32,000 bases of DNA. Source: an uncultured Candidatus Saccharibacteria bacterium. Its GTDB lineage: Bacteria > Patescibacteriota > Minisyncoccia > Minisyncoccales > Staskawiczbacteraceae. The DNA lies in NCBI GenBank assembly GCA_964516865.1, contig CAZEXD010000002.1, positions 863 through 32,862 on the forward strand, given 5' to 3'. A program made the position numbers and the translations under genes. Under the pieces are notes generated by a model. The model saw only the letters and a list, made by a program, of their open reading frames with translations, had not been told where the DNA came from and did not search any database. Shown here in pieces: positions 1 through 32,000 of this stretch. Each line of letters starts with the position of its first letter. Within the stretch, counting starts at the first letter, position 1.

Positions 1-304
1 CCAAGGCGGTCTTTCTGTGTTGTGCCACAGCAACCAGTCAATAAGTTTTTTGTTGAATCCGTCTAAGTCATACTAATGTCTCTCTGTTCTAATCAATGAA
101 ACCTTCCTGCAAGGTTCTGTTGAATCTTTCTATGACAGCGTTCATCCTTGGGTATTTGGGGAAGTTTTGGAAATGGATGATACTCTTTTTTTCGGCATAA
201 TCCCTGAGAAGGTGTTCAAATTCAGACCCATTGTTTGTCTGGATTCTTTTGAGGCGACTTTTTCCAGCAAAATCCTGACGCCGACTTCTAAAAAAGTTCG
301 GATT
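1..304 (-). pseudogene. Decayed DDE/rve-type transposase (integrase core) fragment, continues past the left edge
   Basis: Minus-strand translation reads ...DFAGKSRLKRIQTNNGSEFEHLLRDYAEKKSIIHFQNFPKYPRMNAVIERFNRTLQEGFID. TNNGSEF (cf. DNGxEF) and ERFNRTL are classic rve-domain motifs. An in-frame TAG follows (plus 89-91), then a frame change before ...FNKKLIDWLLWHNTERPPW. The upstream part of the domain is missing (TAA at 305-307). Listed + ORF 167..397 is its antisense shadow. Confidence 0.7.
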
Positions 305-442
305 TTATTCAGGACAGACAGCCAATTTCTAAAACGTCAAAAACTCCAATTTTATGGCCTCTTTTTTTCAGTTTATTTATTACAAAATCGCAAATAAAAA
401 ATTTTTTATCGCTTCCAATTGCCAATTTCATATAGTTAGTGG

Positions 443-490
443 TAATTGTCGCACAATATAATTGTCGCACAATATAATTGTCGCACAATA
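443..490. repeat. Three perfect tandem copies of a 16-bp unit TAATTGTCGCACAATA
   Basis: Read directly: units at 443-458, 459-474 and 475-490. Each contains the 5-3-5 palindrome ATTGT-CGC-ACAAT. Confidence 0.9.
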
Positions 491-517
491 AATGAAATTA
501 ACGAATGTTTTTACTTG

Positions 518-589
518 AGCCACCTCGCAGATTTGCACTGCGAACCTACGGTTTACAAAACCGTTGCTCTGCTGTTGAGCTAAGGTGGC
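518..589 (-). tRNA. tRNA-Thr (anticodon UGU), 72 nt plus discriminator, no encoded CCA
   Basis: The reverse complement folds as a perfect cloverleaf. Acceptor GCCACCT/AGGTGGC, D stem GCTC/GAGC, anticodon stem ACGGT/ACCGT with loop TTTGTAA (anticodon TGT), variable AGGTT, T stem CGCAG/CTGCG, discriminator T. The D-loop AACAGCA and T-loop TGCAAAT are atypical. Confidence 0.8.
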
Positions 590-648
590 AAAAATCAAAA
601 TAATATTTATTAAAACAAAAATATTTTATTTGTTGGTACTCGATTAAT

Positions 649-981
649 TTAAGAATTTTGCGGTTTTTCTTTATTATTATCTTTTTTATTATCTTCTGAT
701 TTATGACAATAGAAGTTCTCTCTGATTCTTTGCAGACAACTATCTACATATTTTTCGATTTTTAAAACAAAAATTCTAATTTTTGAAAGAATCTTCAATA
801 TAATTATCTTATCTGGAAATATGCTTTTTATTTTATTTTTAAAGGCATTAAAAATATTTTCTTTTTGAATACCCTCAGGAATTGTTGGCATTTGAACTAA
901 AACAGGAATTTTTTTCGTCAAAATTAAAACAATTCCTCCCACGCTAATTACTAGAATAATTAAAGCAATTAGTTCTAACAT
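649..981 (-). CDS. Hypothetical small membrane-anchored protein (N-terminal TM helix, Lys/Asn-rich tail)
   Basis: 110-aa ORF with hydrophobic N-terminus MLELIALIILVISVGGIVLIL. Sits downstream of tsf on the same strand. No recognisable family. Confidence 0.45.
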   Translation of the reverse strand: MLELIALIILVISVGGIVLILTKKIPVLVQMPTIPEGIQKENIFNAFKNKIKSIFPDKIIILKILSKIRIFVLKIEKYVDSCLQRIRENFYCHKSEDNKKDNNKEKPQNS

Positions 982-1076
982 GTGCTAAATTTTTAATTTC
1001 CAATTTTTAATTTTTAATGAATACCCTAATTTTAATGTTTAAAAAATTAAGGCCTTAAAAATTACAAAATTAAAAA

Positions 1077-1661
1077 TTATATCTCGTACCTTGTAAACCT
1101 TTTAATCTCTATCTTTTCGCCGGTTTTAGCGATTGCGTCATCTACCAGGTCTTTTATAATTTTAGAGTTGTCTTTTATCCAAGGTTGAGAAAGAAGAGAA
1201 ACCTCTTCTTTGTATTTCTTTAATTTTCCTTCAATAATTTGTTCTACGACTTTTTGGGGTTTACCGGAATTTTTTACTTGTTCTAGATAAATCTTTTTTT
1301 CTGCTTCTAATAATTCATTTGGGATATCTTCCTCTTTAACAAACAATGGTTTCATTGCCGCTATTTGTAAACAGATTTCATGGGCTATTTTTTTGAATTC
1401 CTCGGATTGAGCAACAAAATCTGATTCGCAACGAATATCCAACAAAACTCCAGTTTTTAAATTTGGATGAATATAAGCGTCAATTAACCCTTTTTTTACT
1501 TCCCGAGTTAATTTTTTATTTGCTACCGTTTTACCCCAAATTCTTAAAATTTCTTTTGCTTTTTCTATATCTCCATTTGTTTGTTTGAGGGCTTTCTTGC
1601 ATTCCGTCGGAGAAACACCGGTTTCTTCTCTTAATTGTTTAATTTGGTCAATAGAAATCAT
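1077..1661 (-). CDS. tsf: Translation elongation factor Ts
   Basis: MISIDQIKQLREETGVSPTECKKALKQTNGDIEKAKEILR matches the EF-Ts UBA-like N-terminus. The ATG at 1661 is preferred over the TTG at 1679. Classic rpsB-tsf pairing. Confidence 0.9.
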   Translation of the reverse strand: MISIDQIKQLREETGVSPTECKKALKQTNGDIEKAKEILRIWGKTVANKKLTREVKKGLIDAYIHPNLKTGVLLDIRCESDFVAQSEEFKKIAHEICLQIAAMKPLFVKEEDIPNELLEAEKKIYLEQVKNSGKPQKVVEQIIEGKLKKYKEEVSLLSQPWIKDNSKIIKDLVDDAIAKTGEKIEIKRFTRYEI

Positions 1662-1725
1662 AGTAAATGAAAAATCCAAATATCAAGTTAATTACCAAAA
1701 TTCAAGGCCCAAGAGTTTCTTGATA

Positions 1726-2454
1726 TTAGGATTTAGAATTTAATTTTTCATTTGTTATTTGGGCTTTAGATTTCGCTTTTAATACCACTTCTTTTGTTTT
1801 TTCCAAAATATATTTCACTGCCGAGATAGCGTCATCATTTGCGGGAATGGGATAATCCGTTAAATCGGGGTTAATATTGGTATCGCAAATAGCAATAATT
1901 TTTATTCCTTTTTTTCTTGCTTCTTTCGCAGCCAAAGCATCTTTTTTCATATCAAAGATAAAAACAACCTCGGGCAGTTTTGAAATGTCTTTTAATCCTT
2001 CAAATTTATCGCGGAGCGCTTCAATTTCTTTTTCCATTTTCATTCTTTCTTTTTTAGTATATTTTTCCAGAGCGCCAATCTCTTGTTGTCTAACCAATTC
2101 TTTAAAATAATTAATTCTCTGTAAAATTGTTTCGAAATTAGTAAAGGTTCCTCCCAACCATCTTTTATTTACATACGGCAAACCACACTCTTGGGCAATC
2201 TCTTTAATTAAATTTTTTATTGGAATTTTTGTCCCGACCAAAAGAATGGTTTTCCCTTCAGATATGGTCTTATCAATAAATTCTAATGCTTCTTTGATTT
2301 TTTGAATCGTTTCTTCTAAATTAATTATATGAATGGTGTTTTTTATACCAGCCAAATATGGCTTCATTTTCGGATGAAGTTTTGAAACGCGATGACCTAT
2401 TTGCAATCCCGCCCTTTCCATATCTTGTATATTTAAATTAAAATTATTTTCCAT
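1726..2454 (-). CDS. rpsB: 30S ribosomal protein S2
   Basis: 242 aa, with GLQIGHRVSKLHPKMKPYL, LLVGTK and IICDTN-like S2 blocks. Immediately upstream of tsf. Confidence 0.92.
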   Translation of the reverse strand: MENNFNLNIQDMERAGLQIGHRVSKLHPKMKPYLAGIKNTIHIINLEETIQKIKEALEFIDKTISEGKTILLVGTKIPIKNLIKEIAQECGLPYVNKRWLGGTFTNFETILQRINYFKELVRQQEIGALEKYTKKERMKMEKEIEALRDKFEGLKDISKLPEVVFIFDMKKDALAAKEARKKGIKIIAICDTNINPDLTDYPIPANDDAISAVKYILEKTKEVVLKAKSKAQITNEKLNSKS

Positions 2455-2568
2455 AAAATAAATATCGCCAAATACTTTTTACTTTTTTATTATAATTATA
2501 ATATATAAATAAATATAAATAAAAAAACAAAATTAGAATTTCCTTTCGTTTACTGCTGTAATTGGCAA

Positions 2569-2784
2569 TTATTTTTTGATTTTTCTTTTTGCTATTCTTT
2601 CTTTGAATTTTTGCACGCGACCCAAGGTGTCAATAATCTTTTCTTTTCCGGAATAAAAAGGGTGACACTTGGCACAAACCTCTGTTTCTATAAATTCTTT
2701 GGTTGAGCCAACAGTAAAAGTATTACCACAAGCGCAATGGACGTTGGCTTTTGGATAATACTTGGGATGAATATCTTTTTTCAT
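2569..2784 (-). CDS. rpmE: 50S ribosomal protein L31
   Basis: MKKDIHPKYY... with Cys pairs (CACG ... CAKCHPFYSG), typical of zinc-type L31. Confidence 0.9.
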   Translation of the reverse strand: MKKDIHPKYYPKANVHCACGNTFTVGSTKEFIETEVCAKCHPFYSGKEKIIDTLGRVQKFKERIAKRKIKK

Positions 2785-2932
2785 AGTTTTTTGGTTTAGA
2801 TTAAATTAGTTATACTTACTTATAAGATAATAGCAAAAATTCTTTTCAAAATCAATACTTTGTGATATTATTTGTATAAAATAAATAAAATCTAAATTTA
2901 TAAAAAAATTACCAAGAAACAATTAATAAGGT

Positions 2933-3694
2933 ATGAGTCATGAAAAACAATCAATAATTATTGAAATAAGGGCTGGTACGGGGGGAGATGAAGCGAGTTT
3001 ATTTGCTTATGATTTATATCGAACGTACTCAAGATTTGCTCAATCGCAAGGTTGGAGTCAGAAAATTTTGGATTCTAATCCAAATGAAATAGGTGGTTAT
3101 AAAGAAATTATTTTTGAACTAACCGGACCCAATGTTTTTGATATTATGAAATATGAAGGAGGAGTTCATCGAGTCCAAAGAATCCCCAAAACCGAAAAGG
3201 CCGGTAGAATTCATACTTCAACCGTAACAGTGGCGGTTTTACCAAAACCCCAAAAAACAGAAATAAATATAAATCCCAGTGAATTAAAAATTACTACTTA
3301 CAAGGCCTCGGGGCCAGGCGGTCAATATGTTAATAAAACAGAAAGCGCTGTAAGAATACTTCATATTCCAAGCGGTATTGTCGTCACCTCTCAATCAGAA
3401 AGAAATCAAATGCAAAATAAAGAAAATGCTTTAGCGATTTTGGCGGCAAAACTTTTGGAAAAAAAACAAAAAGAACAAAAAGAACAAATTACGGACGCAA
3501 GACGAGAACAAATTGGATGGGCGAAAAGAGCGGAAAAAATGCGAACTTATAATTTTCCCCAAGACAGAGTAACTGACCACCGTATTAATAAAAGTTGGTA
3601 TGACATTGAATCAATAATGGACGGAAAAATAGATCCCATTATTAAAGCATTTAAAAAATACGAAGAGGAAAAAGAAAAAGAAAGCAAAAATTGA
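2933..3694 (+). CDS. prfA: Class I peptide chain release factor, RF1-type (PxT = PKT, GGQ present), lacking N-terminal domain 1
   Basis: IIIEIRAGTGGDEASLFA, RVQRIPKTEKAGRIHTST (P-x-T tripeptide), SGPGGQYVNKTESAVR, and RTYNFPQDRVTDHRIN. An in-frame TAA sits two codons upstream of the ATG (2927-2929). Ends in TGA. Confidence 0.85.
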   Translation: MSHEKQSIIIEIRAGTGGDEASLFAYDLYRTYSRFAQSQGWSQKILDSNPNEIGGYKEIIFELTGPNVFDIMKYEGGVHRVQRIPKTEKAGRIHTSTVTVAVLPKPQKTEININPSELKITTYKASGPGGQYVNKTESAVRILHIPSGIVVTSQSERNQMQNKENALAILAAKLLEKKQKEQKEQITDARREQIGWAKRAEKMRTYNFPQDRVTDHRINKSWYDIESIMDGKIDPIIKAFKKYEEEKEKESKN

Positions 3695-3712
3695 TTTGCT
3701 CGCCTATATCTT

Positions 3713-5143
3713 TTATAATCCTTTTTCCAACTCATTTATATCTTTTTGATATTGACGAGCAAGGCTTATCACTGAATTACCATAAAACCGATAAGTAGTG
3801 TTGGTGGTTCCGGAAAAATAAATCATGGCTGCTTTCCACTCGGCGTTTTCGGTTTTAGCAGAGGCGCCGTAATCAGCAAGATAAAGTCCTGCGGCAATAA
3901 AAGCATCCTTGATGTTCCAAGGATCGCTTAATTTACCTGTAATGGCACTTATTCTGTTCTCGTATTTTATCCAGGTAGAAGGAATAAATTGAGCCGGTCC
4001 CATTGCTCCGCCCCAACCATAACTCATTGGACAAGAAACAGGAGTAAAAGAATAATCTCTTCCCAATTTATTAGTAATATCTAAAAAGTAGGGCACATCT
4101 CTTGTGGGACTCATTACTCTGGAAACAACCGCGTTATCTTTTATTCTTTTTCCCGCGCCAGTATTGATATTGGTTAAATAACATTGACCGACATTTTTTC
4201 CAAGGTTTGATTCTTGGGTTAAAACAGCCAAAAGAAAAGCCGGTCGAACCCCTGTGATACTACTGACATATTTTGCCATTTCATATGCCTCGCCAAAAGT
4301 GGGCGCCTTTGGCACACCTATCAACTCGAAAATTCTTGCTCTAATTGCCGACACTCTTTTAACTGTTTCTTCTTTTTCTTTAAGTTGTTTTTGATATTCT
4401 TCTTTGGTTAATTTTAAGAGTTTTTCTCTTTCATTTTTAATTGTTTCACTTTCTTGTTTTTGTAAAGATTGTATTCTTACCATTTTTTCTACGCTGTCTT
4501 TTTCCTCGTCTATTTTTTGTTTTTGCTTCTCCAAGTAGTTTTTAAGATTTTTAGTGCTAGCGAGAATTTCACTAACTCGCGAATTTAATCTTTCTAGATA
4601 AACCAAATTATCAAAAAAATCAGATAAATTTCCTTCTAATAATATCTCTAAAGATTGTTTTTTATCTTCTTCGTAAATTGTTCTTAAAATATTGGTCAGT
4701 TGAGTTTGAGATTCATTAATTTTCAAACTAATCTTATCAATTGAGGACATTGTTTCGGCAATTTGTATTGTTAAATCTTTAATCATTAAATTACCTTGTT
4801 TTATTTGATATTCGAGATTTTTTATCTTGTTGTTTAGGGTTGAAAGTTGCGACTGGAGATTTTTTTTCTCTTTCTCGGTTTTTGTTAAATCCTGTTCAAT
4901 TCTTTTGCTTTCTTCTTCATAAAATTGAGCGCAATCTTCCAATAATTTTCGACAATCGGTCCCACTCATTCCTGGGCAAGGGGTTTCGCTTTCGGCAACT
5001 TGCTGGCATTTTGTTTCCAAATCTTCCGCTGAAACAATTAAAAAAGGAAAGAAAAATGCGGCCTCAACAAAGAGGGTTAAAAAATATAATCCTATCAACG
5101 ATTTAAAAAATTTCATACTCTTATTTATTATAATATTTTTCAT
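3713..5143 (-). CDS. Secreted coiled-coil protein with C-terminal lysozyme-like/lytic transglycosylase (SLT/MltB-like) domain
   Basis: N-terminal signal/TM segment (alternative ATG at 5116), about 250 aa of heptad-like K/E/Q-rich sequence, then a C-terminal FLLAVLTQESNLG...GAMGPAQFIPSTW motif set typical of transglycosylase SLT domains. Confidence 0.7.
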   Translation of the reverse strand: MKNIIINKSMKFFKSLIGLYFLTLFVEAAFFFPFLIVSAEDLETKCQQVAESETPCPGMSGTDCRKLLEDCAQFYEEESKRIEQDLTKTEKEKKNLQSQLSTLNNKIKNLEYQIKQGNLMIKDLTIQIAETMSSIDKISLKINESQTQLTNILRTIYEEDKKQSLEILLEGNLSDFFDNLVYLERLNSRVSEILASTKNLKNYLEKQKQKIDEEKDSVEKMVRIQSLQKQESETIKNEREKLLKLTKEEYQKQLKEKEETVKRVSAIRARIFELIGVPKAPTFGEAYEMAKYVSSITGVRPAFLLAVLTQESNLGKNVGQCYLTNINTGAGKRIKDNAVVSRVMSPTRDVPYFLDITNKLGRDYSFTPVSCPMSYGWGGAMGPAQFIPSTWIKYENRISAITGKLSDPWNIKDAFIAAGLYLADYGASAKTENAEWKAAMIYFSGTTNTTYRFYGNSVISLARQYQKDINELEKGL

Positions 5144-5154
5144 TTAACTTGAAA

Positions 5155-5190
5155 ACATAACAAAAACAGCTCCGCTTAGCGGGGCTGTTT
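5155..5190 (-). terminator. Putative intrinsic terminator after the L25 gene
   Basis: Minus-strand RNA CAGCCCCGC-UAA-GCGGAGCUG (one C/A mismatch) followed by UUUUUGUU. Confidence 0.5.
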
Positions 5191-5212
5191 GCCAAAACCT
5201 TTTTAATCTTTT

Positions 5213-5902
5213 TTAATGGGTTTTTTCTTCTTTTGCGGTTTGGTTTGGCTGTTCTTCTTCTACAACTTCTTCGGTTTTTTCTTTTTTCTCTACTTTTTCA
5301 ACCTCCTCTACTTTTTCTTCAATTGGTTTTGCTAATTCTTCTTCCACTTTTGTGGGCAAAGCGACCTTCGCTACGATTTCATTAGGATTTTTTAAAAGCT
5401 TAATTTCAGGCGGAACCTTTAGGTCTTTTACCAAAATTTCATCATCAAAGGTTTTTAAAACACTCACATCAATTTTAATATCATGCACCAAATTTTGAGG
5501 GAGGCATTTAATTTTTATTTGCTGGATTTCTTTAACCAATGTTCCGCCTAATTCTTTAACCGCCGGCGCCACACCCTCAAAAATCAACGGTACTTCCACC
5601 TCTATTTCTTGCTTAAGAGATGGCTGATAAAAATCTATATGAATAAAGTCATCATTAATCGGATCGCGTTGAATAGCGTGAATTAACACCTTCTTTTCGT
5701 TTTTATCTCCCTCTAGTTTTAAAGAAATTAAAGACGTTTCTCCCATTTGTTCAAAAACTTTTTTGAAATCTTTAACATCAACTTCAAGTGGTATATTTTC
5801 TATCTCAGGACCATAAAGTATTGCTGGAATTTTTCCCGACCTTTTGGCTGACCTCGTTTTTTTCCCAAAAACCTTTCTAATTTTTGCCCTTAAATTAATC
5901 AT
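5213..5902 (-). CDS. rplY: 50S ribosomal protein L25/general stress protein Ctc, with acidic/Lys-rich C-terminal tail
   Basis: RSAKRSGKIPAILYG...IQRDPINDDFIHIDF matches the L25/Ctc family. Confidence 0.85.
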   Translation of the reverse strand: MINLRAKIRKVFGKKTRSAKRSGKIPAILYGPEIENIPLEVDVKDFKKVFEQMGETSLISLKLEGDKNEKKVLIHAIQRDPINDDFIHIDFYQPSLKQEIEVEVPLIFEGVAPAVKELGGTLVKEIQQIKIKCLPQNLVHDIKIDVSVLKTFDDEILVKDLKVPPEIKLLKNPNEIVAKVALPTKVEEELAKPIEEKVEEVEKVEKKEKTEEVVEEEQPNQTAKEEKTH

Positions 5903-5940
5903 GGTTAATTTATAATATTTTTATTTTTTAATTTTAATTA

Positions 5941-6156
5941 TTATTTAATTATATGGATGCATTGCGCTGGGCAACTATCAGCCGCCTCCTGGGCGCATTC
6001 AATTTTGGTTATCTCTAATTTGTCATTATTTTTAGCGTCTCTTTCTCCGTTTTTAAGAGAGGACTTGCCATCATCGCTTAATTCAAAGTATTTTGAGCAT
6101 AAAGCGGCGCAAGAGCCGCAGCCAATACATTTTTCTCGTTCAATAATTATTTTCAT
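5941..6156 (-). CDS. Small single-cluster ferredoxin
   Basis: 71 aa, with CIGCGSCAALC near the N-terminus and a distal SCPAQC. Confidence 0.75.
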   Translation of the reverse strand: MKIIIEREKCIGCGSCAALCSKYFELSDDGKSSLKNGERDAKNNDKLEITKIECAQEAADSCPAQCIHIIK

Positions 6157-6160
6157 ATTT

Positions 6161-7024
6161 TTATATTTTATTTTTACTTCTAAATAATTTTATTTTTTCT
6201 TCGACGATTGTTTTTACGGCTTTTTTTGCTTTTGGTAAATATTTATAAGGAATAATTTCTGTTGGTTTTAATTTAAATATCTTTTTCAAGGTTTCAGTAT
6301 ACGCCAATCTTAATTCAGTATTAATATTGATTTTTACAATTCCTATTTTGATCGCCTTTTTGATTTCGCTTGATAAAATACCCGAACCGCCGTGTAAAAC
6401 CAAAAAGACATTTTTTACCGCTTTTTTAATTTGTTTTAATCGCTCTAAATCAAGATGGGGGTTACCATATGTGCTTATACCATGAAAATTACCGATATTT
6501 ATCGCCAGACAATTAACTCCTGTTTCATTGACATATTTGATGGCTTCTTGAGGATTGGTTAAATCCTCTTTTTTTATTATAAATTTTTTATTATAAACCT
6601 TTGAAGTTTCAGTGCCAATAACCCCTATTTCTCCCTCAACCAAAACATTAAATTTTCTTGCATATTTGATTATTTCTTTTGTGCGGGAAACGTTCTCTTC
6701 CAAAGAAAAATTTGAACCATCAAAGTGAACCATATCATAACCGACTTCTATCGCCCTTTTTATATATTCAATTGATTTTCCATGGTCTAAATTTAGAAAA
6801 ATCGGGATTTCTAATTCTGTTTGATAGGATTTTTTAAGGTCTACTATTCTTTTTAATCCCAAAAACCTGCTTTCTCCCTCTGAGGTCCCTAAAATTATAG
6901 GGGATTTTAAACTATTAGCCGCTTCAATTATTCCTGCCAGTTGAGATAAGTCAGAAAAATTAAATTGGCCAAGTACCCATCGTTCTTTACCGGCTCTTTT
7001 TAGGTAATATTCAAGATTTTTCAT
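6161..7024 (-). CDS. fba: Class II fructose-bisphosphate aldolase
   Basis: LNLDHG, HFDGS, EGEIG, NIGNFHG and LVLHGGSG blocks, in the characteristic order of class II FBA/tagatose-bisphosphate aldolases. Confidence 0.85.
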   Translation of the reverse strand: MKNLEYYLKRAGKERWVLGQFNFSDLSQLAGIIEAANSLKSPIILGTSEGESRFLGLKRIVDLKKSYQTELEIPIFLNLDHGKSIEYIKRAIEVGYDMVHFDGSNFSLEENVSRTKEIIKYARKFNVLVEGEIGVIGTETSKVYNKKFIIKKEDLTNPQEAIKYVNETGVNCLAINIGNFHGISTYGNPHLDLERLKQIKKAVKNVFLVLHGGSGILSSEIKKAIKIGIVKININTELRLAYTETLKKIFKLKPTEIIPYKYLPKAKKAVKTIVEEKIKLFRSKNKI

Positions 7025-7056
7025 TTAAAAATTAATGATACTAATTTAGATGAAAA

Positions 7057-8052
7057 TTAAATAATTTTTTGCTGATGAACTTTTACTTTACTAAATTTTT
7101 GATTTTTTTTCAAGAGGCCGTTTTTAGCTCCAAATTGGTTAATGCAACTAACAGAATTGGCAATTCCCAATTGGATGGCGCTAACAATATCTTTATTAAA
7201 GCGCAAATATCCCGCTAAAAATCCTGAACCAAAAGCATCGCCCGCCCCTGTTTTATCAACGACCTTGGTGGGTAAAGAGGAGGCGCTGTAAATTATTTTT
7301 CCATCCGAAACCACGACACCATTTTTACCTTTTGTCATAATAGCGATACCGGAACAAATTTCATCAATTTTTTTAAAAATTTCTTTCTCTCTTTGATAAG
7401 AAGTTTTGGTGAGTAAAGAGGCCTCTTCTTGATTCAAAATTAAAACATTCACCTTTTTTAAAATTCTTTTTAAAACTTCTTTTGCTGAAAAAATTTGAGC
7501 GCTGGCAGGATTTAGAGCAATCTTGATATTATTTTCAAAGCCAAAATTTACCAAATCTTCTAAAAGCGCTGTCTTTTCTTTTTTAATTTTGGAAAAAAGT
7601 GGCGCAATATAAAACCAATCGGCTTTCAACTCGCACCACGGAATATTTTCTTTGCTTAAATCCTCGGAAGCGCCTTTGTAAACAAGAATTGTTCTATCGC
7701 TATTAACCCCGGTAATGATGATGGAATGATTGGTTGATTCTTTCTTTGCTTTAATAATAAATTGAGTATCGATTCCCAATTTTGTTAGTTCCTCTATTAT
7801 TTCTTGTCCAGCCAAATCATCGCCTACCGCCCCACAATAAGCAACCTTAAATCCCTGATTAACAAATGTGGCAGCGGTATTTGTTCCTCCCCCACCAGAA
7901 GAAAATAATATTTCCTCAATATCAACCTTTGAACCCAAATTAAAACAAACCCCCTTACCAGTAATAAAACTTTTATTTTTTATTACCTTAACGTCTTTGC
8001 TTTTTATAAATATATCTTTGGTTGCAGAACCAAAAGTAATGATATCGTACAT
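7057..8052 (-). CDS. PfkB-family carbohydrate kinase (substrate not assignable)
   Basis: N-terminal GGGGTN-like motif (SSGGGGTNTA) and C-terminal DKTGAGDAFGSGFLAG signature of ribokinase/PfkB kinases. Confidence 0.75.
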   Translation of the reverse strand: MYDIITFGSATKDIFIKSKDVKVIKNKSFITGKGVCFNLGSKVDIEEILFSSGGGGTNTAATFVNQGFKVAYCGAVGDDLAGQEIIEELTKLGIDTQFIIKAKKESTNHSIIITGVNSDRTILVYKGASEDLSKENIPWCELKADWFYIAPLFSKIKKEKTALLEDLVNFGFENNIKIALNPASAQIFSAKEVLKRILKKVNVLILNQEEASLLTKTSYQREKEIFKKIDEICSGIAIMTKGKNGVVVSDGKIIYSASSLPTKVVDKTGAGDAFGSGFLAGYLRFNKDIVSAIQLGIANSVSCINQFGAKNGLLKKNQKFSKVKVHQQKII

Positions 8053-8135
8053 ACTCGTTTGCTCAAATTCAAAACTTAAAAATTAAATATAAGATTTTGG
8101 TTTTTAGTTATGTTTTGAGTTTTGTATTTCTGGTT

Positions 8136-10538
8136 TTAATTTAATATTTGTTTTTCTTTTTCCATTACAATTAAATATGTTTTAATAAGCGAGTCCGGAT
8201 TAACGGAAATGCTATCAATTCCTAATTCTACTAAAAACTTTGTAAATTCTGGGTAGTTTGATGGTGCTTCCCCGCAGATTCCAACATATTTATCATTCTC
8301 TTTGCAAACCATAATCGCCTCTTCTATCATTTCTAAAACCGCCTCATTCCTTTCGTCGCCAATATAGGAAATTCCGCTATTGTCTCTGTCGAGGCCCAAG
8401 GTTAATTGGGTTAAATCGTTGCTGCCAATGCTAAATCCGTCAAAAATCTGCAGAAATTCGTTCGCTAAAATAACATTGGAAGGAACTTCGCACATCACAT
8501 AAATTTTAATACCATTTTCATCTCTTGATAACCCAACCTGAGCCATTAAGTCAACAACCTTTTTTCCTTCTTCCAAAGTCCGGCAAAATGGTACCATTAC
8601 ATTCACATTTTTTAAACCAAAAACATCTCTAACTCTTTTTATTGCCACGCACTCCATTAAAAAAGCGGGTTGATATTTTTCAGAAATATAACGACAGGCG
8701 CCACGAAAACCCATCATTGGATTTTGCTCTTCTTCTTCATAATAATTTCCTCCAATTAAATTTCGATATTCGTTCGTTTTAAAATCAGAGAATCTCACAA
8801 TAACCTCTTTTGGATAAACCGCGGCTGCTATTTGGGCGATTCCTTCTGCCAACTCTTTCACGAAATACTCTCTTTTATCTTTATGTTCTATAGTGAGTTC
8901 GGCGATAATTTTTTTTAGTTTTTTATCTTTTATTTTTTCAAAATCATAAAGTGCCATCGGATGAACCCTTATCTTTTCGGCGATTATAAATTCTTCTCTC
9001 GCTAAACCAATACCGTTATTTGGCAAAAAAGACGACTTAAAGGCGGTCTGGGGATCGCCTATATTCATCGTAATTTTGGTTTTAATTTTTGTTAATTCTG
9101 AAAATTTTGTTTTTTTCACCTCAAAAGGAATGTTGCCGGAAAATATTCTTCCTTTTCCGCCCTGGGTGCAATCAACCGTCACAATATTACCATTCTTTAA
9201 GAGTTTCGTTGCCTTCTCCGTTCCCACCACTGCTGGAATTCCAAGTTCGCGAGAAATAATTGCCGCATGGCAAGTTTTTCCGCCTTCATCGGTGATAATT
9301 GCCGAGGCGTTTCTCATAATCGGCACCCAGTCGGGATCAGTCATTTTTGTAACCAAAATATCTCCTCTTTCAAATTGGTTGATTTTAGAAATGTCTTTGA
9401 TGACTTTTACCCTACCGCTTCCTATTTTTTCGCCTATGGCAATACCCGTTAAAATGGGTTCTTTATCTGTGTTTATATGATATTCCTCTAAAACCATTTC
9501 AGTTTTTGGCAGATGAACTGTTTCTGGTCTTGCTTGAACAATATACAATTGTTCTGTTTTGCCGTCTTTTGCCCATTCAATATCCTGAGGCATCCATTTT
9601 CCAAACTTTGTTGAATAATAATCTTCGATAATCATCGCCCACTTTGCCAAAGTTATTATTTCGTCTTCTCTTAAAGAAAACTTCAGTTGGTTGTTTTTTT
9701 TCACCTTTATTTCCTTTAATCCCCCATTTTTAGAATAACCATATTTTATTGTTTTCCGCCCCAGATTTTTAACAATTATTGATTTATAGCCATTCTTGAG
9801 GGTGGGTTTAAAAACATAAAATTCATCGGGGGTGATTTTTCCTTTTACAATAAGTTCTCCCACGCCCCAGATTGAATTTATTAACACTACATCTGGAAAG
9901 CCGGTTTCTGTGTCCAAAGTAAACATTATGCCGGAAGACCCCAAATCGCTTCTTACCATTTTTTGTATTCCCAGAGAAAGGGCAAATTCTAATTGATTTA
10001 TATTCTTTTCTCTTCTGTAAGCGATAACGCGGTCGGTAAAAGCCGAAGCGAATCCTTTAATTATTGCTTTAAGCAATTCATCTTCTCCTCTTACGTTTAA
10101 ATATGTTTCAAACTGGCCGGCAAAAGAAGCATTTTCCATATCTTCGCAAACCCCAGAACTTCTTACTGCTACATCGGGATTTTCACCATAACTTTCTGCT
10201 AATTTCGAATAAGCCATTAAAACTTCTTTTTTTAAATCATCGGGGAATGTTGCTTTTAAAATAATTTCTCGGCACCTCTTCCCCGTTTCTTGAATGCTTT
10301 CCAAAGATTCGGGATTAAAATCTTTAAAAATTTCTGCTAAGACTTTGTCTAAATTATTTGCTTTTAAAAATTCCCAATAAAATTTAGTGGTCAAAGCAAA
10401 TCCATCGGGAACATTCACTCCTTTTGGCGCAAGTTCTTTATGCATTTCGCCCAAAGAAGCATTTTTTCCGCCTACCAAGGGCACATCTTCAATGCCGACC
10501 TCATTAAACCATAAAATATTTTTTTCTTTTTTATCCAT
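8136..10538 (-). CDS. ppsA: Phosphoenolpyruvate synthase (pyruvate, water dikinase)
   Basis: 800 aa. N-terminal GGKNASLGEM ATP-grasp motif, phosphohistidine swivel TDEGGKTCHAAIISRELGIPAVVG, and a C-terminal PEP-utilising TIM-barrel block GFSIGSNDLTQLTLG. Confidence 0.92.
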   Translation of the reverse strand: MDKKEKNILWFNEVGIEDVPLVGGKNASLGEMHKELAPKGVNVPDGFALTTKFYWEFLKANNLDKVLAEIFKDFNPESLESIQETGKRCREIILKATFPDDLKKEVLMAYSKLAESYGENPDVAVRSSGVCEDMENASFAGQFETYLNVRGEDELLKAIIKGFASAFTDRVIAYRREKNINQLEFALSLGIQKMVRSDLGSSGIMFTLDTETGFPDVVLINSIWGVGELIVKGKITPDEFYVFKPTLKNGYKSIIVKNLGRKTIKYGYSKNGGLKEIKVKKNNQLKFSLREDEIITLAKWAMIIEDYYSTKFGKWMPQDIEWAKDGKTEQLYIVQARPETVHLPKTEMVLEEYHINTDKEPILTGIAIGEKIGSGRVKVIKDISKINQFERGDILVTKMTDPDWVPIMRNASAIITDEGGKTCHAAIISRELGIPAVVGTEKATKLLKNGNIVTVDCTQGGKGRIFSGNIPFEVKKTKFSELTKIKTKITMNIGDPQTAFKSSFLPNNGIGLAREEFIIAEKIRVHPMALYDFEKIKDKKLKKIIAELTIEHKDKREYFVKELAEGIAQIAAAVYPKEVIVRFSDFKTNEYRNLIGGNYYEEEEQNPMMGFRGACRYISEKYQPAFLMECVAIKRVRDVFGLKNVNVMVPFCRTLEEGKKVVDLMAQVGLSRDENGIKIYVMCEVPSNVILANEFLQIFDGFSIGSNDLTQLTLGLDRDNSGISYIGDERNEAVLEMIEEAIMVCKENDKYVGICGEAPSNYPEFTKFLVELGIDSISVNPDSLIKTYLIVMEKEKQILN

Positions 10539-10571
10539 ATTTATATATTTTATTATTTATTATACTTTAAA

Positions 10572-11588
10572 TTAATTTTTTAATATTTTTTTGGCAATGG
10601 CCAATTCTTCGTCGGTTTTAATTGCCAATATCTTTGTGTTTTTTAAAATATTTAAATTCTTGCATATCATATTTCTTATTTTTGCAGAACCTGAGCCAAT
10701 TGCGCCGGTAAAAACCAAAACGTCACAGCCGTCCAAAATTGCAAAATAAGCGCCGATATATTTTTGAATTGAATAAACGAAAACCTCTAATGCTAATTTT
10801 GCCAGCAAATCCCCCTCTTTTATTTTTTTTAACGCTTCCAGCATGTCTTCTTTTTGGCAAATCCCCTTAATTCCCGACTCTTTGTTTAAAATTTCTTCTG
10901 TTTTTTCAATCCCGTATTTTTTAGCAATTTCCAAAACAATTCCCGCGTCCAGGTCGCCCGGCCGAGTCATCATCACCAAACCCTGAAGGGGCGTAAAACC
11001 CATTGAGGTGTCAACGGCTTTTCCATTTTTAATTGCCGCGATGCTGGCTCCGCCACCCAAATGACAGGTTATTATTTTTAATTTCTCAAAGGGCTTTTTT
11101 AATTTTTTGGCTGCTTCTTTGGCAACATATTCATGGGAAATTCCATGAAAACCATATCTTCGAAATCCAAATTCTTTTATGATTTGGTGGGGCAAGGCAT
11201 AGGTATATGATTTTTTTGGCAATTGACTGAAAAACTCTGTGTCAAAAACCGCATATTGGGCGGTCTGCTTTAAAACCTTCTGACAAATTTTTATTCCCAA
11301 CACATTAAAGGGATTATGTAAAGGAGCAAGGTGGTTTAATTTTTCTAATTCATATAAATTATCTGACGTTATTTTTGTGGGCTTTTGAAAAATATCTTTT
11401 CCGTGCACAACTCTGTGGCCAACGATCTGTATTTTAAATCCTTTTAATTTATTCAACTCGTCACGCAATATTTTTTTGTAATCATTTCTCGGAATCGCTA
11501 CAATATTTATCTCCCTTAGGGTTTTTAAATTAAAGTCAAAAACTTTTAGTTTAATTGATTGTGACCCGCAATTTAAAACTAAAATCAT
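10572..11588 (-). CDS. ackA: Acetate kinase (compact, 338 aa)
   Basis: ILVLNCGSQSIKLKVF, HRVVHG, APLHNP, YGFHGISHEYV, CHLGGGASIAAIKNGKAVDTSMGFTPLQGLVMMTRPGDLD, LVFTGAIG. Confidence 0.88.
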   Translation of the reverse strand: MILVLNCGSQSIKLKVFDFNLKTLREINIVAIPRNDYKKILRDELNKLKGFKIQIVGHRVVHGKDIFQKPTKITSDNLYELEKLNHLAPLHNPFNVLGIKICQKVLKQTAQYAVFDTEFFSQLPKKSYTYALPHQIIKEFGFRRYGFHGISHEYVAKEAAKKLKKPFEKLKIITCHLGGGASIAAIKNGKAVDTSMGFTPLQGLVMMTRPGDLDAGIVLEIAKKYGIEKTEEILNKESGIKGICQKEDMLEALKKIKEGDLLAKLALEVFVYSIQKYIGAYFAILDGCDVLVFTGAIGSGSAKIRNMICKNLNILKNTKILAIKTDEELAIAKKILKN

Positions 11589-11615
11589 ATTAAAAGTAAA
11601 ATCATAAATTTGAAA

Positions 11616-12194
11616 TTAAGGTTTTAATAATAGTCCTTTCCCCTTCTTATCAATACCGGCGGCATTTCCCTCATCGGTGTCTAAGTGCAGACAAAGTTTA
11701 TAATCATCTTTTACTCTTATTAAAACATTATTAAAAATTATTCCTCTTTTGCCATCAATTTTTACTGAAACCACCATTCCGTTTTTTAAGCCCAGTTCTT
11801 TTGCTTCATTTGTCGCACAATGAATATGGCGAGCGGCAATAATTATCCCTTCTTTAAACACAATTTTCTTTTTCGGACTAATTAATATGGCGCCAGGGGT
11901 TCCTTTTATATCACCAGAATTTCTAATACAAGGATTTATCCCTAAATTTATCGCATCGGTCATTGATATTTCCACTTGAGTTTTATCTCTCGTTGGTCCA
12001 ACTATTCTAATATTCTTAAGAATTTTAGAATTAACCTTAAGGTTCACGGTTTCCTCTGCGGCAAAATCGCAAGGTTGGGTCAACTGCCTTAATTTTTTCA
12101 GTTTATAATTTTTGCCAAAAAGCGCCTCCAGATCTTTTTGGCTCAAATGAATATGTCTCGCTGAAACTTCAATTGGAATTCTTTGATTCATCAT
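11616..12194 (-). CDS. pduL: PduL-type phosphate acyltransferase (phosphotransacylase)
   Basis: Duplicated PduL signature: EVSARHIHLSQKDLEALFG and IIAARHIHCAT. Directly upstream of ackA. Confidence 0.85.
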   Translation of the reverse strand: MMNQRIPIEVSARHIHLSQKDLEALFGKNYKLKKLRQLTQPCDFAAEETVNLKVNSKILKNIRIVGPTRDKTQVEISMTDAINLGINPCIRNSGDIKGTPGAILISPKKKIVFKEGIIIAARHIHCATNEAKELGLKNGMVVSVKIDGKRGIIFNNVLIRVKDDYKLCLHLDTDEGNAAGIDKKGKGLLLKP

Positions 12195-12304
12195 ATAAAA
12201 TTAACAACAAATTTTTGCCGTTGACACCATATATAAATATAAAATTATAATTAAAATCACAATTATACCTATAATAATTCCTCCGATTGCTATTTTTTTT
12301 CCGT

Positions 12305-12532
12305 TTAAACTATTTTTTTAATGCTAATAATTCCCAATATTATGGAAAATAAGGATAATAAAATTAAAACAATTAAGTAAGTGAATAAAATTATTAGGCC
12401 TAACGGATTCATTATTAAAAATTTCGCAAATATATATGGAAAAAAGATAAAAAGAAAAAAAGACACTAAAGACAATATCAAACTAATAACTGCTAGTTTC
12501 GATTTTGGTAATTGGTTATTTTGCGAATTCAC
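12305..12532 (-). CDS. Small polytopic membrane protein, probably the 5' part of a frameshifted DUF4190-like gene (extends to 12201 in another frame)
   Basis: 75-aa hydrophobic ORF (GTG start) ending ...GIISIKKIV* just after an A7 tract (plus T7, 12313-12319). The +1 frame continues NSLNGKKIAIGGIIIGIIVILIIILYLYMVSTAKICC* to 12201. Confidence 0.5.
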   Translation of the reverse strand: MNSQNNQLPKSKLAVISLILSLVSFFLFIFFPYIFAKFLIMNPLGLIILFTYLIVLILLSLFSIILGIISIKKIV

Positions 12533-12536
12533 GATT

Positions 12537-12950
12537 TTAAATTAATAAATTAGATTTGATAAAACTTGATGACTTGATAACTGATTGTATAATTTTAACA
12601 AAGAATATTAATAATATTCCAATTATTGTGAATAATAAAGCCCTTTTCCAATTATAACCCGCAATATGGAAAATTAATGATACAAGAAGATATAAAATAA
12701 TAAGATAAGGTATAACAAACAACGGATTGTAAGAAAAAGAGATTACTGCATCAAGCGGCTGTATTCTTATGCCCAAAATATCAATAATAATATTTGAAAA
12801 AGTAAATCTTTCTATACAAGAAGGAGGTACGGTGGTTTGAACAAATCCCTGACAACTTCTTTGGATTGATGGTACGCCAAATATCAAAACTAAGATTATA
12901 AATAAAATAATTTTCGCAATTGTCGGTTTTAAAAATTGTTTCCACTTCAT
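12537..12950 (-). CDS. Hypothetical polytopic membrane protein, copy 1
   Basis: 137-aa ORF identical to 13044..13457. TM-rich, with two Cys in the first loop (SCQGF...PPSC). TATAAT lies 9 nt upstream of the ATG. Confidence 0.6.
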   Translation of the reverse strand: MKWKQFLKPTIAKIILFIILVLIFGVPSIQRSCQGFVQTTVPPSCIERFTFSNIIIDILGIRIQPLDAVISFSYNPLFVIPYLIILYLLVSLIFHIAGYNWKRALLFTIIGILLIFFVKIIQSVIKSSSFIKSNLLI

Positions 12951-13043
12951 ATTTTTACATTATACCTTTTTTGGAAAAAATAAAAAAGCTTTTGAGTTAA
13001 TTTTTAATAATTGTTGACTAGGAGAAAAAACTTTAATACGATT

Positions 13044-13457
13044 TTAAATTAATAAATTAGATTTGATAAAACTTGATGACTTGATAACTGATTGTATAAT
13101 TTTAACAAAGAATATTAATAATATTCCAATTATTGTGAATAATAAAGCCCTTTTCCAATTATAACCCGCAATATGGAAAATTAATGATACAAGAAGATAT
13201 AAAATAATAAGATAAGGTATAACAAACAACGGATTGTAAGAAAAAGAGATTACTGCATCAAGCGGCTGTATTCTTATGCCCAAAATATCAATAATAATAT
13301 TTGAAAAAGTAAATCTTTCTATACAAGAAGGAGGTACGGTGGTTTGAACAAATCCCTGACAACTTCTTTGGATTGATGGTACGCCAAATATCAAAACTAA
13401 GATTATAAATAAAATAATTTTCGCAATTGTCGGTTTTAAAAATTGTTTCCACTTCAT
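13044..13457 (-). CDS. Hypothetical polytopic membrane protein, copy 2
   Basis: Identical to 12537..12950. Confidence 0.6.
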   Translation of the reverse strand: MKWKQFLKPTIAKIILFIILVLIFGVPSIQRSCQGFVQTTVPPSCIERFTFSNIIIDILGIRIQPLDAVISFSYNPLFVIPYLIILYLLVSLIFHIAGYNWKRALLFTIIGILLIFFVKIIQSVIKSSSFIKSNLLI

Positions 13458-13520
13458 ATTTTTACATTATACCTTTTTTGGAAAAAATAAAAAAGCTTTT
13501 GAGTTAATTTTTAATAATTG

Positions 13521-13549
13521 TTGACTAGGAGAAAAAACTTTAATACGAT
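13521..13549 (+). promoter_or_regulatory. Candidate promoter of structured RNA A
   Basis: TTGACT (13521-13526), 17-nt spacer, TACGAT (13544-13549). The element lies inside the 507-bp repeat, so a second copy exists at 13014-13042. Confidence 0.45.
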
Positions 13550-13556
13550 AATATTA

Positions 13557-13837
13557 GTTTCTTAAATAACTCGCCAAAGAAAGAAGTTGAAGGGCTTCGC
13601 GGTCTTCGCCTTCATCAGTAAGTTGCCGACACCTGGTGTTTTCTTTCCAACGGGATACAGGGTTTGCCACTTCGGCCCTGGAAATCCTACCGGAGTAGCT
13701 GAGGGTAGCCAGCACCTCCTTGCATGGCGCCGATCCTCAGTAAAGAGGTAGGATGGGGAAACTCCGGAGAATTTACTGACTTTCTTTGGCGACAAAGCCC
13801 CTGCAATCATGCCTTCGGTTGCAGGGGTATTTTAATT
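13557..13837 (+). ncRNA. Structured RNA A (unclassified), about 280 nt including terminator
   Basis: GC-rich island in AT-rich DNA. P1: 13571-13583 tcgccaaagaaag pairs perfectly with 13780-13792. P2 hairpin: 13588-13593/13609-13614. P3: 13615-13621 tcagtaa with 13773-13779 ttactga. Hairpin: 13653-13687. Long-range pair: 13690-13696 ccggagt with 13761-13767 actccgg. Intrinsic terminator at the 3' end. Confidence 0.7.
13797..13837 (+). terminator. Intrinsic terminator of RNA A
   Basis: cccctgcaa (13798-13806) pairs with ttgcagggg (13819-13827), followed by TATTTTAATT. The U-tract is only convincing on the plus strand. Confidence 0.75.
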
Positions 13838-13840
13838 AGT

Positions 13841-13869
13841 TTGACAAGATAAGAAATAATATTTATAAT
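13841..13869 (+). promoter_or_regulatory. Consensus sigma70-type promoter of structured RNA B
   Basis: TTGACA (13841-13846), exactly 17 nt, TATAAT (13864-13869). Confidence 0.8.
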
Positions 13870-13876
13870 AAAAATA

Positions 13877-14266
13877 AGCTCTCTGAAAATCATTGACGAT
13901 AGAAGGAGGAATATCAGGATCGCTTTCCAAAAGCGCGTCGACCCCCTCGGCAAAGGCAGCTCTGCTAAAAGGCGGGCAGTCCTGCGAGAAGACGCGACTC
14001 GCAAACTGCCAGCAACTGCAGCTAGAAATCTCTTACCAACGGGTAGGCTAAATTCTGTCGGAGTAGCTAGATGGAGTCGCCGTACTCCCGGTGGGCATTG
14101 ATCTCTAGCGAAGAGACGGAATGAGAGATTTCTTTCTCCGCAGAATCCTCTACTCTTGCGCGGAGAGCTGAATTCCCCTATCCCGAGGGTCTGGCTGAGC
14201 TTTCTCTGGCGATATTCTCTAAAACCCCGTGCTCGGTGTTTTAACACCAGCGCGGGTATTTTGTTT
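13877..14266 (+). ncRNA. Structured RNA B (unclassified, larger paralog of RNA A), about 390 nt including terminator
   Basis: GC-rich. Outer pairings: 13909-13915 gaatatc with 14211-14217 gatattc, and 13944-13950 ccctcgg with 14183-14189 ccgaggg. Nested hairpin: 13975-13980/14005-14010, with 13983-13988/13998-14003 inside. Further hairpins: 14060-14065/14083-14088, 14102-14106/14112-14116 and 14135-14141/14160-14166. Shares ordered blocks with RNA A: ccaacggg, cggagtagct, ctttctYtggcga. Confidence 0.7.
14225..14266 (+). terminator. Intrinsic terminator of RNA B
   Basis: ccccgtgctcggtgtt / aacaccagcgcggg stem (one bulge, one wobble) followed by TATTTTGTTTATT. Confidence 0.7.
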
Positions 14267-14444
14267 ATTAAAAAAATTTGTGCGTCTGAGTTGATGTTTT
14301 CGCTCGCATCATTTTAATATCAACTTGAGTAATTTAAGTAGTTGTATCGGTATAAATTTCCAAAAAATAGCGACCTCTATAATTATTCAAAGCAAAGAAA
14401 GCCGAAGAGAAATATCAGAAAATACAGGGTATGGGAAGGCGCTA

Positions 14445-14470
14445 CTTTTTCCCACAAACTCCGCAAATTC
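14445..14470. repeat. 26-bp direct repeat, copy 1 (orphan copy of the gap 3' end)
   Basis: ctttttcccacaaactccgcaaattc is identical to 15793-15818. On the minus strand it encodes EFAEFVGK, the C-terminal GAPDH peptide. Confidence 0.9.
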
Positions 14471-14485
14471 AGCGAAATAAGTTGT

Positions 14486-15730
14486 TTAGGGGAATTGAGC
14501 CAATATATCGCCATAAATCATTCCTTGATTATGATAAGTTCTTCTTAATGCTTTTCCAACTATTTTTTCTTCAAAAAGATATTTCTCAAAAGAATTTGGT
14601 CTTTCTTCTCCTTCAACTTCTATTACTGTCCAGACCCCAGATTTCAACCAAGTTTGAGGCCAACAACAAAAGGAACTAGACCAATAATAAGTTATGTCTT
14701 GCATGCATGCAGCATCAACGTTCACAAATAATGACGGGGCGCCATTTATCAAAGAATAATTTAGTATGTCTTCGTTGGTGGTATAGATATATTGGTTTAC
14801 CTCAGATAAATCTCTACTTGTTGTCGGAACAGGATCTTTAAAACCCAGGCCCAAAGAGTTTGGGTCCCCGTGAACGTAATACATTAATGAGAGCGGTTTC
14901 TCTTTTATTTTTTCGTTTATAGCAGAAAGATTAGAGTTTAATAAAACTTCCGTAGGATAAAAAAACTTAATATTATTATAGTTTGTTAATATTTCACTGG
15001 GACTACCAAGGTTTAGTGCCCCTGACCCACCTAATACATTATCATCCCAAGCAATGTATAATATTTTCCTAGCAAAAATCGGTATGATTGAGTTATAATT
15101 GTTGTGATAATTTATAAAATTAGAAAAAACAGCAATAATAAACTCCTTTTTTTGTGTTTCATTATATATTACTGGCTCAAAAACAAATGATAATGCAACG
15201 TCCTTACATCCATTAGCATTCCTGCCTATATAAGAGTAAAAATTATTCTCGTTATCTAAATCTAACATCCATTGGGCAGATCGGCTAATCGTAGACTCCC
15301 CCGTTTTAGGATCCGTCCAATATGCCGGTTCTTGTTTTTTAACAACGGGTAAATCTTGCCCGACTATAATAGCATATCCAACATTATCGTTTTTGACCAA
15401 ATCTTCTATAAAAACGTCGAATTCTTCAATAGTAGAATTTGTAAACTTTCTTACGCCAATATTTTCGATACCTAAATGATTTTTTACCGCGGTAAAATAT
15501 TGATTAAATACGCTAATATTATCTGGATTATCATAATACCCATTTTCCTTTATTATAATTGTTACCTTATTTCTGCTTTCATCGTAATCGCAATTAAAGG
15601 GTTTTGTTTTACCAGTACTTTCGTCAATACCATAAACAATCGTAGATGGTTCAAATTCAGTGTTGTGAGTAGTTTTTTTAAATAGCAAAAAAAAGTTGAC
15701 GCTTATCGCAACCAAAATTATCAAGACCAA
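14486..15730 (-). CDS. Membrane-anchored extracytoplasmic protein with a clan CD (clostripain C11/gingipain C25-like) His-Gly ... Ala-Cys dyad pattern
   Basis: 414-aa ORF (TTG start as listed) with an N-terminal TM helix. YYVHGDPNSLG and, 55 residues later, FVNVDAACMQ resemble the HG/AC catalytic dyad of clan CD cysteine peptidases. A better ATG at 15764 is out of frame by one base across an A8 tract. Confidence 0.55.
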   Translation of the reverse strand: MVLIILVAISVNFFLLFKKTTHNTEFEPSTIVYGIDESTGKTKPFNCDYDESRNKVTIIIKENGYYDNPDNISVFNQYFTAVKNHLGIENIGVRKFTNSTIEEFDVFIEDLVKNDNVGYAIIVGQDLPVVKKQEPAYWTDPKTGESTISRSAQWMLDLDNENNFYSYIGRNANGCKDVALSFVFEPVIYNETQKKEFIIAVFSNFINYHNNYNSIIPIFARKILYIAWDDNVLGGSGALNLGSPSEILTNYNNIKFFYPTEVLLNSNLSAINEKIKEKPLSLMYYVHGDPNSLGLGFKDPVPTTSRDLSEVNQYIYTTNEDILNYSLINGAPSLFVNVDAACMQDITYYWSSSFCCWPQTWLKSGVWTVIEVEGEERPNSFEKYLFEEKIVGKALRRTYHNQGMIYGDILAQFP

Positions 15731-15785
15731 TACTACTAAAACTATAGCGATTTTTTTTATTCATAAACAATCGTATTCGTCTTTA

Positions 15786-16796
15786 TTACAATCTTTTTCC
15801 CACAAACTCCGCAAATTCCGCCAGCCGACACGCATAGCCCCACTCATTGTCATACCAACCAACCACTTTCACTAAATTTCCAATAGTCATAGTCAATTGA
15901 CTATCTAAAATAGCAGAATGAGAATCGCCAATGAAATCAGCGGAAACGAGCGGCTCATCTACCACCTTTAAAATTCCTTTAAAACTTTTCTGATTAGCGG
16001 CTTTTTTAAACATTTTATTAATTTCTTCTTTTGATGCCGTTTTTTCTATTTCTACAATTAAATCCAAACTGGAAACCGTGGGCGTAGGCACGCGCATGGC
16101 AATGCCATCTAATTTCCCCTTCAACTCCGGTATCACCTTACCCAACGCTTTAGCGGCTCCAGTTGAGGTCGGGACAATGTTTAAAGCAGCCGCCCTCGCT
16201 CTTCTTAAATCTTTATGAGGTAGGTCCAAAATTCTTTGGTCATTAGTATAACTATGAATTGTGGTCATAAATCCCTTCACAATTTTTAGATTATCGTTTA
16301 AAACCTTGGCTAAAGGCGCAATACAGTTTGTGGTGCAAGAGCCCATATCAACAATTTTATCTTTTTCCGGATTAAACTTTCCCTCGTTGACGCCTAAAAC
16401 ATAAGTTGGAATTTCTTCGCTTTTAGCCGGCGCTGAAATTATAACCTTTTTAGCACCGGCTTTCAGATGCTTCGCAGCGCCTTCTTTATCAGTAAACTGA
16501 CCGGTGCATTCCAAAACAATATCAATTCCTAATTTTTTCCAAGGAAGGTTTTGGGGATTGGTCTCACTAAAAACCAAAATCTCTTTTCCATTAACAATGA
16601 TTGATTTTTCAGTTGAATTAACGTTAGCGTGATAATTTCGATAAACTGAATCGTATTTCAAAAGGTGCGCCAGCGTTTTAGTATCAGTTAAATCGTTTAT
16701 TGCCACCACTTCCAATTGAGAATGTTTTTCCAAAATTCTTCTAAGGGTTGGTCGCCCTATTCTTCCAAACCCATTTATTGCAATTTTTATTGACAT
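15786..16796 (-). CDS. gap: Glyceraldehyde-3-phosphate dehydrogenase
   Basis: IAINGFGRIGR Rossmann start, catalytic SCTTNC, and WYDNEWGY near the C-terminus. Confidence 0.93.
   Translation of the reverse strand: MSIKIAINGFGRIGRPTLRRILEKHSQLEVVAINDLTDTKTLAHLLKYDSVYRNYHANVNSTEKSIIVNGKEILVFSETNPQNLPWKKLGIDIVLECTGQFTDKEGAAKHLKAGAKKVIISAPAKSEEIPTYVLGVNEGKFNPEKDKIVDMGSCTTNCIAPLAKVLNDNLKIVKGFMTTIHSYTNDQRILDLPHKDLRRARAAALNIVPTSTGAAKALGKVIPELKGKLDGIAMRVPTPTVSSLDLIVEIEKTASKEEINKMFKKAANQKSFKGILKVVDEPLVSADFIGDSHSAILDSQLTMTIGNLVKVVGWYDNEWGYACRLAEFAEFVGKRL
15793..15818. repeat. 26-bp direct repeat, copy 2 (inside the last codons of gap)
   Basis: Identical to 14445-14470. Confidence 0.9.
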
Positions 16797-16816
16797 AAAA
16801 ATTGAAAATTTAATAA

Positions 16817-17062
16817 TTACGAAGTAATTTCTAGGAGTTTATCTATTCTTTCTTTATCAAAACCAATTATAATTTCTCCATCAATATCAACCACGGGCAC
16901 ACCCATTTGACCTGATTTTTCTATCATTTCGTTTAACGCCTTTTCATCTTTGGAAACATCAATATCTTCAAACTCAATGTTTTTGTTTTTTAAATATTCT
17001 TTTAGGGTAAGACAATAAACACAAGTTGGAGTAGAAAAAATTTTTATTTTTGGTTGGGACAT
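16817..17062 (-). CDS. Glutaredoxin-like protein (NrdH/YruB-type, CVYC active site)
   Basis: 81 aa. KIFSTPTCVYCLTLKEYL ... GVPVVDIDGEIIIGFD thioredoxin-fold pattern. Confidence 0.75.
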   Translation of the reverse strand: MSQPKIKIFSTPTCVYCLTLKEYLKNKNIEFEDIDVSKDEKALNEMIEKSGQMGVPVVDIDGEIIIGFDKERIDKLLEITS

Positions 17063-17083
17063 ATTTAAATTTTTAATTTAAGT

Positions 17084-18097
17084 TTACTCACAACCTCCTT
17101 GAGCCGAAGCGCCTGTTGCGCTTAATTGTTGTTGGCATTTGGGGGGTTGAGCATTAAAACCAGAACAAATAGCATTTTTATATGATTCGGGATTACGTGG
17201 CCCGTTATACTCTATTTCATTAATGAATAATTGAGGAGAACCCCTAACACTATATTTTTGGACCGCCTTTATTTCTTCGTCTAATAACGAATTTCCCTCT
17301 GACTTCTGGCAGTTTTTTATTTGTTGAACATTAATTCCCAACTTCCTTGCGGCTTCTTCCCAACACGTATCGGCGTTTTGAGATGTACAGCCTTTGTTTA
17401 TCGCTTCTATAAACCTCCAAAATTTATTTTTTTGATATTTGAAAACGCATATTTCTCTAATATCTTGATGCAATTCTTGGTCGCCATGTAATGATTCATA
17501 TTCTCCGCTTTTGTCTTTAGAGACAATATAATGCATTACAAAATCAATTTTATCTCCCAAAAGATCAATAACTGGCATCATTATTTCTTCGGCTTGGTTT
17601 CCATAAGGGCAAAAAGCCATCACAAAAAGTTCCACCTTCGGCTTATCGGTTTTTGGTATTTCTTTTTCTTCGTTATTACCGGTCGTTTCGCTCGTCGGTT
17701 TTTCATCTAAGTTAATAGGAAGTTCTGGCATTATCGGAAATAAATATTTTCCATCTTTTGTTACATAAACCATATGATCTTGTTTTTGGCCATTATAATC
17801 TATGGTAAGTTGAAACTTATAAAGACCGCTTTCTTCTTTAACCTCTTTAATGTCGCCATTTAAAAAAGCGCTTCCTTTTCCCCGCAAAAGATTTTCATTT
17901 ATATAATTAATGGTTTTTTGGACCACTTTGTCGGCTGTTAGAAATTTAACTCCGATATTATTCTTTTTTAAATAAATGATATAACCACCTACGCCCGCTA
18001 TTATAATAACCACAGTAATAACGATAATAACAATTACTGTGCGAAAAATTCTGTTTTTAAAAACTCTAATTTTTTTAATGATTTCTTTTAGTACCAT
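17084..18097 (-). CDS. Membrane-anchored DsbA/thioredoxin-fold-like protein (predicted extracytoplasmic)
   Basis: N-terminal TM helix. ELFVMAFCPYGNQAE sits where DsbA-like proteins carry CxxC, but here it is CPYG with a single Cys. Several paired Cys further downstream. Assignment is tentative. Confidence 0.45.
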   Translation of the reverse strand: MVLKEIIKKIRVFKNRIFRTVIVIIVITVVIIIAGVGGYIIYLKKNNIGVKFLTADKVVQKTINYINENLLRGKGSAFLNGDIKEVKEESGLYKFQLTIDYNGQKQDHMVYVTKDGKYLFPIMPELPINLDEKPTSETTGNNEEKEIPKTDKPKVELFVMAFCPYGNQAEEIMMPVIDLLGDKIDFVMHYIVSKDKSGEYESLHGDQELHQDIREICVFKYQKNKFWRFIEAINKGCTSQNADTCWEEAARKLGINVQQIKNCQKSEGNSLLDEEIKAVQKYSVRGSPQLFINEIEYNGPRNPESYKNAICSGFNAQPPKCQQQLSATGASAQGGCE

Positions 18098-18173
18098 TTT
18101 TTTATTTTTTTATTAATAATAATTACATTTTAATAGTTTAACATATTTATTTTAAAAAACAAACAGCGGGGGC

Positions 18174-18857
18174 TTAAATTATATTTTTGGATTGCAATTT
18201 TAATTTTTCATCAAATTCGTATTCAATTACGCCGGCATAAGGAATTTCAAAATCAATAATTTTTTCCTCCGATATTTTCTCTATATATTTGGCTATTGCT
18301 CTTAACGAATTATGACTCGCTACTATCAAAACATTTTTGCCTTCTTTTAAATCCTTTTCTGGATATTTCTTGAAAAAGGGAATCACCCTTTTAAAAACCT
18401 TTTTTAAACTTTCTCCGCCGGGAGGCGCTATTCGATAACTTCGCCGCCACTGTTGAACTATTTTCTCGCCATATTTTTTTATTGTTTCTTCTTTGTTTTC
18501 ACCTTGCAACTTGCCATAATATCTTTCATTAAGTTTTTCAGAAACAAATACCGGAAACTCGTTTTCCTCAATATGGCCGTAATTTCCCCATTTTTGCATT
18601 TTCCCAGCATCAAGATGAATAAAAAGAGGATACTCTTTATTATCGCTATATTCAAACATTCTTGCCACTGTGTCCATGTTTCGAAACAAGGCGGAGGAAT
18701 AAATTTTGTCTATTTTATGTCTATTAATTGTTTTAGCCGCTAAACTTTTTGCCTCTTCGATATCGTTTTTATTCAAAACCACATCTACCCAGCCGGTAAA
18801 TCTATTATCAGCATTCCACTGAGATTTTAAGTGTCTTAATAAAAACAATTTAACCAT
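18174..18857 (-). CDS. gpmA: Phosphoglycerate mutase, histidine-phosphatase (dPGM-like) family
   Basis: MVKLFLLRHLKSQWNADNRFTGWVDV aligns with the RHGESxWNxxNxFTGWxD motif (G replaced by L). The ATG at 18857 is preferred over the TTG at 18875 and overlaps the eno stop by 8 nt. Confidence 0.8.
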   Translation of the reverse strand: MVKLFLLRHLKSQWNADNRFTGWVDVVLNKNDIEEAKSLAAKTINRHKIDKIYSSALFRNMDTVARMFEYSDNKEYPLFIHLDAGKMQKWGNYGHIEENEFPVFVSEKLNERYYGKLQGENKEETIKKYGEKIVQQWRRSYRIAPPGGESLKKVFKRVIPFFKKYPEKDLKEGKNVLIVASHNSLRAIAKYIEKISEEKIIDFEIPYAGVIEYEFDEKLKLQSKNII

Positions 18858-20058
18858 GCTTAAGTTCTTGTTCAATTTTTAATAAACGATTATATTTTAC
18901 CATTCTTTCTGGTTTTGCGGGAGAGCCGGCCTTAATAAATTCCGCCCCCAAACCAACCGCCAAATCAGCAATAAGGTCATCCATTGTCTCTCCCGAACGA
19001 TGACTCACAATTGTTTTCCAGCCAAAAGATTTCGCCAAATTAGATGCCTCAATAGTTTCTGAAACCGTTCCCGCTTGATTTAACTTTAAAATAATTCCAT
19101 TACAAGCATTTTTATTATGCGCCTCTTTAATTTTTTTAATGTTCGTTGTCGTCAAATCGTCGCCAATTATCAATAATTTTGGATTTTGGATTTTGAATTT
19201 TGAACTTAACATTTCCCACCCCTGCCAATCATCTTCAGCAAAAGGATCTTCAAAGGAAATGATTGGGAACTCGTTTGCTAAATCCATATAAAATTCCAAT
19301 AATTGAGATCTGTTAATTTCGTTGTTTTCTAAAAGGTATTTGCCATTTTTGTAAAATTGCGAAGCGGCGCTATCTAAAGCAAAATTTATAATACCCTCCC
19401 TATCGCAAGCCGCTCTTAATAAAAATAAGGCCTTTTTCGTAAAAGAAATGGGCGGCGCAAAACCGCCTTCGTCTCCTAATACCAAATGATTCTTGCCAAA
19501 CTCTTTCTCAATTTCATTTTTTAATTTGTTAAAGATGTTATTGCATTTTACTAAATTTTCGGCAATTGTTTTTTCGTGAGGCACTATCATAAATTCCTGA
19601 ATAGCTAAATCATTAGAAGCGTGCTTACCGCCGTTTAAGATATTGAACATCGGCAAGGGAATAAAAAGTTTATTTTTGTTTTGAGATAAATCAGCGATAT
19701 GCTGATACAATCCAATTTTTTTAACCGCGGCGCCAGCGCGGCATACCGCCATAGAAGCCGGTAAAATTGCGTTTGCACCCAGTTTTGACTTGTTTTCTGT
19801 TCCGTCTAACCTAATCATCAAATCATCTATCTCTTTTTGATTTTCTGGGTTTCTGCCTTTTATTGCTGGCGCTATAATTTTGTTTATGTTTTTAATTGCC
19901 TGCGATACATCAACCGTCAATGCTTCGTTTTTTCCCACTGATGCTCCGGCAGGGCAAGAAGAGCTAAAAATGCCTGTATTGGTTTCCAGTTCAACCTCTA
20001 CCGTTGAATTTCCCCGCGAATCAAAAATCCTTTTTGCTTTTATGTTTTTAATTTTCAC
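18850..20058 (-). CDS. eno: Enolase
   Basis: 402 aa. IFDSRGNSTVEVE, the SHRSGET motif, and C-terminal KYNRLLKIEQEL. GTG start overlapping the trxB stop (GTGA). Confidence 0.92.
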   Translation of the reverse strand: MKIKNIKAKRIFDSRGNSTVEVELETNTGIFSSSCPAGASVGKNEALTVDVSQAIKNINKIIAPAIKGRNPENQKEIDDLMIRLDGTENKSKLGANAILPASMAVCRAGAAVKKIGLYQHIADLSQNKNKLFIPLPMFNILNGGKHASNDLAIQEFMIVPHEKTIAENLVKCNNIFNKLKNEIEKEFGKNHLVLGDEGGFAPPISFTKKALFLLRAACDREGIINFALDSAASQFYKNGKYLLENNEINRSQLLEFYMDLANEFPIISFEDPFAEDDWQGWEMLSSKFKIQNPKLLIIGDDLTTTNIKKIKEAHNKNACNGIILKLNQAGTVSETIEASNLAKSFGWKTIVSHRSGETMDDLIADLAVGLGAEFIKAGSPAKPERMVKYNRLLKIEQELKHG

Positions 20059-20990
20059 TTTTGTTTTCTTAAATATTCATAGGCGGCTAATGCCGCTTTG
20101 CATCCTTCGCCAGCCGCCGTAACAATTTGTTTGTATTTTCCCGTATTAACATCGCCCACCGCAAACAGACCGGGTGTTTTTGTCTGAAATGTTTCAAACT
20201 CTACTTTTATTTCATCCTTTTCATTAAAATCAACCAATCCTTTTGCCAAAGAAGTGGCTGGTTGGGTGCCAATTTCAATAAAAACCCCCTCAACATTTAA
20301 AACTTTTGTTTCTTTATTTTTTAAATCTTCGTAAATCAAAGAGTTTACAAACCTATTTCCTTTTATTTCTTTAATTTCCGCATTGGTAATTATTTCTATT
20401 TTCTTTGATTTTGCCGCCTCCTTTTGGTTTTCTGCGTCTGCCTTAACCTCAGAACCATATTCCAAAATATAGATTTTTTTTGCATAATTTGTCATAAAAA
20501 TCGCTGCTTCAAATCCGCTATTTCCACCGCCAACAACAGCCACTGTTTTATTTTTAAAAAGCGGTCCATCGCATGTTACGCAATAACTCAAACCCTTACC
20601 GATAAACTCTTTTTCGCCCGGTACCTCTAACGGTCGAGGATCGGCGCCGGTAGCAATAATAACTGATTTACTAAAAAATTTTTCATTTTCACTAGTAATA
20701 ACAATAAATCCCTCAATACCCTCATTGGTTCCCCTTTCTAACTTTCTTATTGTTGCAATTTTTTTTTCTACAAACTCTTGGGCGTCTAAATGTTTTTTGA
20801 ATTTCTCAATCAACTTTTGACCATTGATTCTAAAAAAACCAGGATAATTACAAACCTCGGTGGCTTTTTTCGCCATTTGGCCGCCATATTCTTTTGTAAT
20901 TAAAAGAGTTTTTATTCGTTGTCTTCCAGCATAAATTCCAGCCGTAATTCCCGCTGGTCCCCCACCAATAATAATTAAATCGTAAACCAT
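20055..20990 (-). CDS. trxB: Thioredoxin reductase-like flavoprotein (low-Mr TrxR fold, CVTC redox centre)
   Basis: DLIIIGGGPAGITAG, CVTCDGPLF, VVGGGNSGFEAA, FAVGDV. The HRRxxxR NADPH motif position reads LEYGSEVKA. Confidence 0.8.
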   Translation of the reverse strand: MVYDLIIIGGGPAGITAGIYAGRQRIKTLLITKEYGGQMAKKATEVCNYPGFFRINGQKLIEKFKKHLDAQEFVEKKIATIRKLERGTNEGIEGFIVITSENEKFFSKSVIIATGADPRPLEVPGEKEFIGKGLSYCVTCDGPLFKNKTVAVVGGGNSGFEAAIFMTNYAKKIYILEYGSEVKADAENQKEAAKSKKIEIITNAEIKEIKGNRFVNSLIYEDLKNKETKVLNVEGVFIEIGTQPATSLAKGLVDFNEKDEIKVEFETFQTKTPGLFAVGDVNTGKYKQIVTAAGEGCKAALAAYEYLRKQK

Positions 20991-21049
20991 AAATGTTTAT
21001 TAATTTTTATTAATTAAAAATTATTATTTTATTTTACTAAAGTTTAAAA

Positions 21050-21102
21050 AATAAAAAAAGCCCCCAGCTCGGTTATGTCTTAACACAACAGAGACCAGGG
21101 GC
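21050..21102 (-). terminator. Putative intrinsic terminator of the 137-aa coiled-coil gene
   Basis: Minus-strand GCCCCUGGUCUC ... GAGCUGGGGGC stem (G-U wobbles) followed by UUUUUUUAUUUUUU. Confidence 0.55.
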
Positions 21103-21160
21103 CATGAAGCTGTCGTCAATATATGACTGAACTCCGCCAAATGGACAACTCGCCATATTC

Positions 21161-21574
21161 TTACTTCAACTCCCTTAAAGCCTCATCAACTAAATCCCTC
21201 TCCTCTTTATTGAGTTTATTATATATCTCCTTCCGTCTTTTCTCCTCTTGTTCTAGCGCTTCTTTACTTTTTTTTAGTAGCTCTATTGTTCTTTCCAACT
21301 TCCTACCCGAGGCCTCAAGCGACTTAATAAAATTTCCCATTAAGTTATCAATCTTCAACATATCCGTCTTCGCTTCTTCCATCCTCCTATTTATTTGCTT
21401 TATTTGCTTCCCGTGTTTATCTAAACTTTCAGCGAGATTTCCGACCATTACTTTTAGCATCTCCGTTAGCTCTCTCAATCCCTCTCTAATGTTTTTTTCT
21501 TCTCTCATTTCCCCCAGCGCCAATCTTCCTTCCCATGCCACCACAATAATAACCAACATTAGCAGCGTCTTCAT
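21161..21574 (-). CDS. Small secreted or membrane-anchored coiled-coil protein, unknown function
   Basis: The ATG at 21574 is preceded by a perfect AGGAGG with 6-nt spacing. MKTLLMLVIIVVAW hydrophobic start, then K/E/R-rich heptad-like sequence. GC-richer than neighbouring genes. The listed 152-aa version starts at an upstream TTG. Confidence 0.6.
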   Translation of the reverse strand: MKTLLMLVIIVVAWEGRLALGEMREEKNIREGLRELTEMLKVMVGNLAESLDKHGKQIKQINRRMEEAKTDMLKIDNLMGNFIKSLEASGRKLERTIELLKKSKEALEQEEKRRKEIYNKLNKEERDLVDEALRELK

Positions 21575-21629
21575 AGGACGCCTCCTAAGAGAACAGGAAA
21601 GGGAAAAACAACTCAACAACGCTAATTAT

Positions 21630-21658
21630 AATATATTACATTATATTTATTTTGTCAA
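21630..21658 (-). promoter_or_regulatory. Candidate promoter for the coiled-coil gene
   Basis: On the minus strand: TTGACA (21658-21653), 17 nt, TATATT (21635-21630). Confidence 0.5.
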
Positions 21659-21686
21659 ATAAATGCGCTATTTTTAAAATTAAATA

Positions 21687-22964
21687 CTAATGAGTGGCGC
21701 AAGAAATACACGGATCGTAAACTCGGATAAGAGTTCTAATTTTTTTATGGATTTCTTTTTGAGATAATTTGGAAATATTCGGCAAATAAATCTTTAAATC
21801 TTCTTCTAAATTATTCAAAAACTGGGCGGTAGGAGTAACAATATCGCAATCAATAATTCTTCCTTCGTTGTTAATTTCAAAATAAGTAAATAAAGTTCCT
21901 CGCGGAGCCTCCATTGCCGACAAGCCGGAACCTTTATTAATTTTTATCTCTTTATTTTTTTCACTAAGATTATGATTTAGAATTTCTTTTATTATTTTTT
22001 CCACCTCCTCAATGAAATGAATAACTTCCACCGCCTGAAAAAATAAATTATGAAAAACATTATTAAAAATTTTTTCCCTTCCTCCTCTTTTCTGGCTAAA
22101 TTTATCTAAAAACTCTTTTGCGCTGGGATTTAATTTATCGGAGTTATTGTAAACTCTGGCAATGGCGCCAAGCATATAAGAATTTTCTTGAAATTTTACC
22201 CTTTTTACCGGTGGCTGTTTGCTAAAATCTTGAACTATTTGATTAGAATAAAAATCGCCGACGGAAAAATTCTTTCCGCCTATTTTAAAAATTTCCGTCT
22301 GATAAAAAGAATAATCAGTTAAAGCAAACAAAGAACCAAAAATAGTTTTTCTTGCCATTTCGGGGTAATTAATTTTAGATAATGTTTCCAATAATACCAA
22401 CGAATTCTCTTTGGCTTTTTTGGCGGTTTCAAGAATTTCTTCAAACTTTTCTTTTCCCGCAATTTTGGAAAAACCGCCAATTTGGGGAGTGATAGGATGA
22501 ATTGCTCGACCGCCGACATATTTTGCTATTTTTAAACCAAAATCTCTGATAAGTAACGCTGCTTTTGTTTCTTTGGGAAATTTTTTAAATAAATCTAGAT
22601 CTTTTTCAATATCTAAAAAATCCGCCAAACTCAAAAAAAACAAATGCAAGGTGTGGCTGTGGATTATTTGGCCGGCTAACAATAATTTCCTCATTAAAAC
22701 CGTCAACTCCGAAACTTTGATATTCAACGCCTTTTCTAGAGCCACACAGCCGTTTAAAATATGGACAATGGGACAAATACCGCAAATTCGCGAAATTACC
22801 AATGGCGCGTCTTTTATTTTCCTGCCGATTAAAATTCCTTCAATCTGACGCAAACCCTCAAGTGTTTCTATTTTTAAATGTTTTACTTTACCGGTAGCCG
22901 CAACTTCTGCCCAAAATCCCGCTTCACCCTCAATTTTATGAATATGAGGAATGCTTATTTTCAT
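21687..22964 (-). CDS. [NiFe]-hydrogenase large subunit (cytoplasmic, group 3-like)
   Basis: N-terminal RICGICPIVH (RxCGxCxxxH). The protein ends exactly at DPCISCATH (DPCxxCxxH) with no extension. Confidence 0.88.
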   Translation of the reverse strand: MKISIPHIHKIEGEAGFWAEVAATGKVKHLKIETLEGLRQIEGILIGRKIKDAPLVISRICGICPIVHILNGCVALEKALNIKVSELTVLMRKLLLAGQIIHSHTLHLFFLSLADFLDIEKDLDLFKKFPKETKAALLIRDFGLKIAKYVGGRAIHPITPQIGGFSKIAGKEKFEEILETAKKAKENSLVLLETLSKINYPEMARKTIFGSLFALTDYSFYQTEIFKIGGKNFSVGDFYSNQIVQDFSKQPPVKRVKFQENSYMLGAIARVYNNSDKLNPSAKEFLDKFSQKRGGREKIFNNVFHNLFFQAVEVIHFIEEVEKIIKEILNHNLSEKNKEIKINKGSGLSAMEAPRGTLFTYFEINNEGRIIDCDIVTPTAQFLNNLEEDLKIYLPNISKLSQKEIHKKIRTLIRVYDPCISCATH

Positions 22965-23004
22965 AAATTTTTCCTAGAAAAAAATTTTAATTAATTTTTA
23001 AAAA

Positions 23005-23751
23005 TTAGAAAGCGTCTTTTAAACCAAATATTTCTAAATCACTTTCAATTTCTTTGCGCGCTTTAAATTTTTCCATTGCTGTTATAAATTTTTTTACTTC
23101 TGCGTTTTTCAAAAACCCTCGGCAAGCAAAACAAATTTCTCCATTTTTTGGACAAATCGCTCCGCAACCACCTAAAGTAATGGGGCCAAAACAAACTTTT
23201 TTTTGAGCCAAAAAACAATCACTTGTCCCCTTTAAAGAACATTCAGAACAGACTGGCAATTGCGGAATCTCGGGAATTTCCCCTTTTATCATTTCGGAAG
23301 CATATTTTAAAAACTCTTCGCCGTTTATAGGGCAACCGGGAATTATAAAATCAACTTTAACAAAATTATCAACCTCTTTAATTTTGGGGTTGGCAACTTT
23401 TAAGGTTTTATAAATATAGCGAATAGTTTTTTCTTTGTTCTGATAATTTTTAATTTCAGGAATTCCGCCAAGCGCCGCGCAATTCCCCAAAACCACTAAA
23501 GTTTTAGAGTTTTTCCGAAGTTTTTTAAGCAAATTAATATCTTTTTTTGTAATCGGATTTCCTTCAATAAAAGTTATGTCAATCTTTGTCTTTTTAAGCA
23601 GTTCGTCTTCTATTAATGGCATATCAAGCAACTCTGTTTTTTTTAGAAAATTAAAAAATCTTTTACCCAGGTCTAATAAAGCAAATTGACATCCCTCGCA
23701 AGAGGTTAAAGAAACAATGACAATTTTTTTCTTAAGAATTTTTTTTCTCAT
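23005..23751 (-). CDS. [NiFe]-hydrogenase small subunit (group 3-like, no Tat signal)
   Basis: VSLTSCEGCQFALLD, GNCAALGGIP and IPGCP proximal-cluster ligands, plus a C-terminal Cys-rich block (CSECS...CFLAQKKVCFGP...GGCGAICP...CFACRG). Confidence 0.85.
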   Translation of the reverse strand: MRKKILKKKIVIVSLTSCEGCQFALLDLGKRFFNFLKKTELLDMPLIEDELLKKTKIDITFIEGNPITKKDINLLKKLRKNSKTLVVLGNCAALGGIPEIKNYQNKEKTIRYIYKTLKVANPKIKEVDNFVKVDFIIPGCPINGEEFLKYASEMIKGEIPEIPQLPVCSECSLKGTSDCFLAQKKVCFGPITLGGCGAICPKNGEICFACRGFLKNAEVKKFITAMEKFKARKEIESDLEIFGLKDAF

Positions 23752-23798
23752 TTTATTTTTCTTATTCTATACCTTCTTTAAATAATAATATAAAAGTA

Positions 23799-23826
23799 GA
23801 AAAAAAGCGAGATTGTTAATCTCGCT
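23799..23826 (-). terminator. Intrinsic terminator overlapping the stop of the 255-aa gene
   Basis: agcgagatt (23806-23814) pairs with aatctcgct (23818-23826). On the minus strand it is followed by UUUUUUUC. Confidence 0.65.
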
Positions 23827-24583
23827 TTTGGTCAGATTGATGAAATTGCAGCGCCTCATTGGTGAGATTCAACAAGCATTCAGCCTGTTTATAAGTAATT
23901 TTCTCTCGCCCCACCCCAAAGTGAAAAGATACAATATCACCCTCTTTTTCATCCTCCAAAAACCCCCTTTCTATCTCTATTTTTGTCTTTTTTAAATAAA
24001 GGGTATTGTCGGAATGCATCGCTAACGCAAATGTTTTAACCATCAAAAGTGACCGACCTCCAATCACATCTCCTTCTTTCTTTTCTACCACCGTACCTGG
24101 CCTAATCAAACAATGATTAATGTTGGCGATAACCTGCCTTTTTTTCCCAAAGTCATTTAGCGCCTGAAGCACCACGAAATTATGATGTGGTTTTCCTCTC
24201 ACCAAACGAGGAATTCTCTGGTCTCTTATCTTTTCTAATATCTCTTTTCTGGGCGCCTCTGGGGAAATTGGGCAATTTTCCGAAAGATTCCGAACAACAT
24301 CTGGAGAAATTTCGGTCAAATTAACTGATCCTAACCAGTGGTTGCGCACCACTTCTTCGGAAAAAATAGTGCTGGTTTTAAAGGAACGCGCTATCAACCG
24401 GTAATACAGGATTGGCTCAAGGTTATTAAGGAGAGCCAGAATCATCCCTAAATTCGCCAAGTCGGGTTCCTTAATGAACCCGTAAAGAAAAGAAAAAGGA
24501 TCGAAGGTTAATGAATTCAGTCGGCCATCTTTTAGTTCGGGACAGCCAAAACTGTACAAACAAGCGATTCTTACGCCTTCCAT
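23816..24583 (-). CDS. Conserved-looking hypothetical protein, 255 aa, no family assignable from sequence alone
   Basis: Long ORF with an ATG start. GC-richer than flanking genes. Has its own terminator and a structured upstream region. Confidence 0.6.
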   Translation of the reverse strand: MEGVRIACLYSFGCPELKDGRLNSLTFDPFSFLYGFIKEPDLANLGMILALLNNLEPILYYRLIARSFKTSTIFSEEVVRNHWLGSVNLTEISPDVVRNLSENCPISPEAPRKEILEKIRDQRIPRLVRGKPHHNFVVLQALNDFGKKRQVIANINHCLIRPGTVVEKKEGDVIGGRSLLMVKTFALAMHSDNTLYLKKTKIEIERGFLEDEKEGDIVSFHFGVGREKITYKQAECLLNLTNEALQFHQSDQKRD

Positions 24584-24616
24584 GGCATTTTCCTTTCACT
24601 TGTCAAGTTGCAGAAA

Positions 24617-24657
24617 GATTCATCTGCTAAGCAGATGAATCGGCGGAGAAACTCCGC
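24617..24657 (-). promoter_or_regulatory. Two adjacent perfect hairpins between the DUF167 gene and the 255-aa gene
   Basis: gattcatctgc-taa-gcagatgaatc (24617-24641, 11 bp) and gcggag-aaa-ctccgc (24643-24657, 6 bp). On the minus strand the long hairpin is followed by UUUCUG. Could be a terminator or a leader element. Confidence 0.5.
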
Positions 24658-24672
24658 AATTCCAATTTTATA

Positions 24673-24903
24673 TTATAATTCATGCCAGTCAATCTCCAAA
24701 ACTTTTTGTCGCGAAGAGGCGCCAGAAACAAGCAAAATATCGGATTCTTTGATATTAAAATAATCTGCAATAAGGCGAATGACCGCTTCGTTCGCTTTTC
24801 CCCCTTCGGGCGATTCTGTTACCCACACCTTAAAATGATTATCGTTCATTTTTTCTATTTTAGCCATCTTCGCTTTCGGAATTACTTTTACGAAAATTCG
24901 CAT
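24673..24903 (-). CDS. DUF167/YggU-like small protein
   Basis: 76 aa. VKVIPKAKMAKIE...GGKANEAVIRLIADYF...I.LVSGASSRQKV resembles the YggU family pattern. Confidence 0.65.
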   Translation of the reverse strand: MRIFVKVIPKAKMAKIEKMNDNHFKVWVTESPEGGKANEAVIRLIADYFNIKESDILLVSGASSRQKVLEIDWHEL

Positions 24904-24927
24904 ATTGAGAGGGTTATTAACAAACCC

Positions 24928-25605
24928 CTAATCAAGAATGCTTTTAGGTCGACTTTTTTTTATAACTTTGTGGATTAAATAAAAGATAGAGCCCACCACT
25001 GTTATAAAAACAACAATCGCCATTGCTCCAAATATAACAAAAGGTGTTTTAAAAAATTCAGAAACAGGGGTATTAAAAAAATCTTTTTTTAACTTAGGGA
25101 GTATTAAGTAAAATTTTAAAATCTCGCCTAAAGAAAACTTTTCAGTTTTGCCGATTGCCAACACATATTTACCTTGGTTATTATTTCCGGAAATAATAAT
25201 TTGATAAGAGCCGGCGGGAACAGTCTTTTCAAATTCCGGACCCTTTAAATAATAATCGCGACCAAAACTTTCCCAAAAAATTTCCCAATCGGTTCCTCCC
25301 GCATCGACAAAGGCAATAAGTTCTTTTTTGTTGTTTTTTATTTTAAAAATATTCGCTGAATACCTACCCTTGGGATTAGAAGACAAGGGAACCAAAATGT
25401 TTATATATAAATCAAAGTCCTTAAAAGATTCAATTATATATTCTGTTGGGGCGCCATCTAATTCAGCATAAAACGCTTGAGAAATTTCGGGATTTTGAAC
25501 CAAAATTTGATTTCCTTTCACTATTCTCGGCAAATGAGCATAAGCCGGCTTAATTGCAAGGAAAGAAAAAAAGATAATTGTAAAAAACAAAATATTTTTT
25601 TTCAT
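24928..25605 (-). CDS. Exported protein with a C-terminal TM anchor, unknown function
   Basis: Signal peptide MKKNILFFTIIFFSFLAIKPAYA, then HLPRIV..., with the hydrophobic helix FVIFGAMAIVVFITVVGSIFYLI near the C-terminus. Confidence 0.6.
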   Translation of the reverse strand: MKKNILFFTIIFFSFLAIKPAYAHLPRIVKGNQILVQNPEISQAFYAELDGAPTEYIIESFKDFDLYINILVPLSSNPKGRYSANIFKIKNNKKELIAFVDAGGTDWEIFWESFGRDYYLKGPEFEKTVPAGSYQIIISGNNNQGKYVLAIGKTEKFSLGEILKFYLILPKLKKDFFNTPVSEFFKTPFVIFGAMAIVVFITVVGSIFYLIHKVIKKSRPKSILD

Positions 25606-25614
25606 TTATTTTCG

Positions 25615-25764
25615 CTAATTTTTTATATTGCGATGTTCTAACCGCTTTGCCAAATCCCAAAGTCTCGATACTGATTTGGATAATGTGATATTTTTATTTT
25701 TGAGAATCTTTTTTCGATATTCTTTTTTTGTTTTTTGCGAAAGAAGAGAAAATTTTTTCTTCAT
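25615..25764 (-). CDS. Possible 49-aa basic small protein (below the ORF-track cutoff)
   Basis: ATG at 25764 to TAG at 25615-25617: MKKKFSLLSQKTKKEYRKKILKNKNITLSKSVSRLWDLAKRLEHRNIKN. It fills an otherwise empty 190-bp gap. No clear SD. Confidence 0.25.
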   Translation of the reverse strand: MKKKFSLLSQKTKKEYRKKILKNKNITLSKSVSRLWDLAKRLEHRNIKN

Positions 25765-25798
25765 TTTATTTCTTTTTTAAATTTTTATATCTCTGTCC

Positions 25799-26653
25799 CT
25801 AAAACTCTTTATTAATTTTTGGATTTTTTCTCGCAAAATACAAAAATGACTTTAACCATTTTTCTTTGTCTCCACATTCCAACCATTCGCCCTTAACCTC
25901 ATAGCCGTAAATTATCTTTCCTTCGTTTAACATTTTTTCCAAAACTTCGGCTAAAATTATTTCTCCTCGACTAGAGGGGCTTGCTTTTTTAAGATAAACA
26001 AAAACTTCGGGCGTTAAAACATATTTTCCAATAATCGCCAAATCAGATGGCGCATTTTCCTTTTCCGGCTTCTCTACAATTTTTTTAATTTTATAAAGAC
26101 GATTGGCGATTTTTTCCATTTCCACCACTCCGTACGCTGAAATATTTTCTTTTGGTACTCTTTTTAACGCCAATACTGGCGCGTTACAAGTTTTGTAAAT
26201 ATCAATTAATTGAGACAAAACCGGCACTGCGCTATCAACAATATCATCAACAAATAAAACGCCGAACGATTCGTCCCCGATTAATTTTGCCGCCTGTAAA
26301 ATAGCATGGCCGTCTCCCAGCGGTTTATTTTGATTAACAAATTGAATATTAAGACTCTCCAATATTGATTCAAACTCTTTTAATTCTTTTAAAAGTTCTT
26401 CTTTTTTCTTTTTTAATAAAATCTTTTCCAGTTCTTTTGCCGGCTTTACATAATTTATTATCATTTTTTGATTCGGATTTATCACAAAAACGATCTCGGT
26501 TATACCTGATTTTTTTGCTTCTTCAATAATATATTGAACCATTGGTTTATCCACTAAGGGAAAAAATTCTTTGGGAATTACTTTGGAAAGAGGGAGAAAC
26601 CTTGTTCCCATGCCGCCAATGGGAATTATTACTTTTTTAATTTCATTATTCAT
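25799..26653 (-). CDS. galU: UTP--glucose-1-phosphate uridylyltransferase
   Basis: MNNEIKKVIIPIGGMGTRFLPLSKVIPKE matches the GalU N-terminus. The ATG at 26653 is preferred over the GTG at 26695. Confidence 0.85.
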   Translation of the reverse strand: MNNEIKKVIIPIGGMGTRFLPLSKVIPKEFFPLVDKPMVQYIIEEAKKSGITEIVFVINPNQKMIINYVKPAKELEKILLKKKKEELLKELKEFESILESLNIQFVNQNKPLGDGHAILQAAKLIGDESFGVLFVDDIVDSAVPVLSQLIDIYKTCNAPVLALKRVPKENISAYGVVEMEKIANRLYKIKKIVEKPEKENAPSDLAIIGKYVLTPEVFVYLKKASPSSRGEIILAEVLEKMLNEGKIIYGYEVKGEWLECGDKEKWLKSFLYFARKNPKINKEF

Positions 26654-26733
26654 GTAACTTAGTAAAAGCAATACCAAATAAGTGTTGCCTGCCACATTTA
26701 TGTTAGGGGGAAATTATTTTATCGGCATACTCA

Positions 26734-26767
26734 TTGATATTACTTGATATTACTTTTTGATATTACT
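26734..26767. repeat. Three direct copies of TTGATATTACT
   Basis: Copies at 26734-26744, 26744-26754 and 26757-26767, between the ftsZ stop and the galU start. Confidence 0.85.
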
Positions 26768-28198
26768 TTAGAGCTTTAATTTCATTTTTCTTAAAAAAGT
26801 GGGGATTTCCCATTCTTCTTCTTGTTTTAATCTTTTGCCTTCTTCTATCTCTTGAGCTTTTTTAATTTCTAATGCTGTTCTTCGAATCGTTTCTTTTTTT
26901 TCTTTTTTATCGCTAACTAAATCAATATTAATTGGCTCGTTAATGTTAGATATAATATTGCTCTCTTGTTCTTTTTGGGGTTTCTTTTTACTTTCCTTCG
27001 TTTTTATTTTTTTCTTTGCTGTCTCTGTTGGTTTTTTTTCTTTTGATTTTTTTTCTTTAGGCGAAGAAACTGAAATAGAATGGCCAGTAATTAAAATTGT
27101 AGTTTTAATTTTATTATTTCTTCTTAAATTTTGAGAAATTCCAAAAATGATTTTCGCTTTTGGATTAAGTTCTGCTATTTGCCGGCTAATTTTTTCCACC
27201 TCTAGCATGCTTAAATTATTGCTGCCACTGATGTTAAATAATATCTTTTCTGCTTCGACATTGCTGTTAAATAAAGGATTGTGAATAATTTTGGCAATTA
27301 TCTTTTCCGCCCGATTTTTTCCCGACGCCTCCACGGTGTTTAAAAAAGCAAGCATTCCTCGGCCCTTTAAAATGGTTCGGAGATCCGCAAAATCAATATT
27401 TATCAAGCCTGGATTATAGATTATATCAATTAAACTTTCTAACGAGTTAATTAAATTTTTATTTACCAACGAAAAGGCACTGCTGATAGATGTTTTTTCG
27501 TCAATAATTTTGAAAATTCTCTCATTGGAAATAGTAATGATAGCATTTAAATTTTCTCTTAATTTTTTAATCGCACCTTGACTGATATTGGCTTTTTTTC
27601 TGCCTTCAAATTTAAAAGGAGTGGTAAAAATCCCTAAAGTAACATTTCCCTTTTTTCGGCTTTCTTCCGCGAAAATTGGAGTGGCTCCGGAACCAACTCC
27701 GCCACCCAACGAAGCCACTAAAATCACTATATCTTGCTCCTCCATTAATTTTGCTATTTTTTCTCTTTCTTTTTCTGCCACTTCTCGGCCCAAATCAAGA
27801 TTCATTCCGGTGCCCAAACCATGAGTAACTTCTTCACCAAAGTAAAAATATTTTATTCCTGACTTATTTTTATTTGCCCGAATATCGGTGTCGGCAATTA
27901 CAAAACTGGCTTTTTTTAATGACTTTTTGAATTCCGAAACAATGGCTCCCCCGCCCCCACCAATTCCAATAACCTTTATCTTGGGTCTAAATATCGCTTT
28001 GCTAGTGGAATTGTTCAAAACCATCTCGTTTTTTTCAAAAACATTTTTTCTCTTTTTTATATTTTTCTTTGCGCCAAAAGACAATTTCGCTGTTTTTTTC
28101 CGGCGAACCTGAGGTTTTGTTTTCCTTTTCTTCGTTTTCAAGACCACCCTCAAAACCTTCTTTCTCTTTTTCTTGTTTTTTGCCTTTTTCATAAACAT
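26768..28198 (-). CDS. ftsZ: Cell division protein FtsZ with poly-basic N-terminal extension and long Lys-rich C-terminal linker
   Basis: IKVIGIGGGGGAIVSE, GLGTGMN, LGGGVGSGATPIFAE, and the C-terminal conserved peptide EIPTFLRKM. About 70 aa of K/R-rich sequence precede the core. Confidence 0.9.
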   Translation of the reverse strand: MFMKKAKNKKKRKKVLRVVLKTKKRKTKPQVRRKKTAKLSFGAKKNIKKRKNVFEKNEMVLNNSTSKAIFRPKIKVIGIGGGGGAIVSEFKKSLKKASFVIADTDIRANKNKSGIKYFYFGEEVTHGLGTGMNLDLGREVAEKEREKIAKLMEEQDIVILVASLGGGVGSGATPIFAEESRKKGNVTLGIFTTPFKFEGRKKANISQGAIKKLRENLNAIITISNERIFKIIDEKTSISSAFSLVNKNLINSLESLIDIIYNPGLINIDFADLRTILKGRGMLAFLNTVEASGKNRAEKIIAKIIHNPLFNSNVEAEKILFNISGSNNLSMLEVEKISRQIAELNPKAKIIFGISQNLRRNNKIKTTILITGHSISVSSPKEKKSKEKKPTETAKKKIKTKESKKKPQKEQESNIISNINEPINIDLVSDKKEKKETIRRTALEIKKAQEIEEGKRLKQEEEWEIPTFLRKMKLKL

Positions 28199-28338
28199 TA
28201 TATTATTTTATCTTTATCATCAAAAAAAAGCAAGAAAAACAAGGTCAACCCTCTTCTTGTAAAAACACCAATTAATGAAATTTTATAATCTTTTTACCCT
28301 TTTTTACGCTTTTTTTATACGCTTTTATCTTAGGAGGT

Positions 28339-28366
28339 TGACTAAAAAAATACGTTTTTTACAATA
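28339..28366 (+). promoter_or_regulatory. Candidate promoter of hsp20
   Basis: TTGACT (28339-28344), 16 nt, TACAAT (28361-28366). Confidence 0.55.
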
Positions 28367-28421
28367 AAAATAAAAGGTCGGCTATATTTATTATTAAAAA
28401 TTTAAAAGGTTTAAAAGAAAT

Positions 28422-28847
28422 ATGTCACTCATTCCGTGGAAACCATTTTCCGACTTGGGTAAATTTTTCGAAGACGATGACTGGTTTCTGCCGGTCTTTC
28501 CCCGTTTAGATTTTTCAAAACCGGCGATGGATATAAAAGAAACCGAAAATGATGTTATTGCCGAAATTGAGCTTCCCGGCTTTGATCCGAAAAACATTGA
28601 AGTGTCAGTAGAAAAGGGAGTTCTAAAAGTAAGCGGGAAAATGGATGAAAAAAAGGAAGAAAAGGAAAAAGGATATTGGAGAAAAGAAATTCGCCGAGGT
28701 TCTTTTGAAAGAATGGTGCGCCTACCAGTCTCGGTCAAAGAAAATGCGGCAGAGGCAACTTATGAAAAAGGAATTCTTAAGATTGTAATGCCAAAAGCCG
28801 AAACCAAGCCGACAGCAAAAGTAAAAATTCAAGTAAAAGGAAAATAA
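28422..28847 (+). CDS. Small heat shock protein (Hsp20/alpha-crystallin family)
   Basis: PAMDIKETENDVIAEIELPGFDPKNIEVSVEKGVLKVSG ... SFERMVRLP ... ATYEKGILKIVMPK alpha-crystallin domain pattern. Confidence 0.88.
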   Translation: MSLIPWKPFSDLGKFFEDDDWFLPVFPRLDFSKPAMDIKETENDVIAEIELPGFDPKNIEVSVEKGVLKVSGKMDEKKEEKEKGYWRKEIRRGSFERMVRLPVSVKENAAEATYEKGILKIVMPKAETKPTAKVKIQVKGK

Positions 28848-28868
28848 AAAACGATATCTTCAAAAAAC

Positions 28869-28895
28869 AAAAATCCCCGTTGGCGGGGATTTTTG
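28869..28895 (+). terminator. Intrinsic terminator after hsp20
   Basis: atccccg (28873-28879), ttgg loop, cggggat (28884-28890), then TTTT. An A-run upstream makes it potentially bidirectional. Confidence 0.75.
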
Positions 28896-29016
28896 TAAAG
28901 GTTTTGCGAGGTTTTTCAGTTTTGCTTCTTTATTTAAAATTAACTCTTACAAACCGGTATTACCCTTTGTGGGTCAGTATAGTATTTTATTTTTCTCAAA
29001 AATTATTTTGAAAAAA

Positions 29017-29433
29017 TTACTCTTGGCAATCTTGAGGACAACTTTCCGGCGTTTCAAGGCAAGGACAATTCATATCATCGGTACAAACTATCATTTGGCA
29101 AATTCCGTCACCGCAATCGTCGCGGCAAATAACAAGTTCTTTATTTTGCTCTTTGTTTTGCTCTTTATTTTCTTTATTATTTCCTTCTTTTTCCTCTACC
29201 GGACTTTTACTTTCGTTATTAGCCGACTCCATCTGTTCCGATTCTTGTTCTGTTTGGTTTTCCATTTTATCATTAGTTTGTTCATTGGACGGCTGTTCTG
29301 GAGGTGGTGTCGGTCTTTCTTGGAAAAAAACAAAGCGCCAATGCCGGAAAAAAACGCCATAACCCACCAATCCTATTAAAATCACCGCAATTAAAATAAT
29401 AATTACAAAATAAAAAATTTTTTTGTTTAACAT
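29017..29433 (-). CDS. Membrane-anchored protein with acidic low-complexity linker and C-terminal Cys-rich module
   Basis: TM helix FYFVIIILIAVILIGLVGYGVFF, an E/Q/N/K-rich linker, and the C-terminus CRDDCGDGICQMIVCTDDMNCPCLETPESCPQDCQE (9 Cys in 36 aa). Confidence 0.6.
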   Translation of the reverse strand: MLNKKIFYFVIIILIAVILIGLVGYGVFFRHWRFVFFQERPTPPPEQPSNEQTNDKMENQTEQESEQMESANNESKSPVEEKEGNNKENKEQNKEQNKELVICRDDCGDGICQMIVCTDDMNCPCLETPESCPQDCQE

Positions 29434-29571
29434 ATTTTTATTTTTATTAAATAATATTTTTTCTGTTTGGCCTTTTTTGCTTTTTAAAAAAATAGAAATT
29501 TCTGCTCAAGTTTTTTCTAAAAATTTGGGCAAAACAAACTGAACAATCTAAAAGCAATTATAAAATTTTTC

Positions 29572-29599
29572 TTGTTATTTTGCAAAAAGGGGCTATAAT
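29572..29599 (+). promoter_or_regulatory. Candidate uvrB promoter
   Basis: TTGTTA (29572-29577), 16 nt, TATAAT (29594-29599). Confidence 0.4.
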
Positions 29600-29695
29600 A
29601 AATTATACTATTTATCATTTGGAATTAATAGGCTGATGATACCCCTTATAATTCTCAAAAGAGGGGTTTTTCCCTTATTTAATTAAAAAAAATAT

Positions 29696-31519
29696 ATGTT
29701 TAAACTTAAAGCATTATATAAACCAACCGGTGATCAACCAAAAGCCATAAAACAATTAGTTGATGGCCTAAAAAAGAATTATCGTTTTCAAACGCTTTTG
29801 GGCGTCACAGGAAGCGGGAAAACTTTCACTATGGCAAATGTTATTTCCCGCTTTGATAAACCAATTTTGGTAATTGCGCCAAACAAAACCCTCGCTGCCC
29901 AACTCTATCGCGAATACAAAACATTTTTTCCAGAAAACGAGGTCTGTTATTTTGTTTCCTATTACGACTTTTATCAACCCGAGGCCTATATTCCCATTAC
30001 CGACACCTATATTGCCAAAGAGGCGGTTATTAATGAAGAAATTGACCGTCTGCGCCACAAAGCCACTTCTGCTCTGCTTAAAAGAAAAGACGTCATTATT
30101 GTTGCTTCAGTGTCTTGTATTTATAATCTGGGGCTACCCTCAAATTATTTTTCTTCAGCCATTCATTTAGAATTGAATCAACCAATCACCCGCAATGACC
30201 TAATCAAACAACTGATTAAAATTCATTTTGAAAGAACCAATAGCGATTTAAAGCGGGGCGCTTTTCGGATTCGCGGCGATACTTTTGAGTTAATTCCCGC
30301 GGCCGGCGAAGTGATTCAGCGTATTGAATTAAAAGACCAAAAAATTTCCAAACTTGCCATTGTTGATCCTATTACTCGCCATCTTAAAAAAGATTTAAAT
30401 GAACTAATTATTTTTCCTATTAAACACTTCATCTCCACCCTTCCCCAAAGAGAACAAGCAATTAAAAATATCAAAGACGAACTTGAAGAAAGAATTAAAT
30501 TTTTTCTTAAAAATAAAAAATTTTTAGAAGCCGAACGTTTAGAGCGCCGAACCAAAAACGATTTAATGATGATTAAAAATTTGGGTTATTGCCACGGCGT
30601 TGAAAATTATTCTCGCCATTTATTAAATAAACTGCCGGGCGAACCGCCGGAAACACTACTTTCTTATTTCCCCCGTTGCGAAAACAAGCCAGATTTTATC
30701 ACCATAATTGACGAATCCCATATTGCGGTACCGCAAATTCGCGGCATGTATGAAGGCGATCGTTCCCGCAAAGAAACGCTTGTGGAATACGGATTTCGCT
30801 TGCCGTCAGCATTAGATAATCGACCTTTAAAATTCAAAGAATTTTTAGAAAGAACCGGTCCCATTATTTTTACTTCTGCCACCCCTGGCCATTATGAACA
30901 CAAAGCATCCGAACAAATTGTTGAACAAATTATTCGTCCGACTTTTCTTGTCGATCCGGCAATAGAAATTCGTCCTGTTTTTGACAAAAAGAAAAGCCAA
31001 ATTGACGACATTATTAAAGAAATTAAAAATGTTGTTAAAAAGAAAGGCCGAGTTTTAATTAATACCCTAACCAAAAAAACCGCAGAAGAACTAACTGATT
31101 ATTTAAATAGCCGCGACATTAAAGCCAATTACATCCACGCAGACACCAAAACGATTGAACGCGCCGAAATTTTAACCAACTTCCGCAAGGGAATTTTTGA
31201 TGTTTTGGTGGGTGTTAATCTATTAAGAGAAGGTTTAGATTTGCCCGAGGTGCAAATTGTTGCCATTTTAGACGCTGACCGGGAGGGATTTTTAAGAAGC
31301 GAGGTTTCTTTAATCCAATTAATGGGTCGCGCCTCGCGGAATGTCAAAGGAAAAATTATTTTATATGCTGATACGCTAACAAAATCAATTAAAAATGCTG
31401 TTAACGAAGCCAATCGCCGTCGAAAAATCCAACTTGAGTACAACAAAAAACACCACATTGTTCCTAAAAGTATTAAAAAAGAAGTACTCGCTCTAATTGA
31501 AAAAGAAGATTTAAAATAA
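29696..31519 (+). CDS. uvrB: Excinuclease ABC subunit B (short form, no C-terminal UVR domain)
   Basis: KPTGDQPKAIKQL, GVTGSGKTFTMANVI, helicase motifs DESH and LLREGLDLPEV, and the C-terminal RRKIQLEYNKKHHIVPKSI. Confidence 0.92.
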   Translation: MFKLKALYKPTGDQPKAIKQLVDGLKKNYRFQTLLGVTGSGKTFTMANVISRFDKPILVIAPNKTLAAQLYREYKTFFPENEVCYFVSYYDFYQPEAYIPITDTYIAKEAVINEEIDRLRHKATSALLKRKDVIIVASVSCIYNLGLPSNYFSSAIHLELNQPITRNDLIKQLIKIHFERTNSDLKRGAFRIRGDTFELIPAAGEVIQRIELKDQKISKLAIVDPITRHLKKDLNELIIFPIKHFISTLPQREQAIKNIKDELEERIKFFLKNKKFLEAERLERRTKNDLMMIKNLGYCHGVENYSRHLLNKLPGEPPETLLSYFPRCENKPDFITIIDESHIAVPQIRGMYEGDRSRKETLVEYGFRLPSALDNRPLKFKEFLERTGPIIFTSATPGHYEHKASEQIVEQIIRPTFLVDPAIEIRPVFDKKKSQIDDIIKEIKNVVKKKGRVLINTLTKKTAEELTDYLNSRDIKANYIHADTKTIERAEILTNFRKGIFDVLVGVNLLREGLDLPEVQIVAILDADREGFLRSEVSLIQLMGRASRNVKGKIILYADTLTKSIKNAVNEANRRRKIQLEYNKKHHIVPKSIKKEVLALIEKEDLK

Positions 31520-31540
31520 CTATATTTATTTTTAAAAGAT

Positions 31541-32000
31541 ATGGAAGAAAAAATTAAAATTATTGGCGCTCGAACGCACAATTTAAAAAATATTAATTTG
31601 GAATTGCCAAAAAATCAATTGATTGTATTTACCGGCCTTTCCGGCAGCGGCAAATCGTCGTTGGCTTTTGATACTCTTTTTGCCGAAGGTCAAAGGCGAT
31701 ATATTGAATCGCTTTCTCCTTATGCGCGGCAATTCTTGGGTCAAATGGAAAAACCAGATATTGACGACATCGAGGGGTTATCGCCCGCCATTGCCATCAA
31801 TCAAAAAGCCCTTTCTCATAATCCTCGCTCTATTGTCGCGACCCTCACAGAAATTTATGATTATTTGCGCGTCCTTTTCGCCAGAATTGGTAAACCCTAT
31901 TGTCCCCTTTGCGGCAATCCTATTGAAAAACTGTCACCAGATGAAATTTTTAATTTGATTTTAGAAAAAGCTAAAGAACTGAAACTTGATTTTGTCACTG
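31541..32000 (+). CDS. uvrA: Excinuclease ABC subunit A, N-terminal part (runs off the right edge)
   Basis: From the ATG at 31541: [59 protein letters not shown]...CPLCG. Not in the ORF track because it has no stop within the window. Confidence 0.9.

Follow-up and report, generated by a model that had tools for sequence, protein, structure and literature searches.

Members of the Patescibacteria have tiny genomes, and to our knowledge almost no regulatory or structural RNAs have been characterised in them beyond the universal ones. In the window analysed here, a 32,000-nucleotide stretch of DNA from an uncultured Candidatus Saccharibacteria bacterium, the minus strand carries nearly all of the long open reading frames (ORFs), and a GC-rich island (13557-14266, with a GC content of 0.44-0.49 against approximately 0.32) holds two consecutive units, A and B, on the plus strand. 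The questions raised by this locus are what the two units encode, and whether they belong to an RNA family that has already been described. The reading favoured here, and on balance the probable one, is that A and B are paralogous, free-standing genes for structured RNAs of an undescribed family, in which an arm containing a kink-turn would help to build a compact structure for the binding of a protein or a ligand. The family is new, failing every family test that was run; its structural modules are known ones, and no new biochemistry is claimed for it.

Extent, signals and folding of the two units

The GC content reaches 0.49 and 0.44 over 13601-14400 and ranges from approximately 0.24 to 0.41 elsewhere in the window; these values, together with the ORF strands, agree with a preliminary description of the locus as a GC-rich island of an AT-rich genome, lying opposite to nearly all protein genes. 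The units and their signals are as follows:

13521-13549, plus strand: promoter-like site of unit A, TTGACT-17-TACGAT, 9 of 12 positions matched
13557-13837, plus strand: unit A, approximately 280 nt, bounded by the inferred start and the U-tract
13797-13837, plus strand: terminator-like hairpin of unit A, 12 pairs (hairpin itself 13797-13828), then a U-tract
13841-13869, plus strand: promoter-like site of unit B, perfect TTGACA-17-TATAAT, 12 of 12 positions matched
13877-14266, plus strand: unit B, approximately 390 nt; this paralogue has diverged further and carries additional hairpins

The preliminary description had assigned a sigma70-like promoter to each unit, and a perfect one to unit B. 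The latter is borne out at every position, but the site of unit A is only a partial match and forms the last 29 nt of a duplicated segment, an identical copy being present at 13014-13042; the homologous RNA of another genome, L029 (see below), has a site with 10 of 12 matches (1324-51). A hairpin and T-tract lie at the 3' end of all three RNAs, as had been described for A and B: that of A was recovered by a terminator scan, and that of B (approximately 14226-14256, followed by UAUUUUGUUU) was missed by the simple scan and is present in the fold. At the sequence level, all three RNAs thus display the generic marks of an independent small RNA gene, namely a promoter and an intrinsic terminator of its own on the RNA strand. 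From such signals we infer the transcription of both units, its strand and the transcript ends; each unit would have a sigma-70-type promoter and an intrinsic terminator to itself and be transcribed in the direction opposite to that of the neighbouring genes.

Compared with shuffled sequences, unit A folds with z-scores of -5.4 on the plus strand and -2.8 on the minus strand, and the signal of unit B is weaker (-2.4 and -1.9, respectively). The predicted architecture outside the conserved domain discussed below comprises these elements, all on the plus strand:

13571-83/13780-92: P1 of unit A, 13 bp, closing the body (13571-13792); minimum-energy fold
13583-13613: 5' hairpin of unit A; minimum-energy fold
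13615-24/13770-79: P2 of unit A; minimum-energy fold
13640-46/13755-61: P3 of unit A, pyrimidine strand against purine strand; all 7 cells paired
13647-53: junction block CCAACGG of unit A
13658-80: hairpin Hq of unit A, covarying with L029 (two G-C to C-G changes)
13905-11/14201-07: P1 of unit B; predicted fold
13918-39: 5' hairpin of unit B; predicted fold
13944-50/14183-89: P2 of unit B; predicted fold
13962-14021: inserted long hairpin of unit B; predicted fold
14024-34/14123-33: P3 of unit B; predicted fold
14036-42: junction block CCAACGG of unit B
14135-66: 3' hairpin of unit B; predicted fold

The 13-bp closing helix of unit A, the hairpin that follows it and the next helix had all been described, and all are found in the minimum-energy fold; the outer helices are supported mostly by single-sequence folding. 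Among the interior helices proposed for unit A, some individual ones gave way to those of a comparative model. The 7-bp pairing of 13690-96 with 13761-67 was abandoned, those bases being taken by the end of helix H1 and the conserved GGAGUA loop, and the minimum-energy pairing CUUCGG/CCGGAG was likewise displaced by the comparative model.

A conserved domain and its helices in three RNAs

Units A and B have in common a 71-nt domain (13684-13754 and 14052-14122) that aligns without gaps and is organised, from base to tip, into helix H1, a 6x5 loop (GGAGUA/RAAGA), helix H2, a kink-turn-like 2x5 loop, and a bulged hairpin. Its elements, again on the plus strand, are the following:

13684-91/13747-54: H1 of unit A
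13692-97 opposite 13742-46: loop GGAGUA opposite AAAGA, unit A
13698-705/13734-41: H2 of unit A
13706-07 opposite 13729-33: kink-turn-like loop, UA opposite GCCGA, unit A
13708-28: apical hairpin of unit A, with bulged A13724 and loop CCUCCU
14052-59/14115-22: H1 of unit B
14060-65 opposite 14110-14: loop GGAGUA opposite GAAGA, unit B
14066-73/14102-09: H2 of unit B
14074-75 opposite 14097-101: kink-turn-like loop, GA opposite AUUGA, unit B
14076-96: apical hairpin of unit B, with loop UACUCC

A loop E or bulged-G module, of the sarcin-ricin type, consists of AGUA opposite GAA inside a helix. In the present RNAs GGAGUA is invariant, and the strand opposite reads GAAGA in B, which fits the module, and AAAGA in A and L029. 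In a kink-turn, by definition, a bulge of 3 nt precedes G.A and A.G pairs (PMC3672288), and the second loop of the domain agrees with this definition in sequence, with a bulge of approximately 3 nt, G.A and A.G pairs 3' of it and a regular helix across. Its bulged strand runs from the stem into GCC, AUU or GAA, then GA, then U-C, and the opposite strand from G-G into UA, GA or GA, then the stem; the G.A position is invariant, and the A.G position is occupied by G in B and L029 and by U in A. P3, with its pyrimidine and purine strands, carries the arm at a junction of several helices, and the molecule as a whole is closed by long terminal helices. In all three RNAs the 3' strand of H1 passes into that of P3 with 0 nt between them, the unpaired bases of the junction all lying on the 5' side, and P3 is paired in 21 of 21 cells (7 in each RNA).

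The third RNA was found through a pattern scan of metagenomes (241 million records), in which L029 was the single true relative. It belongs to another Patescibacteria genome, where one copy of the RNA, approximately 240 nt in length and with the same conserved domain, lies between pduL and gap, which also flank the locus in the window; its fold z-score is -6.3, and of the three RNAs it is the shortest and the one with the clearest fold. Unit A, whose core is 72% identical to that of L029, is likely to be the orthologue of this single-copy RNA as far as sequence can tell, and unit B appears to be a diverged duplicate with inserted hairpins.

The preliminary description had regarded A and B as paralogous, pointing to three shared sequence blocks; the blocks are present, and the paralogy is sustained by the gap-free domain, by helices kept through compensatory changes, and by the syntenic homologue. 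It is visible in structure rather than in plain sequence: over 79 nt the two cores can be aligned with no gap, and six of 15 pairs have changed on both sides, and the sequence similarity itself is borderline (a local score of 33, where shuffled sequences averaged 22 and reached up to 38). In a hand alignment of A, B and L029, 66 of the 70 helix cells are paired, and its 24 pairs include 11 that are compensatory, 3 one-sided and 8 invariant; exchanging 3' strands between sequences lowers the number of paired cells from 66 to 51-57. A formal count gave 91.3% pairing against 81.2 +/- 2.3 in shuffles, and 8 double-change pairs against 2.7 +/- 1.3, neither observed value being reached in any of 500 shuffles, while slid registers of the alignment left only 33-46% paired. 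The comparative model coincides with the unconstrained minimum-energy fold of L029, whose H1 contains two U.U mismatches, and costs only 3.5-5.5 kcal/mol in B and A; a search model, R1, scores A at 96.5 bits and B at 92.2 bits, both being training sequences. As judged from these alignments, the fold is preserved by compensatory changes across the three RNAs, with statistics limited to three sequences from two organisms.

Alternative readings and the history of the locus

Several other roles have to be weighed against that of a compactly folded RNA acting through bound partners. One, which is unlikely but survives best, is that the units are base-pairing regulatory sRNAs, in which an exposed pyrimidine-rich apical loop would pair with purine-rich ribosome-binding sites of mRNAs and the remaining body would serve for stability. 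The apical 6-nt loops are indeed pyrimidine-rich in all three RNAs (CCUCCU in A, UACUCC in B, UCGUCU in L029), that of A resembles an anti-Shine-Dalgarno sequence, and a promoter and terminator for each RNA are typical of sRNAs. The loop sequence varies, however, and that of L029 has no anti-Shine-Dalgarno core, such that an anti-Shine-Dalgarno loop was rejected as a feature of the family; moreover, the conservation of an elaborate fold with invariant internal loops is unusual for sRNAs that pair through a seed, and a length of 240-390 nt with many helices is large for such a role.

There is a small chance that the units represent a diverged housekeeping RNA, such as a 6S-like RNA that binds RNA polymerase, SRP RNA, RNase P RNA or a piece of tmRNA, beyond the reach of Rfam. 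Where an AT-rich genome has a GC-rich island, the island is typically a stable RNA, and the long closing helices confer a partly rod-like shape. Nevertheless, Rfam 15, searched at E<=10 with lax filters over 13400-14400 and over 1300-1650 of L029, returned only low-scoring chance or terminator-like matches, with none to RNase P, SRP, 6S, tmRNA, raiA, ROOL, GOLLD, HEARO, OLE, Lysine or T-box, in keeping with the initial view that no known family could be assigned. The sole gathering-level match in the whole window is a tRNA at 518-589, and ARAGORN reports only this tRNA-Thr (517-589), with no tmRNA at the units. In addition, the junction is one-sided, whereas 6S RNA has a central bubble unpaired on both strands, and an RNA absent from the corresponding locus of a relative (L016) and present twice here is ill-suited to be an essential single-copy one.

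In searches for further members, the block pattern CCAACGGG plus AAATNCNNNCGGAGTAGC had one match in 185,579 GTDB species genomes, which fell by chance within a coding sequence (L002); demanding CCAACGGG proved too stringent, since L029 has GCCGAAUGG at that place. A strict core pattern gave 0 matches in metagenomes, L029 itself departing from it at one H1 position, and the core pattern gave nine chance matches among viral contigs, none with either helix. Two other loci (L024 and L032) were discarded as pattern-driven chance matches, model R1 revealed no further copies in 242 kb of collected loci, and nothing relevant was found in the literature on the RNA or its invariant block. With three members found in two organisms, the family looks rare.

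It had also been suggested that the units may travel as cargo in a mobile or accessory part of the genome. Such cargo could be a retron-like RNA, an RNA antitoxin, or the RNA that guides or scaffolds a nuclease or recombinase encoded by a transposon. Two neighbouring features lend themselves to this reading:

12531-13549: exact tandem duplication with a period of 507 bp, holding a 137-aa membrane-protein gene twice and the promoter-like site of unit A
14486-15730, minus strand: gene for a 414-aa protein, within 14445-15821

The fresh duplication and inserted gene that had been described are real: the former is an exact 512-bp identity at a 507-bp offset, and the latter has a 29-nt sequence from the 3' end of gap repeated directly on either side (14445-73 and 15793-821), being a later insertion between unit B and gap. 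Moreover, the 3.6 kb between gap and pduL are extra DNA relative to L016, the closest relative by gap sequence, in which gap is joined directly to pduL, and the place after gap is variable among relatives. In L029, however, the RNA stands alone between the two genes, with no extra protein or mobile genes. Since it is there in single copy, both the duplication and the 414-aa gene represent later events around a resident RNA locus, and it is supported that the family resides at the pduL/gap locus rather than travelling as cargo, a conclusion that speaks against the suggestion of a mobile origin. The window holds no gene for a reverse transcriptase, a recombinase or integrase, or an RNA-guided nuclease (TnpB, IscB); phages and plasmids (by blastn) and viral contigs show no similarity; and five loci reached through the 137-aa gene have no such RNA adjoining it. 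Mobile or defence cargo is therefore improbable. Synteny through gap gave four further loci (L004, L005, L006 and L017) without the RNA at that place, and synteny through the 414-aa gene gave one contig that was too short and one (L003) identical to the window. As L016 has no RNA at this locus, some lineages can evidently do without it.

A cis-acting leader or riboswitch, whose terminator would be the expression platform, is very improbable and largely refuted by gene order. Such a role would accord with a complex, aptamer-like fold ending in an intrinsic terminator and with an arm reminiscent of P2 in the lysine riboswitch (PMC3082890), yet none of the three copies has a downstream gene on its strand, as had been pointed out for the two in the window: A is followed by the promoter of B, and B by a convergent gene, and L029 is followed by the convergent gap 3' end. 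There is no match to a riboswitch model, and the terminator does not overlap P1, no switching alternative being apparent. Finally, it is scarcely credible that the units are functionless (the remains of a decaying gene, an artefact of assembly or a stretch coding for a small protein): although gene callers place ORFs across them and the family is very rare, a second, independent assembly from a different sample is 100% identical over 909 bp, the helices are kept by compensatory changes, no reading frame is conserved among the RNAs, and the 146-aa minus-strand ORF, already dismissed as an artefact, has no relative among 1.84 billion protein cluster representatives, a search of which returned only itself.

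Proposed mode of action and closest known systems

In the favoured reading, that of free-standing structured RNAs, a bend of the arm at the kink-turn would bring the apical hairpin back toward the GGAGUA loop and the junction, and the resulting compact tertiary fold would act in trans by binding a protein, for example a kink-turn binder of the L7Ae type, or a small ligand, rather than through long antisense pairing. No gene of the L7Ae family lies within the window. The loop UACUCC of unit B is an exact 6-nt complement of GGAGUA (chance approximately 0.4%), and with this complementarity comes the tentative idea that the two paralogues might associate with each other, or each with itself, through the apical loop and the GGAGUA strand. 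A more specific and decidedly tentative proposal is that of a new, Patescibacteria-specific class of kink-turn RNAs, operating as a subunit of a ribonucleoprotein or as a trans-acting aptamer tied to central carbon metabolism, a tie suggested by the conserved position between gap and pduL. A conserved RNA of approximately 240 nt with invariant internal loops and a predicted kink-turn, kept at one locus in distant relatives and duplicated in one of them, is a candidate for a new RNA function, whose likely breadth of importance, like the statistics, is limited by its rarity (three members, two organisms).

Several known RNAs offer points of comparison. OLE, ROOL and GOLLD are free-standing, strongly structured orphan noncoding RNAs of bacteria. 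6S RNA is also small, stable and independently transcribed, with long terminal helices, and occurs as paralogue pairs in some bacteria; its two-sided central bubble is absent here, and there is no match to RF00013. The raiA RNA is another free-standing, strongly structured bacterial RNA, with a kink-turn-like bend in its core, eight stems, a four-way junction, two three-way junctions and pseudoknots, and it is found in >2700 species (PMC12968392), as opposed to the three known members of the present family in Patescibacteria. In Pyrococcus abyssi, sRkB and sRkC are paralogous structured RNAs of approximately 210-216 nt that have kink-turns, perhaps also a loop E, and bind L7Ae (PMC3124441); they resemble A and B in paralogy and kink-turn layout, as compared by description, but come from an archaeon, and sRkB overlaps a downstream gene at its start codon (PMC3124441).

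The nearest counterpart of the conserved arm is the P2-P2a-P2b arm of the lysine riboswitch (L-box), whose modules follow the order predicted for the units: helix, loop E-type internal loop (a candidate one in the units), helix, kink-turn, hairpin. The units differ from the riboswitch in having no Rfam Lysine match (E<=10), five-way junction or lysine-core sequence, in lying outside a 5' UTR with no downstream gene on the same strand, and in carrying their junction elements 5' of the arm and none 3' of it. In the riboswitch, loop E and the kink-turn position the terminal loop of the P2 arm for a tertiary contact (PMC3082890, PMC3672288), and by analogy this arm may be the best model for how the conserved arm of A, B and L029 works.

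Units A and B and a third homologous RNA

The window is AT-rich (GC mostly 0.25-0.40), and its housekeeping genes, almost all of which lie on the minus strand, encode EF-Ts, S2, L25, fructose-bisphosphate aldolase, PEP synthase, acetate kinase and PduL, together with GAPDH, enolase, thioredoxin reductase, NiFe hydrogenase, FtsZ and UvrB; the best-named relatives of the GAPDH are from Patescibacteria. Genes for a NiFe-hydrogenase large subunit and a small-subunit-like protein adjoin a DUF6390 gene at 21687-23751, the host being a small-genome bacterium. The PCRF domain match of a class I release-factor gene (2933-3694, 253 aa) starts only at profile position 97, and stop codons interrupt each of the three plus-strand frames in the 478-bp AT-rich stretch 5' of this gene; its N-terminal domain therefore appears to be absent, or the gene damaged.

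The GC-rich island recognized in the preliminary description is real, with GC values of 0.49 and 0.44 at 13601-14400, and it holds the following features:

13521-13549, plus strand: promoter-like site of unit A, TTGACT-17-TACGAT
13557-13837, plus strand: unit A
13841-13869, plus strand: promoter-like site of unit B, a perfect TTGACA-17-TATAAT
13877-14266, plus strand: unit B

Each unit is thus preceded by a promoter-like site, as claimed, that of unit A being the weaker. Candidate terminators are likewise seen in both, as a 12-pair hairpin followed by a T-tract in A and a comparable hairpin with a U-tract, visible in the fold, in B. The sequence is not an assembly chimera, since an independent assembly from another sample (L003, Logan SRR10095340) is 100% identical over 909 bp covering unit B and most of unit A. 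Compared with shuffled sequences, unit A folds with z = -5.4 on the plus strand and -2.8 on the minus strand, and unit B, more weakly, with -2.4 and -1.9. Neither unit matched Rfam 15 at gathering thresholds, noise alone appearing at E<=10, and ARAGORN detected no tmRNA at either; the earlier failure to assign a family is therefore upheld.

A search of GTDB species genomes with a pattern combining CCAACGGG and CGGAGTAGCT, which proved too strict, gave only a chance match within coding sequence, and 241 million metagenome records contained no match to a strict core pattern. A second pattern, independent of helix H1, returned nine metagenome loci, eight of which lack the helices; the remaining one is a true homologue, on a 1731-bp contig (L029, JGI Ga0315283_10303810) arranged as follows:

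678-1244, minus strand: pduL
1324-1351: promoter-like site, TTGACT-16-TAAAAT
About 250 nt, plus strand: RNA with a 14-bp closing helix
Terminator: strong hairpin followed by T6
3' end of gap, convergent with the RNA

This RNA folds with z = -6.3 and matches no Rfam family. No further member was detected in phages, plasmids and viral contigs, next to the gap, 414-aa and 137-aa genes at other loci, or by a covariance model run over 242 kb of collected loci.

Common structure and covariation

The paralogy of A and B proposed earlier is only marginally visible in plain local alignment (score 33; shuffles averaged 22 and reached at most 38), but is borne out by an ungapped 79-nt register (13682-13760 with 14050-14128, 43/79 identical) in which two helices persist despite six double changes among 15 pairs; these helices flank the identical unpaired strands GGAGUA and RAAGA. 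This gapless register is the first real evidence of a common structure. Core identity is 72% for A-L029, 65% for A-B and 62% for B-L029; as its core is nearer to L029 than to B, unit A is likely the orthologue of the L029 RNA, and unit B is likely a duplicate with inserted hairpins, either older or faster-evolving. The shared domain, from its base upward, comprises:

H1: 8 bp, base of the domain
Internal loop: GGAGUA opposite RAAGA, invariant save for R
H2: 8 bp, ending in an invariant G.U
2x5 internal loop: UA/GA/GA opposite GCCGA/AUUGA/GAAGA
Apical stem: 4 bp, one bulged base on the 3' side, then 3-4 bp
Apical loop: 6 nt, pyrimidine-rich (CCUCCU, UACUCC, UCGUCU)
Below this arm, P3: 7 bp, paired in 21/21 cells

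In a hand alignment of the three sequences, 66/70 cells are standard pairs, and the 24 pairs include 11 with compensatory changes, 3 with one-sided changes and 8 that are invariant; pairing drops to 51-57 when 5' strands are matched to the 3' strand of another sequence. A formal count on a MAFFT alignment of the same three sequences, in which the L029 apical stem is misplaced to the detriment of the structure, gave 91.3% paired (81.2 +/- 2.3 in shuffles) and 8 double-change pairs (2.7 +/- 1.3), neither value being attained in 500 shuffles; slid registers were 33-46% paired. Compensatory changes are thus observed, their statistical weight being limited by a set of just three sequences.

P3 has a pyrimidine-rich 5' strand and a purine-rich 3' strand that directly follows H1, so that the P3-H1 interval lies on the 5' side only, where it carries a small element and the hairpin Hq; A and L029 have Hq, with two G-C to C-G flips between them, and B lacks it. 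The small element is CC-AAC-GG in A and B, which places the proposed shared block CCAACGGG at an equivalent structural position in both, and GCC-GAAU-GGC in L029. Another proposed block, CUUUCUYUGGCGA, supplies the 3' side of P1, the closing helix, in both units. The unconstrained minimum-energy fold of L029 reproduces the comparative model exactly, while the model costs 5.5 kcal/mol relative to the optimum in A and 3.5 kcal/mol in B; the outer helices are predicted mainly from individual sequences.

The three RNAs share no conserved reading frame, and the long minus-strand ORF across unit B, already described as an artefact, has no relative in 1.84 billion protein cluster representatives.

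History of the gap/pduL locus

The closest relative by gap (L016, 85% protein identity) joins gap to pduL through a 72-nt spacer with a terminator hairpin (1208-1279) and no RNA, indicating that only some of the related lineages have the RNA locus; the L029 PduL, judged by eye, looks more distant than that of L016. The interval is 3.6 kb in the window. It includes the fresh duplication and inserted gene described previously, both of which were confirmed. On either side of the 414-aa gene (14486-15730, minus strand) lies one copy of a 29-nt direct repeat corresponding to the gap 3' end (14445-14473 and 15793-15821, 28/29 identical). The gene has no Pfam domain; those of its homologues that are named bear the label archaeon or Nanoarchaeota, and one homologue has a dockerin domain; from the repeat and these relatives, the gene looks like a separate, lateral insertion made with target duplication. 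The exact tandem duplication (12531-13549, 512 bp identical at a 507-bp offset) holds the 137-aa membrane-protein gene twice, as well as the promoter-like site of unit A, from whose duplicate (13014-13042) transcription would enter the second gene copy in antisense. The L003 contig ends at window position 13592, 43 nt beyond the repeat, as would fit a repeat-caused assembly break. In another locus (L018, 1671-3087) an rve-family integrase gene immediately precedes a relative of the 137-aa gene, and the 137-aa gene may therefore itself move with insertion elements.

The position following gap is a hotspot of change in gene content. In L005 (12499-13468; gap 80% identical), gap is followed by a bAvd gene, an accessory gene of diversity-generating retroelements, and a truncated downstream gene; in L004, acetyl-CoA synthetase genes occupy the spot. 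The suggestion that the RNAs are mobile cargo, or belong to a mobile element, is weakened: L029 carries its RNA alone between pduL and gap, no element protein is present, and relatives of the 137-aa gene at other loci have no RNA beside them. The RNA thus belongs to the gap/pduL locus as a resident, and its mobile-looking surroundings came later.

Proposed mode of action and resemblance to known RNAs

Units A and B and the L029 RNA have a conserved, covarying fold, properly positioned plus-strand transcription signals, no coding potential and no known family, and very probably constitute a genuine structured RNA family. They would be made as independent transcripts, in which a kink-turn could fold the apical hairpin back along H2 toward the invariant loop and the junction, and the resulting compact body may bind a protein or small molecule and so act in trans; family and mode of action taken together are favoured with moderate confidence. 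A small RNA acting through seed pairing is less probable, as the apical loop sequence is not conserved, and a diverged housekeeping RNA is similarly weakened by the lack of matching models, the one-sided junction, and variation in presence and copy number. A riboswitch leader is largely excluded by gene order, and non-functional or coding DNA is disfavoured by helix covariation and the lack of a conserved frame.

Several short complementarities were also observed. The unit B apical loop UACUCC (14083-14088) is the exact complement of GGAGUA (14060-14065, 13692-13697; chance about 0.4%), and could allow a fold-back or RNA-RNA contact; the match is 4 nt in unit A and just 3 in L029, and is not conserved. 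The P1 5' strand of unit B contains AAGGAGG (13903-13909), perfect as a Shine-Dalgarno-like sequence and followed by no start codon, and the apical region of unit A (13714-13722) reads CACCUCCUU, resembling the 3' end of 16S rRNA; these two are complementary over 7 nt, and neither is kept in L029.

The GGAGUA/RAAGA loop resembles, and may be, a loop E, or bulged-G, module (AGUA opposite GAA), which it fits exactly in unit B, A and L029 having AAA in place of GAA. The 2x5 loop has the published kink-turn layout of a regular stem, a three-base bulge, and then G.A and A.G pairs (PMC3672288), the G.A position being invariant and the A.G position having G in unit B and in L029 but U in A. With a putative loop E, a helix, a kink-turn layout and a hairpin, the conserved arm has the same module order as the P2 arm of the lysine riboswitch, in which the kink-turn is required for the loop-loop contact of the terminal loop (PMC3082890, PMC3672288). 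In contrast to that riboswitch, whose Rfam model fails here, there is neither a five-way junction nor a downstream gene, and the likeness may indicate a way of working, rather than family membership.
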